DNA of 64,000 nt from positions 2,180 through 66,179 of IMG/VR virus record IMGVR_UViG_3300035698_018668, one strand, 5' to 3'. The notes under the pieces are model-generated. The model ran no database searches. It was given only the letters and a program-made list of their open reading frames with translations, and was not told the origin of the DNA. Made by a program: the position numbers and the translations under genes. Below are positions 1 through 64,000 of this stretch, piece by piece. The DNA comes from a virus (taxonomy: Duplodnaviria; Caudoviricetes). Positions within the stretch are counted from its first letter, which is position 1. Every line of letters begins with the position of its first letter.

Positions 1-232
1 AATTACGGTTGCCACTTCAGCAGATCCGAATCTGATGAATTTAAGTGATGTGATAGATGGGATATTTGACGATTTCAAACCAACAAAAGAAGTGCGTATA
101 TTTGATGTGCACACTGGGTTAACCGTAGGACATGCGATTACGTTAGATGACACCCGTGTGATGCCAGTTCAAAAGTCTTCAAAATCTAAGATCTTCCAAT
201 CTGTCGTCTTCGAAGCGGCCTTAGTTTACTAG
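1..232 (+). CDS. 5'-truncated virion protein, probably tail completion/terminator
   Basis: The frame of ORF 35..232 is open back to the window start. It lies just upstream of the tail tube gene; the function call is positional only. Confidence 0.45.
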   Translation, partial: ITVATSADPNLMNLSDVIDGIFDDFKPTKEVRIFDVHTGLTVGHAITLDDTRVMPVQKSSKSKIFQSVVFEAALVY

Positions 233-553
233 CTCCTCCGCTTCAGTTAGCTCATGTATTACAGTGGCTAGGGTCACTTGAAAAGCTTGGGGTCGGGTGT
301 ATAGTGTACTACGGCAGAACTTATTGAGTTTCTCTAATTCTGAATCAGAGAGTCTTAAAGTAAAGCTTTTCAACGTACCGGATAAATCTACAGAAGACAT
401 ATCTGTTATTTGTGGTTTATTGGTAAAGAAGTAGTCTAACATCGTACGTATTTTTGATGCTGTATTTGGCTCATCTATAGGCAGATTTTTAACTGCTTCG
501 TAAACTACTCCGGGGAGCGTGACTGGTACTGGGTTATTTCTCGATATCATCAT
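221..553 (-). CDS. tandem ribbon-helix-helix (Arc/CopG-like) DNA-binding protein
   Basis: Two strand-helix-helix-like segments (PVPVTLPGVVYEAVKNL..KIRTMLDYFF and KSFTLRLSDSELEKLNKFC..TRPQAFQVTL). GAGGA RBS before the ATG. Confidence 0.55.
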   Translation of the reverse strand: MMISRNNPVPVTLPGVVYEAVKNLPIDEPNTASKIRTMLDYFFTNKPQITDMSSVDLSGTLKSFTLRLSDSELEKLNKFCRSTLYTRPQAFQVTLATVIHELTEAEELVN

Positions 554-608
554 AACTAGGTCCTCGTTAGTAAGGTATTAATAATAACCTAAAATTTGGA
601 GATTGACG

Positions 609-1445
609 ATGGCCGGTGACGCTAAATCAACTAACTTTATGCTGGGTACTGCCACAGTAATGCTCGGCACCCCGGAAGAACTATACGCGCTAAACCCTGT
701 AGCCCACAGCTTAGGCTTAGTAAAGAATTTTAACATCGATGCTTCGAAAACCACTACGGACCTTCAGGGTGGCCGAACCAACGAAATCATCATGACATTG
801 ACCACAGGTGCTGAAACTCGTTGCACTTTTGAAATGTATGAATACACTGAAAAGAACATTGCTTACGCTCTAGGTCTTGAAGGGTCTGGATTGGTAGCTG
901 TTTCGGGGGATGCTTTTGTGTCGTCTTCGTCAGCTACTTTCTCAGCTGGATCGATAGAGATTTCGGTTGCGGATGGCCTAGGTCAGGACCTTAGTGCGGG
1001 GGATACTGTTAGTTTGCGTAATTCAGATGATGAGAATATTATTATCGGTACGGTAACTGCAGTTTCTGGAATTGCCACTGGAACGGCTTCTGGCGGCACA
1101 GCATCGATTACGATAGCGGTACCGGATACGACCTTAGCCACTGCGTTACCTGTAGGTACTGAAGTATCTCAAGTAACATCCCTTGATGTTGGTTCTACTG
1201 ACGTTGACCGTGATTATTCGGCGAAGATAACTGGCCAGTTGGCAAACGGTAAATGGGTAACGTTATTGTTCCCGAAAATCCGTATTAGCTCGGGTTTATC
1301 TATGGCGTTCTCAACGGATCAGTTTGGCAACATCCCGTTTGAGTTTAAGCCCCTAAAACCATCTTTGGTGGATAGCAACTACGCGGCGTTCAAAGGCCGT
1401 TCAGGAACTATCAGCATTGACTCGGTAAAAGCCCCACTGGCGTAA
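609..1445 (+). CDS. major tail tube protein
   Basis: Beta-rich S/T/G protein placed before the chaperones and tape measure gene, followed by a terminator. Start at the motif ATG (609). Confidence 0.75.
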   Translation: MAGDAKSTNFMLGTATVMLGTPEELYALNPVAHSLGLVKNFNIDASKTTTDLQGGRTNEIIMTLTTGAETRCTFEMYEYTEKNIAYALGLEGSGLVAVSGDAFVSSSSATFSAGSIEISVADGLGQDLSAGDTVSLRNSDDENIIIGTVTAVSGIATGTASGGTASITIAVPDTTLATALPVGTEVSQVTSLDVGSTDVDRDYSAKITGQLANGKWVTLLFPKIRISSGLSMAFSTDQFGNIPFEFKPLKPSLVDSNYAAFKGRSGTISIDSVKAPLA

Positions 1446-1475
1446 TGTAATCCAAGGTTAAAGTGATGTACTATT

Positions 1476-1502
1476 AAAGGTCTCAGATTGAGACCTTTTT
1501 TT
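1476..1502 (+). terminator. intrinsic terminator
   Basis: AAAGGTCTCA-gat-TGAGACCTTT followed by a T run. Confidence 0.85.
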
Positions 1503-1521
1503 ATACCTACAGGAATTGACG

Positions 1522-1887
1522 ATGCAAATGAATAACCCCTCTCCACGATTCGAAGTTACCTTTAACAATACTAAAAAAGAAGTGTTTATGAGCTTCGGCC
1601 TAGTGAATACGATTGCCGGAATGTTTGAAGACATGAGCCAGCTTACTGAGGCATTTACCAACCCACATGTCCGAGGCGCTCTGGTGGTTGAATGCTTATC
1701 AGAGCGCAATGAAAATGGCGGTCTAGTAAAAGAAATAGATTTGAATACACTGGGCATAGAAACAGAGCATTTATTTGAATTCCTTACTTGGGTGGAGGCC
1801 CACGTTTCTGATTTTTTTACTCAGAGTTTGGTAAGGGCGACGAGCTCGATGCGGAAAAAAGCTCAGGGAATGAAAGAAAAACCCTAG
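1522..1887 (+). CDS. tail assembly chaperone (lambda G-like)
   Basis: Lies between tail tube and tape measure genes. Contains a T7 slippery run at 1812-1818. Confidence 0.7.
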   Translation: MQMNNPSPRFEVTFNNTKKEVFMSFGLVNTIAGMFEDMSQLTEAFTNPHVRGALVVECLSERNENGGLVKEIDLNTLGIETEHLFEFLTWVEAHVSDFFTQSLVRATSSMRKKAQGMKEKP

Positions 1888-2174
1888 AGAGTTTTTCAAC
1901 TTGGTACGAAGAGCTCACCTTTGATGAAAAAATGTGTGTCGTATTCAAAACCGTTCCTAGTCGGTTGAACACTTTCTTTTGGAAGTATACGAAAGTTGAT
2001 GTTCAGTGCGAGATAAAGCTGCAGCTGGGATTAAAAACGATTGAGATGACACAGCAATATGAAAATATGCTGAAGGTCGCAGGGGCAATTTTCGGAGAAT
2101 CCGAAGACGATAAGCCCAAACCACCTAAAGACGAAGCAGAGGCCATGGCGCAGTTCGCCGCTCTAGGCCTTTAA
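1812..2174 (+). CDS. tail chaperone -1 frameshift extension (lambda GT-like)
   Basis: The -1 frame is open from 1812 (right after TGA at 1809-1811) through ORF 1932..2174. Confidence 0.6.
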   Translation, partial: FFYSEFGKGDELDAEKSSGNERKTLESFSTWYEELTFDEKMCVVFKTVPSRLNTFFWKYTKVDVQCEIKLQLGLKTIEMTQQYENMLKVAGAIFGESEDDKPKPPKDEAEAMAQFAALGL

Positions 2175-2191
2175 AAATTTGGAGATTGACG

Positions 2192-5100
2192 ATGAGTACC
2201 GGTAACCGTATTAAGCAAACCCTGTTGAATGTTGGTGTTGACCCGAAAGGCATCAAAGACCTAGACAGAATGGTCAAGCAGTTTCAGGCTTTAGAGAAAG
2301 CCATGAAAGACGCGGGCAAGTCTTTAAAAGATGCGGTTCCAGAAATCACAAAAGACAATTTGAAAAAGGGTGGTACCCCTGTAGATATAGGTCAAACCAC
2401 CCAGTATCGTAAATTGTTAGATGCTCAAAAACAAAATATTAAGGGTGTTAGTAATCAATTCGTAAGCGACATTGTTAATAACAAAGGTTTAGGCTTAACT
2501 AGAAGTCAGAAAGCTGACGTACAACGTTCGTTCAATAACACCTTCAAAGAAATGATGGGGGATTTCACAGGGAGCCTAAAAAAACAGGTAAAAGCCCAGC
2601 GTAAAACCCTAAACGATTTCTATACTCAGGAGTTTAATAAGCGTCCGGAGATTGCTCGTCGTACTCCGCTAACTCAAAACCAAGCCCGCAGTTTACGCGG
2701 GAATGAGTTACAAGCTGGCCTAGAGGCCACAAAAGTGCAGCTTAGAGGTGCGCGAGCGGGGCTTTCTTTTGCCCAAAAGAACGAAGGAAATGACAAGTTA
2801 CTTACGCAAGCAAACTCTGAAATTAAGCGCTTAAGTAAAAACCTGAAGCTAGGTAACGAGAGATTCGAAGACCAAACTCGGATACTTAGAAAACAATCCA
2901 ACGTTGCAGCCAAGGCGGGATTTAAAGACCCAGCATTAGCCCGTTCAACGAGTTTCTTTTATAACGATCAGTTTAGAAGAAACCCAGCCACAAGTCGCTT
3001 GCCCGCTATCGATGGAAGCTCTTTAGGAACTCTTGGGGCTGGGGACCTTAGAGCGCAGATAGCCAGCCAGAAACTATTACTCAAAGGGGCCAACAGCGCC
3101 CGAGATATTGGCCAAGAAACCCGCAACACTAAGCTTGAGAGTCAGGCCTCACGCTCAATTAAAAGCCTAAGTGAAAACTTAGACAAAGCCACGCTTAGAT
3201 TAAAAGAGCTAGAGAAAGCGGCTAGAGATGCTGCAGCTGCCGAGAAGAGAGCAACTACGGCTGAAACTCGTAAAGTTAATCAGCAATCCAAAGAACAACT
3301 TCGCCCAACGGACCAGCAACGCCGAGTCAATAACGCGATGGAGCGAAACAAACAAAACTCAGTGAATCGAAACATCGATGGGGGGGCCGGTCTTTTTAGA
3401 CAGCAAGCCTCCCTCTTAAGAAACTATGCTGTTCTTGGTGGCGGCGTTGCTGCTGGCGCAGGAGCCGTCAGTTTCGCCGTCGAGCTACAAAAAGAATTCA
3501 AACAGCTGCAATCAATCGTTGCATTGACGAATACTGAAATGACGGAACTTGAGGAAACCTTAATTGGGGTTTCAGAGAAAACCAAGTTTAGTGCATTGGA
3601 TGTAACTCAAGCGGCGGTAACCTTAGGTCAAGCAGGTCTAGGAAAGAACGATATTGGCAACGCAATAGAAGGTGTGACGCTTTTCGCCACTGCGGTAGGT
3701 TCTGACCTTAAGTCAGCAGTAGACCTCGCTACGTCAACTCTAGGGGTCTTTAACAAGGACTCTTCGGAGATGGTCAACATCGTCGATAAGATGACGACTG
3801 CGGTGAACAGCTCAAAACTTAACTTGGATAAGCTTGCCTTAGGTCTTCAGTACTCAGGTAACTTGGCAGCACAATCGAATGTGAGCTTTGAGGAGACGGT
3901 TTCGGCCTTGGCAGCGATGGCCAACTCAGGTATTCGTTCGGGCTCAACGCTAGGTACCGGCTTACGTCAAATTATTATTGCTTTGCAAAAGCCGAGCGCG
4001 GAATTTAAGGATATTATTGGTGGCCTTGGTCTTACAATGGACCAACTTGATATATCCTCGCGCGGATTAGTGCCAACCTTGAAGCTACTTGCGGATGAGG
4101 GTTTTACCGTCAGGGATGCGATGAAATCGATGCAGGTTAGAGCGGCCTCTGCTTTCGGGGCTTTTGCCAACAACATTGATGTTGCCGATGAGTTGCAAAA
4201 GAAAATGCGACTGAGCGGCTCAGCCACGCAAGCTAACGCCGTACAAATGACAGCCCTAGCCTTTCAGTTGGAAAGACTATATTCCATCATGAAGTCAATC
4301 GCGTTCAACGCTTTTGAGCCCGTGATTAATAGCTTAACTAAGTTGGTTGAGAAGACCGGCGATTGGTTAAGTCAGCTTAGGGAGATGAAAGGACTTATAT
4401 CCTTAATCGGCCCAGGCCTTGCTATTTATGCTACGGCTGTTGGTGCACGCTCAGTCGGAAGACTTGGCGTGGGTCTTTTGAGCGGTGGGGCGAGTCTTCT
4501 TGGCGGTGCGGCTATCGGCGGTGGTAAAAAGGCCAGCCCCGAGTCGCGCACGATGGGTAAACTGGCCACGGCTATTTCTGGACGCGGGGGCCTATTAAGT
4601 GTCTTAGGCGGATTATCCCGCTTACTATCTTTCTTGCCAGGTTTTGGTATTGCTGTTGCTGCCGGTACGGCGGGGGTCCTAGCCTATAATGCTTTAGATT
4701 CTCAAGAGCGCAGCCGTGACCGAGTGGATACGACTCAAGCGCGTATCAATGAAAACGATTCTGACATTGAAACTTATGAGGCCCGGGTCACTAAAATAAA
4801 TGCCGCAATTATTGAGTTGATGGATAACCAACACTTGCTTGCGGATGATAAGGAGCTTAACCGCCGTATCCAGCGTTTGAATGATGACTTTAAGCTTCAG
4901 GGTTTATACCTTGATGATAATGTCACCAGTTACGCAAACCTAATCGATAAGATGAAGGAGTTTAGAAACGAAGCCATTGAGAATAGGGATGTGCTTACGT
5001 TTAGAGACCGTGATTCTTTCTTGGAGAACAACAAAGCGGTTATCGATGAGCTGTTTAGTAATGACCAAGAAAGCGAAACTATTTTGGATAGTCGTTTCGA

Positions 5101-7699
5101 TCGTTTGATCAATCAAACGGATCCGAACGCTGACGGCGCAAGAAATAATGTCAGGAGTCCTGCTTTTGGAGACAGAAGAAACGTTAGAGGCAATAGTAGG
5201 AAATCCACCCCTTTAGATTTCTTAAACACAATATTCCCAGACTTTGACACGCAACTTTCAGGCATTAACAAAAATCTAGCTCTTGCCCGAGACGGCGGGG
5301 ATGGTTCTTTAGGCGCTTCGGGAAAAGCCGTTGAAGACTTAAACACGCTCGTTTCTGAATTAACGACCTTTGTGAATGGCGGAAAAATAACTCAAGAGAA
5401 ATTACTTGCCCAAGTGTTCGGGGACGATGAGTCCTTATCTAAGAAGAGAAGTAAGGACCTTATTAAGGAGGTCTTGAACAGTCTTCAACAGCGCCAGCAA
5501 GCAGCCAACAAAGTTCAAGGGAACCTCAAGCAGTTTGATGATTCCAATGAAACCAAGATACGGCAGGAGACGCTTAGAAAGAAAACGATTACTGATGGCC
5601 CGGGTGAGCAGGTTATTCAAATTAAGGAGGAGTTTCAATCTGCTTTTGAGGAAGTTATAAAAAAGAATCAAGATACCCCAGATGCAGAGCAAGACTATAT
5701 TGCGCTTTATGATTCCGTTGAATTACTCGCGGCTAAAGCGGATAAAGAACTTGACGCGATAACTGAAGCAGCTGAGGCCATGGCTCGTCAGTTAGTTGAG
5801 CCAGGAACCGAAGAAGAAGTGAATAAGCGGGCTCGAAAACTATTGCGAGAAACGCGTTTCAACGCACTAGCTGCTACAGCAGAGTCAAACGTTAATGATG
5901 CTCAAAGACAAGCTGCAGAGCTTGCCACGCCAGATGTTAACTTCAGATTCAGCCAGCAGGAAAAAGGGCTGGCTAACTTAATTTCCCCGCTTGAAGTTAG
6001 ATTACGTGACAGTCTGGATATCGAGGAAAGTGGCGAGCTAATCAATAAAATAATGGAGTACTACCGTCAGAAGGTAGATATTGAAACGGCTAGACTTGTA
6101 TTTGATTCCAAGAAGGGTAAGGGGCTATCCGGCGAAGCTTTAGAAGTGCGAAATCGTGAAGCTGAAATAGACAAGCGAACCAAACTAGGGGAACTCAATT
6201 CCATTGCTTCAAAGAATCAAAGCAGAGTTGATATTGGAAACGCATTAACCACCGCTTATGAAGGGGATGGCCAGCTTAATCTCAGTCGTACTAAATTCTC
6301 AGACGATGACCTATCAAAACAAATTACTAATTTTGTGGGGGCGGTTAAAACTACGATCGCTGACGAGTTGAAAACCTCTGAAAACCGAGCGGATATAGTC
6401 GGGAATACTTCCGCGCTTCGTAAAGTCGATGCGGAACGCTCCTTAGAACTTGGAGAGAATGAAGCTTACACCGGAAGAGCCCGACGCAGAAATATCGCGG
6501 ACAGCGAATCTTCAATTGATGAGGTCAGCATCTTAGATGCTCAGTCTATTGATATTAGACGTAGAGCCTTAGCTTCCGCTATTGCGGATTACCAAAAGTT
6601 AATTGAAATACTCAATAGCCAAGTCGTCAACAACGAAGACCTAGCTAAAGGAAAATCTAAAACCGCAGCGATAAAGCAAGTTGCAGACCTTGAAAAATTA
6701 GTTACTAATCAGAAAAAATCCCTGATTGACCTAGATTCTCAAGCAGCGGAATCAGCGGAAGGCGTAGACAAGTTCGGACGGACCCTTACCAGCCTAAAGC
6801 GAGACCTAGAAGGTGGCAGCTACGACACGAACCGTCAGAGAAAGATTAAAGCTCAGGTATATGGCACAAGCTATACCCCAATCGGGGAGACTGTTGCAGA
6901 TAATACGTATGCCGAGAATGAGTCGGGAGGCTTAGGTACTAAATTAACTAATGGTTTCAATGGGGCCCTTGAAGAGCTCAACATTGAGTTCTCAAACTTT
7001 GATGCTATAAGCACTTCGATTGAGGGTTTGACGGACTTAGCGAAGGGCATGGGCGACACTTTTGCCAATGCTTTTACTCAGTTTGCTACAGGGGCTTTGA
7101 GCGCTGAGGAAGCAACTAAACAACTGTTCGCATCTATGCTTCAATCGATGCTGAATATTGTGGCTCAGTCTGCATTCAAGCAGTTATTGTCCACGGTGTT
7201 TGGGAGTCTTGCAGGGGGTACTCTTGGGGGAGAAACAACTGGCGGTGGTGGCGGGGTAATGGGACCCCCCCCTCCTCCTACGGGTTATACGGGCGGTGAA
7301 GTAATGGCCGGAGGGGCCATCGGTCGCGGTTATTATGGTGGGGGTTTAATTAGTTCCGGGATAGGTAGCCGAGATTCTACGAATGCTCGGGTTGCCCGAG
7401 GGGAGTTTATCCTGCGTAAGAAAGCGGTAGACGCTTTGGGGGTTGATACGGTGCGAGCTCTTAACTCAGGGGATCCGAATATCATCGCCAAGCAAACCAG
7501 CAAAGTAGATGCGGGCACAATGCCAACGACTCAGGATAGTTCTGGCGGAGGTAAGACGGTAAACATGTATGTGGTCACTCCAGACCAAGTACCTCAGAAC
7601 TTAGGCCCAAATGATGTAGTGCATGCCGTCAGTGATAACTTGATGCGGGGGGGCTCTTTGAAGACCTTAATTAAACGAATTAACATGGATACTTTATAA
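2192..7699 (+). CDS. tail tape measure protein
   Basis: ~1835 aa, helical. TP901-type core (TKFSALDVTQAAVTLGQAG..NSGIRSGSTLGTGLR) and typical C-terminal GEFILRKKAVDALG motif. Confidence 0.92.
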   Translation: MSTGNRIKQTLLNVGVDPKGIKDLDRMVKQFQALEKAMKDAGKSLKDAVPEITKDNLKKGGTPVDIGQTTQYRKLLDAQKQNIKGVSNQFVSDIVNNKGLGLTRSQKADVQRSFNNTFKEMMGDFTGSLKKQVKAQRKTLNDFYTQEFNKRPEIARRTPLTQNQARSLRGNELQAGLEATKVQLRGARAGLSFAQKNEGNDKLLTQANSEIKRLSKNLKLGNERFEDQTRILRKQSNVAAKAGFKDPALARSTSFFYNDQFRRNPATSRLPAIDGSSLGTLGAGDLRAQIASQKLLLKGANSARDIGQETRNTKLESQASRSIKSLSENLDKATLRLKELEKAARDAAAAEKRATTAETRKVNQQSKEQLRPTDQQRRVNNAMERNKQNSVNRNIDGGAGLFRQQASLLRNYAVLGGGVAAGAGAVSFAVELQKEFKQLQSIVALTNTEMTELEETLIGVSEKTKFSALDVTQAAVTLGQAGLGKNDIGNAIEGVTLFATAVGSDLKSAVDLATSTLGVFNKDSSEMVNIVDKMTTAVNSSKLNLDKLALGLQYSGNLAAQSNVSFEETVSALAAMANSGIRSGSTLGTGLRQIIIALQKPSAEFKDIIGGLGLTMDQLDISSRGLVPTLKLLADEGFTVRDAMKSMQVRAASAFGAFANNIDVADELQKKMRLSGSATQANAVQMTALAFQLERLYSIMKSIAFNAFEPVINSLTKLVEKTGDWLSQLREMKGLISLIGPGLAIYATAVGARSVGRLGVGLLSGGASLLGGAAIGGGKKASPESRTMGKLATAISGRGGLLSVLGGLSRLLSFLPGFGIAVAAGTAGVLAYNALDSQERSRDRVDTTQARINENDSDIETYEARVTKINAAIIELMDNQHLLADDKELNRRIQRLNDDFKLQGLYLDDNVTSYANLIDKMKEFRNEAIENRDVLTFRDRDSFLENNKAVIDELFSNDQESETILDSRFDRLINQTDPNADGARNNVRSPAFGDRRNVRGNSRKSTPLDFLNTIFPDFDTQLSGINKNLALARDGGDGSLGASGKAVEDLNTLVSELTTFVNGGKITQEKLLAQVFGDDESLSKKRSKDLIKEVLNSLQQRQQAANKVQGNLKQFDDSNETKIRQETLRKKTITDGPGEQVIQIKEEFQSAFEEVIKKNQDTPDAEQDYIALYDSVELLAAKADKELDAITEAAEAMARQLVEPGTEEEVNKRARKLLRETRFNALAATAESNVNDAQRQAAELATPDVNFRFSQQEKGLANLISPLEVRLRDSLDIEESGELINKIMEYYRQKVDIETARLVFDSKKGKGLSGEALEVRNREAEIDKRTKLGELNSIASKNQSRVDIGNALTTAYEGDGQLNLSRTKFSDDDLSKQITNFVGAVKTTIADELKTSENRADIVGNTSALRKVDAERSLELGENEAYTGRARRRNIADSESSIDEVSILDAQSIDIRRRALASAIADYQKLIEILNSQVVNNEDLAKGKSKTAAIKQVADLEKLVTNQKKSLIDLDSQAAESAEGVDKFGRTLTSLKRDLEGGSYDTNRQRKIKAQVYGTSYTPIGETVADNTYAENESGGLGTKLTNGFNGALEELNIEFSNFDAISTSIEGLTDLAKGMGDTFANAFTQFATGALSAEEATKQLFASMLQSMLNIVAQSAFKQLLSTVFGSLAGGTLGGETTGGGGGVMGPPPPPTGYTGGEVMAGGAIGRGYYGGGLISSGIGSRDSTNARVARGEFILRKKAVDALGVDTVRALNSGDPNIIAKQTSKVDAGTMPTTQDSSGGGKTVNMYVVTPDQVPQNLGPNDVVHAVSDNLMRGGSLKTLIKRINMDTL

Positions 7700-7700
7700 T

Positions 7701-8093
7701 ATGGCCTTGCAAACTTTTAATTTTCCGTACCACTCAGTGCAAACTGAATACCCCAACAGAGGGCTTTCGGTGGCCCTGGGGGGCGGCTGGGAATATACCG
7801 TTAAACCAAACACGCCGATAGCGGTAGATTTAACCCTAACTTTTGCTGCGATGAAACGCTTTGATGAGGGCTTAGTGCTGACCGACCGACAAGAGGATAT
7901 CAGCCTTGCTCGTCTTGAAACATTCTACAGAGAACATGAGATGCACGAATACTTTTTGTATGAGCACCCAAATTTAGGTAATATGGTTGTTAAGTTTTCA
8001 GCCCCGTTGGTCGTTCCTCCGGGGACTATTGGCGGAGATGGGGCCGTATTAAACCTGACTTTTCGGTTAAAACAGAGGTCAATAGGTTACTAA
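7701..8093 (+). CDS. distal/minor tail protein (lambda M-like)
   Basis: 130 aa directly after the tape measure gene. The LETFYREHE..FLYEHP segment resembles M-like proteins. Confidence 0.6.
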   Translation: MALQTFNFPYHSVQTEYPNRGLSVALGGGWEYTVKPNTPIAVDLTLTFAAMKRFDEGLVLTDRQEDISLARLETFYREHEMHEYFLYEHPNLGNMVVKFSAPLVVPPGTIGGDGAVLNLTFRLKQRSIGY

Positions 8094-8126
8094 TTAACCT
8101 TTTATCAATTAAATGAATAAAATAGC

Positions 8127-8155
8127 TTGTAAATGGGCTTAAGTATAGGTAATCT
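8127..8155 (+). promoter_or_regulatory. sigma70-like promoter of the putative sRNA
   Basis: TTGTAA (8127-8132), 17-bp spacer, TAATCT (8150-8155), with an AT-rich UP-like tract upstream. Confidence 0.65.
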
Positions 8156-8159
8156 ACAC

Positions 8160-8240
8160 TCCGGTTAGCTTGCTACGGTAAGTTGATTATCGTCAATTCC
8201 AACATCAACCCCGCATTCATCGTGTGGGGTTTCTTTGTTT
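8160..8240 (+). ncRNA. putative trans-acting small RNA antisense to the phage start-codon motif
   Basis: Intergenic and bounded by promoter and terminator. Three hairpins: a CUUG-loop stem (~8161-8178), a GTTGAT/ATCAAC stem with loop TATCGTCAATTCCAAC (8188-8203), and the terminator. Confidence 0.7.
8207..8240 (+). terminator. intrinsic terminator of the putative sRNA
   Basis: AACCCCGCA-ttcatcg-TGTGGGGTT followed by TCTTTGTTT. Confidence 0.75.
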
Positions 8241-8288
8241 ATAGCCTGGAATAAGTTAGACTCAGGTTTAAAATTTGGAGAATTGACG

Positions 8289-8777
8289 ATGCCGGAAATT
8301 AGCGCAACTTTTAAAGAGGAAACTCAAAGCCTCTCACCTACAAAACCTCTTACGTTTATAGAAATTCTTTTCGAAGACCATCTAGCCAACAACATTGCGC
8401 TGCGCTTTACCGATGGCGATACTGTTAATTGGAAGGGCCAAACCTGGTCTAATCAACCTTTTAAAATGACGTCGATAATTAAGTCCTCTTCAGGGGAAGT
8501 TACCCGCCCAAAGCTCACTCTTCCGAATGACCAAGGGTTGTTCTCAGCTTACGTTTCTAAAAAGGTTCTGGACTTCGCAGAGGTTAATTCCTTTAAATGT
8601 TCTCCCTTGGAGCTGGATACCTTTGACGGGTTTCAACAAAGTTTTGTGGTATCTCATGTTGTCAGCTTATCTCAAGAAGCAATCACTATGGAATTAAGAA
8701 GAGCGAGTGATGGCAATAATTTTCGGTTACCCCCTAAGCGATATACTCAACCAGAATTCCCAACGGTGATCGTATGA
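8289..8777 (+). CDS. minor tail protein (lambda L-like)
   Basis: VNWKGQTWSNQPF..GEVTRPKLTLPN pattern and position in the tail tip block. Start corrected to the motif ATG at 8289. Confidence 0.75.
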   Translation: MPEISATFKEETQSLSPTKPLTFIEILFEDHLANNIALRFTDGDTVNWKGQTWSNQPFKMTSIIKSSSGEVTRPKLTLPNDQGLFSAYVSKKVLDFAEVNSFKCSPLELDTFDGFQQSFVVSHVVSLSQEAITMELRRASDGNNFRLPPKRYTQPEFPTVIV

Positions 8778-9256
8778 TTAGTGAGCTCTTTAAGCTGGTT
8801 GGAAAGCCGTATGCTGAAGGTTATCAAGATTGCTATACCTTGGCTCAAAAGTATTACCTTCAGCAGTTTAATATCCAGCTGACGAATTATGCTCGTCCGA
8901 ATAACTGGCATCATGTTACAGGCTTTAATTTGTTTGACCGATTTTTTGAGGCTGAGGGTTTTCAGGACACAGGGAATAACGCCCATAATGTAAAAGTGGG
9001 GGATGCGTTGTTAATCAATATTGCCCGGAGCGCCTGTACGAATCATGTGGCTATTTACGTTGGCCAAAATAAGATTTTGCATCACCTACAAGGTCAGAAT
9101 TCTAAAATGGAGCCGTATTCAGACCGTTGGCGCTTTAGAGTAAAGCGAGTTTTGAGGACTCCTGCAGCGCATTATGGAAACGATTTAACTTCACTTTCTA
9201 GTTTTTACAATCAGTTGCCTCCAACCATCAAGAGCCGCCTAAAGAATGAAAATTAA
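8774..9256 (+). CDS. NlpC/P60 tail assembly protein (lambda K C-terminal-like)
   Basis: DCY catalytic Cys plus NHVAIYVG..ILHH. Confidence 0.85.
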   Translation: MISELFKLVGKPYAEGYQDCYTLAQKYYLQQFNIQLTNYARPNNWHHVTGFNLFDRFFEAEGFQDTGNNAHNVKVGDALLINIARSACTNHVAIYVGQNKILHHLQGQNSKMEPYSDRWRFRVKRVLRTPAAHYGNDLTSLSSFYNQLPPTIKSRLKNEN

Positions 9257-9590
9257 ACTTGCTAAGTTACACAGCTATTGGGTGCCTGATATTGAGCGAT
9301 GTGGATTTGTTTTAACAACGGGCGAAATCCTTGAGGCCGAGAATATCCACAATAACCCAGCCGAGGAATTTGAAATATGTCCTTCCGAATTTGAGAGTTA
9401 TACGGATAGAGTTGCAGCGGTTTGGCACTCGCACCCAATTACAAATGCCAACTTGAGCCTTGCAGACTACGACACCTTTGATAACTTTAGGAACCTAACG
9501 CATATTATTGTCGGCCAGCATGAGGTTATCAGTTACAAATTTAAAAATTCTGTATTACTAATAGACGAGGTTTACCGTGGTAACAATTAA
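9246..9590 (+). CDS. JAB/MPN-domain tail protein (lambda K N-terminal-like)
   Basis: ERCGF..WHSHP..LSLAD JAMM motif. Confidence 0.85.
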   Translation: MKIKLAKLHSYWVPDIERCGFVLTTGEILEAENIHNNPAEEFEICPSEFESYTDRVAAVWHSHPITNANLSLADYDTFDNFRNLTHIIVGQHEVISYKFKNSVLLIDEVYRGNN

Positions 9591-10308
9591 TCTAACCGGT
9601 TTCGATAATAGCATTCCCAAGACCATTAAACTTGAGGCCAGAACTTACAAAGAGGCCCTTGAAGGGCTTAAGTTATTCGATTTCTTCAATCCTATAAAGC
9701 AGACAAAGCGATTTATTTGTGAGGTATCCGAGTGCAACGAGGCACAAAAGTTTACTTCAGATATTAAGAATGGCGTAATGACTTTGGTATGTAACGAAAC
9801 CGTAAAACAAAAGCAACTTAGGGGGGCGGGGAATAGAAACGTACGTTTTGTAATTGGCGTCATCCTGATTGTTACTGCGGTTATATTAACTTCGGGTATG
9901 GCCCTTGCGGAGATACCCTGGTATATGACTGTGATGTTCAATGTGGGTGTCAGTTTGGTTCTTGGCGCTATTATTGAGCTGATAACAGAACCCGGTTCTG
10001 GAGATGCTAACAAGCGGCAAAGTCGCTCGGCTAGAACATACCCAAACACAGTGGAATCGGGAACCCCGATAGCCTTGATATTTGGTACCCACCGTTTCGG
10101 GGGGCATATCTTTAGCGTCAATATTGAGTCCGCCAACGGTTCGGATGTCTATTTCAGTAAGTTTGCCGAAAATCTTTGGGTCAATATAGACCCCAACCGC
10201 CGGGACTCTTGGGATATGGTCTATAGAAATGCTGACACAAAGGAAACAGGCCTTCAAGAATGGGAGGGTTATTTAAGGACCCAAATCGGGGGGTACCAGA
10301 TACCTTAA
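9577..10308 (+). CDS. tail assembly protein (lambda I-like)
   Basis: Ubiquitin-like N-terminus ending in RGAG, a hydrophobic segment, and NTVESGTPIALIFG. Confidence 0.8.
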   Translation: MVTINLTGFDNSIPKTIKLEARTYKEALEGLKLFDFFNPIKQTKRFICEVSECNEAQKFTSDIKNGVMTLVCNETVKQKQLRGAGNRNVRFVIGVILIVTAVILTSGMALAEIPWYMTVMFNVGVSLVLGAIIELITEPGSGDANKRQSRSARTYPNTVESGTPIALIFGTHRFGGHIFSVNIESANGSDVYFSKFAENLWVNIDPNRRDSWDMVYRNADTKETGLQEWEGYLRTQIGGYQIP

Positions 10309-10374
10309 AAAGAAACTGAGTGATATAGTACAGGCCTACAATTTAAATATGACGATGATTAACTAGGAGCACCC

Positions 10375-13300
10375 ATGAAATATAAGGGTAGTGGCGGCGG
10401 AGGACCGTCTGATAAGTCAGACACTTTATTTTCTACGGATGCTTTTGAAATCCTTTTAGGTATTGCTGAAGGACCTATATTTGGTATAGCTGGGGACACC
10501 CCAGAAGAAAAGCTGCAGAATATTTTTATTAATGATACGCCTATCTTTGATACGAATAATGTCGATAATTTCGATGAAAGCCAATTACTCATCCGTTTTG
10601 AAAAAGGGTTAGAAGTTACTGCTGCGGAAGACCCTGAGTTTGGGCAAACTCCAATTCGGTATATTTTTGATGGTGCAACGGTTAACCAATCAGTTGGCTC
10701 GCAATTACTTTTTGAGGTCCCGATTTCAAAAACGACCCCGCTAATTACTGGCGGGTTTGACCGTATTCAAGTTAGAATTTTGGTGTCCTCCCTTGTCAGA
10801 TACACCGATGATGGCGCTAGAACTCATGAAGTGGATTTTGACATAAAATGCACAAAGGTTGGAGCTACAACTTGGACCCTCGAAAGTCACAATATTTCAG
10901 GGAAAACTACAGGTAGTGGATTTACTCGGGAGTACACGATAATCGTACCCCGAACTGTGGGGACTGAAGCCTACGAAATTGAAGTAGTAAAGCGCACCAA
11001 CGATGAAGATGATGATAAGAGGGACTCCCAAATATATTGGCAGTCTTACGACCTAATCAGCTCGAAAGGGGACGCCTATTCAAACGATGAAACCCCCTAT
11101 AGTGACCCGAGTTTAGAGTATCATCCGGGAACCTCGATGCTGCATTTTTCAGGGGTTCTAGGGCAGCAATTAAATTCTGTCCCGACAATCAATGCGAACT
11201 ACCGAGGGCTAATGTGCTCGGTACCCTCAAACTACACTCCGGAAACTAAAACCTATGATGAAACATCCGCATGGGACGGCACCTTTAGCGCTGAGAAATA
11301 CCCCACGGATAATCCAGTTTGGTTGGCTCATGAGCTAATCACAAACCTGCGTTTCGGCGCAGTTAGGTATAACCCAAAAATAAAGGTCAACCGCTACTCT
11401 TGGTATGAAAAAGCAAAGTATGCCGATGGCTATAATGCGATTACTGGGGTTAAAGATTTAAACGACCCAATCTCAGGGGCTCAGCAAGTTGCGCGGTACA
11501 CCTTCAACGCCGTATTGACCGACCCAAGCAACGGCATTAAATTCGTTAATCAGATACTGGCAACGGCCTATTTCCTCGCCGTAGAAGATGAGCTTGGTGA
11601 AATCAAGCTTTATGCCGACATGCCTTCTTTGCCTGTAGAGACCCTCACCCCTGAAATGTGCGTTCAAGTGACAGGACAGAGTGAGTTTTTATATTCTTAC
11701 TCGCCTCTTAAAGAGCGCAGCAATGAAGTCAAAGCCAGTTACATCGACAAGGACAATGAGTACGTAACGCAGTATTTGGGGGCTATAAGAGATGAGGATG
11801 CTATTGCCAAGTACGGGCTAAACTCAACGGAGTTCACTGCGCTAGGAACCACCACTTCGTGGGAATGCTATCGCAAGATGTATTTGATGCTGTCCTCAAT
11901 GCTGTCCGAAGTTGAAATCGTTACTTTTACGTTGCCCCTTGCAGGAATTCAATTCAGCATATTTGAAGTGGTTAATATTATTGACCCCGTGATGGGGTAT
12001 GGCCTTTCAGGTCGAATTATTTCCCTTAATTATGCCTCTCGAAAGATAAGTGTCCGGGACCCATTATTCATTGATGAAACTGGGATTTACACCGTAAAAA
12101 TTCAGGGCCTAACGCAAACCCACGAATACACAACCTTTATATCTCTGGACAAAGAAGGAATCCCGCTATTTGAATTTACGTTGAACGCGGACCTCCCTCC
12201 TCAAGTTGAGCTTGCAGAGTACCCAGTGGTGCGTATCGAGAACCCAATAAATTCAACGAAGACTGTTGGCCTTCCTAAGCCTTATCGCATCACGAACATT
12301 GAAGAGAGCGATGATAAGGGCATCGACATGTATGTTATTAGTGCTGTTGAGGTTAATCCTAACAAGCACACTGACGCGGATTTACTGACCCAGAGTGTCA
12401 CGCCCCAATATAATTTCTTCAGGTCTAAGCCACTTAAGAAGGTCCAGAACCTACAAGTTGTTGACCAGAGCACGGTGCGAACGCTAAAAGGGGCGAATAA
12501 CAGCCTCTGGATAAGTTGGGATGAGCAAGAAGACCGCCCACTTGGAACGCTTTATAATATTGAGGTGATAACCGATAGTATATCTGGGGCGAACCAGACC
12601 TACATCACGTCTGAGAACTTTGCAGAAATTAAAGGTTTGGACTTTGGTAATATTATTATCCAAGTGACCGCTGAAGCTAATTCTGTCTCAGGGCCTTCAG
12701 CATTCGTTAAGTGGGAAATTGTGAGGGTTAACGCTGGGGACTTAACATTATCTTCAGCTGTTCCGGTGATAAATGCCGCCCTAAATGGGTTTGTATTGAA
12801 CGCGGACTTAGAGCTCCCCTATGCGTTTAGCAATAACCCAAATGAGGTAATCGACCTGCTTAAAGTCGGGTATATCGATCGCGTTTTCTGCCAGCTCTTT
12901 GACATCTCAGGAACGGGGAATGTTTACCTTGGTGAGTTCTTTTCTAAGAACGGAGAGTTTAATCTCACGGCCAGCCAAATAAGACAGGTACTGAAGAATC
13001 CGGAGGTACTCCCCGATGAGCTGCAGCTGCGCTTTCATTTTGAGGACTCGGTTAGAGACCGCTATCCAGGTACTTCAAATTTGGATTTTACTTATGTGAT
13101 CCAAACGGTAGGGACTATAACCGGCGTGGTACTCTCCGCTTTAGACAGTGATTATTCTGAGTACCAAGCGGATTGGGATAGTACGCACTTTGGCTACGAT
13201 GTGACATTATTTGAGAATGATGGGAAGACTGTTGTTTTCAAAACTACCGTGTTTACTAACAGCCTCAATCTACCGACCTTAGATCCAAGCAAGAATTATA

Positions 13301-16300
13301 AATTTGTTATTCAAGGGTTCTCAGAAGCTTACGTTTATAGTGTGGCACAAACCACGCAGCTAAACGCACCTACGGAAGTAACCCCGTTAGCCTCGCCGGA
13401 TATTAAAGTACTCGCGGGAAGCATTGTATTAACGCCCCCAAGCATTGTAAAAAGCAATCGGGTTTATCAATTCAAGTACAACACCGTAAATAATATTAAT
13501 ACGGCCCTAGATGGTGTCAGTGGCAACGCCTTAACGATTAACAACGTGATAGGCGGGCAAACTTACTACTTCTGGTATAGAAGCTCGTCTGAGGCCGGTG
13601 TGGGCTCTTGGAGAACTACTTCTGCAGTTGGGCAAGAGCAAACGCTTTATGATTGGAAGGTGTGGGCTAATGATGCAGCGGGGGCTGGAATTTCTGTGGT
13701 TGAGGGGGATAGGCCTTATGTGGGTATCAGCTCAGGCCATACAACATCCACGCCAGTAATTACCGACCCAAGCATTTACACCTTCATCTTAAAGAAGGGT
13801 GAGAAGGGTGATGAGGGGATACTCCCAGCCCCAACTGGGAATCCAGGGCTTTTTGCAAACGACACGCACCTCGGTTATCACGATGGAACTAATTGGGCAA
13901 CTTACTTTGATAGCGCAGGTAGGCTTTATCTAAACGGGTCCAGTGACTTAACCAGTTTCTTCTACTTTGACGGCGGGGATATGCGCCTGACAGGGTTTGG
14001 AGATTTCGATGGTGGTCTTCGAGCTGACTTAGACGGGGCTTATATTGGTGTGGGTCGTGAACCTGCTGCGGACTATAGCGGGGGTTTTGCTACTTCCGCA
14101 ACTTTTGCGGAAGCGATAATGGGCTTTGGTTTGCAGTATATTAAAGCCACAGTCCAAGGCATCTTCATGGAGGGGGATGTGTATGTAAACAACACATTGC
14201 TTACCGATATTGTGGCTAGTGGCGCGAATAACAGCACTATTTCTATCAGTGCCGGAGACTGTTTGACTACAGGCGGGAGCTTCACGCTCAATCAAAGCTC
14301 TAATAAAACAATTACCATCGACCATGGTTCTCTGGCGGCTTCAATAGACTATGGCGTAAAAAACAGTCTAGCCGTAATCAACTTCATATCTCAAGACAGT
14401 TTTGGACATCTAAAGTCAGCCGAAACGATAGACCTAGCTGCAGAGTTTGCTAAGTATATTCCGAAAACTTCGATTAACACTTCAGCCACCTCTACGAGCA
14501 GTACTACGGTTGCTGCTTCTAGCGCTCTTAGGAGCGTGTATTTGACCGCTAATGATGCCTTACCTAAAAGTGGTGGTTCCTTAACGGGTAACCTCAGTAT
14601 GGGGTCTAATAATGTTATATTTACTAGCACGTATGGACTTCAGTCTACTGGACCGTGGTTGAAGCTAAGTACTGCTCATGGATATATCGAATTTGGGCCA
14701 GCTAATGCTACTTATGCTCATATTTATACTGACCGACCTAATTTTTATTTTAATAAAGAATTACAAGTATTAGGTAAAGAAGTATACCACGCAGGGAATA
14801 TCCCAACGTGGGACCAAGACACTACGGGTACGGCTGCTAATGCGAACCAACTAGCAGGTAATCAAGCAAGTTACTACAATCATCGTAATTATAATGATGT
14901 AACCAACTACTTAGGTGGTTATTATGTATCCGGGGGCTCTGAGAAACCTAACGGCTCTTTATTTGGTTCTGGTAGATTAAAGCTTGCAATGCTTGCAGGT
15001 TCAAACTTAGGAGTCGTCGGTACGTGGCATGATGTTCTATGGTTAAGTGGTTACTCTGGCGGGGATGTTAAGACCTCTACAGCATTAAGCTTTAGTAAAA
15101 ACACATCAGGCGTTCCAGTTGTTAACATCTTACAGCAAGCATTTGATGCTCCGGCTTGGGGTACTCCTTATGAGATATATCATACAGGTAACATTCCAAC
15201 GTGGGATCAGAGTACAACGGGTAATGCAGCAACGGCAACAAATTTAGCGAATATACCTACGAGTTTTAACGGTACGTATCCTATGGTCGTTAATGCCAGC
15301 GGTACGCTATATAGTGATGCCGGAGTTACTTTTAGAGGTTCCGACAACACGCTAACTTGTACTAACTTTGCGGGCAACGCGTCAACAGTGACTGATGGTG
15401 TTTATCTCAACGCTAACAACGTCCTGAATGGTAACAATGAGTTTAGTAGCACTGACACAAGTGGTAATTATGGTACTGCGGGTATAGAACTACGTGAAGT
15501 TGGGCGTGTTGGCAATGCCCAAAGTGTTCCTGCTTACGCACCGGCATTATCCTTTCACTGGGGACAGCGAGTACAGGGTCGTTTAGCATTACACTCCGAT
15601 AGTAGGTTTCATTTTACAGATGGAGGAACACACACTACTTATAAAGATGTTCAAGCAAGGACTTTTTATGGTGCTTTAAATGGTAATGCCACAACAGCCT
15701 CAACAGCTTCTAAGGTCACATTTAATGCAGCAGACACTTCTAATAATAACTGGAAGGTTCTTTGGGGTAACAGCTCAGACTACGTCTATCAAACTGCGGG
15801 GTTCACATTTAACCCTTCTAAAGGTGAGTTACAAGTTGGAGGGGATATTGTCTGTGGTACAGACGTTAGAGTGCAAGGTACAGGTTCAAATACTGCTCCT
15901 GCTACTGATGACTTGATGTTAAGCGGGTATGGTCTTATGGGCAACCGTGGAAATATTTACATCACGAATAGCTCAGGGGATGTGTCAATTGGTTCAGGGA
16001 ATGTACATGGTTCATCTACAAAGTTAATTATTAGTAACAACTCTGTCAACATATATAATAGTAACTTACTGATAGGTGGAACTGAGGTAATTGCGGCTAA
16101 TAGGGCAGCTACGTTTCCTTCCGTACAACTAGGCTCTATAGTTTTAAGCGAGAGTACTGATAGCAGTGGATTACTTAGGATATCTGATGCTACTACAACT
16201 TGGTCAGGGATACAGATAGGAAATAACACTGAAGATTTGTGGTCATTTATGGCTGACGGTGATACCGCTGGTATATACAACGACTCAACTAATGAATGGC

Positions 16301-16716
16301 ACATCCTGTTTGCCGACAATGGGGCTACTCAACTACACCACAATGCGGTTTCTAGGTTGCAAACCACTTCGTCTGGGGTAAACGTGACGGGCATTGTAAC
16401 TGCAAGTGGAACAATAACGGGCTCTGACGCAATAGCTACTTCTGATAGAAGGCTGAAAGAAAATTTAGTTAAAATAGAAGACCCAATTGGTAAGCTGAAT
16501 GCTATTAATGGGTATACGTTTAACTGGATTAGTAACCCTGACGAACGGGTTGCTCACACGATAGCTCAAGAGGTTGAAGCTGTATACCCTGAAGCTGTAA
16601 AGACTAATGAAGAGGGTACTAAGCACGTATCCTTATCAGCAGAAATAGCCTTACTAATTGAAGTGTGTAAAGCACAGCAAAAAGAAATTGACGAACTGAA
16701 AAGGAAAGTTAGTTAA
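10375..16716 (+). CDS. tip attachment protein J fused to a tail fibre with C-terminal intramolecular chaperone (peptidase S74-like)
   Basis: N-terminal J motifs (AEGPIFG, WDGTF, TDNPVW, RYTFN), FN3-like segments, fibre repeats (YHxGNIPTWDQxTTG) and C-terminal SDRRLKENL..GYTFNW..IAQEVE. Confidence 0.88.
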   Translation: MKYKGSGGGGPSDKSDTLFSTDAFEILLGIAEGPIFGIAGDTPEEKLQNIFINDTPIFDTNNVDNFDESQLLIRFEKGLEVTAAEDPEFGQTPIRYIFDGATVNQSVGSQLLFEVPISKTTPLITGGFDRIQVRILVSSLVRYTDDGARTHEVDFDIKCTKVGATTWTLESHNISGKTTGSGFTREYTIIVPRTVGTEAYEIEVVKRTNDEDDDKRDSQIYWQSYDLISSKGDAYSNDETPYSDPSLEYHPGTSMLHFSGVLGQQLNSVPTINANYRGLMCSVPSNYTPETKTYDETSAWDGTFSAEKYPTDNPVWLAHELITNLRFGAVRYNPKIKVNRYSWYEKAKYADGYNAITGVKDLNDPISGAQQVARYTFNAVLTDPSNGIKFVNQILATAYFLAVEDELGEIKLYADMPSLPVETLTPEMCVQVTGQSEFLYSYSPLKERSNEVKASYIDKDNEYVTQYLGAIRDEDAIAKYGLNSTEFTALGTTTSWECYRKMYLMLSSMLSEVEIVTFTLPLAGIQFSIFEVVNIIDPVMGYGLSGRIISLNYASRKISVRDPLFIDETGIYTVKIQGLTQTHEYTTFISLDKEGIPLFEFTLNADLPPQVELAEYPVVRIENPINSTKTVGLPKPYRITNIEESDDKGIDMYVISAVEVNPNKHTDADLLTQSVTPQYNFFRSKPLKKVQNLQVVDQSTVRTLKGANNSLWISWDEQEDRPLGTLYNIEVITDSISGANQTYITSENFAEIKGLDFGNIIIQVTAEANSVSGPSAFVKWEIVRVNAGDLTLSSAVPVINAALNGFVLNADLELPYAFSNNPNEVIDLLKVGYIDRVFCQLFDISGTGNVYLGEFFSKNGEFNLTASQIRQVLKNPEVLPDELQLRFHFEDSVRDRYPGTSNLDFTYVIQTVGTITGVVLSALDSDYSEYQADWDSTHFGYDVTLFENDGKTVVFKTTVFTNSLNLPTLDPSKNYKFVIQGFSEAYVYSVAQTTQLNAPTEVTPLASPDIKVLAGSIVLTPPSIVKSNRVYQFKYNTVNNINTALDGVSGNALTINNVIGGQTYYFWYRSSSEAGVGSWRTTSAVGQEQTLYDWKVWANDAAGAGISVVEGDRPYVGISSGHTTSTPVITDPSIYTFILKKGEKGDEGILPAPTGNPGLFANDTHLGYHDGTNWATYFDSAGRLYLNGSSDLTSFFYFDGGDMRLTGFGDFDGGLRADLDGAYIGVGREPAADYSGGFATSATFAEAIMGFGLQYIKATVQGIFMEGDVYVNNTLLTDIVASGANNSTISISAGDCLTTGGSFTLNQSSNKTITIDHGSLAASIDYGVKNSLAVINFISQDSFGHLKSAETIDLAAEFAKYIPKTSINTSATSTSSTTVAASSALRSVYLTANDALPKSGGSLTGNLSMGSNNVIFTSTYGLQSTGPWLKLSTAHGYIEFGPANATYAHIYTDRPNFYFNKELQVLGKEVYHAGNIPTWDQDTTGTAANANQLAGNQASYYNHRNYNDVTNYLGGYYVSGGSEKPNGSLFGSGRLKLAMLAGSNLGVVGTWHDVLWLSGYSGGDVKTSTALSFSKNTSGVPVVNILQQAFDAPAWGTPYEIYHTGNIPTWDQSTTGNAATATNLANIPTSFNGTYPMVVNASGTLYSDAGVTFRGSDNTLTCTNFAGNASTVTDGVYLNANNVLNGNNEFSSTDTSGNYGTAGIELREVGRVGNAQSVPAYAPALSFHWGQRVQGRLALHSDSRFHFTDGGTHTTYKDVQARTFYGALNGNATTASTASKVTFNAADTSNNNWKVLWGNSSDYVYQTAGFTFNPSKGELQVGGDIVCGTDVRVQGTGSNTAPATDDLMLSGYGLMGNRGNIYITNSSGDVSIGSGNVHGSSTKLIISNNSVNIYNSNLLIGGTEVIAANRAATFPSVQLGSIVLSESTDSSGLLRISDATTTWSGIQIGNNTEDLWSFMADGDTAGIYNDSTNEWHILFADNGATQLHHNAVSRLQTTSSGVNVTGIVTASGTITGSDAIATSDRRLKENLVKIEDPIGKLNAINGYTFNWISNPDERVAHTIAQEVEAVYPEAVKTNEEGTKHVSLSAEIALLIEVCKAQQKEIDELKRKVS

Positions 16717-17933
16717 TGGCTATATTTACAGTAAATGTGTTTTATGAGTTTGGAGAAGGCGGTGGAATTTCAGCTACCACCACCGACAATCTCAGCGCAA
16801 TGGCGCGTGGAGATTACCTGCACATGTATGGTGATTTTTCTGGACCCGGAACGAATAACATTTACGCTAGGGGATTTCAGTCGGGTGTTTGGACCAATAC
16901 AGCCGATGTATTATTAAACTCAGGACAGACTACAATAAAGCGAATCAGCCTATCTGCTGCTGACGGTGCGAATGACATTGTATTGTTTACCCGAACTAAC
17001 ACTACGGGCGATAGCGTAGCTATTACTGTTAGTGTTGCGGATGTTACGCCAGATACCTTTAATTGGAATAACGTATCTAATGTAGAGCCAAATACCGCGA
17101 TTAATTTAGGGTCCCAACGGCTGTTAGGATTTAACCGCCCCTTGGGTGTTTCCGTAACTAACGGGTATCACTTAATTTACAGGGGCTCTCGTATAATTTA
17201 TGGCGGCTCTGTAGAAAATAATGACCTCTTAGAAATAAGAACCTCTGAATTTACTGACTATGGGCAATCAAAAACAGTGACGGTTTCTGTTGGCTCGGTA
17301 CCGAGTAAAAATATAAGTGTTGCTGCGAGAACAGGTCCATTAATAGATCAACTAATTCCTTTAGGTATCACATCGGGCACCATAGCTTTAAAAGCAAGTT
17401 TGTTTAATTTCTTTGGTGGGGTAAGCCCGTCAAATGTCAAACTAACTGACTACTACAAAGGGGGTAATTATGTACCCACGATTTCTCAAAATTCAGCAGT
17501 GCCCACTTCCGGTCAAATTAAGTTAACTGACTTTTATGGCTCACACACAGCTTATTATTTTATCATTCCTCCTGTGGGTAAATCAGTTGAGGCCAATACA
17601 ATTAGTGCGGCTCGCACTCTTACTCTAGTTTGGGATAAAGGGTTTAGTGATTGGGAAATAGGTTTTGGGGCAGGGTTGGAAGCAACCGCGCAATACACGT
17701 TACAAGTGTCGGTGGATAACAACGGAGCAGGTACGACAAGTCCGACCATAACCGGAGCTAGTGGCACATTCAGCACTGCTAACACTCGAATAACAATATC
17801 TCAAACTATGGCGCAAAGTACCGAAAGACTAATTTCAGGCACGTTAACAATCGGGGCTAGAAATGTTATTGATGGTACCACACAGTCTATATCCAGAACG
17901 GTAGATTGGTCGCTCATATTTTATGGACCTTAA
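16716..17933 (+). CDS. tail fibre-associated / receptor-binding adhesin
   Basis: Translationally coupled to J. Carries KLTDYYKGG..VPTSGQIKLTDFYG, a motif I associate with fibre-tip adhesins. Confidence 0.55.
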   Translation: MAIFTVNVFYEFGEGGGISATTTDNLSAMARGDYLHMYGDFSGPGTNNIYARGFQSGVWTNTADVLLNSGQTTIKRISLSAADGANDIVLFTRTNTTGDSVAITVSVADVTPDTFNWNNVSNVEPNTAINLGSQRLLGFNRPLGVSVTNGYHLIYRGSRIIYGGSVENNDLLEIRTSEFTDYGQSKTVTVSVGSVPSKNISVAARTGPLIDQLIPLGITSGTIALKASLFNFFGGVSPSNVKLTDYYKGGNYVPTISQNSAVPTSGQIKLTDFYGSHTAYYFIIPPVGKSVEANTISAARTLTLVWDKGFSDWEIGFGAGLEATAQYTLQVSVDNNGAGTTSPTITGASGTFSTANTRITISQTMAQSTERLISGTLTIGARNVIDGTTQSISRTVDWSLIFYGP

Positions 17934-17946
17934 GAGGATTACTTAA

Positions 17947-18297
17947 ATGGTAACAGCAACTTTTACAGACCCTCAAGGGCAGACGTGGACAAATGCGGTT
18001 ATTAAGGCTGTTAACTTTTCGTTAGTCAGTAATGTACTCAAAGAAAGAACGCATGGCACGAGTGAGGTTTTTAGTTATACCGATGAACTGGATTCTTATT
18101 ATGACATCCACACTCAATTTGCTTATTGGGCAAACCAAGCATCTTTAGATGCCAACAACCCCCCTTACATTTTAAGTAGGGAAAGTGCTTCACCTCCTTC
18201 GAACTGGTTTTGGTTTAGTAGTGAAGGTGTCGCGCCAATTGATTTAGATGCTATAGAACTAGCGTGTGAATCTTATTTAGTCACCCATATTTTATAA
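17947..18297 (+). CDS. hypothetical protein, paralog of next gene (possible fibre assembly factor)
   Basis: GAGGA RBS. Shares TDPQGQxW, YW, PYIL and AC..YL with 18315..18665. Confidence 0.6.
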   Translation: MVTATFTDPQGQTWTNAVIKAVNFSLVSNVLKERTHGTSEVFSYTDELDSYYDIHTQFAYWANQASLDANNPPYILSRESASPPSNWFWFSSEGVAPIDLDAIELACESYLVTHIL

Positions 18298-18314
18298 ACC
18301 ACTGAGGATACACC

Positions 18315-18665
18315 ATGGATTTTTTAACAACCCACACGAATTACACGGACCCCCAAGGTCAGCTTTGGGCCGCGCCCGTATTCGGCATTTCGTATGCTAC
18401 TGAAAACACTAATCAGAATGCGGGGGTAGCCTTAGACTTTGAAGATATGTTAACCCTAACGGAAACCATAAGTAAAAATAGAAATGTTAACGTACGTTTC
18501 TTTTACTGGCCGAGCCAAGAAACCAAGGATACCGGGTATGCCCCCTACATTCTTGCGAATGTCTTAACTATGAGCTTCGACTTTAACGCTTCAGGTGTTG
18601 AGTACGAAAATCTTACCCTAAAAGAAGCTTGTTTTTATTACTTACAAAACACTATTTTAGCTTAA
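18315..18665 (+). CDS. hypothetical protein, paralog of previous gene
   Basis: GAGGA RBS and the same shared motifs. Confidence 0.6.
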   Translation: MDFLTTHTNYTDPQGQLWAAPVFGISYATENTNQNAGVALDFEDMLTLTETISKNRNVNVRFFYWPSQETKDTGYAPYILANVLTMSFDFNASGVEYENLTLKEACFYYLQNTILA

Positions 18666-18688
18666 GTTATAGTCTCCGTGCTGTATTG

Positions 18689-18716
18689 AAGATAGCCCAA
18701 ACTTGGGCTATCTTTA
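18689..18716 (+). terminator. hairpin / probable terminator
   Basis: AAGATAGCCCAA..TTGGGCTATCTT inverted repeat after the fibre module. Confidence 0.5.
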
Positions 18717-18739
18717 AGGTCCTAAAATTTGGATTGACG

Positions 18740-19279
18740 ATGATTAACGGAGCCCCTATGGCACATGTAATAGTTGAAGGCTTACCCCTAGACCCTTTTC
18801 GGGTTGGGTTCCCCAACCCCTATAAAAAACCAGTCCGGTCAGATGTCTCTTTTGACCCCGTTAGAGTCCTACTAGCTGGGCTTTTTCTACTTAGCTGCTT
18901 CTTGTGGTGGGCGGTATTAGTCGCAGCCATGTCGGTTATTCAACTCCCGATTAGTATTCTTGCTATCTATCTGACCGAATCGGTTTTGTTTATTGGCGCG
19001 GATGGTCGACCACGTAAATTATTTTGGAAAAAATATAGATATAATCTGTGGATTACCCAAGACCAGGCCGTCAATGCTATTCACGGCGGCAACATCGATA
19101 TCCACCTCTCGAGTCGTATGGGCTATAACTCAAACATGAAACAATCCAAAACTTTCTGGTATATGGAACGATTCGTAAATTGGTTCTTCCTGGTTATCTT
19201 TAAACAAGACGACCACTGTTGGAGTGCCATTGAATTTGATGAAGTGCATGTTACTGATTTCGGGGGATCTAATGACTGA
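18740..19279 (+). CDS. membrane protein of unknown function
   Basis: Hydrophobic segment plus DQAVNAIHGG..LSSRMG. Start at the motif ATG (18740) or the nearby downstream ATG. Confidence 0.6.
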   Translation: MINGAPMAHVIVEGLPLDPFRVGFPNPYKKPVRSDVSFDPVRVLLAGLFLLSCFLWWAVLVAAMSVIQLPISILAIYLTESVLFIGADGRPRKLFWKKYRYNLWITQDQAVNAIHGGNIDIHLSSRMGYNSNMKQSKTFWYMERFVNWFFLVIFKQDDHCWSAIEFDEVHVTDFGGSND

Positions 19280-19934
19280 AAAATATACTACCGTTCGAAG
19301 AGCTTTTTTAATACGCCTAGGGCATATCCTTAAAGGTATTTTCGTCCTCATCTACCCAACGTTCATTGCCACTCGGGATAACTTGGCCGAGTTGCCTTTT
19401 GGCTACGACCTTATCCATGGGAATAAAGAAGATGGATGGAATGGCAATATCGTAACGCGCCGCTTTTGGGACGGTCAAGGTTGGTGGCCATCCTATTTGG
19501 GGGTTGTATGGGATGAACTAAGCTTTATGAAGAAGTGGCGGTTAGGGTACCAGTGGTGTGCTATCCGAAACCCAGCTTGGAACGTTCGCTATCTTCCTTC
19601 GGCAAGCACAAGCGTCGACACAATTGATGTTCTTCGATATTTACTTAGCGGCAATTGTGACCGCGTGGATAAAGAAAGCCAGGATAATTTATTTTATGAC
19701 TTTGAGTTCTTAAATTCTGACGGTGTTCATTATGGTTACTACCGTCACACCCGAATCTATTCACTCCCTGAGGTACGGATAGGCTCTTATATCTTAATCA
19801 AAGGGGGCGCTAGGTACCTTCACAGACGTTGGGGTTTGAAAGTATACCCCCAATATTTTGGGGGAAAGGTTCCCCTTTACAAGCAACGTTCTGTCCCTAT
19901 TTATCAGTTTGAAATTCTCATATTAAAAGGTTAA
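19272..19934 (+). CDS. hypothetical Trp-rich phage protein
   Basis: ATG overlaps the previous gene end. Contains WCAIRNPAWN. Confidence 0.55.
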   Translation: MTEKYTTVRRAFLIRLGHILKGIFVLIYPTFIATRDNLAELPFGYDLIHGNKEDGWNGNIVTRRFWDGQGWWPSYLGVVWDELSFMKKWRLGYQWCAIRNPAWNVRYLPSASTSVDTIDVLRYLLSGNCDRVDKESQDNLFYDFEFLNSDGVHYGYYRHTRIYSLPEVRIGSYILIKGGARYLHRRWGLKVYPQYFGGKVPLYKQRSVPIYQFEILILKG

Positions 19935-19940
19935 CCAGTT

Positions 19941-20636
19941 GTGAACGAAGATTTAACCCAGAATACCCCTCTACTCCGGAGGGCTGAAAAACACATTCAT
20001 TGGAACTTATGGATCCCGATTATCGTCGCGGTACTTGGGTGGCTTATGGTTTCGTTTGGTAACTCCGGGGACCAAGAGAAGCTTTATATCGAGACTAACG
20101 TGCTCTTAAGTAAACAGCTTGCGGAACAACGGATTGCCTTTAATGAGCAAATGGAGTCTCAATCCATAAGGTTTGAAAAAATTATTTCTAAATTAACGAA
20201 AGATAATATTGAATTAAAACTCCAATTAGTCCAAGTAAGCGCCGAGCTTAATATCAACATGAACAAAACAGAGCTTTATCAAAATGTACTTAACACATTA
20301 CCTTTCCCCGCTTGGATAAAACGGATGGATGCCGATGGCCAATTCAGGATGGTGATGATTAACGAACAGTTCACCAGCCAGTATGGGATTACCCCAAGTG
20401 AGTATGTTGGGCGCACTGATTTTCAGGTGCACCCTAAGGAGTTAGCCACTAAATATTTTGAAGCTGACCGTAAAGTACTCTCATCAGGTAAAGGATTCAC
20501 CGAGTACGAAGTTAGTATTCAAGGGGGGGAGGAAGTTCAAACGCTAGTTTATAGATTCCTTTTTAACCTCCCGAATAATATAGATGGGGTGGCCGGGGTG
20601 GCCGTCACCCAAAAACTACTAAAGAGAAATCCATAA
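19941..20636 (+). CDS. membrane-anchored coiled-coil plus PAS-domain protein
   Basis: TM segment at aa ~21-40, then a coiled coil, then LNTLPFPAWIK..DGQFRMVMINEQF..GITPSEYVGRTDFQVHP..ADRKVL, a typical PAS fold signature. Confidence 0.7.
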   Translation: MNEDLTQNTPLLRRAEKHIHWNLWIPIIVAVLGWLMVSFGNSGDQEKLYIETNVLLSKQLAEQRIAFNEQMESQSIRFEKIISKLTKDNIELKLQLVQVSAELNINMNKTELYQNVLNTLPFPAWIKRMDADGQFRMVMINEQFTSQYGITPSEYVGRTDFQVHPKELATKYFEADRKVLSSGKGFTEYEVSIQGGEEVQTLVYRFLFNLPNNIDGVAGVAVTQKLLKRNP

Positions 20637-21280
20637 TGCAACTACACGACTTTAATACACTAGCCGAAGCACAAGCGCATATAGAGATAAACCCAGAACT
20701 GATTCATCGAGATACGATGAATGGGATCCTAGGACTAGGTGGGGTCTATTCAGCAATGAAAAAGATCGCATTTACCGAAGGACATCCCGCGCAAAACGCA
20801 ATGGATGCCTTTATGGACTCATTAGAATTTAATTTTAAAAATGGTGAGCCAGGCAGTACAGGTGAAGTTCAGAAAACCGCGTTTGATAATTTAATCGCTG
20901 CGAATATAACAGTTGACATGGCGGGTACTGTCGTTCAAGTCTCGGCAGTACTGAACGCGCTAAAACCGGTTATATTAGCAAAAGCGAACCCTACAACTAC
21001 CCCGTTTTTAAATAGAACCCAGCACGATTTTGATTTGGCGAAGGGTACAATTTCACGTACTCAAGTCACAGTTGAACAAGGTTTTTGCACTATCACAACA
21101 TCAGCAGACGCACCAAGACATAATCCCCAAATATACCGTCGAATTACTTTTACAAACGGTTCTTTTGAGTTCGTTAGAGTGGCAGGTTTTAGAGACGTAG
21201 AAGCTGCAAATACTTACCGGGTACAATGCCCGAACTTCCCTGATTTGTGGGTTGATGATGCGTATAATTTGGTGAGCTAG
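20636..21280 (+). CDS. hypothetical protein
   Basis: 214-aa ORF coupled to the previous gene by TAATG. Confidence 0.6.
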   Translation: MQLHDFNTLAEAQAHIEINPELIHRDTMNGILGLGGVYSAMKKIAFTEGHPAQNAMDAFMDSLEFNFKNGEPGSTGEVQKTAFDNLIAANITVDMAGTVVQVSAVLNALKPVILAKANPTTTPFLNRTQHDFDLAKGTISRTQVTVEQGFCTITTSADAPRHNPQIYRRITFTNGSFEFVRVAGFRDVEAANTYRVQCPNFPDLWVDDAYNLVS

Positions 21281-21282
21281 AA

Positions 21283-22746
21283 ATGGCGCATCGTCTATTT
21301 AAAGAAGTAAATGCAAACGGATACGTAACCTCCCCAACTTTGGGTAATTTACTAACCGCAAGTACTGTATCAGTTGAGATAGATAATTTTACTTGGCCCG
21401 ATGCCCAGTCGGGTTATATTTTTTCACAAGCCTCGGGTGTCAGTCAGCAAAGAGAACTAGGTCTTTATTTTTCAGGCAACGGATCTTTGGATTTGTATTT
21501 TGGCGGTAGTGATACAACGGTACTTAGCTCGGCATACGTATCTCAAATTAAAGGGTTCCTAACAGATGTAGACGTTAAGTTTGAGATAGATATAACTAAC
21601 TCTATCGTTCGGCTAACAATCGATAACGGTAATCCTTTAGCGGGCCCGTTTAATAAGGGAACAGCCAGAACAGAGGGTGTTCTTTTTAGATTTCAAGCGA
21701 GAGCATCAGACGACAACTCAGGCTCAACAGGAGGGAGTTATACAGCACCAATTGGCACCAAGATGGGCAACTCCAGAGTTTATATTGACGGTGTTTTAAC
21801 AAGGAATTACGTTTCAGATGGCACTGGATCAACTTGGGAAGAAACCGTTGATTCAGGAGCTAGTGACGGCACTATACACTCGTTCCCAACCGACGGCAGC
21901 CAGTGGGAAGCCTATGGAATAGTTGCGACAAACACAGCACCCGTAGCAAATGCAGGTGCTGACCAGACCGATATTGAAGCAGGGGCAACAGTTACACTGG
22001 ATGGCACATCATCTACCGATGCTGACTCAGATGCGATCACATATCTATGGACAGCACCGAGCGGGATAACTTTATCAAGCACTACATCTTCACAGCCTAC
22101 GTTTACCGCACCGTCAACTAACGCAGCTCAAAATCTTTCATTTGACTTAGTTGTAAATGATGGCACAGATAACAGTTCATCCGATACTGTTATTATTAGT
22201 GTATTAGCAGAAGCGTCACAAGGCACAGTCACGGGTGCTTATTTCTTACGTAATGAATTTAATTCAAACCAGTTAGTAAGAATAGATCCCGAAATAATTC
22301 TCGTAGGTAATTATCGAATCGAATACGACTTTGTTATTTATCAAGAAAGTAATGACCAAAAATTAATGGACTCATTAACCTCAGTTGATCGACTAGATGT
22401 TAACGTGAAGTCCAACGGTAATTTAGATTCTAGAAATTATCTTGAATTTGAATTAGATGGAGTGCTAATAACTAATTTATCGTCTTATTATGGGACAAGA
22501 ATAACACTCAATATTCAAAGAACTGCAAATCAAACAGACACATCTAATGTTCGAGTAGGTACACTATTTGGGCGATATAATAACGAATATAACGCAAGTG
22601 TAGATTTTTACGGTATGAAAGTGTTTGATTCAAATAACACTTTAATCGCTCATTTAAAACCACCTACTGATGGGACTGGGGTAATATTACCTGATTCAGT
22701 CGGAACTTATGATGGTGACCTTGGCGGCTACCCTTCACCTCCTTGA
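21283..22746 (+). CDS. virion protein with LamG/ConA-like and PKD/Ig-like domains (N-part of a probable longer gene)
   Basis: NTAPVANAGADQT..VTLDGTSSTDAD..TYLWT PKD-like repeat between two beta-sandwich-like domains. Confidence 0.7.
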   Translation: MAHRLFKEVNANGYVTSPTLGNLLTASTVSVEIDNFTWPDAQSGYIFSQASGVSQQRELGLYFSGNGSLDLYFGGSDTTVLSSAYVSQIKGFLTDVDVKFEIDITNSIVRLTIDNGNPLAGPFNKGTARTEGVLFRFQARASDDNSGSTGGSYTAPIGTKMGNSRVYIDGVLTRNYVSDGTGSTWEETVDSGASDGTIHSFPTDGSQWEAYGIVATNTAPVANAGADQTDIEAGATVTLDGTSSTDADSDAITYLWTAPSGITLSSTTSSQPTFTAPSTNAAQNLSFDLVVNDGTDNSSSDTVIISVLAEASQGTVTGAYFLRNEFNSNQLVRIDPEIILVGNYRIEYDFVIYQESNDQKLMDSLTSVDRLDVNVKSNGNLDSRNYLEFELDGVLITNLSSYYGTRITLNIQRTANQTDTSNVRVGTLFGRYNNEYNASVDFYGMKVFDSNNTLIAHLKPPTDGTGVILPDSVGTYDGDLGGYPSPP

Positions 22747-24408
22747 GTTTATTACGAAGAGGCCGGTGCTCCAGGGGTAACCCTTGATTTCACACCTATA
22801 GTTTTGCAGAGTAGTACCTCGGTTGAGAGCTTAGCTGTGTCGATGGACCTAGCAGTTACGTCAAACCCAACGCAAATTGTAACGGGCGTCCCAAGTCTAG
22901 CGGCCTCTTCGATTCTTACTTTTGATCCCCTTATAACCCAAACCCAAACTGAGGTCGAAACCCTGGGGATGGGGCAGCTAATTAGTTTAGATTCAATCCA
23001 GACGCAAATCTCAGTGGATATTTCTAGCTTGAACGCCACCTTGTTGCTCGCATTTAACTCAAGCCCAACCCAAACCCAAACCGATGTCTCCAGCTTGGAC
23101 GTCTCAATGATCCTTAACCTTGAGGCTAACAGCACCCAAACGGTGACTGAAGTTCCGAGCTTTAACGTCTCGATGCTTCTCCACCTTGTATCTAGCCCGA
23201 CACAAACTATAACGGCGGTTCCTAATGCGGACATAACTCAGGTGCTAGGCCTGAGCTCAATCCAAACTCAGACGATAACAGATGTCCCGCTTTTAGATTT
23301 TTCCCAAGTAACCCTACTGCAATCGGTGAGCACTGAAACAGTTTACCAAGTGCAAAGCCTAGCTCTTACCTCCCTCGCTAGTTTAGTGGGGGTACTAACC
23401 GAAAGCATTACTACGGTTGAGTCTTTGGATGCCACGGGCATAGTTTCCCTAACATCGGTTCAAACACAACAGCGAACCCAAGTAGAACCGATTCAAGTGG
23501 GCTATCAGCAAGCCTTGGAGGCGGTTCAGTCTCAGATTATTACCCAAGCTCAAACCTTGGACCTTATTAATGCTATCGCTTTTACCGCAAGCCCCACACA
23601 AACGATTGTCCAGAGTATCAGTTTAAGTTTGACTGCGGAGCTAAACCCTCTAGTCATTGCGGCGCAGGTTGTGACCTCGTTTGCTATGGTTAACGTCGCT
23701 CAAATACTGGCGCTTAACTCAGTGGCCACTCAGCAAATAACGCACGTAGAGGAGCTAAACTTAGCTTCTTTGGGGGGTTTGGTTGCCCAAATTCTTGAGA
23801 TTGACACTACGGTTGTTGAGGCGGGTATTACCCAAACATTATCCTTATTTGCAGTGCAGACTCAGCAGGATGTTACCGTACCTATAGTGCAAACATCAGG
23901 GCTTCAAAGCTTAGCGGTGGCAACGGTTGAGGTGAATACCAAGACCGATTTGTTAACGCTATTAGACAATCTTAGCCTTATTGCAGTTGTTACCCAGCAT
24001 GACACAACTGTAACTGGGTTGACACTCGGCCAAACTTTATCAACTATGTCGGCTGAAACACAAACGGTTACTGAAGTTGAGCAAGTAGACCTTAACCTAT
24101 TATTAAACTTTTTTAGTGGAAGCACTGAACAAGTAACGGAGGTTTCGGATTTAAACTTAGTACTCCAAGGGGGGTTAGATATTCCCCAGGTTGAGATAAC
24201 TACAGATGTTATTTCAACGATGTTGACTACCTTGCTCACCTTTAATAGTGTGCAAACGCAGCAATTAACCGAGGTGGAGATTCTGAATGTTATCTCTACT
24301 AATTTAGGGATAGATATTGGGAATATTATACCCCTGTCCCGAGCGACGATTTTTAATCTAACTCCAACAACTGAAACTTTCTTATTGACGATGAGGTTAA
24401 CCGAATGA
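22747..24408 (+). CDS. repetitive T/Q/V/L-rich structural protein, in-frame continuation after TGA 22744
   Basis: ~21-aa repeats (TQTxTxVxxL). Same frame as 21283..22746 and open directly after the TGA, with no evident RBS of its own. Confidence 0.6.
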   Translation, partial: VYYEEAGAPGVTLDFTPIVLQSSTSVESLAVSMDLAVTSNPTQIVTGVPSLAASSILTFDPLITQTQTEVETLGMGQLISLDSIQTQISVDISSLNATLLLAFNSSPTQTQTDVSSLDVSMILNLEANSTQTVTEVPSFNVSMLLHLVSSPTQTITAVPNADITQVLGLSSIQTQTITDVPLLDFSQVTLLQSVSTETVYQVQSLALTSLASLVGVLTESITTVESLDATGIVSLTSVQTQQRTQVEPIQVGYQQALEAVQSQIITQAQTLDLINAIAFTASPTQTIVQSISLSLTAELNPLVIAAQVVTSFAMVNVAQILALNSVATQQITHVEELNLASLGGLVAQILEIDTTVVEAGITQTLSLFAVQTQQDVTVPIVQTSGLQSLAVATVEVNTKTDLLTLLDNLSLIAVVTQHDTTVTGLTLGQTLSTMSAETQTVTEVEQVDLNLLLNFFSGSTEQVTEVSDLNLVLQGGLDIPQVEITTDVISTMLTTLLTFNSVQTQQLTEVEILNVISTNLGIDIGNIIPLSRATIFNLTPTTETFLLTMRLTE

Positions 24409-24800
24409 ACTATAGCTCTTTCCAATACAAACAGGCTCCTAAAGCCGTCCTTGAAGCGTGTGATGAAATCGGGATTGTAAAGAACCCGCTTACCACAGAT
24501 ACCAACGCGGAGTTTACTGCTAAGGTTATCTGCACTACATCTATGTCTGCGGCTGATGTAGCAACGACCCTTGAGGCTGACCGTCGTGCTCGCTTTTCTG
24601 TGAATGGTAAAAGTGGTATTGACCCAAGCGGTGCCGCGGTTGCCGCCACGGATGACATCTGTTTATTCTTTAGAAACACAACCGCAAGTCGCGTTGAGTT
24701 TGTCCAAGATATTACGGATAAAGACATTGCCAATGATGATGGGGATTTGTTAAATATCCCAGCGTCGATTCATTATGGAAATGACCCAACGCCAATTTAA
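24405..24800 (+). CDS. hypothetical (probable virion) protein
   Basis: ATGA overlap with the previous gene, GAGG RBS, and a motif copy at 24382-24393. Confidence 0.6.
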   Translation: MNYSSFQYKQAPKAVLEACDEIGIVKNPLTTDTNAEFTAKVICTTSMSAADVATTLEADRRARFSVNGKSGIDPSGAAVAATDDICLFFRNTTASRVEFVQDITDKDIANDDGDLLNIPASIHYGNDPTPI

Positions 24801-24808
24801 GGTTCCCC

Positions 24809-25159
24809 ATGAAACTAACTTTGCCTGTCTACCCGGGTTCTTTGGGGGTAACCTCTTTTTTGGTGGGGTCCTTTACCGAGGGTAACCCGGCTACAACCAA
24901 AGTGGTCCCTTTAGCCGTGCGCGGGTTTAACCGTGTTGTGGCTGAGTTAGGGGTTTTAGTTTTAGATTCTTCAATTTCCCCCCAAGATATCTGGTTAGAT
25001 TATGCGACCCAAGAAGTGCATATTCGTTTGGGTGCTTTAGGTCTAACTGTTGGGGACCGGGGGCTCTTAACCATTCGAATGTACCAGTATGGAGAGGCAA
25101 CCCCTTTTATTCTCTGTGGCCCTTTTGAGTTTATGCAACTTACGTTAGTAACCCTTTAA
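24809..25159 (+). CDS. hypothetical protein
   Basis: 116-aa ORF within the operon. Confidence 0.55.
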   Translation: MKLTLPVYPGSLGVTSFLVGSFTEGNPATTKVVPLAVRGFNRVVAELGVLVLDSSISPQDIWLDYATQEVHIRLGALGLTVGDRGLLTIRMYQYGEATPFILCGPFEFMQLTLVTL

Positions 25160-25194
25160 AAATTTAGCTTGATGATGTTTAGGAGAGACCTGGA

Positions 25195-25746
25195 ATGCCC
25201 ACTTTTGTAAAACTATTTATCGACAACGTACTTGAGAAAGAAAAAGGGTATGTTGACCACGAGGATGACTCCGGGGGAGCCACAAACCACGGCATAATCG
25301 AAAGGGTTGCCCGAGAACATGGGTACACTGGGATGATGGAGGCTTTAAGTATTGAACAGGCCCGAGAAATTTATTACACCATCTATTTTAAGAAGCCGAA
25401 GCTGGATTTTCTTGCCGAGATATCGCAACCGATAGCAGAAGAAGTCTTTGATGCCGGCGTTAATATTGGGACCGCCAGAGCAATAATGTTCCTGCAACAG
25501 GCCCTGTCTGTGTTCAATAAAAGGGAGACTTTTTATAAGGACCTAGTTATTGACGGAAATCTAGGGCCTATGAGCTTAACCTCGTTAAGAATATTCCTTA
25601 GAGAACGTTCGGTGCATGGCGAGGAGGTTTTGCTAAAAGCCCTAAATTGTTACCAAGGCGAGTACTATCTAAGTCTCGCGCAGAAGTATGAGAAGAACGA
25701 GAGCTTCGTTTTCGGGTGGATCAGAACTCGAGTAGCGCTTACTTAA
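25195..25746 (+). CDS. endolysin, glycoside hydrolase family 108 with PG-binding domain
   Basis: EKGYVDHEDDSGGATNHGI, FDAGVNIG, IDGNLGP and FVFGWIRTR motifs. Confidence 0.92.
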   Translation: MPTFVKLFIDNVLEKEKGYVDHEDDSGGATNHGIIERVAREHGYTGMMEALSIEQAREIYYTIYFKKPKLDFLAEISQPIAEEVFDAGVNIGTARAIMFLQQALSVFNKRETFYKDLVIDGNLGPMSLTSLRIFLRERSVHGEEVLLKALNCYQGEYYLSLAQKYEKNESFVFGWIRTRVALT

Positions 25747-25761
25747 CTATAGAGGAAATTG

Positions 25762-26343
25762 ATGATGAGCGATTGGAAAAAAGTATTAGCCGCAACTGCC
25801 CCAGACCTTGCTCGGTTTATCGGCGGCCCTCTAGGGGGGGTTGCAACCCAGTTTCTAGTAGATCAATTTTTACCTGAAGAAGCCGCTGCCGCCGTGCGGG
25901 ATTCAACCAATCCCTTAACTTCGGAGAAAGCCTTATCTGGGGCCTTGGCCACTGCCAGCCCAGAAACCTTAGTGAAGTTAAAAGAGGTGGCGGCTGATTT
26001 TAAGGTTAAAATGAAGGACCTTGAGATTAAAGAGAGCGCACTCTATATCGAGGATACTAAGGATGCCCGCACCCTCGCTAAACAAACTTCAATGGCTCCG
26101 CAGTTGTCGATAACCGCATTATTTATTTTAGGGTACTTTGGGATTGTCTCTGGGGTTATTTTTACCGAGCTTACTTTAAGCAATGAAGTTATTTTATTAC
26201 TGGGCGTTATGACCTCCGCCATCCCACAAATACTAAGTTTTTGGTTTGGTACTAGTAAGGGCTCCCAAGATAAAAATAATTTCCAAGGAGTTCAAAATGA
26301 ATTGGCTCAATATAAAGGCACAAAAATTAAAGAATTGGGGTAG
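25762..26343 (+). CDS. holin (3TM/GTA-holin-like)
   Basis: Follows the endolysin. IGGPLGG N-terminus, two C-terminal TM segments and FWFGTSKGS. Confidence 0.75.
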   Translation: MMSDWKKVLAATAPDLARFIGGPLGGVATQFLVDQFLPEEAAAAVRDSTNPLTSEKALSGALATASPETLVKLKEVAADFKVKMKDLEIKESALYIEDTKDARTLAKQTSMAPQLSITALFILGYFGIVSGVIFTELTLSNEVILLLGVMTSAIPQILSFWFGTSKGSQDKNNFQGVQNELAQYKGTKIKELG

Positions 26344-26416
26344 TTTAGGGCGGTTTTTAAGGAACCCTATGTTCCTAGATACACGCCAAAATCCGCTTGG
26401 TTGAGCTATCCATCGC

Positions 26417-26478
26417 CTGACTTGAAATCAGACGAAGAGTCAAATCTTCCAGAGGTTCGAATCCTCTACTCTCCGCCA
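26417..26478 (+). pseudogene. 3' portion of tRNA-Ser(TGA), the attP core
   Basis: Anticodon arm CTGA-CTTGAAA-TCAG, long variable arm, T arm AGAGG-TTCGAAT-CCTCT and ACTCTCC-GCCA end. No matching 5' acceptor strand or D arm upstream. Confidence 0.85.
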
Positions 26479-26484
26479 TTTTAG

Positions 26485-26511
26485 AAGGCCTGTAGCGATA
26501 CAGGCCTTTTT
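26485..26511 (+). terminator. intrinsic terminator after the tRNA fragment
   Basis: AAGGCCTGTA-gcga-TACAGGCCTT followed by TTT. Confidence 0.85.
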
Positions 26512-26558
26512 CGTTTCTGAAGGCTTAGGAACATTTTAGGAACATTCTCAAGGAACAT

Positions 26559-27596
26559 TTATTTAGGTAGGGGCGCCAAATCCCCAAAAGTGGCGGGAAC
26601 CTGCTGTAATTTTCGGTCGTAATCCATCGTTTGACGAACATTTGTGTGTCCAGCAATCAATTTTTTCTCTTCTAAGCTGCCTTCTTGGTCAGAAATACTT
26701 TTTGCTTTTAAATCGTGAAAGTGTATATCCATTTGTGATACTGAATCAAAGTTACATTCATTTACTGAATGTTCTTTAGCTTGCTCAAATTGACGTTGAA
26801 TTCCTCGCACTTGGTAATTTGATCCATTTACTTTATGAATAAGAAAAATAGACACTCTATTCTCCTTAATGGGGAGTTTTAGAGCTTGGTTTACGGCTTG
26901 CTGCAATCGAGGGCTCCATTGTTTTAGCTGAGCCTTACCTGTTTTGGATTGGACTATCGTGATGCCCTCAGGAGAAAGCTGAGAACGTTTAAGGTTAATT
27001 ACATCCGTAATACGAGCCATACATAAATACGACAGCTCCATTGCAACCTGAAGCTGGGGCATCGCATGTTTATATATCGTGGCATACTCATGGTGGGTTA
27101 CATATCGAGTTCGCTTCCGCTCCTTTAACTTCTTGATACCTTGGCTTGGGGTACCGGTGAGGTAACCTTGCTCCCTAGCATACCTTAGCACTGTCCCTAT
27201 AAAAGAAACGTGCCTATTCCCTTGTACAACAGAATCTCGTTTCTTAACCAAGAGGTTTCTCCACTGAACTATGTGGTGCGTTTGAATTGCGTCTGGGCTC
27301 ATCTTACCAAAGGCAAGCACGACTTCAGACTTGTAGTAGCCATAATCTAATTGAGTTCGAGAGGAGAGGGCTTTGAACTCCTCGGTAGCACAGAATTCTT
27401 CAACGAGGGAACGAACATTGAATGAACCCTCAAGCTCACTCAATATTCTGTCATAGGCTAGGAGAACGTCCCTACGAGAACCATCAGCAGGACATAGTTT
27501 ATAACGTTTGCCGTTACGAATTGGGCGGTATACAAAGTAGTTTCCGTTAATTGATACTTTCGGTGGCCACCAATCGACCGTTTTGTTAATTGTCAT
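26559..27596 (-). CDS. int: tyrosine integrase
   Basis: Catalytic R (ARITD), K (QSKTG), HFHDLKAK, GH and Y (DYDR). Adjacent to attP. Confidence 0.92.
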   Translation of the reverse strand: MTINKTVDWWPPKVSINGNYFVYRPIRNGKRYKLCPADGSRRDVLLAYDRILSELEGSFNVRSLVEEFCATEEFKALSSRTQLDYGYYKSEVVLAFGKMSPDAIQTHHIVQWRNLLVKKRDSVVQGNRHVSFIGTVLRYAREQGYLTGTPSQGIKKLKERKRTRYVTHHEYATIYKHAMPQLQVAMELSYLCMARITDVINLKRSQLSPEGITIVQSKTGKAQLKQWSPRLQQAVNQALKLPIKENRVSIFLIHKVNGSNYQVRGIQRQFEQAKEHSVNECNFDSVSQMDIHFHDLKAKSISDQEGSLEEKKLIAGHTNVRQTMDYDRKLQQVPATFGDLAPLPK

Positions 27597-27611
27597 CGTC
27601 TCTTCCGTTAA

Positions 27612-27845
27612 TTATAAATGTCCGAACGAGGGGTGACTCTCCTCCGTTCTTCTGGGCGCTGCGTTGGTGGCGGCGTTATTTTTATTTAAGCTCAGCCACG
27701 TCACTTTCAGCTTATTGTTTTTGGTTTCAAAGTACGGGATTCGGTTATTATCTAGTACTCGCTTTTGAACCTTTGGGTACTTAGCCCCGGTTAATTCAAT
27801 CAGTTCATTCTCGGTTAAAAACTTGCATTCGTTTGTATTTTCCAT
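27612..27845 (-). CDS. excisionase-like protein (DUF4224-like)
   Basis: FLTENELIELTGAKYPKVQKRVL winged-helix pattern directly upstream of the integrase. Confidence 0.75.
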   Translation of the reverse strand: MENTNECKFLTENELIELTGAKYPKVQKRVLDNNRIPYFETKNNKLKVTWLSLNKNNAATNAAPRRTEESHPSFGHL

Positions 27846-27884
27846 CGTCAATTCCTAATTGTTAGGGGCATAAGCCCCCTTAAA

Positions 27885-29918
27885 CTATACTGCTATTACA
27901 GACTCTGCGTCCAACTCTTTATGGCTGGCTTGAATCACTTGGCCGATTTGCGGGGTGATTCGGGTGATACAATCCCAAGTGTGCCTGGCTCGGTCATCGT
28001 CCATGGCCGAGTCTATCTCATCGAGGAGCATCAAAGGCAGCACCTTATGCGTCAAGATTCTTCCTAGGGCAATCCTGAGCGTTAGGTTTGCCAAGTCCTT
28101 ACCCGACCCGCTGAGCGTTCTTAACGGTTGGCCGTCGACGTTAACCTCAAAGTCAGATCCAATCTCAACGGCTTGGAACTCCCCTGCAGTCATCTCGGAC
28201 ATTAAGTGTGAAGCCACAATATTCAAGCTCGGTACCAAATGGCTTTGCACTCGAGCTTTAACTTCTTTAATCGCAGCTCTAGCCTTATTGTACTGGTCAG
28301 CTTGGTCTCGCTTAACTTCAAGCTCTGCTTGTTTTTCATCGTACTTGACCTTGGCTTGTTCAAACGCCGCTAACTGCTCAGCGTAGCTCTTTGACGTCCA
28401 AATTTGATTCTGAACAGCAGTAATCGCCTTGTGAAGATTATGGCTGCTATTGTCATAGTCCGCCAAAATCTTATTAATTATCCCTTGGGCTTCATCATAC
28501 TCGGTTTTTGCTTTCTCAAACGCAGCCATGTTTACTTTATAACTATTCAAGTTAGTGTTGTATGCCAACAACTGAGCGTTATATTGCTTTTTAGTCTTAT
28601 CGACACTGGCCCGCCAGTTTGAAAGCTGGTCAAGGTACAAGCTTTTCATTTGAGATTCCCGCTGCAGGAAGGCTTTCAAATTAGACTCATACAGGCTCAC
28701 TTCATTCTGGTGATTGCGAATGAGGTTAATCGTGTCACGCACCACGGCAATGTTGCATTCTTTATATTCAGCTTCAGTCTTTTCAAAATCGGCCGCAATC
28801 TTAACTTGAGCATCTGCGCTGTCCCACTCAGCCACGGTCATTTTGGGCGTAGCTTCACGGAAAGCTTTTTCTTTCTTTAAGCTCTCAATCTCAGCGTTAA
28901 GGTAAAAGTGGTGCCCACACTTCGGGCAATCTACTTCACTAGCATCCTGTAGCTCTTTGATTCTAGTCCAGTGGGTGAACTCGTCCCAGTGACGAGCCAG
29001 CTTATCCCGGTCGTCTTTGTACGAGGCTAATATTTTAGGCACCGTAGTATCAATCTTAGCCTCTAGTTCGAGGTATCGATTCTCTAAAGGCAGTAGAGCG
29101 GATAACTTACCCTGCATGGCAACATCTAAGCCACTAAGCTGCTGACTTGTCGAAGGTAAGCCGTTCGGGGCCTTAGGAGCGACAGGGCGAGCATCTGCCA
29201 CTTTCATCTCAGTCGGCTCGTCGGGATACCCGGGCTCTATTGGGGCTGAAGGTTGGCTTGGCTCTGAGGGGTTTTTCTTACCCGCATAATCAGAATACGC
29301 ATCTAGCAAGCCTTGCAATGCGGTTAAGCGGCCTTCGCACTTAGTTGGATCAAAGTCTAGCTTAGCTGGGCCATTAGGAACAACTAGTACGCTCTGGATG
29401 GCGTCTATTTCAGTTCTCAAGTTCTTGGCTTTTTGAGCCACTCGATTCGATAAGCTGTCCATCTGAGTAAGACCTGCAACGGAATCAATCATCTGCTTTC
29501 TTTCAGTTGGACGCATATCCGCAAGCGCTTGGATATCCCCTTGGGCACACCAGTGAGCAATACGAAATACATTGAAGTCGTAACCTAAGTTTCGAGTCAC
29601 CCAATTATTTACTGGGCTGTTTCCTGAAGCAATCTGCTCACCTTTCAACGACACCGTGGCCCCGCTTTTAGTGCGGTCGATTTCGTAAGTGGTTTCTTTA
29701 ATCCCCACCGTTAAATGGACCTTCATCTTTTTATAGTCCGAAGCCACACCGCGAAGGGCTTTATTCCCAAACAAGGAGAAGGCAATCATCTCAAAATTTA
29801 AGCTCTTACCTTGGCCGTTTTTACCTGTGATAAGCGTAGAGCCCCCCGTAAGGTTAAGGTCTTGGGCCATTTCACGCCCATTTGAAAACGTTAATTTATA
29901 TTTTAATTTGCTAATCAT
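27885..29918 (-). CDS. SbcC/Rad50-like ATPase
   Basis: Walker A GKNGQGKS, Q-loop, CPKC zinc hook, LSGS signature and LLDEID Walker B. Confidence 0.9.
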   Translation of the reverse strand: MISKLKYKLTFSNGREMAQDLNLTGGSTLITGKNGQGKSLNFEMIAFSLFGNKALRGVASDYKKMKVHLTVGIKETTYEIDRTKSGATVSLKGEQIASGNSPVNNWVTRNLGYDFNVFRIAHWCAQGDIQALADMRPTERKQMIDSVAGLTQMDSLSNRVAQKAKNLRTEIDAIQSVLVVPNGPAKLDFDPTKCEGRLTALQGLLDAYSDYAGKKNPSEPSQPSAPIEPGYPDEPTEMKVADARPVAPKAPNGLPSTSQQLSGLDVAMQGKLSALLPLENRYLELEAKIDTTVPKILASYKDDRDKLARHWDEFTHWTRIKELQDASEVDCPKCGHHFYLNAEIESLKKEKAFREATPKMTVAEWDSADAQVKIAADFEKTEAEYKECNIAVVRDTINLIRNHQNEVSLYESNLKAFLQRESQMKSLYLDQLSNWRASVDKTKKQYNAQLLAYNTNLNSYKVNMAAFEKAKTEYDEAQGIINKILADYDNSSHNLHKAITAVQNQIWTSKSYAEQLAAFEQAKVKYDEKQAELEVKRDQADQYNKARAAIKEVKARVQSHLVPSLNIVASHLMSEMTAGEFQAVEIGSDFEVNVDGQPLRTLSGSGKDLANLTLRIALGRILTHKVLPLMLLDEIDSAMDDDRARHTWDCITRITPQIGQVIQASHKELDAESVIAV

Positions 29919-30928
29919 TCTGCGTCCCCTTCTTCAGATGTTAGGAATTCATCCCATAGCTCTTTGGTAGTCACTTCAGTACAGCCATATTCTTTAAAAG
30001 TGTTGTTAAAGATAGAGCCTAAATCAAATGTAGCTAAGTCGACGTCAATATTTGGGGCTTCAATATCTTGGACTCGTTTTACTGCCAAGCTTAAGCAATT
30101 AATTTCCGACAGCGGGGCTTCATCCTTCGTAAGCAATAGTCTCAAATTTTTATCTTTGAAAGCGTCTATATCCTTACTCAGAGCGCTCTTAACGCTAGGT
30201 AGGGACTCAGTGATATATAAGTTGCCTTCAGGGTCCTCAGCGTGATTGTACGGTTGCATCGAGCCAACTACCCATAAAGGCACACCTTCGGTTGTCTTAG
30301 TCACCTGAGGGGTGTGATAGTGGCCTGTGACCACGCCCACGGCCTGAGCCAGAAGCTTGCTAGGTACCAGGTTCTCAGTTGAGGAACTATCTTCACCAAA
30401 GCTGTTAATATCCCAGTGGCCAAAGGCCCAGAAATCCGTAACACTGGAATCTACTTCGCCAGCAATCGCTTCAGCATTTTTAAACGGATGCCACGGGTAG
30501 AACACCAGAGTCACATCTTCAAAAGACATGACCCGGGCAGCATCATCAACAACGGTGATGTTCTTACAAACCGAGACTAGTACCGTGAACACATCAAAAC
30601 TGGACTTTAAGTCTTTTTGACGGGAAGCATCATGGTTGCCTTGAAGAATAATAAACTGTGTTTTCTTGTGTCGATTAGCGGCGGCAATGTATGTTTTTGC
30701 TGCGAACAAGATATCCTCTTCTGGTACCCGAAACGCATTGAACAAATCCCCGACGCAGACGTGCACCTTTATCTCAGCACTGAGGTTAAGATTACTCTTG
30801 AAGTCTTTACGCACCGTCGTCTCTCTTTCACCTAAGCGGTTAAGAGGTACGCCCGTCTTGAATTTCTTTGCTAAGTGGGGGTCGCCTAAGACCTGAATAA
30901 AATCAGGTAGGTTAATTTGGTTTTTCAT
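29915..30928 (-). CDS. SbcD/Mre11-like metallophosphoesterase nuclease
   Basis: DPH, GDLF, GNHD and GHYH motifs. Coupled to the SbcC-like gene. Confidence 0.9.
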   Translation of the reverse strand: MKNQINLPDFIQVLGDPHLAKKFKTGVPLNRLGERETTVRKDFKSNLNLSAEIKVHVCVGDLFNAFRVPEEDILFAAKTYIAAANRHKKTQFIILQGNHDASRQKDLKSSFDVFTVLVSVCKNITVVDDAARVMSFEDVTLVFYPWHPFKNAEAIAGEVDSSVTDFWAFGHWDINSFGEDSSSTENLVPSKLLAQAVGVVTGHYHTPQVTKTTEGVPLWVVGSMQPYNHAEDPEGNLYITESLPSVKSALSKDIDAFKDKNLRLLLTKDEAPLSEINCLSLAVKRVQDIEAPNIDVDLATFDLGSIFNNTFKEYGCTEVTTKELWDEFLTSEEGDAE

Positions 30929-30952
30929 GTCGTCAATTCCTGAGTGATGGTT

Positions 30953-31420
30953 TTATGTAAAATCGTTTTTTACGCGGTAGGGTTTAAGCTCTTGATGGTT
31001 CATCGAGCGTTTCTTTTTATCTTGTTCTAAGATTTTCCTAAAGGGAACCATATACCATTCATCGATTTCCATTAGGTGAATACAAACTAAATACATGCCA
31101 CCATTTATGGTGGTCTTAGTAGCCGCTTTCCACTGCGAAGCCTGAAGGGTAGAGAAAGCAAAATTGGTTCTGTTTTTTACACTTTTAATTTCAGCATAAA
31201 AGGTTATCTTGGAAAAAGTGACTAGAAAGTCTGAAGGTTTTTCTTGTACCGCGAGGCGGTCTTTTTGGGGATTTCCTCCGGCTCGAACCTTTACCCCACG
31301 TAAACTCTTTTTGAAGTTAACATCGGCATAGTCTTCGAAACGGTAAACCATGGCTTGCTTTGCTTTGAAGGCATCTTCAAAAATTTTCTCTGAAGGCTTA
31401 CCTGTATTTCGTAGTGTCAT
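30953..31420 (-). CDS. Holliday junction resolvase (RecU-like PD-(D/E)xK)
   Basis: G..SE, PSDFLV, AEIKS and ASQW motifs. Confidence 0.7.
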   Translation of the reverse strand: MTLRNTGKPSEKIFEDAFKAKQAMVYRFEDYADVNFKKSLRGVKVRAGGNPQKDRLAVQEKPSDFLVTFSKITFYAEIKSVKNRTNFAFSTLQASQWKAATKTTINGGMYLVCIHLMEIDEWYMVPFRKILEQDKKKRSMNHQELKPYRVKNDFT

Positions 31421-31463
31421 CGTCAATTCCATATTGTAGGTCGTATTTTGTACCTGCTAAAGT

Positions 31464-31988
31464 TTACCGTTTTTTCCCAGAATTTCCAGTATTTACAATA
31501 ATTCTTTTCTGGACCCCTCCACGCCTACTGAGTCTCTTAGCAGCCATATACTCTGGGTGTCTTAAAACCAAAGTCTCTTGCGCTTTTGAAGACTCCGTTG
31601 CAGAGACAATACCGTCAGGGCGTCCCCACAAATTCCAACGTTTGGTATTCGCTTTCATGTTGCTTAAATACTTAATGCTATTCACATGATACCCAATGGC
31701 GCGATATAGCTCTTTTGAACTCATCGCCTTAGGGGATATGATTCCCCGGATTTGTTGGTATATGTTTTTACTTAAGGGCTTTCTAAGAGAAAGCTTGTAA
31801 TGGTTGGTCCTACAAGTAAAGACGACAAAAAACCAAGCGGATCTTTCATCGTCAAACTCAAGTCTTTTGGAATTAAATTTTTGATTTACACCCGCAAGAG
31901 CCACAATATCCAGCCCCTTGTTATCTTTTTTGAACATCGACTTAACCCCAGCAATTAAAGTAATTATTACTCTAAAGAATACTATCAT
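31464..31988 (-). CDS. hypothetical basic protein
   Basis: ORF fills the gap in the operon. Start position uncertain. Confidence 0.5.
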   Translation of the reverse strand: MIVFFRVIITLIAGVKSMFKKDNKGLDIVALAGVNQKFNSKRLEFDDERSAWFFVVFTCRTNHYKLSLRKPLSKNIYQQIRGIISPKAMSSKELYRAIGYHVNSIKYLSNMKANTKRWNLWGRPDGIVSATESSKAQETLVLRHPEYMAAKRLSRRGGVQKRIIVNTGNSGKKR

Positions 31989-32013
31989 ATCGTTAAGGGC
32001 TTGACACGGTTAA

Positions 32014-35000
32014 TCAAGCTGATATTTGTAAATCTGTCTTAAATCTTTCGTTTAGTTTTTCGACAAAGGCTAGTTTCAACTCCTCGGGCAACGCTTGGAT
32101 ATACTGATATAGGAACGACCTTTCAGTAGACCCGCTTAGCTGAGCGTAGTAATAGGACTCCACTACTTGCGGCAGCTCCTCAACGTCCTTAAAGAAAACA
32201 CTCTTCGAAGTCTTCAAGGCTCTCAAACAGTCCTCAGTCAAGAGCCGAACACGCCACTCGTTCAAGGTGTACCAAGTTTCGCCCTCAGTTCTATGTCTTG
32301 TTAACTTCAACCCAAGAGAACTAAGCACACGTGAAACAAAGCTAAGCTTATCTTTTTCTTCCTTGGTTGAAGGAAGAGCCATGCCATGCAGTATTTTTAA
32401 TTCATGCTCACACATCCCAAGGTACTTATAAGCTTTCAACCGGTCTTTGTTCGTTAAGCTTCGGCCATCATAAGTAGGCACCCCGTTTAAGAACTTCAAC
32501 CCAAACAATTCTAAAAATCCGGTTAGTACATCATAAAGCTCATGGAACGCGGTCTTCTCAATATCGGCCCGTTTATCGTTAACTCGGTTTATAATATCCA
32601 AGTAAACTAAATGCTTCCTATCTGCGGACAGCATCAGGAACTTTCTACGCGCCCCTATGGCTTGATTAGACAGGATGATTACCGAATTTAATTGTTCACA
32701 ATCTTCTTCAAACCCAAAGAAATTAGCTTGTCTTTTTTTAAACAGCTCACGTTTTTCATCTGGGCTGTGGACTTGCTCTTTTTCCAACTCTCCGTGGCGC
32801 TCATCATCAATCAAGGGGGTTTCTATTAAGCGGTCTTTCTCTATTTCCTTAATTGTTTCGTTGAGCAACTTCATATCTTTGTTGAATTCAGCCCCAGCAC
32901 CTTCGTCAATCAAGTAATTATTCGATAACTCGTAACCTTCAGCTTTCAATTGAGCGATGATATTTGTTAAGAACTCATTCTTCTGGATATTCTCCATGGA
33001 CGTGAGGTGTGTGTACCAATTACCCCAACCATAATCGTTGTAGCTAAAAGCCTGAGTAGCAATATCGAATTCAATAACTTCGGTTATGCGTACCTTTGCG
33101 TCGAGTATTTTCTTCTTGCCGTTCACCTCGTCCATAAAGATTTCAGTTAGGTCGGTCGGGCGTTTTCCGGAATGATCTAAAACAACCATGTGGAAATCCT
33201 GGCAACCTCGAACTCGAGCCATATGCTGAGAACAATCCGTAGGCAAGTTGTTAGCTCTTTTCGTAAAATAACCAAACGTATGCTTAAACAGAGGTTTACC
33301 CTCAACCATATTAATTGAGTGCCCCGTCCCCATCGAGGGTGAGGACAAGAATATATCACTCGGCCTGAGCTGGTTGTTCAAGTCCTTGATAAATTCTTGG
33401 GTCTCTTCCAACTGCGAGTTGTTACTTGTGATCGTAATTACTCGGCGACCGGAAACTTCAGTAATGAAATGCTCGGGCTCTATAAGCGGGTCTCCCCCTA
33501 AACAATTAATCAGCAAGCTGGCCTTTTTAATTACGTCCGCTTTTGAATTCGACGCATAGAAAACGCCTTCTTGGTCTTTAATAGAAACATTCACCAATTC
33601 ATTCATGAACGAATTTTGGTCCGGCTTACCACCCTCAAACTGATAGCTTTTTATATTTCTCCCTTGCTCTTTTGCGGGGCGATATAAATTTTCGATAACG
33701 TTAATCGGGGTCTTTTCAGACAGGATGCCAAAATCTTTATTAGTAATCAGCTTCACATACTCTTCGTTTAAATCGGCATCCATACAAATAATGTACTTAG
33801 CCCGGCTTAGAATCTCTCTAAGCACTTTTAAACATGCCGCTGGTCTATCAACCGTGTTGGCTTTTAAAGCCCGTAGCATCTGCGTCACTTCATCAAACAC
33901 AACCACATCGTAGTTGTTCCCCTGTAGCTTATAGATTGAGTTAAGGCAAATGCCTAACTTGGGGGCAATTCTTAAGCTACGTCCTTCTTTAAAGCTCACA
34001 TCGTTGTAATCTTCACAGCCGAACACTTTAGACAACGAGCCCACCAATGAAACCAAGTGAGCACAAGCAAGTACTCGGGTCCCCTTTGGCAAGTGCTTAA
34101 CTACGTTAGCTACCCCGAAGGTTTTTCCTGTGCCTTTATCCGATTTTATGTACGTCACACCTGGACGCAAATCCACGTTAGAAAGATACTGCTGGTCTAC
34201 AATAATAGGTACTTGCGCAAGGTGGCCAATCGTTGTGTTCTCAGCGTGTTTCTTGGCAGTGTAAACCGCAATCGCTTTACGTAGTTCAAAAGTTCGACCC
34301 CCTTCAATAAAGGAATGAATAATCGGGTGGAAGTCATTCCCTTTGCTTCGGTTTGCATAGAACTTCGCTTTTGAATAACCTTTGTCGGGTCTCAAGGGAT
34401 CGGCCAATGAAGCTTGGTCAAACTGGTCTGCATTAATAAATGCCTCAAATACCGTGACTTCTCTGCCGTCTTCAAACTCCAACATATCGTCAGGGTGAAT
34501 AATTAATTGCTCCCGATTGATAGCAATTTCTTCAGCCTGAGCCCAAGATAATTTCTTACCCGTTAAGTGCGCTTGGTTAACTAACCTAGACGTTGTTTTG
34601 TGTCTTAGGTCTACAACCTTTTCCTGAATTGCGTTTGTGTTCTTGGCTTGAGCGACTATCTGTCGGACTTGCTTTTGTTCTGGGGGGGTTAAACTTTTTA
34701 CTTTCTGGGTATTTAAAACGGTATGCTGTTTTAAAGTATATTCGGCCTTCGGAAGGTCTTGATAGAAGTCTTCCTTCTCCTCGATATAAGCCCCAGCCTC
34801 AAAACACAATCTTTCGTTCTGATATACCGAGGTATCTAACGGTACGCGTGCTAATTTTGAACCACTGCTAGAAATCTTAATATAACCTAAACCAGCAAGC
34901 CAGCAGCGACCCTCTAAGGCTTCCGCCATTCTTGAAACATCGCTGCCTTTGTTGACCTCCATGTAAATATGGAACCCATTTGCGGGCACAATACATTCGT

Positions 35001-35526
35001 TATCTTCTTTGTTATACAAGCCTCGGCTCGTTGAATATGTCCTTACATAACTGGTTTTATTCAGTTCTAGCTCTGGACAGGCCTTACCCAAGTAGCTTAA
35101 AAATTCTTCAGGGCACTCAATTTTGTGCGGCTCGTCTGGGTCAGGGTCGTAATCAAAAATAATAAACGAACTGGCGCTTGAAATCATCGACTTTGAACTT
35201 CGGGTACCATAAAGGCCCGTCTCGTCTCGATGAATAGGGTAGTCATATTTTCTAGCTTCAAACTCCGTCACCGATAATATTTGAATCTCTTCATCCAAAC
35301 CAATCTCAAAACTACCAAGGGCAAAACACTCATTGATTGTTAGGGAGGTGATGAAGTCGGGGAGGTTTTCTAAGGTGGTTAAAACCGTTCGAGCCACCCC
35401 GGAGTACATCTTCGGGGCGTCGGATTTTATCTTTCCGTGCTCTTTAAATAACGTTTTCGTAAGTACGCCTTTTGTATTTTTAAATACAGTCAACGCAATG
35501 GTGTTGCTCTTCGGTTGCTTGCTCAT
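32014..35526 (-). CDS. primase-helicase / origin-binding replication protein (primase-like N-terminus plus SF2 helicase)
   Basis: N-terminal FDYD and GFHIY. Helicase motifs SDKGTGKT, VVFDE, MDA, SPSMGTG and QHMARVR. Confidence 0.7.
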   Translation of the reverse strand: MSKQPKSNTIALTVFKNTKGVLTKTLFKEHGKIKSDAPKMYSGVARTVLTTLENLPDFITSLTINECFALGSFEIGLDEEIQILSVTEFEARKYDYPIHRDETGLYGTRSSKSMISSASSFIIFDYDPDPDEPHKIECPEEFLSYLGKACPELELNKTSYVRTYSTSRGLYNKEDNECIVPANGFHIYMEVNKGSDVSRMAEALEGRCWLAGLGYIKISSSGSKLARVPLDTSVYQNERLCFEAGAYIEEKEDFYQDLPKAEYTLKQHTVLNTQKVKSLTPPEQKQVRQIVAQAKNTNAIQEKVVDLRHKTTSRLVNQAHLTGKKLSWAQAEEIAINREQLIIHPDDMLEFEDGREVTVFEAFINADQFDQASLADPLRPDKGYSKAKFYANRSKGNDFHPIIHSFIEGGRTFELRKAIAVYTAKKHAENTTIGHLAQVPIIVDQQYLSNVDLRPGVTYIKSDKGTGKTFGVANVVKHLPKGTRVLACAHLVSLVGSLSKVFGCEDYNDVSFKEGRSLRIAPKLGICLNSIYKLQGNNYDVVVFDEVTQMLRALKANTVDRPAACLKVLREILSRAKYIICMDADLNEEYVKLITNKDFGILSEKTPINVIENLYRPAKEQGRNIKSYQFEGGKPDQNSFMNELVNVSIKDQEGVFYASNSKADVIKKASLLINCLGGDPLIEPEHFITEVSGRRVITITSNNSQLEETQEFIKDLNNQLRPSDIFLSSPSMGTGHSINMVEGKPLFKHTFGYFTKRANNLPTDCSQHMARVRGCQDFHMVVLDHSGKRPTDLTEIFMDEVNGKKKILDAKVRITEVIEFDIATQAFSYNDYGWGNWYTHLTSMENIQKNEFLTNIIAQLKAEGYELSNNYLIDEGAGAEFNKDMKLLNETIKEIEKDRLIETPLIDDERHGELEKEQVHSPDEKRELFKKRQANFFGFEEDCEQLNSVIILSNQAIGARRKFLMLSADRKHLVYLDIINRVNDKRADIEKTAFHELYDVLTGFLELFGLKFLNGVPTYDGRSLTNKDRLKAYKYLGMCEHELKILHGMALPSTKEEKDKLSFVSRVLSSLGLKLTRHRTEGETWYTLNEWRVRLLTEDCLRALKTSKSVFFKDVEELPQVVESYYYAQLSGSTERSFLYQYIQALPEELKLAFVEKLNERFKTDLQISA

Positions 35527-35571
35527 CGTCATACCCAAATTGTAGGGGGCGCTCTCACACCCCAAGTAACA

Positions 35572-36159
35572 CTATAAACCCGTTAAATCTGCCTCAGTGT
35601 AATCGATACTCTTGAGGACTTTACCCACGGGATGCGACTTGCCATTTATATCCGTGGAGGCTTCTTTAACCTTAACCCTAAACTGCTTCTGGGCCCCAAA
35701 GTCTACCGCTTCAGAGCCAACGTTAACCCCTAAGTCTTGGTAGAACTTTAGGGAGGCGTTAATATTCTCAGCAGTACAGATTTTTGAAAGATTGCTCGCG
35801 TGTACAATATCCCAAGCTTGCAGAAAATCAAACCCCAAGGCATCTGCAGCTCTTAAATTGGACTCTAAAATTTGGTCAAAAAAAGCATTGTTTTGAGCGC
35901 TTTTTGCTTGGCTTGGAACCATCTCTACGATGTGACCCATAAGCACATAAACAGTATCAACAATGCCGTCTATTTTAAGCACTCGGCTCTCGGCTAAAGC
36001 AAGCTCAATGAACTCTTCGCAATACAGTTCCAAGTGTAACCCCTTGGTATCCCAGTGTGTCCCGGTTTGAACTGGCAACCCGAATAACCGTCTGAACTCA
36101 CAAATGTCTTTATACAGCGTTATAAATATTTCTTCGGTTAACTTCATCTTAGTTGTCAT
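35572..36159 (-). CDS. MazG-like NTP pyrophosphohydrolase
   Basis: EEFIEL..DGIVDTVYV..VHASNLSK..GKVLKS. Confidence 0.8.
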   Translation of the reverse strand: MTTKMKLTEEIFITLYKDICEFRRLFGLPVQTGTHWDTKGLHLELYCEEFIELALAESRVLKIDGIVDTVYVLMGHIVEMVPSQAKSAQNNAFFDQILESNLRAADALGFDFLQAWDIVHASNLSKICTAENINASLKFYQDLGVNVGSEAVDFGAQKQFRVKVKEASTDINGKSHPVGKVLKSIDYTEADLTGL

Positions 36160-36169
36160 CGTCAATTCC

Positions 36170-36388
36170 TTAAAGTGGTGAGCCGTTATTCAAGGCCTCA
36201 ATATTATCTTCTCGGGCCCTGCTAGGACCCGAGTGTTCTCCTGTAGCTTGCTCCCAAGCTAAGCGGGCCTCTTCAGCCTCTATCCTTTGATTCTCGGCTT
36301 CAATTTTGTAGTCTCTTACAGCTTTAACAATGCCGAGGATAAACACCGGCACAGAAAGCCAAACTACAATAAGGTAAAGGGTATCCAT
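36170..36388 (-). CDS. small membrane protein
   Basis: N-terminal TM helix followed by a charged tail. Confidence 0.55.
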   Translation of the reverse strand: MDTLYLIVVWLSVPVFILGIVKAVRDYKIEAENQRIEAEEARLAWEQATGEHSGPSRAREDNIEALNNGSPL

Positions 36389-36969
36389 CAGGTGGCCTCG
36401 CTAAGTATCTTCAACACCATTCTACGGGTTAAATCTACGTCAGCTTTAGCCCTGTGCAGTTTCCCCTCAGGGTGAACCCCCTCAAGGGCAGCCGCCTCAA
36501 TAAGCTTGAACCATTTGTTTTGTTTTCTCATGAAATCAAAAATCTTGGCTCGCTTACTATATTCCGTCATGGCGCAAAAATAATCATCATACCCAAACTT
36601 TGGGTCTACAACATCGCCAAGGGCGTTTGAACTTTGGATCATTAAGTTAATGTCGAACTTTGCATTGTAAGCAACCGCAACATTGCCGTTCGAAATGTGT
36701 TGAATCTGCTCAGCTACATCTCTCCAGCTTGGGGCGTCCTTAACCTCAGCCTCACTAATCCCGTGGACGTTGAAAGCGCCTTCAGTAATCGGCCCCATCG
36801 GTTTTACTAGCGTGTCGACTAGCACGGTTCCGTCTCTATCCATCACGCAGATTTCACATATTTCTGCGGATGGACCTAGTCCGGTGGTTTCTGTATCAAA
36901 TACATGAAACGGTCTATTAATTAAATAATCGAATGGTTGTGGCATTCTAAGTACCCTCGCTGTCTTCAT
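36388..36969 (-). CDS. DEDDh 3'-5' exonuclease (DnaQ-like)
   Basis: FDTETTGL, YNAKFD and HRAKAD motifs. Confidence 0.9.
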   Translation of the reverse strand: MKTARVLRMPQPFDYLINRPFHVFDTETTGLGPSAEICEICVMDRDGTVLVDTLVKPMGPITEGAFNVHGISEAEVKDAPSWRDVAEQIQHISNGNVAVAYNAKFDINLMIQSSNALGDVVDPKFGYDDYFCAMTEYSKRAKIFDFMRKQNKWFKLIEAAALEGVHPEGKLHRAKADVDLTRRMVLKILSEAT

Positions 36970-37159
36970 TGTTCTTCCCCAATAGTTCGTGGTGAGGTTC
37001 TACCTCAGAAAGCGCCAATTCCAACAATTTGTTCTTTAAGATTATAGCTTGAATTTGTTCAATTAATATTCTTTTATCACATAAACTGCCACAGCACTCT
37101 TCCACTTCGGGGGCCATTTGCTTTAAAATAAAGGGAAACTGTTCTTTAGACACCTTCAA
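36947..37159 (-). CDS. hypothetical protein
   Basis: Short ORF overlapping both neighbours in the operon. Confidence 0.5.
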   Translation of the reverse strand: MKVSKEQFPFILKQMAPEVEECCGSLCDKRILIEQIQAIILKNKLLELALSEVEPHHELLGKNNEDSEGT

Positions 37160-40043
37160 TCTCCTCTCTACCTGCCATCAGGTAATCCACAACCTTCAAT
37201 CTATCTTCCTTGCTTAATAACGTACCTACTGTTGAATCCTCTAACACACCTTCAAGCCTAGGGGCTTCATCTAGCTCTATCTGTCCATACGGAGCTTTAA
37301 CAGGGTGATACGGCTCTAGGGTTGCCCCCATCGATATCGTCCCGTCCAGCTTCAACCAGTTAACTAAATCAGGATGGTCACACATAACATCTAAAATAAT
37401 CTGACTGAACTCGATAGCTTGGCTGTGATGCACACTGAAAACTAATTCATCGTGAATCGGCATGATAAAGAATGCGTCCCACTTTGAATTCACCGCATTG
37501 ATTATCGCATCCAGTTTCAAAATACTTCGCTTGGTTAAGGTAGCGCAGCCACCTTGAATCTTAGCGTTTACCGCTTGGTTACCTGAGCGGCGTTGTATCT
37601 TCTTCGCTGCCAAGTGGCCAAAATTAGAAATATCTGAATCGCCATACGCATCCCACTTTGAAGTGAAAGCAAAATACCAATCCATCGTACCTTCATAACG
37701 AACTCGAGTATGGCCATCAAAGATACGCACCGCCCCGTTATTGTTAATCTCTTGAATGGTTTCAAGTCTCCAGTTCTCCGCCACTTTAAAGGTGCTTCGA
37801 TAGTTATCCGTACCAGCCCAAACCTCATCCATAGTCCAGTTCAATTTATCTTGAATAGTCATCAACGAGCCCGAGTACCAGTACCCAAAGTTGCTTGGTT
37901 TTCCGGCACTACCACGCCAGAACTTCATTACTTCGTAAGGCTTCAGCTCTTTGTTCTTAACTGGATCAATAAATATTTTGTGGTAATTCGCTTTAGCGTG
38001 GGTAATAACATCCTCATTCCCATTGTTAATATCCAGCAGCACTTGCTCAGTGAAGTTTGGATAGTTAACTTTAAGCGCTGAAACTGCCGCGCCTCTATGC
38101 AAGTCTTGATACGGCTTTTGTCCATAAGCTTCAAAGAATTTAGGGTCATGAGAGGCTTCGCCAATTAGCACCAATTCAACCTGAGACCAATCCACCGCAA
38201 TTAACAAATGCTCTTCGTTGTGAGGTAAAAAGAAACCCCGAACATACGTTGATTCGCCGCTCTTCCCCAACTGCATTGTGTTGGGGTTCTGCGCTGCCAT
38301 TCTTCGAGTGTTTAGCTTTGAACTCACAATCGGATACATGCGTTTAGTTTCTGGGTCGGTCAATAATCGATATGAGTTGACGAATAACTTAATACGCTGG
38401 TCAATCCCCGCGATATTATTTAAGCAATCAAGTACTCGACAAACTAATTCATTGTTGTAGCTTGCTGAAACGTGTTCAGCTAAGCTCTGTCTAACAAGAG
38501 TCTCCATACCTTGATACTCGTTGTATCTCTTCCAGTACTTCAACCAAAGTTCAGGCTCCTCGGATAGTCTAAGAGCCGTCTCTTTCATTTTTCCCCGCGC
38601 CTCGACATCCGTTTTTATTTCGCCTTTGATGTGTACAAAGGGGAGGAGGCATAGATCATGCAGTAGCACTCGAATCCCCATGTAGTAAGACGGGTTAAAA
38701 ACCAAATCAAGGTCGGCTTTCTTGCGAATAACTTCCTCATCAACGAGCCAGTTATTAATTACTGAACCTGAGGTTAGGCTGGCCAAGCGAAGAGCAATGT
38801 CGTCTCTGGCCAACGCTGCGTCATCAAAATATTCAGTCCCGTATTCTTCTAGGAGCTCGTTGTAGCCTTCAAGCATGTTGGTAATCTTTTTACGGTGAGT
38901 AATATAGGCATCGCCTTCCTTACCCAAATACCACTTTGCTTGTTTCGGATCCTGAATCATTTTAACAGACGGCCCAGAACCAAATCTAAAGCTCTTTAAG
39001 GCATCACATAGGTCACGAATGGCACAAGTGTAATTAAATCGCTCAGCTTCGTTTCTAACCTCAATCGCGGGCAAGTTTACACGCCAACCTCGTTTCCAAC
39101 TGTCAGCAAAAATATAAGCCATCGGATTTTCTTGAGTGAAGAAGGTATTAATAACCTGGGGGTTATTTTTCTGCATGAAGTCCAGCAGCCAATCAAACAA
39201 ACGAACACACCAATAAGCATCATCCGCACCATAGTGAAGAATTTCTTCCCCGGTAACCAAACCCATATGAGCTCGACCTAGGAGTGAGTCCTTGAACTCG
39301 GTTTGCTTGTAGTTAAATATTCCGCTGGTGATTTTCTTAAGCGCATACCCATAAGACAGGTTATAAACATAACCGTTGTAACTGTGCTCAGCTCTTGAAG
39401 TAATGCTCACAACTTGGTTAAGAACTTCAAATTGTTGGCTCGTCAGTTTCTGGCCGCTGACATAACCACTGAATTGTTTCTTAATCCTAGGGAGTAGCGT
39501 AACCATGCCACCAAGGTCTGAAGCTTTGAACTTCTCAATGTCGTAGGTATCGGCATTGTAAGCAGAAACACACATCTGCAGGGTGTCGATATAGTTCTTT
39601 CCAAGGTCAACCCCAAAGTACTTATCGCACATCGTGTTTTCAAAAGGGTAGTTGTGTATCACCAAAGTGCCCGCATCTCTAAGACGCTTAACTGACTCAG
39701 TGACTTTAGCCAAACCGATTTGGTTTTCAACGTCAGCATGCTTGTGATTTACGTAATAAACCACGCCTTCGCCTTTCACGTAGAACGAGAACCCTGTCAC
39801 GGTAGTTCGGTTAACGTCAAAGACTAATTTTTTAGCACTTTTGTACTTCTCTGATTTAGGATCAATATTCATGAACTTGTTCAAGCCCTCATGACGGTCA
39901 GCGTCATGCGTCTCGATATCGAACCCAATCAGAGGGTTTTTTGTCGATTCAATTCTGGCTAAAGCAATCTCTAGCACTTCTATATTGCGAGCATCGATTA
40001 ACTGTTCAACGATACCCGTGAACTCGTTTAGTTGGCTTATCAT
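37146..40043 (-). CDS. family A DNA polymerase with 3'-5' exonuclease domain
   Basis: FDIET, HN..FE and YGADD (exonuclease); DWSQVE (motif A), K..NFG..Y (motif B), HDE (motif C). Confidence 0.92.
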   Translation of the reverse strand: MISQLNEFTGIVEQLIDARNIEVLEIALARIESTKNPLIGFDIETHDADRHEGLNKFMNIDPKSEKYKSAKKLVFDVNRTTVTGFSFYVKGEGVVYYVNHKHADVENQIGLAKVTESVKRLRDAGTLVIHNYPFENTMCDKYFGVDLGKNYIDTLQMCVSAYNADTYDIEKFKASDLGGMVTLLPRIKKQFSGYVSGQKLTSQQFEVLNQVVSITSRAEHSYNGYVYNLSYGYALKKITSGIFNYKQTEFKDSLLGRAHMGLVTGEEILHYGADDAYWCVRLFDWLLDFMQKNNPQVINTFFTQENPMAYIFADSWKRGWRVNLPAIEVRNEAERFNYTCAIRDLCDALKSFRFGSGPSVKMIQDPKQAKWYLGKEGDAYITHRKKITNMLEGYNELLEEYGTEYFDDAALARDDIALRLASLTSGSVINNWLVDEEVIRKKADLDLVFNPSYYMGIRVLLHDLCLLPFVHIKGEIKTDVEARGKMKETALRLSEEPELWLKYWKRYNEYQGMETLVRQSLAEHVSASYNNELVCRVLDCLNNIAGIDQRIKLFVNSYRLLTDPETKRMYPIVSSKLNTRRMAAQNPNTMQLGKSGESTYVRGFFLPHNEEHLLIAVDWSQVELVLIGEASHDPKFFEAYGQKPYQDLHRGAAVSALKVNYPNFTEQVLLDINNGNEDVITHAKANYHKIFIDPVKNKELKPYEVMKFWRGSAGKPSNFGYWYSGSLMTIQDKLNWTMDEVWAGTDNYRSTFKVAENWRLETIQEINNNGAVRIFDGHTRVRYEGTMDWYFAFTSKWDAYGDSDISNFGHLAAKKIQRRSGNQAVNAKIQGGCATLTKRSILKLDAIINAVNSKWDAFFIMPIHDELVFSVHHSQAIEFSQIILDVMCDHPDLVNWLKLDGTISMGATLEPYHPVKAPYGQIELDEAPRLEGVLEDSTVGTLLSKEDRLKVVDYLMAGREEIEGV

Positions 40044-40063
40044 CGTCAATCCTTAAAGGAAAT

Positions 40064-40088
40064 AAAGCCCCATGAGCGCGGGGCTTTA
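40064..40088. terminator. hairpin between exonuclease and polymerase genes
   Basis: AAAGCCCC..GGGGCTTT inverted repeat. Confidence 0.45.
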
Positions 40089-40102
40089 TAAGGGTCATGG
40101 GG

Positions 40103-40912
40103 TTACATGACCATTGGGTTTTCTAGCTGTATCGCGTTGAGTATTTCTTGCGCTACTTGGGGGTTGAAATTAGGGACTGTCATGCCTTTGCTTAACTGCT
40201 CACTACTAATAGGGATGAAGTCAATCACTTGCCAGTAAGTCAGTAAGTCTTCTCGCTGAGAAAATAGGTTCTTAGCCTTAGCTGGGGTTAAGCCTAACTT
40301 TTCTTTAGCCTCGGTCTCCGTCAATTCTAGGTTACCTAGGATAAAGTCTTCAAAGTTGCACTTTTGAGCATCGCTGAGCTTTTCAAACGTCCCGTGGCCA
40401 AACCCTTTCAAGCCTAGAATATTATCCGCTTTATCTCCTACAAGGGTTTTATATAAGCGAATATCGTCCTGCTTGAAGCCTTCTAACTTAGGTGCCATAT
40501 ACCCGAGTTCGATAGTGTCATCAATTAATAACTGGCGAAAATCTTGGTCGTTAGATTCAATTCTGATTGTCGTTTCTGGACTCTTTGAACGACAGATTGC
40601 AGCAATTAAATCATCCCCCTCAAACCCTTCGAGCTCAACCTGTATCGATTTTGAAAGCCCTATCAAGGTTTTAAACGTATTCATAAAAACATGAAAAGAG
40701 TCCACGCTTTCAGGCTCATCTTGTTTTACCTTGTAAGTCGGCATAATTTTTTGCCTTGCAGATTTAGCATGTTTGCCATCCCAAACCCATATCAAGGTTT
40801 CGTTGGCGGGTACCGAGCATGCTTGAACAAATAACTGGGTTACTACCGTGGGACCCTCAGATTCAAACTGGCGGCGGAGGAAGTTATTACCATCGATTAA
40901 ATTAATTTTCAT
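40103..40912 (-). CDS. 5'-3' exonuclease (flap endonuclease)
   Basis: IDGNN, WDG, EGDD, SNDQD and GDKADNILGLKGFG motifs. Confidence 0.9.
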   Translation of the reverse strand: MKINLIDGNNFLRRQFESEGPTVVTQLFVQACSVPANETLIWVWDGKHAKSARQKIMPTYKVKQDEPESVDSFHVFMNTFKTLIGLSKSIQVELEGFEGDDLIAAICRSKSPETTIRIESNDQDFRQLLIDDTIELGYMAPKLEGFKQDDIRLYKTLVGDKADNILGLKGFGHGTFEKLSDAQKCNFEDFILGNLELTETEAKEKLGLTPAKAKNLFSQREDLLTYWQVIDFIPISSEQLSKGMTVPNFNPQVAQEILNAIQLENPMVM

Positions 40913-40932
40913 ATCGTCAATTCCAAATTGTT

Positions 40933-40953
40933 AAAAGGGGGGCCGAAGCCCCC
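40933..40953 (-). terminator. intrinsic terminator
   Basis: On the - strand: GGGGGC-TTCG-GCCCCC followed by CTTTT. Confidence 0.75.
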
Positions 40954-40974
40954 AATCAAAAGTTAATTACTGTA

Positions 40975-41913
40975 TTAAGCTTCGAGTTTCCACTTAAGGA
41001 CGCCCCAATCATTTCCGTTGTGAGAAATTTCCTCATTTAGGAGTTTTGCTTTTACAGTTTGACCCACCAAACCCGCTTTCGCTACAGACTGATAGAAATC
41101 ATACCATTCAGACCACCCTGTCTTCGGCGTTGTATACCCAATTTCTGTGCCCTTAGGAGCGATAACTTCACCGCCCGATACGGCATCTTCTAATAGGACC
41201 ATCGGTACCAAAGCAGCATCATAAGGAACATTTGGGCGCTGTGGGTTATTGCTTGAATGATATGCGGCAGCAACCGCCATGTGCCAAGGCTTGCCGTCAC
41301 TACCTTTTATACCATCAGCAGTGTGCACGTAAGTTGTTGACGTCCCAGCCCCGATACGAACCATCTTAACTAGCTGGAACCCTGAGTTCTGGTTCATGTC
41401 GATAGCCACCATCATAGACTCAATCATCTTCTTTTTAGCACTGCCTAGGCTCATGCCGTATTCGGATGTTTTTACCCAATCGCCCACACCCATTTGAGGC
41501 TTCTCCGCTGTTTCCATGGTCATTGGACCCATAGGTTGAGCTAGAGCAGCAATCTCAGGAGGGAGGTGAGCTAGAGAGTTATTCGGAGCTGATTGGGATT
41601 GCCCAATGTTAGCGACCGTCGGGTTAATCAACTGGCCTTGTGCTGCCTGTTGGTTCTGGCCTTGGGCTTGTTGATTAACTGGTGTTGCAGAAGCTTGTTG
41701 CTGTTGAGCGGCGGCGGCAACCGCAGCTTGAGCCGCAGCTAAATCACGTTGTGCTTTTTCTGCAGCAGCCAGCGCAGCAGCAACTGGGTCTGGAGTGGTT
41801 TGTGTCTCTTGAGGTTCAACCGCAGCACCTGTGTTAATGGGGTCTGCACTTTGTTGAGTTGTAGTTGCTTCAGCGGTAGCTTGCTTTATTAGGTCTTCAA
41901 TATTTTGATTCAT
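40975..41913 (-). CDS. replication-module protein with A/Q-rich N-terminus (possible ssDNA-binding protein)
   Basis: Low-complexity N-half and beta-rich C-half. The SSB call is positional only. Confidence 0.45.
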   Translation of the reverse strand: MNQNIEDLIKQATAEATTTQQSADPINTGAAVEPQETQTTPDPVAAALAAAEKAQRDLAAAQAAVAAAAQQQQASATPVNQQAQGQNQQAAQGQLINPTVANIGQSQSAPNNSLAHLPPEIAALAQPMGPMTMETAEKPQMGVGDWVKTSEYGMSLGSAKKKMIESMMVAIDMNQNSGFQLVKMVRIGAGTSTTYVHTADGIKGSDGKPWHMAVAAAYHSSNNPQRPNVPYDAALVPMVLLEDAVSGGEVIAPKGTEIGYTTPKTGWSEWYDFYQSVAKAGLVGQTVKAKLLNEEISHNGNDWGVLKWKLEA

Positions 41914-42063
41914 CGTCATTTCCAAATTGTAGTTTTAAATTAATCGATTCAATTTTTTTAGATTAGTAATATTCTCGATTGTAGTTTATGTGTTTAAGGT
42001 CACCACCCGTTGCTAATAATACCCTAGTAGGTATCAATTGCAACCTCATACCCTAAAAAATAG

Positions 42064-42360
42064 TTATTTATTTTTTAGGGTTATTTCTGCACGTGCTATC
42101 TTAGCGTATTCTTCAATTAAGGTCACAAATTGTTCAAGCCCGGCGTCTAAATTTTTTCTAGCTTTAGCGTCCAGGCCTTCAAACTCTTTAGCCATTTTCC
42201 AGAACGTAAACTGCACTTGCGCTGACTCCGGATTGTCTTCATTAACTGAAGAGCCCGCAGCTATAACCCCGGCCACGGCAGCAATCATAGGGCGTATTAA
42301 TTCTTTTGGGATTTTGCTCGCTTCAATCCCGACTATGCTAGGTACGTCAATCTTACTCAT
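42064..42360 (-). CDS. hypothetical protein
   Basis: ATGA overlap with the helicase gene. Confidence 0.6.
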   Translation of the reverse strand: MSKIDVPSIVGIEASKIPKELIRPMIAAVAGVIAAGSSVNEDNPESAQVQFTFWKMAKEFEGLDAKARKNLDAGLEQFVTLIEEYAKIARAEITLKNK

Positions 42361-43847
42361 TTTCCACTCGCCTCTATTATTTTATTAATTAGGTCAACAT
42401 CCACCCCATCTTCCACTTTCAATCTGTCAGCGGCCTTCGCTTTTAATTTCTTGGAAATATAAATATCCATCCCTTTTCTATACACCAATACAGTAATTCT
42501 TAACGCCGTATCCCGCACTCCACGCATCGCTCTTCGATAGTTTTGAATGAAGGTAGAGTCTTGCCAATCTAAGGAACAAAACACCACGTGGTCAACATGA
42601 GGCCAGTTAAAGCCCACCCCAGCCACCCGAGGCGAACAAACAAGCACCTGAAGCTTTCCTTCTCTAAATAGTTTATCAATGTCGCCTCGCCTAGTCGTAA
42701 CTGACCCATTAATAATATCCGCAGTCATCCCAACTTTGACAGCCACATCCCTAAGCTTTTTGTGGTTTGACACAGCGGTCTCGAATAACACAAGCGGCTT
42801 TCCTGAGCTTTTGTGGTCTTCAAGTATCGTTTTTAAATGGGTCTCTTTTGAATCTGTTTCGTGCGGCTTTATATTGTATTTCTCGGGGCACTGCATAATA
42901 TCAATACACTTGGCCAGTGCCACGCCCTTATTTGCGGCCTCCAAGAACCCCTCATCCAGTTCAGTGATACCTCGCTCTTCGATTTCTTTATACATCCGAT
43001 ATTGCTTAGTCGACATGGTGCACATCTGAATATATATCAGCTTCTTCTCAGCGCCATAGGCTTCTTCAAACGTGGTTCTTGCTGAGTGCTTACCCAGTAT
43101 TGCTTTTAAGCGATCGTGATTTTTCCAAGCAAACGGAGTACCCCATTCATCACACATAGCATGCCATACCATGAAGTTCTGATACGTAGGGTAATAGTTC
43201 GGGTTGATAACATTTATCAGCGGAAATGCTGAGTTTAGTCTTCCGTCAATCAAGGTGCCTGTCATGGCCAAATGTGGGCCGCCCCGTTTTAGGAATCGAT
43301 AATACTCATACGTTCGCATTGACCCATCAAAACGCTTGAAGAATGAATTCCACGCACAATGCGTCGAGAATCCTAAGTGGTGCTCATCTGAGCACAAGGT
43401 CAACGTGTCCGGGAACGCATCTCTTATCATTTCCCAGTTATTCCCAAAGCCTGTGAATCCCATCAAAAATACACGGGTATTCTTATTGGCCAGCTGCTGG
43501 GCTCTTTGCTTTCGTGTGCCATCAATAATAATTACTTGATCCGGACTGAGGTTTGACCACAGCAAGAGCTCAAAGTAATTTTTGATTAATAGTGACTTAG
43601 GCATCGTCCAAATAACCCGACCTTCTTTCTGGCGCTGGTAAATCCAAAGGGCTGCGGTAGGAGACTTACCCGTGCCGGCCTCAGATAAATCCCCGAATCT
43701 TTCTTGGCCCAAACTCATCGCCAGGTTTTTCATTTGGTATGGGCGTAATTTTAAGCTTTGACGCTGCTCTTCAATGTTTGCGAATGAAAACTCAGCGTCA
43801 TTACACGGTTGGTTCGGGACTTTTTTCGGTTTCTGTATAATCTGCAT
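42357..43847 (-). CDS. SF2 (SNF2-like) helicase
   Basis: LRPYQ, AGTGKS, DEHH, MTGT, GVGFN and QNYRRAMR motifs. Confidence 0.88.
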   Translation of the reverse strand: MQIIQKPKKVPNQPCNDAEFSFANIEEQRQSLKLRPYQMKNLAMSLGQERFGDLSEAGTGKSPTAALWIYQRQKEGRVIWTMPKSLLIKNYFELLLWSNLSPDQVIIIDGTRKQRAQQLANKNTRVFLMGFTGFGNNWEMIRDAFPDTLTLCSDEHHLGFSTHCAWNSFFKRFDGSMRTYEYYRFLKRGGPHLAMTGTLIDGRLNSAFPLINVINPNYYPTYQNFMVWHAMCDEWGTPFAWKNHDRLKAILGKHSARTTFEEAYGAEKKLIYIQMCTMSTKQYRMYKEIEERGITELDEGFLEAANKGVALAKCIDIMQCPEKYNIKPHETDSKETHLKTILEDHKSSGKPLVLFETAVSNHKKLRDVAVKVGMTADIINGSVTTRRGDIDKLFREGKLQVLVCSPRVAGVGFNWPHVDHVVFCSLDWQDSTFIQNYRRAMRGVRDTALRITVLVYRKGMDIYISKKLKAKAADRLKVEDGVDVDLINKIIEASGK

Positions 43848-44166
43848 CGTCGTTAATTCCAATCTTCGAACTTTTTTTAACGTCCATTAAGTTAATTAAG
43901 TTATTGAGTACCTTCTGGTCTTCGCCCTGGGCAATCAGCGTTAAGATATTAATCAAGTCACTTTCCAGAGTTGGGAATACCTCAGTAATAGGTATCTCTA
44001 TGCCCTGCATTACCCTTAACACTTGTCTAAACTCGTAAGGATTAGCTATAGAACGGGATAATGCGGGTTGCTTAACCCCAAGCTTTTTCGCCAGCTCAAC
44101 TTGACTTATTTTATTCTTCTTCATGAACTTTTTAATTACTGCGGCTTTCGCTCTAAAAACGGTCAT
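43801..44166 (-). CDS. Cro/CI-type HTH protein
   Basis: ISQVELAKKLGVKQPALSRS. Confidence 0.8.
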   Translation of the reverse strand: MTVFRAKAAVIKKFMKKNKISQVELAKKLGVKQPALSRSIANPYEFRQVLRVMQGIEIPITEVFPTLESDLINILTLIAQGEDQKVLNNLINLMDVKKSSKIGINDDADYTETEKSPEPTV

Positions 44167-44189
44167 TCCGGAACTCCAATATTTATAAC

Positions 44190-44879
44190 TTAGGCGGCTT
44201 TGAACAAGCCTTCTTTTTTACAATAGTCAGCAATTAATTTTGCTCCTAAATGCTCAAGCGGTAGAGATACTAATTCGGCCAAACTTATTTGATTAAAAAT
44301 AGTTGTTTTAATTCTCTGGACTTCTCTTGGCAAAATTAGGTCTGAAGGGCCCACCAGTATTAAGGTTCTGGGCGTTGTCTTCCCTAGAATAGCGAGCTGC
44401 TTAACCAATTCCAGAGACTCACTATCGACCCCAGTTAGCACCATTGGATGAATGTTTGTGTCATTCATCTGGCTAAAGATAGAGCTTTTATTGAGCGTCC
44501 AAATTGGCTTGCTGCAGGTGTGCAACGGAGATGAAAGCTTTTCCAGTGCCGTTATCCAAAGTTCACAATCGTCCAACGCATCCTCAGACAAGAAATAGGT
44601 TTTTCCGTTCGGTATCGGGAGCATTGCTTGTGTTAGCTGGTCTTCAAAAATGTGGTCAAAAATACTTTGATGTTTGTTGCTTAGATTTCTTCGGCCTAGG
44701 TAGGGGTTTACCAGATGAGGGCAATAGTTTTTCAAATGTTTTACGCTGAGCCCAGACTTAACTTTATCGCCTAAACCTAAAAACTCCATTCCATACGGAA
44801 AGTTATCTTGGAAGAGGAAGTTTACACCTCGGTCGCTTTCGTGGATGCCGTAGTAGGGCAATTTCTTAATATCATTCAT
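44190..44879 (-). CDS. hypothetical protein
   Basis: ORF with a motif-type start. Confidence 0.6.
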   Translation of the reverse strand: MNDIKKLPYYGIHESDRGVNFLFQDNFPYGMEFLGLGDKVKSGLSVKHLKNYCPHLVNPYLGRRNLSNKHQSIFDHIFEDQLTQAMLPIPNGKTYFLSEDALDDCELWITALEKLSSPLHTCSKPIWTLNKSSIFSQMNDTNIHPMVLTGVDSESLELVKQLAILGKTTPRTLILVGPSDLILPREVQRIKTTIFNQISLAELVSLPLEHLGAKLIADYCKKEGLFKAA

Positions 44880-44901
44880 CGTCAATTCCTAATTGTTGGG
44901 G

Positions 44902-45135
44902 TTAAAACTCCCCGGAGACCACAGTAGATACTGAGGTATCAAAAAATTCTGCTAATTTAATCAGCTCCGAAAGTCGCAACTCTTTGGTGCCAACTAATAT
45001 CTTATCAAAAGAACGCTCTTTACACCCCATGATTTTTAATAATTCGTGTTTTCTACTGGAATCTAGGTTCATGCTCCAATGTTGATCCAAACGCATTCCT
45101 ATCAATCTGTGTGTGGATGAAAGAGCATTATTCAT
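44902..45135 (-). CDS. XRE-like HTH protein
   Basis: ELLKIMGC..SFDKILVG..LSELIKLAEFFDTSV. Confidence 0.6.
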   Translation of the reverse strand: MNNALSSTHRLIGMRLDQHWSMNLDSSRKHELLKIMGCKERSFDKILVGTKELRLSELIKLAEFFDTSVSTVVSGEF

Positions 45136-45449
45136 TAGTGTTTAACCATTGCTGCTGTTGAAGCTCGAATAGTGTCGACACTTTTTTCATCCGGATAAAA
45201 CCCAGTGTGCTCGAAATATTTTACGGCCTCCTGGAGTTTCTTCAAATTATCAACCTCAGCGGGCTCCACTAAAGCATCTCCCAGCACTTCAACCGCTCTA
45301 CCATTCATGGCCTCAATGCACTCAATTAGCAAGTATAAATCTTCTGAGCTGTAGGAATGTTTCAGTTGGATAACATACTCGGTGTATATGTTATAAAGGG
45401 CCTTTAGCTTAATGTCCTCTACTAAATCTATGCTTTTTTTCACTCTCAT
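45135..45449 (-). CDS. hypothetical protein
   Basis: GAGG RBS, coupled to the next gene. Confidence 0.55.
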   Translation of the reverse strand: MRVKKSIDLVEDIKLKALYNIYTEYVIQLKHSYSSEDLYLLIECIEAMNGRAVEVLGDALVEPAEVDNLKKLQEAVKYFEHTGFYPDEKSVDTIRASTAAMVKH

Positions 45450-45456
45450 AAATACC

Positions 45457-46077
45457 TCAGGTTAATTCAAATATAGTTTGTGGCTGGTTAGAGTCACGTT
45501 GTTTTTTCTGATTGTTCACCCCCGATAAATAACGCAACGGGAGTCCTACTTTATGGCAGAAGTACTCAGCATATTTATTTTTTAAGGCTAGATACTCCTG
45601 ATAGTTTTCTTGGTTCACGGCCTCCTTAGGGCGGGGACCATAAATCTCCTCGAAGTAAGGATAGCAATGCTCAGGCAAATGCCAATACTGAGAAGGGTAA
45701 TGGTATATCGGATTACAACAATCCGAGAAATCCGATTTGACTGTCTTATGCTTTCCCGCAGGAAACGTTGGAAAACAGGCTAGTAAATAATCGGGGTATA
45801 TTAAGGCCCAAGACGCAGTAGCAGGGGATAGTTGAATTCGATGGTACTTGATACTCAACATAATCAACCCTCGCTTAGCTTCTAGTAAACCCCAATCCTC
45901 ACAAACACGCATATCTTTTCGGGCCTTGAGAATATCTCGCTGCCAATTGATATTTGGAAATTCACGCTCGTAAAATCTAACTAACCGTTCGTGAACAATA
46001 CCGATGAACGGGTAGTGATACTCTTTCGTCCATTTGATTATTGCCATACGGCGGCGAAAAAACTGTGTCTTGGTCAT
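45457..46077 (-). CDS. hypothetical protein
   Basis: ORF with a motif-type start. Confidence 0.6.
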   Translation of the reverse strand: MTKTQFFRRRMAIIKWTKEYHYPFIGIVHERLVRFYEREFPNINWQRDILKARKDMRVCEDWGLLEAKRGLIMLSIKYHRIQLSPATASWALIYPDYLLACFPTFPAGKHKTVKSDFSDCCNPIYHYPSQYWHLPEHCYPYFEEIYGPRPKEAVNQENYQEYLALKNKYAEYFCHKVGLPLRYLSGVNNQKKQRDSNQPQTIFELT

Positions 46078-46131
46078 ATCGTCAATCCCTTAAGAGGTGT
46101 TCACGTGAACACCTCTTAGACTTCGTTTAAA

Positions 46132-47055
46132 TTAAGCAGACTTCTCTAGCGGAAGTTCTTCTTCAAGCTCAGCTTTAATAGGCTCAATCAAAAGCTCACA
46201 GGCTTTTCTAGCGCTCGAAGCTGCCGTTAAAATAGCTTTCTTATCCGTCTTCAGTACGTTTATCCAAGAGTTAAGATACGCGGCATGCTGAAGGGTTCTG
46301 AGCGGTCTATCTAACTGCACCGCCAAGAACGCGCTGCCCATCTCAGCAACCAATTCCTCAAAAGCATAAGCGTGGTCCCCAAAACGTTTTCCAAACTCTC
46401 TACCTAAACGGTCTTTGTGACCGGTCCAGTGCGTCATCTCATGCCCTAAGGTCTCATCAAAGGTATTCGCGTCCTCAAACTTAGACTGCTCAGGCATTTG
46501 AATAAAGTCTCGGCTTGGGCTGAAGAAAGCTTTATCCCCGCCATAACGCAAGTCAATATTGTGTAGGCCGGCAATCTTAGTCATGTCTGTAGTCGTTAAC
46601 ACTTCACGCTCAATCGCGGGGAATTTTGACTCATCCACGCCCTCTACCTGAGCAAGGTTGTAAACATAGAAGTGTTTCAAAATTGGAAATGTTGACTTGT
46701 TGCCATCCTCATCCTCACGCTTAATAATATTGAAAAATATAATAAAGTGTCCCTTAGTATAATTCTCGCGCGGGATAGTACCCCCAAGCTGCTTCACTTG
46801 GTTACCGGTCAAATACTGCTGAGTTGGATAGTTAAAGCCCACGGCTTGAAGCAGCAACACGTTCAAGCCTGTGTAAGGTCGTCCACTGACTGCATTGTGG
46901 GGGATTTGAAGGTCCTGGGCTTTTTCTGCGCCTTTCTTCCAAGGTCTAATCCAAGGGATGCGGCCCGCCTCTAAGGCCTCGACAATAATGTCGGTAGCTA
47001 CTTGATAACGGTCAAAGGTAGTTTTATTTTTTGCACTAGTGATTTTCTTAGTCAT
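46132..47055 (-). CDS. ardC: ArdC-family antirestriction protein (ssDNA-binding plus zincin-like domain)
   Basis: IPWIRPW, N..SGRPYTGLN, HEMTHWTGH..RL.R, YAFEELVAEMGSAF and HAAYLNSW motifs. Confidence 0.9.
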   Translation of the reverse strand: MTKKITSAKNKTTFDRYQVATDIIVEALEAGRIPWIRPWKKGAEKAQDLQIPHNAVSGRPYTGLNVLLLQAVGFNYPTQQYLTGNQVKQLGGTIPRENYTKGHFIIFFNIIKREDEDGNKSTFPILKHFYVYNLAQVEGVDESKFPAIEREVLTTTDMTKIAGLHNIDLRYGGDKAFFSPSRDFIQMPEQSKFEDANTFDETLGHEMTHWTGHKDRLGREFGKRFGDHAYAFEELVAEMGSAFLAVQLDRPLRTLQHAAYLNSWINVLKTDKKAILTAASSARKACELLIEPIKAELEEELPLEKSA

Positions 47056-47121
47056 GTCGTCAATTCCCAATTTTTTGTAGTTAATTAAATTTTGGTGTTG
47101 CTTTGAAGAGGGTAGCCGAAG

Positions 47122-47352
47122 CTACCCTTTATTTTCTTGCTGTCTTCTTGATTGATAACAATTATCTATCTCAGTACATCGCTTCATTTGCTTGTGAATG
47201 AAAAACACACTCAACCCTAAAATAGGTAATACTAATACCGGGGTTATTTGCGTACTTAACAAGATAAACAGAAGTAACAAGATAACGGCTGCAATGCCGT
47301 ATCCATCTGTATACCTGCGGCTGGTTAACTCTGGAGGGAGGTTAGTTTTCAT
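47122..47352 (-). CDS. small two-TM membrane protein
   Basis: Motif-type start at 47352 and two hydrophobic helices. Confidence 0.6.
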   Translation of the reverse strand: MKTNLPPELTSRRYTDGYGIAAVILLLLFILLSTQITPVLVLPILGLSVFFIHKQMKRCTEIDNCYQSRRQQENKG

Positions 47353-47437
47353 ATCGTCAATTCCAAGTTGTCTCGACTTTATTTGCCGAACGAATAAGTT
47401 ACCTTGATATGCGTTCAGAATCAAGCGCATCTCAAAC

Positions 47438-47719
47438 CTACATCGATTCAGTTATCTTAAATACGACTTGCTCTTTTTCCAGCTTGATTTCGCCCTTAAG
47501 GTTGCAAAATAACTTTAGGCCTTCGGCTTCATCGGCTTTGTTTTTGTAAGTCATAGAGCCGTACTCATTGCAGCGCATTTCTATTAAGTCCGCTGGGGCT
47601 TGATAGACGCTTACGTTTTCGTATCGGCCATTTATCTTGGCTTGTTTACAGGCCTCTAGGAGTGAGGTTCCTGAGCCCCAATTGCCGGACTCTGCTATTA
47701 CTAAGTGTTGTGTGTTCAT
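47438..47719 (-). CDS. hypothetical protein
   Basis: Motif-type start. Confidence 0.6.
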   Translation of the reverse strand: MNTQHLVIAESGNWGSGTSLLEACKQAKINGRYENVSVYQAPADLIEMRCNEYGSMTYKNKADEAEGLKLFCNLKGEIKLEKEQVVFKITESM

Positions 47720-47738
47720 AATCGTCAATTCCTAATTG

Positions 47739-48179
47739 TTAATTTAAAGGGGTGTACTTACCATCTTCTGTTTGCCCAATACACAGCTCCACACCTAAGG
47801 CATAAGCGGTTCTAGCAATCGCAAAGACGACATCCTCGGTGCTTTTCTCATGCACCGGTACCGGATATAAGGCACCTAAATTTCCAGCGGTCTTATAACC
47901 TAATTCCGTGTTCGGGTAGTCCGCTCGGAAAATAACTATTTCAGCAGCTATCTTTTGCGCTAACTTCTGCTTTCGAAGCTCCTCTCTAAGTCGCCAAGCA
48001 TATTGAATGCCGTCCCCCATCTCATCAATCATATGCGTTAGCCATTCTTCTGGGCTTAGGTCTGGGCGGTCCATCGTAACGCCATACTTTTCCCAGCCCA
48101 CATTGCTGCGAGCATCAAAGTAAGCTTTTATTTCTTCGGTGACCTTTACTTCAGGGCACGGGTTAGTTTGTCCTGGCAC
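47739..48179 (-). CDS. MazG-like / nucleotide pyrophosphohydrolase-like protein
   Basis: GWEKYGVTMDR..WLTHMIDEMGDGIQY. Confidence 0.5.
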   Translation of the reverse strand: MPGQTNPCPEVKVTEEIKAYFDARSNVGWEKYGVTMDRPDLSPEEWLTHMIDEMGDGIQYAWRLREELRKQKLAQKIAAEIVIFRADYPNTELGYKTAGNLGALYPVPVHEKSTEDVVFAIARTAYALGVELCIGQTEDGKYTPLN

Positions 48180-48181
48180 TT

Positions 48182-48397
48182 TTATACTCCTAATTTTTTA
48201 AGACGCTCAGTTCCAGCGTCAGTTATTTTGTAAATGATGGTGTCTCGAGACTGTCCGGCATAGCTTAGTAAGCCTTTGCGTTTGGAATCTCGGCACTTGG
48301 TTCTGGTTGGTCCTTCTTTGAATCTGTATTTATGAACAGCGAAACCGTCTGGGTGAGAGGCGATTTCTAAAATACGGGCTTCGTCTAATTGTTTCAT
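48182..48397 (-). CDS. hypothetical (winged-helix-like) protein
   Basis: ATGA-coupled. Ends in YKITDAG..RL. Confidence 0.45.
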   Translation of the reverse strand: MKQLDEARILEIASHPDGFAVHKYRFKEGPTRTKCRDSKRKGLLSYAGQSRDTIIYKITDAGTERLKKLGV

Positions 48398-48879
48398 GAG
48401 GATAAATACTCCCAATATTTAAGCTTCACACCTTCAACTAGAAATCCCCAAGTTCCTCGGTATTTGCCGGTCACAAACATGGTGTAAGCCCCTTCAGGAG
48501 AAACCCTAGAAATCCTGTGATACTCATTGAAGTTTAGCTTCGCCGTGTCCCCAGCATATCTCAAGATATTTTTCTCATTTTCACGTTCTTCAAAGTACCA
48601 ACCTTTTAAAATGAAAGTGCGGGCATTCCAAGGGTGGTCATGAAGGTGACGATCAGAATCGGGCTTAACAATTTTATGAATGCGAATAGATATCGGGCAC
48701 CATGGATGCTTGAGGCCTTTGGTGTCTCTATTCAGAGGGTTGAAAAGCCAGTACCGCTCCATATAAAGCTCCTTATCTTTGGCACCGTAAATATGCTGAT
48801 ACGGGGTTTTAATGGCTCTGTTTAAAAGGTAGTTAAATACCGGTTTGGTGCTTAATAGTTTGGCTACTAATTTAATCAT
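48394..48879 (-). CDS. cupin-like phage protein
   Basis: YMERYW, RIHKI..DSDRHLHDHPW, GWYFE and YHRI motifs. Confidence 0.6.
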   Translation of the reverse strand: MIKLVAKLLSTKPVFNYLLNRAIKTPYQHIYGAKDKELYMERYWLFNPLNRDTKGLKHPWCPISIRIHKIVKPDSDRHLHDHPWNARTFILKGWYFEERENEKNILRYAGDTAKLNFNEYHRISRVSPEGAYTMFVTGKYRGTWGFLVEGVKLKYWEYLSS

Positions 48880-48924
48880 CGTCAATTTCCTAATTGTAAT
48901 ACAGGGGATCCCTGTAGATTTTTT

Positions 48925-49485
48925 CTAATTATTTAAAACGGGGATGTGGATTGAGTTTTCGGCTTGGTCTCCAAAAACATCCCAACCCTCAAATTTTTGC
49001 CTCGCAAACATTTCAAGACGGGGAACATCTCCCACTAACTCAACGCACAACTTTCTAAAGTGGTCGGGTTTTTCTGAGTGGGCCATTATTGCTTTGGTTT
49101 GTACGGCCCGGATCGATCGATTTCTTACTTTGATTTTTCCTCGGGTAGCTATTATTGCAGATTCAGAACCGGCTCGGGTGTAAAAACCCATTCCAAAATA
49201 ACGTTTATTTTTCTTTGTTAGCTTTCGCCAAATAATACCGTTCATATTTTTTACGGTGAAGCCCCAAGAGCGAACCAAATCCAAAGCTTCCTGAGGCATA
49301 GCACCAACCCACCACATAACCAGAACGCAGTTTATATCTGCAATTGATTCAACATCTAAACGTTTTAAATCCTCAATACCTGTAACTCGGTACTGCTTAG
49401 CCGCTCCTGAGTTCATACTACCGCCGGTTTTTTTATTACTAAATTGCCATGGGGGATCAGCATAAATCAATTGATACTTTTTCAT
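48925..49485 (-). CDS. MT-A70 family adenine methyltransferase
   Basis: IYADPPW, WGF, HSEKP, LEMFAR and GWDVFGD motifs. Start corrected to the motif ATG. Confidence 0.9.
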   Translation of the reverse strand: MKKYQLIYADPPWQFSNKKTGGSMNSGAAKQYRVTGIEDLKRLDVESIADINCVLVMWWVGAMPQEALDLVRSWGFTVKNMNGIIWRKLTKKNKRYFGMGFYTRAGSESAIIATRGKIKVRNRSIRAVQTKAIMAHSEKPDHFRKLCVELVGDVPRLEMFARQKFEGWDVFGDQAENSIHIPVLNN

Positions 49486-49495
49486 CGTCAATTTC

Positions 49496-52400
49496 CTAAT
49501 TTTTAACCCAATCCCAACCAAGCATCTCTTTGTGATTCTTGATATGTTCGGGTGTTGGTTGAACGTACATTGCAAACTGCATACATTGGTAGCCCCCGGA
49601 ACCAATTACCCAGTAACCTACGGGTTTTGGTGGAGACTGAATGCAAAAGGTTGCTGCGTTTGTGTTTACTATTGTGATATCCCTACTCACGATTTCAAAT
49701 CCTTCTTAACTGTCTTGGCATGTTCTTCAGCGTCTTCTTTGCTCAAGCCGTGACAACAAATAGTATCTCTCTTAAAGGGGTGGGAGATAACAACCCCATA
49801 GCCTTCGGCAAAGGGCCAAATCGTTTTCATTACTTTTACACTGGTTAAAATGCTCATACTATCTCTCAACTTCTGGATGATCGGCTGATGTGGTAACTAC
49901 TGCTTGACCCCACGGATGATTCATTATTATCCAGTGAGCTTTTAGATATGCTACACATTTGTAGCGATAACCTTTCTTACTGTGATACTCAAGCGTACTT
50001 TTAAGGTTAAGCAAAGCGTGAACGTAGTATCTAGTCACTTTGACACCTCGCTTGCTTGTTTGGTTAGCAAAGATTTTAAATAATAAAAGTGACTGTCTTT
50101 CAGTGAGTTCGCATTATCGAACAAGAAATTGTGTAAGTCTTTTTGCTTTCTCTCAAGCTCCGAAATATGCTTATCTTTAGCTTCAACCTCCTCTCTAAGT
50201 GTAATTATTTCGTTTATGTCTGCGAGTGATTGAATCTCCCATGAATGCTCCTCGCCAGACAATTCTAAATCTGTGTATTTTTGTTTAATCGGATTCCATA
50301 AATACCAATCTTCAGATTCATTTAAAACGTAACCCATAATTGAAACGTAATCAGCTGTTTTTGGCGCACCATCCCGAATAGCTTTAAGTTCTTGTGTTGT
50401 TTGTTTCATCGCTTTATATACCTTTTTTCATTCACTAAAGAGTCAAGCTGATTACAGTACTTCACAAAATCTACATCAAAAGACACGTATCTAGTAACCA
50501 CTCTGTCAAAAGTAAACAAACCAAATAAATAAAACTCCCTAAAAATTAAATCAAAGCAATGAGTGTTTATTACTGCACAATCAATTTGATAATTTATTAG
50601 CTCACGTTTAAAAAATGGTTTCATTAGCCTTTACCCTCTAGTTGTTCTTCAATTTCAAATGTTCCATTGTCGTTTAGCTCAATTAATTGGTAAGTTGCAT
50701 TAGGAACGCTAACAGCCTGTTGAATTACAACTTGTAAACCAACTTCGGTGCTTTCACAAAAATAACTCTCAAACACATCTCTAACGTCAAACTGACATTC
50801 ATCAGGATTTTCAGCGTCCCAAAACATATTTGGATTTTTTGCATTAGCTAACTGCTCTTCAAGCTCTGCAATACGCTCCAATGCCCTAGTGCCAACATCT
50901 ATACAGCAGTCATCTTCTGTGGCAACTGAAGTAGTTAATTGTGGTTTTTTATTCCACTCCCACTTTGCTATTTCTAGCGCCTCGTCTTCACTGTCAGCTT
51001 CAATAATTTGATACCCTCTACCGTGTTCAGTATTCCACTTTATGAGGTGTTTCATTAGTCTTGCCTCTTAACTTTAACAACAATACCTTTGTTATAAAGC
51101 ATCTCTATCATCTGATTAGCTGTAGCAACTAATTGTTCTGTTGATATTTCTTTGTTGTCAAAAGTCAGTTGCATAGCACTAACCGCCCATCCTTTCGGTG
51201 ATATATCTTTATATTCAAACATTAGTCTTTACCCCCTTTATCTATACAGAGTCTAAGCATTGATAATATATCCGAAATATTTTCACAGCCTCCTATTAAA
51301 TCAATCATACCGTCTTCGGCTTTCCCGCTAGTGAAATTAACTGACGAATTTGCTTTTTGAATTCGCTCTGGCATATCTAAAATCTTAGCTTCTAAACTGC
51401 GAATAATTAGCAAGACTCGTTCTTTTGTCATTACTTCTGATTCAAACAAGTCACACAGTGTCAGGTCTTTAAAATTTTGCATGTTCATTAGACTTTACCC
51501 TCTAGTTATTAAAATTGATAAATATCATGGTCATGACATATTTGATTTATTGTGGGTATAGCTCTAAAAACTGAGAACTCACCCTCCCACATACCCTTTG
51601 TTTTGCTGTAAGCGTCACCTTTTAGTATTTTGCATTTTTGTCGTCTAGCCTTAACCAGTTCACGCTTTTCTGTAAAGCTAAGTTCATCAATGAAATCGCA
51701 TAAGCTGTTATTAACCCACACACACGCATCACACTCATAATCTTTCCGCGCAATTTGTAAATTGGTACTTTCAAAGTTCCAAGTCATTAGCCTTTACCCT
51801 CTAGTTGTTTAGTTATCTCCATAGACAAGTTCTTAGCCCCATAACTACCGATATTTTTGTAAATAGTTTCTAGCATTGTCCTGCACTCCTTTAACAACTC
51901 ATTTGAACTAGCTAACTGCTCTTTAAAATCCTCAGTGGCTTTTTTTATACCTCTTTTTTCTCCGCTTACCATTAATGAGTGTAGATTTTTATTTATGCTA
52001 AGTTCACTAGCTAACTGCTCGCGTAAGGAGTCAATCTCTTTCAACTGGTCTATCTGTTTTTGTATGTCAGCGAGTGAGCGCATATTTATAATTGCATCAA
52101 TACAAACGCTATCACTGTCTACTGCAATAAATTTGTTATCATCTTCACTAAAAATTGCTATTTCGTTTATCATCATGCAGTCGTCTAAATAAATATCTTT
52201 ATTGACTGGTGCTTCCAATTGCGCGAAATAACTCATGCTTTCTGGCTTACCCGCAATAATACTTTCTAGCGTTTGTAGTTCATTCATCAGTCTGCACTCC
52301 CTATGCAATAGCCGTTTTCGATAAGTCTGTTGTACTCATACGTAGCGCCTCTTGACTCACTTATAATTTTCTTATATTGCTCAGTACTCAACGGCTTAAC

Positions 52401-53609
52401 TTTGGATTTTGTATAGCCAGCTTCATACAAGACTTTGGCTATTTCTTTGCAGGTCTGAAAAGGTAAATCATGTTGGATACCGTTAATCGTCACCCAAGTT
52501 TCTACATGACAAGCAATCATTGCCATATCTTCAATCTCTTCTTGCTTTGCTGTATTTTCTGGTGGTAGGGGTTTGAACTCTAAATCTTCAATTTTACCCA
52601 CACGCTCTACACATGACGTAGAGGTATAAACTGCGGTGTATTGCCCTAAAAATAATATCTCGCATTCTTCAAACTCATTTAAGTGTAATGATAAGTTGTT
52701 AACTAAACACTTCTCACCCACTGGCGGAAACTCTCCGCGCTCATGCCATGATTTAGGCTTATTCAATTCTGCTACTTTCTCCATAGCGACTTTTAGTTCT
52801 TCTTCTTTTTTAGCATCCCAAACTGCGCTTTCAGTTAGTTTTTTCACGCTTTAAACCCCGCTTTACAATAATTCCAAAGCTCGATAGCGCCAGAACCAAA
52901 CATGGCCACTACCCCTACAGCAAATAAGATTAAGACTAGGCCTATAAGAAAGGGAACTACACCCCAGCTCATGGACATCACAAAACCGAGCATCTGGCGC
53001 TCGATGTAGTTATCATTAGCCGCATACCAATACAGGTTGTAAATAAACACCAACAAGTAAATCCAGCCCGCTAGTTCAAGGTAGTTTTCAATGCTCATAG
53101 TCGTTGGCCAAGTCTTGAAAAATTAATCTTGCTGCCTTACAAAAGGTCAGCGCGTCCTCTAGGGTAGGGTCCTCTTTGTTGACGTGCGGTTGGTCTATTA
53201 AACCCTGTAACACTGCATTGTGTCCTACTAGAAACTGTCTTTCTCCCAATTCCGAATCACAAATAGCGTGAATTAAAGCTCGGGACTCCCCATAACGAGC
53301 TTCAAAATGAATATCGCTGGCTAAGAGCGTTAAATTCGATTCTTTTAGATTCATGCTTTCACTAGGGTAAACCCCGATCGAGATAAGGAATGCTAAGCGT
53401 TGTGCAATATCCGGCAGCATGGCAGTGTAACCAGAAACACAGGCGCTGGAATTACAGAAATGCTTAGGATTATCATTTTCATCAAATTCAGCCTCACTAA
53501 CATAGTCCGACATCTCCAGCTTGCAGCCTTCTGATTTTATCGCTTTTTGAAGCGCCGGAATGAACAACAAATTAAGCACGTGAACGCATTTTTCATATTT
53601 ATTAAACAT
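49496..53609 (-). other. array of about a dozen small coupled hypothetical genes (49496, 49687, 50035, 50406, 50624, 51055, 51222, 51509, 51787, 52287, 52844, 53088)
   Basis: Tightly packed - strand ORFs joined by TAATG/ATGA overlaps. None carries the start motif. Confidence 0.65.
50622..51809 (-). repeat. repeated gene-junction sequence (CTAGAGGGTAAAGGCTAATG-like), 5 copies
   Basis: Copies at 50622, 51053, 51220, 51486 and 51785. Confidence 0.8.
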
Positions 53610-54219
53610 GGCTTTCTCCTTGGGTTACTTCTTTGGTGGCTTGGTACTTTTGGATACCAAATGTGATAGCTCGACAAGCCCAAATAAAACGTCGACTCAA
53701 TCTAAAACAGTTGTAAACTTCAAAATCCATGAAACAAATGTTGTAAGCGTTATCTTCGTTTATTTCTGATATCTCGTGCCAAGCCTCATTCTCATGGCGG
53801 ACGTGGCTTAGTCGGTCGTTTAAGAACTCAATTTGCTCTGCTTTCTCTTCGGGGTCGTCAGAAACGGCAGCGTACTCAATGGCTGACTTTAAGAAGTCCT
53901 CCTCATCAAACTCAGTTACCTTAGAGTACATATCCTCAGAAGTGACTTTCTCACTCCAGTACTCAGGGTTAATGCTCTTTGAAGTGCTATTGGGCATGAA
54001 GAAATCAAACATGTCTTTCAGTCTTGAGAAGGTGTAGGTACCCATATCTCCGGTGTAGGCCAAATGATTTGGCCACGTGACAATTTCAAACCAGCGGTTT
54101 GAGCTTTCAGGGTCGCGTAATTTGATGTGGCGGTATACACCATCATCTTTAAGGATTTGTATTTCATGCTTGTCGACATTCTCGGCAAAGCTTTCTGCTG
54201 TTGGTTGGTAGCTGTCCAT
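53602..54219 (-). CDS. hypothetical phage protein
   Basis: Motif-type start. DDGVYRHI..IVTWPNHLAYTGDMG..INPEYWSEK. Confidence 0.65.
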   Translation of the reverse strand: MDSYQPTAESFAENVDKHEIQILKDDGVYRHIKLRDPESSNRWFEIVTWPNHLAYTGDMGTYTFSRLKDMFDFFMPNSTSKSINPEYWSEKVTSEDMYSKVTEFDEEDFLKSAIEYAAVSDDPEEKAEQIEFLNDRLSHVRHENEAWHEISEINEDNAYNICFMDFEVYNCFRLSRRFIWACRAITFGIQKYQATKEVTQGESHV

Positions 54220-54275
54220 CGTCAATTCCTAATTGTTTTTGTTAATTAAAAGGCGAAGTGTTCACGTGAACACTT

Positions 54276-54479
54276 CTAGGTTCTTTTCGAGTAGTCTCGA
54301 ACTTGAATGATTGAGATACGCCCTACAGGGCCCACTCGAGATTCCCGCACTTGTTTTCGGGTAGCAGCCTCAGCCTCAGACGCATCGCTCGCCTTGGTAT
54401 GCGTCATATAGGTCTTTCCGCCAATGGAGTAGCGAACTTCAAAGACCTTAGTTACTTCTGGCTCTTTTACATCAAACAT
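54276..54479 (-). CDS. hypothetical protein
   Basis: Motif-type start at 54479. Confidence 0.55.
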   Translation of the reverse strand: MFDVKEPEVTKVFEVRYSIGGKTYMTHTKASDASEAEAATRKQVRESRVGPVGRISIIQVRDYSKRT

Positions 54480-54495
54480 CGTCAATTCCTCTTTT

Positions 54496-55149
54496 TTAAA
54501 CGTACAACGGTGACTTAGTGATACGCACAATTTTTGCGTATACCTTACAAGTCGGAAAGGTATTAGGACCTAAATTCTCCAACTCCTCATAACAGCCTCT
54601 ACCTTCGTATTTGAAGCTTTGAGGAACAAGAGCCACCATCACACCATCAGCAGAAAGAAGTATCTCTAGCATTTGCATATGGCGCTTTATTTTGCGAAAG
54701 GGTGGGTTGGTGATTATCTTGTCAAACTTAAAAGGATCCAGAATTATAAATTCTTCGAAATACTCCTCTAACGAGCTTTGATAACATTGCAAATGCTTGC
54801 TTTCAAAACGCTCGTTAAAATAGTTTGTTAGTTGATAGGTAATCTCCACAGCAGTGATAATTTTTGGATCAAAACCTTGGGCAATACATGCCGCAACTAA
54901 ATTACCCGTGCCGCAGCTAGGCTCCAATAAAATACTATCCTCCTCCGAGCCCAAGTACTGAGCCATACGCAAAGCAACGTCAGGCGGTGTGCAGTGAGCC
55001 TCAAACGAGGCATCCACTGTAGGCACCGGAGTCACTTTCACGGTGTTGACCTCAGCCGTTAGGTTGGAGGTGTCAAAATAAACACGCTTAGCACCCGCAG
55101 GTTTTTTGAAAGTCAGGGCGCGTTGAGCGCCCCCAATTTCATCACGCAT
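54496..55149 (-). CDS. SAM-dependent N6-adenine-type DNA methyltransferase
   Basis: TPP, LEPSCGTG and NPPF motifs. Confidence 0.85.
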   Translation of the reverse strand: MRDEIGGAQRALTFKKPAGAKRVYFDTSNLTAEVNTVKVTPVPTVDASFEAHCTPPDVALRMAQYLGSEEDSILLEPSCGTGNLVAACIAQGFDPKIITAVEITYQLTNYFNERFESKHLQCYQSSLEEYFEEFIILDPFKFDKIITNPPFRKIKRHMQMLEILLSADGVMVALVPQSFKYEGRGCYEELENLGPNTFPTCKVYAKIVRITKSPLYV

Positions 55150-56530
55150 CGTCACACTCCTTAATCAAAATTGAGTCCGTGTTACCCGGCATGTCGTGAA
55201 TCTTTGAATCCGTAAGACTCACAACTACCCATTCACGGTCCCAATGGTTTTTAGTCTTCACCAAAGGATTTAAGCAGCACTTGATTCTAAAGGTGCCACA
55301 GGCTGATTTACGCACTCCTTTGTAATCCGAATAGATGTTTTTGTATTGCTCTTTGGTGAGCTCAATCATCGGCTCATAACGGTCGCTGCCATAAGCTTTT
55401 ACTTTTATCGCTTGGATATCCGTAGCCTCCAGATTTAATATTGGCTGCGGGGCCGCTTTCTTGGCAGGTACCGAATAATATAAATCCTTCATCAGCTGGC
55501 GAACTTCAGCATCATCCAGTTCAATACAATAATTATCCTCCGCAATTTGCATGGGTAGCTTAGCGGTGCTCTCAATCTCCCAACCAAAATCAGTGGCTCT
55601 AGCTTTAGGAGACTCAGCGCCATGAGTACGAGCAAAGGTCTGAATAATCGCTGGCGTTAATTTACCTTCAAACACTGGCACTTCCCACAATTGAGATTGC
55701 TCATAAGCAATACGGTTTAGTAGGTGCAGGATGGTGAGCTTAATCACTCGAGAGTTTTTACGTTTAGCCCAGAATTCTTGCATCTGCGGAATAAACTCTT
55801 CAACCGTAATTTCGCCATCCTCAAGCTTGCTGTAAGAACCCCAAGGCGAAAGGTGTGAAAAACCTGAAGCATTGTGTATCAAGGCATCGCGCTTTTCACA
55901 GGCTTCACGGCCCGCCATTTTATCCCAGAAATCCATCGCCGTGCTCGCTTCATTTAGCTTGCGCTGCTGAGTTCTTAGGTCTTTTAATAACGTATCAATA
56001 CGGCGAATTATCACGCCTGTGGACGTCTTATAATTTACGTGGTGCTGGATACCTTCGATTCGGTATCTCCAGTAGCCCACAGCATCCGCAGAACGCTCAG
56101 CTAATTCTTTAGCTCGCTCTTGCTGTGTGGCGGCTTTCTCAGCTTTACGTTGTGAATGATGTCCCGCTAAGACAGGCTGATTGCCCATCGAGCTGGCTAA
56201 GTTGTTGGCCAGCTGCTCAAAGCCCCTAGCCTCAGATTTTCTCTTCTCAGCAAGTAAGGTTAAACGCGCAGCTTTAATTTCCGCCCGCTCAGCTAAACTC
56301 ATTTCTTCAGCGTCAATGGTCTCTGCCAATTGCAACACGAAGTCTTGAGCTGAAACTCGCCAATGGGCATAAAATAATTCTTGTTTAGGAGCCCAACGAA
56401 AGCCTAATGCTTTAGCTTGCTCATAGAGCTCTTGCGGCAATCTTTCGCTGGCAGTAAAACGGAGTTTGTTATCTTCAGGGGAGTAGGTAGCATTAAACTC
56501 AATACCTTGAGTATGTTCTGTATTTATCAT
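55142..56530 (-). CDS. DUF3560-like protein
   Basis: ATYSPEDNKLR, GFRWAPKQ and GNQPVLAGHHSQRKA motifs. Paired with the methyltransferase. Confidence 0.7.
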   Translation of the reverse strand: MINTEHTQGIEFNATYSPEDNKLRFTASERLPQELYEQAKALGFRWAPKQELFYAHWRVSAQDFVLQLAETIDAEEMSLAERAEIKAARLTLLAEKRKSEARGFEQLANNLASSMGNQPVLAGHHSQRKAEKAATQQERAKELAERSADAVGYWRYRIEGIQHHVNYKTSTGVIIRRIDTLLKDLRTQQRKLNEASTAMDFWDKMAGREACEKRDALIHNASGFSHLSPWGSYSKLEDGEITVEEFIPQMQEFWAKRKNSRVIKLTILHLLNRIAYEQSQLWEVPVFEGKLTPAIIQTFARTHGAESPKARATDFGWEIESTAKLPMQIAEDNYCIELDDAEVRQLMKDLYYSVPAKKAAPQPILNLEATDIQAIKVKAYGSDRYEPMIELTKEQYKNIYSDYKGVRKSACGTFRIKCCLNPLVKTKNHWDREWVVVSLTDSKIHDMPGNTDSILIKECDDA

Positions 56531-56579
56531 CGTCAATTCCTAGGGGTGTTCAGGTGAACACTTATTGTTAATTAAAGTA

Positions 56580-56600
56580 AGTCGGGGCGAACCCCGACTA
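56580..56600. terminator. hairpin / probable terminator
   Basis: AGTCGGGG-cgaaa-CCCCGACT. Confidence 0.55.
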
Positions 56601-56640
56601 GGGTGTTAAATTATATTACTTTGAGAAATAATTCAAGCTT

Positions 56641-57246
56641 TTAGGCTGTCATTAACTCTTCGAACTTCTTGATTTTTTCAACTGGCACTAATTCACCGGC
56701 TTTGCTTTTTGCTTTCTCAGGGAGGTACTTGTCCAGCGCTGTGGTTGACTTTCTTAGTTGCGCCACTGTGTTCACTGAATCAAGAATGTCCCATACTTCA
56801 TGGACCAAATTTTTAGCGGGCTTTCTCAATGCGTCGTACTCCTCGATTAAGCCTTTTATTTTGGCGTTAACATCGAAAGTAACAACCCCGGTGGAATTCG
56901 GGGATATTAGTTTTAAACCAAGGATGCCTACATAGAAATCGAGCCCGTATCTTACAGATTTTCCTCTTTCTACATTAATCCATACATCTTTGGCCTTTAA
57001 TTCATAATCCTCACGCATCTTCACCGAACAAGAGCGAATATAATTACCCATCGCTTCTATTTGGGGTTCCGAAAAAGCAACCGCTAAACACTCTTTAAAC
57101 CTGAGAGTGTTAAGGCCATATTTTTTTTCCATCTGAGCCCTCACTTCTTTGGTTATCTTCACGTCAAGCGCCTGTATTTTTGATCCAATCTTATCTTTCA
57201 AAACGTCTCGTACTATTTTGTCACAAACTGCATGTGTTAATCGCAT
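56641..57246 (-). CDS. Nmad5-like protein
   Basis: MRLT...IV start and LDSVNTVAQL...L..YLP C-terminus recall the Nmad5 family. Confidence 0.5.
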   Translation of the reverse strand: MRLTHAVCDKIVRDVLKDKIGSKIQALDVKITKEVRAQMEKKYGLNTLRFKECLAVAFSEPQIEAMGNYIRSCSVKMREDYELKAKDVWINVERGKSVRYGLDFYVGILGLKLISPNSTGVVTFDVNAKIKGLIEEYDALRKPAKNLVHEVWDILDSVNTVAQLRKSTTALDKYLPEKAKSKAGELVPVEKIKKFEELMTA

Positions 57247-57293
57247 ATCGTCAATTCCTTGTTGGGTGTTCACGTGAACACCCTTAGTTAAAA

Positions 57294-58607
57294 TTATCTA
57301 TGGGTGAAATATAAATCATCACCGGCTATTTTGTATTGGGACGCTAGGTGGACGTTAAAATACGTTTCAACGTCGATGTACTGCATGAGCTCAAGATTCT
57401 CTAGCTGCACAACCAAGCTTTGGTCTAAAACTCCGTCTGTAACAAAGTCATATGCTGATTTGTAACAACCGATATAATCCCTGTCTAAATTCTCGAGCAT
57501 GAATTGGTCCTGAGCCATAACTTCCGCCTCAAGCAAATCCAGCTTGGCATCTGAGTTGCCATCGACCCAATAGTTACCCCCAAAGTCTAACGGCATCACG
57601 TATTCGATTTTTTGGTTGTCGATGTAAGCTTTACCTTCCTGCGAATAGGCTAAAAAATATTCGGGGATGTTGAAAACTCTGTGGACGTAAAGCACCTCAC
57701 CAAAGCTCGTATTAAAGCGCTCTGCATACTCCTCCAGAATTTCCTCAGCCTCACTGTATAGCTCCCCCATGTTATCACGCTCACTGAGACTCAGACGCAG
57801 CGTTATCTCAATGTTTGCTGGGGCCGCTGAAGGGATTAGGAATTCCACAATCGGCTCGTTGTTATTTATCCGATCATCCCAATCATCCTCATCATCCTCG
57901 TGGAAGATACCCACCTTCGGGTATACCTTAGGTTCTGGGGGTTGCTCCGGAGCACAAGGGGGTGCTACAGGGGGTACGTTATCTGAAAAATATTCCCAAC
58001 GGTCAACCCAAGCTTCACCCAGATAATTAAATTCCAGCTTAAAAATATTTTGTAGCCCGCCGACTACATCGTGGTCCAAGAAATCAGAGCCATACTCCAT
58101 AAAGTTGTATTTTGGCGTCTGGTAAATTAAATCCTTGGCCTTAGTGGGGAGGCCATGCTCGAGAAAATAATTAATTCGCATCGCTGCGGCCACCGGACCC
58201 GGTCCTAGGCCATCCCAACCTGGGTAGCAAATGAAGTCATACACCCACGTTCGATAATCCTCTAACAAGCACGAAAAATCGAAGTACGTATCCAGCACAT
58301 TCTCAGCATCCCAAAAGTCAGGTTGTTCGCCGGTCACGCTGACAAGTGAGTTTCTCAAGTCATAGCAAAAGGCAAACGCATTTCGCTTAATCAAAGCTAA
58401 ATCCATCCCATCGGTAAGACGGTCGTAACTCACAGGGTTACACTTAGAATTAATGTAACTGTCCCAGTTCTTATTCTCATACTGGGCGACCTCTACGCCG
58501 GTGTTTAAGTGCTTAGAAAGCTTGGTTAAATTATCCATCGCTGTCTGAGAAAGTAACTTACTCGCCAGCACATGGGGTTCTCTAATTCTGGGCATTTTAT
58601 TTTTCAT
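57294..58607 (-). CDS. acidic protein with ArdA-like C-terminal domain (possible DNA mimic)
   Basis: Very D/E-rich. C-terminal YIGCYKSAYDF..YIDVETY resembles the ArdA C-domain. Confidence 0.55.
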   Translation of the reverse strand: MKNKMPRIREPHVLASKLLSQTAMDNLTKLSKHLNTGVEVAQYENKNWDSYINSKCNPVSYDRLTDGMDLALIKRNAFAFCYDLRNSLVSVTGEQPDFWDAENVLDTYFDFSCLLEDYRTWVYDFICYPGWDGLGPGPVAAAMRINYFLEHGLPTKAKDLIYQTPKYNFMEYGSDFLDHDVVGGLQNIFKLEFNYLGEAWVDRWEYFSDNVPPVAPPCAPEQPPEPKVYPKVGIFHEDDEDDWDDRINNNEPIVEFLIPSAAPANIEITLRLSLSERDNMGELYSEAEEILEEYAERFNTSFGEVLYVHRVFNIPEYFLAYSQEGKAYIDNQKIEYVMPLDFGGNYWVDGNSDAKLDLLEAEVMAQDQFMLENLDRDYIGCYKSAYDFVTDGVLDQSLVVQLENLELMQYIDVETYFNVHLASQYKIAGDDLYFTHR

Positions 58608-58660
58608 AGCGTCAATTCCTAATTTTATTTGTTAATTGCAGAAGTGTTCACAGGAACACC

Positions 58661-58870
58661 TCAAAGTTTATTATCTATCTCTAAAAGCTCAGCCTTTGAG
58701 GATTCTAAAATTCTCTCGATTGTTCTCGCTAACCCCACAGCTGTTTTACTGCCCCAAGTGGTGTCATAAAATCCATCCACGGGCTTTTTAAGCTTCAACA
58801 TCTTGGCAATTACTTTGCCGCGAAACGCTAAAAGCGAGAGGCTCGCCTCAACTTTATTTACTGTACTCAT
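58661..58870 (-). CDS. hypothetical protein
   Basis: AAGGA RBS. Contains YDTTWGSKT. Confidence 0.6.
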   Translation of the reverse strand: MSTVNKVEASLSLLAFRGKVIAKMLKLKKPVDGFYDTTWGSKTAVGLARTIERILESSKAELLEIDNKL

Positions 58871-58879
58871 AATTAATCC

Positions 58880-59806
58880 TTAAAAATTAATAGGAGATTG
58901 GAAAACCGTTCGGGTTCTGTCCATTGGCTTGGTGTAGTAAAAATCAAACTTGCCATCAAACACACCCTTGAATCGGGTCTCCACAGGGTCATCCGAATAT
59001 CTCTGAATGTAGGTACTGCAATGCTCTTGCTTGACCACAATACCCTTAATTTCATGGGGGTTTGAACGCAGCGATTCCACATCCCACAGCAATAAATCCA
59101 TCGGATAGCCCCGCGTAAACCATTCTGGGTTATGCGAATAATCTTGAATTACCCGAGCTACCATTCTAGGCACTGCATGGCCTTGAAGCGTTAACAAGGC
59201 TCGCAAATACTTTGAAAATGCTCGCAGCATCTCAAGAATAGGCTCCATTTTCGTGTCGCAATAGAAAATATACCCTGCCGTGGTGTAGCCCATACCTTGG
59301 GGCATTAAGCATTTCGCTCGCAGGGCCTCAATTTCAGTCATGATGACCATGAAGTTAGTTACGATCGCCGATAGTTTTCCGTGGTGCGCTGGAAACTTTC
59401 TCGGGCCTCGATAACCTTTGCTGCTAGACCCTGAGTTACGAGAAAAAACACCCTCAATCCCATCTACTATCCTGGACTCTAATTTATCGAACAGCTCAGC
59501 ATTGAAAAGCCATTGCTTATTCGCCTCGCCATCCTCATTCAAAGGGGCCATAAAACCCCTTCGAACCTCAAATACCCGGTCTCTGAAACTAGGAACTGAA
59601 GTAGCCCAATAGGGTAAATCCATTGCAAAATCAGCTTGCAATTTATATCCAACAGACTCCAGTTCAGGATATTGAAAGTCCTTAATTTCTAGCAGGGCAA
59701 TAAATTTTTTCTGACTGAATAGCGTCGCAATTTGATAAAACGGACGACAGAAATCCTCAACTTTTATTTGCTCGTTCTCCCGAGCCTTAGCGAAACTGTA
59801 ACTCAT
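58880..59806 (-). CDS. hypothetical protein
   Basis: 308-aa ORF with ATGA overlap. Confidence 0.65.
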   Translation of the reverse strand: MSYSFAKARENEQIKVEDFCRPFYQIATLFSQKKFIALLEIKDFQYPELESVGYKLQADFAMDLPYWATSVPSFRDRVFEVRRGFMAPLNEDGEANKQWLFNAELFDKLESRIVDGIEGVFSRNSGSSSKGYRGPRKFPAHHGKLSAIVTNFMVIMTEIEALRAKCLMPQGMGYTTAGYIFYCDTKMEPILEMLRAFSKYLRALLTLQGHAVPRMVARVIQDYSHNPEWFTRGYPMDLLLWDVESLRSNPHEIKGIVVKQEHCSTYIQRYSDDPVETRFKGVFDGKFDFYYTKPMDRTRTVFQSPINF

Positions 59807-60588
59807 GATAATTGCTCCAAAGGTAGTTCTAATTGCGTTATATGGTGAGTGAAATTAGGCACCACGTATTCTTCAAACATCTCGGCATAGGCGATATCGC
59901 CATAAAAACCCCAACAAGAGTCAACCTCCTCGCCCTTGTGCTCCAAGGTAAAACCCCAAATATTGCCGGTTAAGTAATCATCCCAAACCTTAACGTCTGA
60001 CGTTATCCAACCCTGAACACGCTCCTCAGTCTTGGCCGAAATACGCTGGACACTTAAATTTTCACGCACCACGGCTTTGCTCTGGCAAGCAAATCCCACG
60101 ACCCCAGAATCCCAGCGACAAGAAAAGGAACTGGTTGAAATGGTGATACCTGAATGGTCATAGATATAAACCCACGTCCAAACATACAGAGATGAAAACA
60201 ACTCCTGAAGTCTCTCAAAAACATCCGCCCCACTTACTAGGCGCTCCTCTAAGCCATAGAAATAACTTTCAACGTCATAATTTACCTTGTCTTGGATCAA
60301 GTCCATCATCGCCGCTCTAACGTCTGAGTAGTTATGCTTTAGGCCAATATTGTAGCGCCTGTGAAAAGTATAAAGCTGAGTGACCAGCTCCATTTCACAG
60401 GGCGGATCCATGCAGTCGGTCTCTCTCACAAACTCCAACTTCCAATCGCCTTGGGCTTGGAATTCATAACTTTCCTCAGAGGTGAAATTATTTTGGAAAA
60501 CCGCCTCCACAAGAGCGGGGAGGGCATTGTGTAGGGCCGTTACTTTAGGTAAAACCCGATTTTTTATTGCTTGTATTTCAGTATTCAT
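59803..60588 (-). CDS. hypothetical early protein (possible anti-defence)
   Basis: Motif-type start. YDHSGITIS..WDSGVVGF..DSCWGFYG. Confidence 0.6.
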   Translation of the reverse strand: MNTEIQAIKNRVLPKVTALHNALPALVEAVFQNNFTSEESYEFQAQGDWKLEFVRETDCMDPPCEMELVTQLYTFHRRYNIGLKHNYSDVRAAMMDLIQDKVNYDVESYFYGLEERLVSGADVFERLQELFSSLYVWTWVYIYDHSGITISTSSFSCRWDSGVVGFACQSKAVVRENLSVQRISAKTEERVQGWITSDVKVWDDYLTGNIWGFTLEHKGEEVDSCWGFYGDIAYAEMFEEYVVPNFTHHITQLELPLEQLS

Positions 60589-60649
60589 ATCGTCAATTCC
60601 TAAGGTTGTTTTGAAGTGTTCATGTGAACACTCCAGTTAAGTTAATTAG

Positions 60650-60895
60650 TTACCTAGCAGGGTCTAGCAAGCGAATAAAGACCCAAGGTTTACCTTTGGG
60701 GCGGTGGTACCATTCTCCAGTTTCTTGCAACACGGGCAGCACTTCAGTTTCAAAGCAAAAGCCCCGCCGAGCACAAAAACTTTTAGCGACTCGCTCACCC
60801 GTTTTCTGAGGCATCACTTGTCGGGCCCATTTGTATTTCTCTGAAAAACGGACTTGTAAGCCTATTTGTAGGCGCATTCCAGTTATGATCCCCAT
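60650..60895 (-). CDS. hypothetical protein
   Basis: AGGTG RBS, 81 aa. Confidence 0.4.
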   Translation of the reverse strand: MGIITGMRLQIGLQVRFSEKYKWARQVMPQKTGERVAKSFCARRGFCFETEVLPVLQETGEWYHRPKGKPWVFIRLLDPAR

Positions 60896-61041
60896 AAATC
60901 ACCTAAAACCTAACGTTAAAGGGGTCAAATTGGAACGCTGAGCTACTTTCTCGCGCTTTTTGATATATCCTACGCTGGAACGAACGCGAGGCTTTAAAAG
61001 CTCGCACAGGGCTTTTTCTCTTTTTTCTAATTCAAGCAGAT

Positions 61042-61368
61042 TCACGCGGATTCCTCCAACTGACAAGACCAAACATATTCCCCCACGCCATTCTCAACGT
61101 GAAACTCATCCGCCACGCCAAACAATCGAATGTTGCTGGCCGTAGGTGCTGCAAAATTGAGGTTTCGAAAGTTAAAGGGCTTGTCTTCCCACAAGGCAGC
61201 ATTCAGCAACATGCACGGCAAACCATCCAAAGTAATGTCTATGAGTAGGCCATAGGCTTTGTCTAAGCTCATGTAACGCGCTTTCTTGTTGCTTGAATAG
61301 AAGAGTACTGCTTTAGGGAGTTCTGTCGCTTGAGAGGGCTCCCAAGCAAGCTTGTGTATTGTTTTCAT
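61042..61368 (-). CDS. hypothetical early protein
   Basis: Motif-type start at 61368. Confidence 0.6.
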   Translation of the reverse strand: MKTIHKLAWEPSQATELPKAVLFYSSNKKARYMSLDKAYGLLIDITLDGLPCMLLNAALWEDKPFNFRNLNFAAPTASNIRLFGVADEFHVENGVGEYVWSCQLEESA

Positions 61369-61966
61369 CGTCAATTCCAAATTATTGGTTAGTTAATTAT
61401 ATTTTGCCGAAGTGTTCACGTGAACACCCCGACAACCCAGCTAGAGTAGCATCCCCCTAAAACCCAACGCAACTACTTCTCAATACCCCAAACTCCAGAC
61501 TCGAACAACAATTGAAAACCTAGACGCGAGATTTATTTGTTGCATGGCCTTTTGTTTGCGTGAACCTAAACGAATTTAGGTATAGGTATTCATAAAATAA
61601 ATTGGGCAGGGGGGTTTTGAGTCATGCCCTTTTCTTTTTAGTTTCTTGAAACTTTAAACTAACGGTTTCAATAGAAAAAGTTTAGGCTTTTCTTTTGGTT
61701 TTCTGCCACGCTCGCAGTTTATGTTATCATTCATAATCTATTAAAGAGTAAAAGTTTATTGACAAGATTTTTTTTTCCTTGAGTTAGCTTATAGAAATAG
61801 AGCTTAGAGAATTTTGTTCTAAATCCTCTGAACGCGAGTGTAGCACCTAGATGGAGGCATAGGGGCCAATCGAGATAAGTTCCTAAAATGAGGGTTTCGG
61901 ACAAGGCCTGAAAAACGGGCTTTTTTGCTGGTTAAAAAATGAACAGCAAAAATGTTTTTAAAACGC

Positions 61967-62158
61967 CTAGATTAACTCGAAAGTTTCGCCGCAAGTCGAC
62001 CGCATTTCACGCTCAATTTCACCCAAATAAGCGAGAACTTCGACCATTTTTGAACGCCAAACTGGACGTAAATCCAGCCTTTTTAAGCCTAAAAAAGCGC
62101 CTGTTTTGCTGTTTTTTACCACAATAAGGGTTGTTTTGGTATTGGTATTTATACGCAT
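61967..62158 (-). CDS. hypothetical early protein
   Basis: Motif-type start at 62158. Confidence 0.5.
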   Translation of the reverse strand: MRINTNTKTTLIVVKNSKTGAFLGLKRLDLRPVWRSKMVEVLAYLGEIEREMRSTCGETFELI

Positions 62159-62524
62159 CGTCAATTCTCCGATAGGCCTGAGGCCGTTGTTTTTTTTGGG
62201 GCGGTCTAGGTTAATACTTAGGCCGTTGGGGGTGTTAAAGATTTTTGTAAAGGGTTCACGTGAACACCTTTAAAAACCCACATGAAGCCGTTTTGAGGGT
62301 GCTACAAAAGGGCTTGATTTAGGTTCTTGGGTTTGGTTTTAGGCTTTGCGGATGGTTTTCAGGGTGTTTAATATCCGCTAAAAGCACACATTATGTTAAA
62401 TTGGTAAAGCTTTCTTTCGGGCCTTACCTCAGTTTTTGGGACTGTGCCAAAATTTCTCACCTTGCACCAAAAGGGTGCAAAACGTCCAAATTTAGACTTA
62501 AAAATAGCCAAAAACCCCTCTTTT

Positions 62525-62689
62525 TCATCGCAGAACCTCCCTTAAAACGAGTAATAAACTCCATACTACTAGCCCTGAAATACCTAAAACCATTGGTATG
62601 TTTAGGCCTTGGACCAGCATGTACAAACTCAATAATCCAACCGTAAAAAGAACCATCATAACTAGTGCATACAGCAAAAATTGTTTCAT
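62525..62689 (-). CDS. 54-aa two-TM peptide (not in ORF track)
   Basis: AAGGA RBS. MKQFLLYALVMMVLFTVGLLSLYMLVQGLNIPMVLGISGLVVWSLLLVLREVLR. Confidence 0.55.
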   Translation of the reverse strand: MKQFLLYALVMMVLFTVGLLSLYMLVQGLNIPMVLGISGLVVWSLLLVLREVLR

Positions 62690-62830
62690 TTTATTTCCTT
62701 AATAATGGGGTGTTCACGTGAACACTTGTAAAACCTGGCGACCGCGAAGGAAACTGGGGACCCCCATTTTCCTTCGCGCGTTTTTATAAACCCCACCCCA
62801 ACCAGCACGCCTAGGCGCATGTAACAGGGC

Positions 62831-62874
<44 letters not shown>

Positions 62875-62999
62875 ATGCGCTTAATAGCGGGGCATGCTGT
62901 TAAAAAACAAAAGTATTCACGTGAACACTTTTGTTTTGTAACAAGCACAAAAAACAGGCCTTAGGCTTGCGCCTTGGGCCCTGTATTAGGCTTGTCTAC

Positions 63000-63746
63000 T
63001 TAGTGTGCTTCATGGGCCGTCTCGGGGCGCATGCTATTGACTAACTCCAGCATGGCCTTGCTCACTAGCACGCTTTGCTTATCGTTCAACTTGGCTTCAG
63101 TCTTAACACGTTTTGTTAGCTCGATGACCTTCGCGTCAAGTAACTTTTGAACCTTGGTTAGTTCGGTATCAATGGCCGATTGCATAACGGTCGCAGCTGG
63201 TACGGTCGCAGCGTCCGCTTGCTTGCCCTTGGTTGCGGCCTTGGCTGGCTGTTCTTTTTTCGCTGGCTTGTTTACGGCTTTAATCTTAGTTTCTACGGTA
63301 GGAATGAAGCCGTTTAAGAATTCCATCCAATCGGTACGGTTTGAAGGCGCTTCAGTTTTGCCGAAGTCTATGGCCGTGAATATTTGCTTTGCAACATCGC
63401 TGTAGGCCTTGCTTAAGTCGACCGCTTCGACTTGCTTAAGTACTGGCTTTAGGTGCTCGACATTGGCTTGAATTGGCTTAACATAACGTGAGAAGAAATT
63501 GTGTACTTTATTATATAAAGGATGTTTCTTTTTGTTCGGTTCGGCTTTTGTGCCCTTGATATTAAAGAACGCTAATAATTCGGGTTCTTTTGTGCAGTCA
63601 ATCGCTGGGTTGTTAATAAAGGCAAGCGCAAGTGCTACGCGGACGCTATCGGCTTGCATCTCGCCTTGTGTTGCGGCTTTCAAAAATGAGGTCGCTTTAG
63701 TAGCTGAAAGAATGTTGTTTTTAGTTGCTGTAGTTAATGTAGTCAT
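63000..63746 (-). CDS. hypothetical A/K-rich early protein
   Basis: Motif-type start (GGAATTGACGAAATG) downstream of a palindrome copy. Confidence 0.7.
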   Translation of the reverse strand: MTTLTTATKNNILSATKATSFLKAATQGEMQADSVRVALALAFINNPAIDCTKEPELLAFFNIKGTKAEPNKKKHPLYNKVHNFFSRYVKPIQANVEHLKPVLKQVEAVDLSKAYSDVAKQIFTAIDFGKTEAPSNRTDWMEFLNGFIPTVETKIKAVNKPAKKEQPAKAATKGKQADAATVPAATVMQSAIDTELTKVQKLLDAKVIELTKRVKTEAKLNDKQSVLVSKAMLELVNSMRPETAHEAH

Positions 63747-64000
63747 TTCGTCAATTCCTATTGTGTTGTTTGAAGTGTTCATGTGAACACTTGTTAATGT
63801 TATCCGCGTTTTGCGGCGCTGGGCTGTTCCAACGTGTAAGCACTATAGAAGGGGGGGTGCTAAAACTGCAAGCATTAGGGGCTAAGTGGGGGGGCAGCCC
63901 CCTCACCCCACCCCAAAAATTTTCCGAATTTCACTCCGGTGTAACCCAGTACCTCAATGCAAAAAACTAGCAAAAATACCAATAAACCAGCGATTGTTAC

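Follow-up and report, generated by a model that had tools for sequence, protein, structure and literature searches.

A candidate small RNA complementary to a start motif found at about one-third of the genes of a tailed phage

The phage DNA analyzed here, a stretch of 64,000 nt referred to as the window, repeats one motif at the starts of many genes and carries a single reversed copy of it in the gap between two tail genes. What might this reversed copy do? A previous sequence-only reading proposed that the gap encodes a small RNA acting as a genome-wide translational repressor. Comparison with related phages fits one RNA able to cover the Shine-Dalgarno sequence and AUG of about one-third of the genes. 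The conservation of the unit, the co-variation of its seed with the motif and the co-occurrence of a FinO/ProQ-domain protein speak for the proposed repressor, whereas the structure in which the seed was thought to be displayed is neither favored nor conserved. The stretch is present in two DNA sequencing runs, whose contigs show no differences; no RNA run is listed among those containing it. The presence of an integrase gene (Table 1) indicates that the phage is temperate.

Architecture of the gap between the M-like and L-like tail genes

The gap separating the tail M-like gene from the L-like gene measures 195 nt; within it, a promoter-like site is followed by a 5′ hairpin, a stretch of 12-15 nt left unpaired and an intrinsic terminator (Table 1). 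The hexamers TTGTAA and TAATCT with their 17-nt spacer, as well as GTTGAT (8182-8187) and ATCAAC (8204-8209), were all found where they had been placed, and the complement of TTGGAATTGACGAT occupies 8189-8202, confirming the claimed reverse complementarity to the start motif. However, the 6-bp hairpin that was supposed to display this segment as a loop does not appear in the minimum-energy fold, in which GUUGAU sits in the 11-bp 5′ hairpin and the seed lies in an unpaired linker; nor does this hairpin have a positional equivalent in the relatives. A second complement, noted earlier in the terminator loop (TTCATCGT), is not conserved either, the loop reading CCUAGU in two relatives, G001 and L134. 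Folding of the predicted small RNA gave z values of -4.4 to -4.9.

Analysis of the promoter gave a mixed picture. Both hexamers are present, but the -10 element is weak, matching the consensus at only 3 of 6 positions, and the pair at 8127-8155 is not among the predictions of the promoter scan for the region, which lists another candidate at 8094-8123. Promoter-like matches in the region occur at chance level (4 found versus 4.3 expected), which counts against the repressor reading.

The small RNA was assigned to no Rfam family at gathering thresholds in a search of the whole window, and relaxed thresholds applied to 8050-8350 returned chance-level matches only (E above 1). A moron is the insertion of a self-contained unit in a late operon, and the locus has this form: a self-contained promoter-to-terminator unit that separates two late genes lying side by side in relatives.

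Table 1. Coordinates of the small RNA locus and of the genes and start motifs discussed in the text (window positions).
Feature	Position	Strand	Remarks
Tail gene 5′ of the gap, M-like position	7701..8093	+	ORF; phrog_34212, function unknown; position as in relatives
Candidate sigma-70-like promoter of the small RNA	8127..8155	+	TTGTAA 8127-8132, 17-nt spacer, TAATCT 8150-8155
Predicted small RNA, about 80 nt	8162..8240	+	Start inferred from the -10 element, end from the terminator
5′ hairpin, 11 pairs, loop UACG	8163..8188	+	Minimum-energy fold
Seed UAUCGUCAAUUCCAA, exact complement of the start motif	8188..8202	+	8189-8200 unpaired in the minimum-energy fold
Intrinsic terminator	8207..8240	+	Stem 8207-8231, U-rich tail 8232-8240; found by scan and fold
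Minor tail protein L-like gene	8289..8777	+	phrog_18, minor tail protein; PF05100 in relatives
Integrase gene	26559..27596	-	phrog_1, E 2.8e-38; start has degenerate motif GGAAGAGACGATG
FinO/ProQ-domain protein gene, candidate chaperone of the small RNA	31464..31988	-	Probable start ATG 31937
Start motif, 15-nt perfect match to seed	40912..40926	-	269-aa exonuclease-like gene
Start motif, 15-nt perfect match to seed	47352..47366	-	76-aa gene
Start motif, strongest predicted duplex, -22.9 kcal/mol	61366..61380	-	Represents about 30 further copies

The start motif and its predicted pairing with the small RNA

The start motif, GGAATTGACGAT(G/A), is the exact complement of the unpaired stretch of the small RNA. 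A search of the window for the 14-mer with up to two mismatches revealed 22 occurrences versus 0.44 expected, a number reached by none of 100 shuffles. Two of these matches lie on the plus strand in the plus arm and 19 on the minus strand in the minus arm. The remaining one, a perfect copy at 8189-8202, is the sole motif in reverse orientation at this threshold, in agreement with the sequence-only reading, which had described it as the only antisense copy away from a gene start. On the other strand, the sequence following it reads ATA ATC AAC TTA CCG TAG, with no ATG, as had also been stated. Chance is excluded by this excess and by the single covariance-model match of the unit in each phage.

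Complementarity to the seed extends over 12-15 nt across the Shine-Dalgarno sequence, the spacer and the AUG in about one-third of the genes, for the most part early and replication genes. With -14 kcal/mol as threshold, 33 of the 86 crude ORF starts pair with the seed, against a background of 1.8% of 4000 windows and 1 of 86 starts for the reversed seed. The motif was flagged at 34 of the 86 ORFs, 27 of them in the minus arm, with two doubtful flags (12181 and 52526). Its distance to the start codon is nearly fixed, at 0, 2 or 3 nt, and the Shine-Dalgarno core is located inside the motif; genes devoid of it have ordinary GGAG or GAGG Shine-Dalgarno sequences. The perfect 15-nt complementarity announced for two gene starts (Table 1) was confirmed, and TGACGATGATTAAC, expected at around 10350 and 18735, was found at 10351-10364 and near 18735. 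Immediately after GACGAT, the window motif has G or A, and the seed has U opposite this position; in the relative G001, G is present in all listed motif copies and the seed has C. A 16-bp palindrome, of which the window contains 11 copies, lies upstream of a subset of the motifs, and G001 has a different palindrome.

Two other explanations of the motif were discarded. First, GGAATTGACG is presumably equal to a segment of universal 16S rRNA, a likeness that was treated as chance because the motif of the relative KB12-38 is missing one A and does not keep it. Secondly, the motif could have been the promoter of a phage RNA polymerase, but the large ORFs encode a primase/helicase and a DNA polymerase, and a scan of the 24 larger non-structural proteins revealed no phage RNA polymerase. 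Host-type promoters are therefore expected.

Conservation and co-variation of the unit in related phages

An equivalent unit occupies the same M/L gap in the uncultured phages G001 (identical to L126) and L134 and in the cultured Pseudoalteromonas phage KB12-38, which brings the number of related temperate phages with the unit to four. Conserved genes are 65-70% identical among the unit-bearing phages. The nearest cultured relatives infect Pseudoalteromonas, Achromobacter, Xylophilus and Caulobacter, and the host of the window phage, judged from its nearest cultured relative, is probably a gammaproteobacterium. A covariance model (R1) recovered one copy per phage, with 74 bits in the window, 105 in G001 and 103 in L134.

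The same fold, composed of a 5′ hairpin, 12-21 nt of unpaired anti-motif and a terminator, was obtained for all four phages (window, G001, L134 and KB12-38), each of which has both the terminator and its tail. The sequences of the 5′ hairpin are unrelated among the four, and 5 of its 9 pairs are changed on both sides in a three-sequence RNAalifold analysis. This hairpin co-variation is thin, as the four versions of the unit include three from close relatives. Alignment of the four sequences by MAFFT followed by RNAalifold misaligned the terminator of KB12-38, and the folds are therefore reported singly. Aligned promoters read TTGACG-16-TAATAT in G001, TTGCTT-16-TAGTAT in L134 and TTGACT-17-TACTAT in KB12-38, so that TTG and TA...T, separated by a spacer of 16-17 nt, are retained in the hexamers of all four phages.

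The sequence-only reading had pointed to co-variation between seed and motif as something to be sought in relatives, and in KB12-38 both have indeed changed together. The window, G001 and L134 share the seed core AUCGUCAAUU without change; KB12-38 has AUUGUCAAUCC, matching its own motif. The start motif of this phage, GGATTGAC, is one base shorter, and its RNA shows the corresponding change, its seed having GUCAAUCC and AUUGUC in place of the GUCAAUUCC and AUCGUC of the window. Exact counts gave 26 copies of GGATTGAC and none of GGANTTGAC in KB12-38, and 10 of GGAATTGAC in G001, whose longest seed matches span 17 nt and fall on early genes. When the KB12-38 starts are paired with the seed of that phage, the mean energy is -21.1 kcal/mol and all 21 starts reach at least -14, versus means of -12.3 to -12.8 with three foreign seeds (4-7 of 21). 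This specificity is one-sided, since the window starts still reach -17.0 with the KB12-38 seed (24 of 31), which counts against the repressor reading. Seed-motif co-variation would also arise from a protein reading the DNA motif both ways, or from gene conversion between copies.

The gap, 195 nt long in the window and 167 nt in KB12-38, measures 44 nt in Lumi, and the M and L genes overlap or abut in JWF, Seuss and five gut contigs. Lumi, JWF and Seuss, which are more distant relatives, have neither the gap with its unit nor the motif. Broader searches extended this set very little. No match was obtained by blastn of 7000-11000 against phages, nor, in viral contigs, with the L protein as single query or with an alignment of its homologues P0006/P0007; the L alignment recovered three known loci from these contigs and nothing more. 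The motif pattern matched at least 119 loci in viral contigs, nearly all of them single chance matches, with one true relative among the matches listed. The metagenome scan returned one known relative and the five distant gut contigs without the gap. In genome contigs, the core pattern matched at least 120 loci, and in none among the matches listed was the core followed by a terminator. Finally, the L alignment found nothing at E 1e-10 or better in the 151 genomes of the G002 family, and nothing in G002 alone.

A FinO/ProQ-domain protein as candidate partner of the small RNA

The minus arm of the window encodes a protein matching the FinO/ProQ domain (PF04352, E 1.4e-10, 41.5 bits versus a cut-off of 27). 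Its AlphaFold2 model has a pLDDT of 86.5, and the PDB matches listed by Foldseek above E = 1 are all FinO-domain proteins, including terminator-bound RocC. A sequence search of the PDB gave a weak match to a ProQ homologue (E 0.14), and a word-based protein search returned only the protein itself. The family is small and divergent, with 69 matches at E 1e-3 or better among 1.84 billion representatives. The domain is present in the three unit-bearing phages with enough sequence (window, G001 and KB12-38, the latter two encoding homologues of the window protein), and was not found in Lumi, JWF or Seuss. Its proposed link to the small RNA is thus one of co-occurrence only (3/3 versus 0/3).

According to the available portion of a review of this family, the ligands of FinO-domain proteins are terminator hairpins followed by a 3′ tail; such a protein usually works with a single structured sRNA, which pairs at or near ribosome-binding sites (PMC9977716). 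In silico, the window combines the elements of a RocC/RocR-type system: a FinO/ProQ protein encoded on the same replicon, a terminator with a 3′ tail, and complementarity to ribosome-binding sites. The gene for the FinO-domain protein carries a degenerate version of the motif, and at the start of the integrase gene pairing with the seed still reaches -16.2, so the escape of the lysogeny genes from repression would not be clean.

Proposed mechanism and alternative readings

Based on these comparisons, we propose, with a probability of roughly 0.55, that the locus encodes a trans-acting translational repressor RNA which, together with its own chaperone, forms a RocC/RocR-like system aimed at a phage-wide box. 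In such a mechanism, the roughly 80-nt RNA encoded in the M/L gap would act in trans on the phage's own messengers. Host RNA polymerase would transcribe it from its own promoter, and late-operon transcripts ending at the same terminator may provide a further source. The FinO-domain protein would bind the terminator hairpin and 3′ tail, stabilize the RNA and promote pairing. Pairing of the seed would then block 30S binding and cause a joint drop in the translation of all motif-bearing genes, and a single RNA may in this way silence a large part of the phage's genes simultaneously at the level of translation. Less certain are the two candidate roles of such a repressor, which could either silence leaky lytic genes in the lysogen and block superinfecting relatives sharing the motif, or shut off early genes late in infection.

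Control in cis of the tail tip genes is a doubtful alternative. The terminator would attenuate the late operon after the M-like gene, and the anti-motif of read-through transcripts would fold onto the L start, lowering L and the genes coupled to it, while all other matches would be a side effect of the shared motif. The unit is always located directly upstream of L, the M and L genes of distant relatives overlap or lie 44 nt apart, and when the transcript is lengthened as far as the L start, the anti-motif and the start motif of L are paired with each other in the minimum-energy fold of 3 of 3 phages (window, G001 and KB12-38). The L-like gene of the window does have its own start motif, at 8279-8291, but it ranks only 21st of 86 for seed pairing (-18.1 versus -22.9 kcal/mol for the best start). 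The seed is not tuned to its neighbor L, as the genome-wide consensus fits better than the L start. Indeed, in each phage the seed has better partners than L among the gene starts, with matches of 11 nt plus wobble at L versus 15 nt elsewhere in the window, 10 versus 17 in G001, and 8 versus 15 in KB12-38. Moreover, a cis element would not need a conserved promoter directly upstream, and cis control leaves the co-occurrence of the FinO-domain protein unexplained.

We consider a DNA-level site improbable, in which a phage protein would recognize the motif in double-stranded form, much as the L5 repressor recognizes stoperators, and the reverse copy would serve as an extra binding site that perhaps autoregulates a promoter. 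A shared binding protein would account for motif and reverse copy changing together between phages, and a non-coding region of G001 carries three tandem iteron-like repeats of 30 nt containing part of the motif; for the mycobacteriophage motif, the available text of Pope et al. left open whether the reader is an RNA or a protein (PMC3203893). Nevertheless, the near-fixed distance to the start codon and the Shine-Dalgarno core point to the RNA level, and a DNA site explains neither the hairpin-linker-terminator architecture, nor the unpaired seed, nor the RNA-binding FinO-domain protein.

Equally improbable, in our view, is a real and motif-pairing RNA with a function other than repression, which would serve to activate translation or set its timing, to direct RNA processing, or to compete with a non-coding RNA resembling a sponge. 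Terminator-ended non-coding stretches with seed-complementary sites, three in G001 and two in the L133 contig, are compatible with such a sponge, and the hairpins or palindromes preceding many motif copies could matter for processing. However, pairing over the Shine-Dalgarno sequence and AUG is the geometry of classical repression, no structure was seen that the RNA would open, and FinO-family sRNAs repress as a rule, according to the portion available of PMC9977716.

Least probable of all is a relic or minus-strand element, in which the locus would be a normal start module (hairpin and motif) in inverted orientation, belonging to a decaying start or tiny ORF without function in trans. The minus strand does show a hairpin, a 6-nt spacer and the motif, as upstream of many early genes, with short ORFs following in G001 (12 codons), L134 (5) and KB12-38 (10). 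However, a start codon is missing at this place in the window, the peptides vary in length and sequence among relatives, and a relic would not retain an invariant 10-nt core, the U tail of the terminator on the plus strand and a promoter on that strand across phages whose conserved genes are only 65-70% identical. A minus-strand gene at the locus was likewise rejected, since the window lacks an ATG there and the relatives have short ORFs that are unrelated.

If the trans-acting repressor reading is correct, one small RNA with its own chaperone uses a motif built into gene starts to control how roughly one-third of the phage genome is translated, adding to the development and immunity of phages a regulatory layer beyond repressor proteins. 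Between relatives, seed and box can differ together by a single base, which suggests that RNA-based immunity specificities can evolve. As the cultured Pseudoalteromonas phage KB12-38 and its host carry the whole system, the hypothesis is directly testable.

Comparison with known systems

The small antisense RNAs P1 C4 and P4 CI block ribosome-binding sites or cause termination, and contribute to lysogen immunity; each arises by processing of the very transcript under its control, and the number of sites acted on is one or two. The window RNA has no Rfam match that would relate it to them, even at relaxed thresholds. In phage T4, the RegA protein represses many early messengers by binding to their initiation regions, at loosely similar sites, resulting in a joint shut-off. 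RegA is a protein with loose sites, whereas the window factor would be an RNA base-pairing to a near-invariant box. No description of a phage-wide antisense RNA of such a kind was found in the literature searched. The sequence-only reading went further, holding that no phage system like this had been described; this needs qualification, as start-associated sequences of Cluster K phages and systems made of a FinO-domain chaperone and an sRNA are known from the available text of two sources (PMC3203893, PMC9977716).

RocC/RocR of Legionella pneumophila, FinO/FinP-traJ of F-like plasmids and FopA/Inc-repZ each associate a FinO-domain protein with one structured sRNA, in the available portion of PMC9977716. 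These systems share with the window a FinO-domain protein, a structured RNA ending in a terminator, and pairing at or near ribosome-binding sites. Like the proposed window RNA, RocR is trans-acting and has several mRNA targets. The number of targets differs: the same portion of that source gives four for RocR and one each for the cis-encoded FinP and Inc, whereas the box occurs at 33 of 86 starts in the window. In addition, the window system belongs to a tailed temperate phage, and its protein-RNA pair is a putative one.

The closest parallel to the motif itself is provided by the start-associated sequences (SAS) of Cluster K mycobacteriophages, which the available text of PMC3203893 (2011) describes as having one reverse copy and an unknown function, and which the available portions of PMC11373665 (2024) and PMC12699233 (2025) still call ill-defined. 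In Anaya, a Cluster K phage, 1 of 17 SAS copies is reversed. Both systems have an asymmetric motif with a Shine-Dalgarno core near many starts, in one orientation and mostly in the non-structural arm, together with a single reverse copy away from a gene start, and inverted repeats upstream of a subset of copies that differ between subgroups. In Cluster K, the single reverse SAS falls within a structured non-coding stretch that is conserved, where a hairpin loop carries the anti-SAS. The motif sequences are unrelated (GGGATAGGAGCCC in Cluster K versus GGAATTGACGAT in the window), and the reverse copy of the window is part of a promoter-hairpin-terminator unit accompanied by a FinO-domain gene, neither of which is reported for Cluster K in the literature searched. 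With a different consensus and outside the actinobacteriophage lineage, the window system is an analogue of the Cluster K SAS and not a member.

More tentatively, start boxes in temperate phages could be address labels for a phage small RNA and a FinO-type chaperone, forming a phage-wide post-transcriptional switch for lytic silencing in lysogens and for the exclusion of superinfecting relatives with the same box, in which box and seed would co-diversify into immunity-like specificities (GGAAUUGAC versus GGAUUGAC). The same principle might also explain the SAS of Cluster K and, if true, would give a concrete and testable answer to the purpose of start-associated sequences, which the available portions of PMC11373665 and PMC12699233 call open.

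The phage genome and its start motif

The source record, from an uncultured virus, is 66 kb long and 82% complete, of which the window covers 64 kb. The window falls into two arms: a plus-strand arm, extending to ~26.3 kb, carries the structural genes, and the minus-strand arm beyond it carries early and replication genes. The phage is temperate, and its integrase gene lies in the minus arm. Among the 24 larger non-structural proteins scanned were a primase/helicase, a DNA polymerase, a helicase, an SbcCD-like nuclease, a resolvase, methyltransferases and an anti-restriction protein; an RNA polymerase, looked for in the same set, was not found. Searches of the window for tRNAs and against Rfam gave no match. 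Directly past the end of the integrase gene, where both arms join, an 11-nt unit (TTAGGAACATT) is repeated three times in tandem (26525-26560) and may represent integrase arm-type sites near attP. A perfect (TG)20 microsatellite was seen at 62834-62873, in the non-coding, repeat-rich end of the early arm.

Allowing up to two mismatches, the start motif TTGGAATTGACGAT occurs 22 times in the window versus 0.44 expected. Its information content is highest in GGAATTGACGAT(G) and weaker in the A-rich ACAATT upstream, and the offset to the start codon is 0, 2 or 3 (GACGATG, GACGATATG, GACGATTATG). The motif was found at the start of 34 of 86 ORFs (27 belonging to the minus arm), in a crude ORF table where two of the 34 calls (12181 and 52526), made by script, are doubtful. 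Genes of the window lacking the motif carry ordinary GGAG or GAGG sites, which indicates that the host uses Shine-Dalgarno pairing and that the GGA of the motif is a Shine-Dalgarno core. The core GGAATTGACG, found at 8190-8200 and in all motif copies, appears to equal a universally conserved 16S rRNA segment, the one targeted by the 907R/926R primers. The motif of KB12-38, a cultured Pseudoalteromonas phage, is one A short, so that this likeness is not retained in a relative with the same system.

At 10345-10376, a partial motif (ACAATTTAAATATGACGATG) begins a three-codon mini-ORF (ATG ATT AAC TAG) just ahead of the AGGAG site and ATG (at 10375) that belong to the J-like gene itself. At 50035-51809, a run of small genes shares another recurrent junction, in which AACTAGAGGGTAAAGGCTA-type sequence precedes ATG; this start context is distinct from the main motif.

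A 16-bp palindrome, GTGTTCACGTGAACAC, is present in 11 copies between 46097 and 63790, where 0.19 would be expected. Every copy belongs to the early arm, and most lie immediately upstream of a start motif. Equivalent positions in the related phage G001 are occupied by another palindrome (GTGGGGACTCCCCAC).

A predicted small RNA antisense to the motif

Only one motif copy, a perfect one at 8189-8202, runs against the orientation expected in its arm, confirming the antisense copy noted in the sequence-only reading. It falls within the 195-nt gap that separates the M-like and L-like tail genes, flanked by a promoter-like site and a terminator. The 6-bp hairpin proposed in that reading to display this copy is possible, yet another fold is favoured, which leaves the complementary stretch (the seed) unpaired. 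The predicted RNA is more stable than 200 of 200 shuffled sequences (z -4.4 to -4.9).

Features of the M/L gap and the integrase region in the window
Feature	Position	Strand	Remark
M-like gene	7701-8093	+	5' border of the gap
Promoter-like site, TTGTAA-17-TAATCT	8127-8155	+	Flanks the antisense copy
5' hairpin, 11 bp	8163-8188	+	Fold
Unpaired seed	within 8189-8202	+	Fold; between 5' hairpin and terminator
Terminator	8207-8231	+	Followed by a U-rich tail
L-like gene	8289-8777	+	3' border of the gap
Integrase gene	26559-27596		Minus arm; DUF4224 protein adjoins

Conservation and co-variation in related phages

G001, a 72-kb record found by a pattern scan, shares the start motif; its conserved genes are 65-70% identical in nucleotides to those of the window, and its orientation is inverted. 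Searching with the core pattern recovered the promoter-hairpin-seed-terminator unit from G001, from L126, which is identical to it, and from L134, which is a third variant. Protein searches added KB12-38, whose DNA polymerase and L protein are 49% and 32% identical to those of the window, and whose 167-nt M/L gap comprises TTGACT-17-TACTAT, a 5' hairpin, an unpaired CAAUCCAAAUAG and a terminator. All four RNAs share the same fold; their 5' hairpins have no common sequence, with both-sided changes in five of nine pairs (three sequences), and a covariance model of the unit found one copy per phage. No M/L gap of this kind was present in the more distant relatives (five gut contigs, Lumi, JWF and Seuss). 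Comparative evidence for a predicted RNA gene in the M/L gap is good.

The start motif of KB12-38 is GGATTGAC, usually followed by A, next by A or T, and then by T. It occurs in 26 exact copies, with an ATG within 10 nt of 21 of the 25 sense copies; GGANTTGAC is absent from this phage, and G001 has ten GGAATTGAC. The differences in the KB12-38 seed exactly match those in its motif. With their own seed, KB12-38 starts had a mean predicted pairing energy of -21.1 kcal/mol, and all 21 reached -14 or better; with the three foreign seeds the mean was -12.3 to -12.8, and 4-7 of 21 reached that level. In the reverse direction the gap is small (-19.5 versus -17.0). The base following GACGAT hints at a second sign of co-variation: the window has G or A at this position, opposite a U of the seed that is able to pair with both, and G001 has only G, with a C in its seed.

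A non-coding, terminator-ended stretch downstream of a ~799-aa gene was also observed in relatives. In G001 (about 39.44-39.52 kb; L121 19440-19520), it holds three tandem 30-nt repeats, each with (A/T)GACGATGAG, complementary to the seed of its own phage type. In the locus L133, it contains a 10-nt seed-complementary site (5777-5786) and 24 nt perfectly complementary to the L134 RNA (5814-5837). Such stretches could be target or sponge RNAs, or iterons; the window's incomplete record lacks the corresponding region.

A FinO-domain protein and the proposed mode of action

KB12-38 has an annotated ProQ-domain gene between primase/helicase and resolvase. At the same position, the window encodes a minus-strand ORF (31464-31988) whose PF04352 match exceeds the curated cut-off. 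Foldseek matches of its AlphaFold2 model (pLDDT 86.5) listed above E = 1 were FinO-domain structures only, namely Lpp1663, RocC (also in its terminator-bound form), NMB1681, FinO and ProQ. The family is small (69 matches among 1.84 billion representatives); a homologue is present in G001, and none was found in Lumi, JWF or Seuss. As described in excerpts of one review (PMC9977716), FinO-domain proteins, also found on phages and plasmids, bind a terminator hairpin and its 3' tail, and their usual client is one structured sRNA pairing at or near ribosome-binding sites.

A repressor-RNA mechanism is plausible, and our preferred reading, with a probability of about 0.55, is that the small RNA represses in trans and has a dedicated chaperone. 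The main rival is a seed acting in cis on L after terminator read-through: in the read-through RNA, the L start pairs with the seed in all three phages tested, but other starts match the seed better in each of them, and a cis element would not need a promoter. Reading of the motif on DNA by a protein would account for the co-variation too, but leaves unexplained the fixed motif-to-start-codon distance, the RNA architecture and the RNA chaperone. Viewed on the minus strand, the unit shows a hairpin, a spacer, the motif and a short ORF in three of four phages, probably a trace of its origin from a start module duplicated in inverted orientation.

With its own promoter and terminator inside the late operon, the unit would be similar to a prophage-expressed moron, a layout that fits the immunity role proposed in the sequence-only reading. 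For a repressor RNA, it is equally possible that late-operon transcripts ending at the unit's terminator would supply it late in infection, shutting off early genes.

Comparison with known systems

The motif system is closely analogous to the start-associated sequences (SAS), and to the extended SAS, of Cluster K mycobacteriophages. Excerpts of Pope et al. (PMC3203893) describe 13-bp boxes at 11-19 starts of the non-structural arm, a single reverse copy away from gene starts, and upstream inverted repeats differing between subclusters, and leave both RNA and protein possible as the reader. The role of SAS is still called "ill-defined" in passages of 2024 and 2025 papers (PMC11373665, PMC12699233). 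The window's 16-bp palindrome looks like the counterpart of these inverted repeats, as operator/promoter modules or RNA hairpins.

In Mycobacterium phage Anaya, the reverse SAS (L267 39871-39883; record 59870-59882) lies in the 385-nt gap between gp96 and gp97, where a simple scan found no promoter or terminator; the region is present in 135 mycobacteriophage records. A consensus fold of six placed the anti-SAS CCUCCUAUCCCC in a hairpin loop in four to five, in GC-rich sequence that folds readily, so that a loop-borne anti-SAS in Cluster K is a lead only.

In the literature searched, we found no published description of a small RNA aimed at a phage-wide start box, and KB12-38 provides a cultured system for testing the repressor-RNA mechanism. 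Systems that combine a FinO-domain chaperone and an sRNA acting in trans are of a known kind; what would differ in the window is the proposed target, a phage-wide start box.
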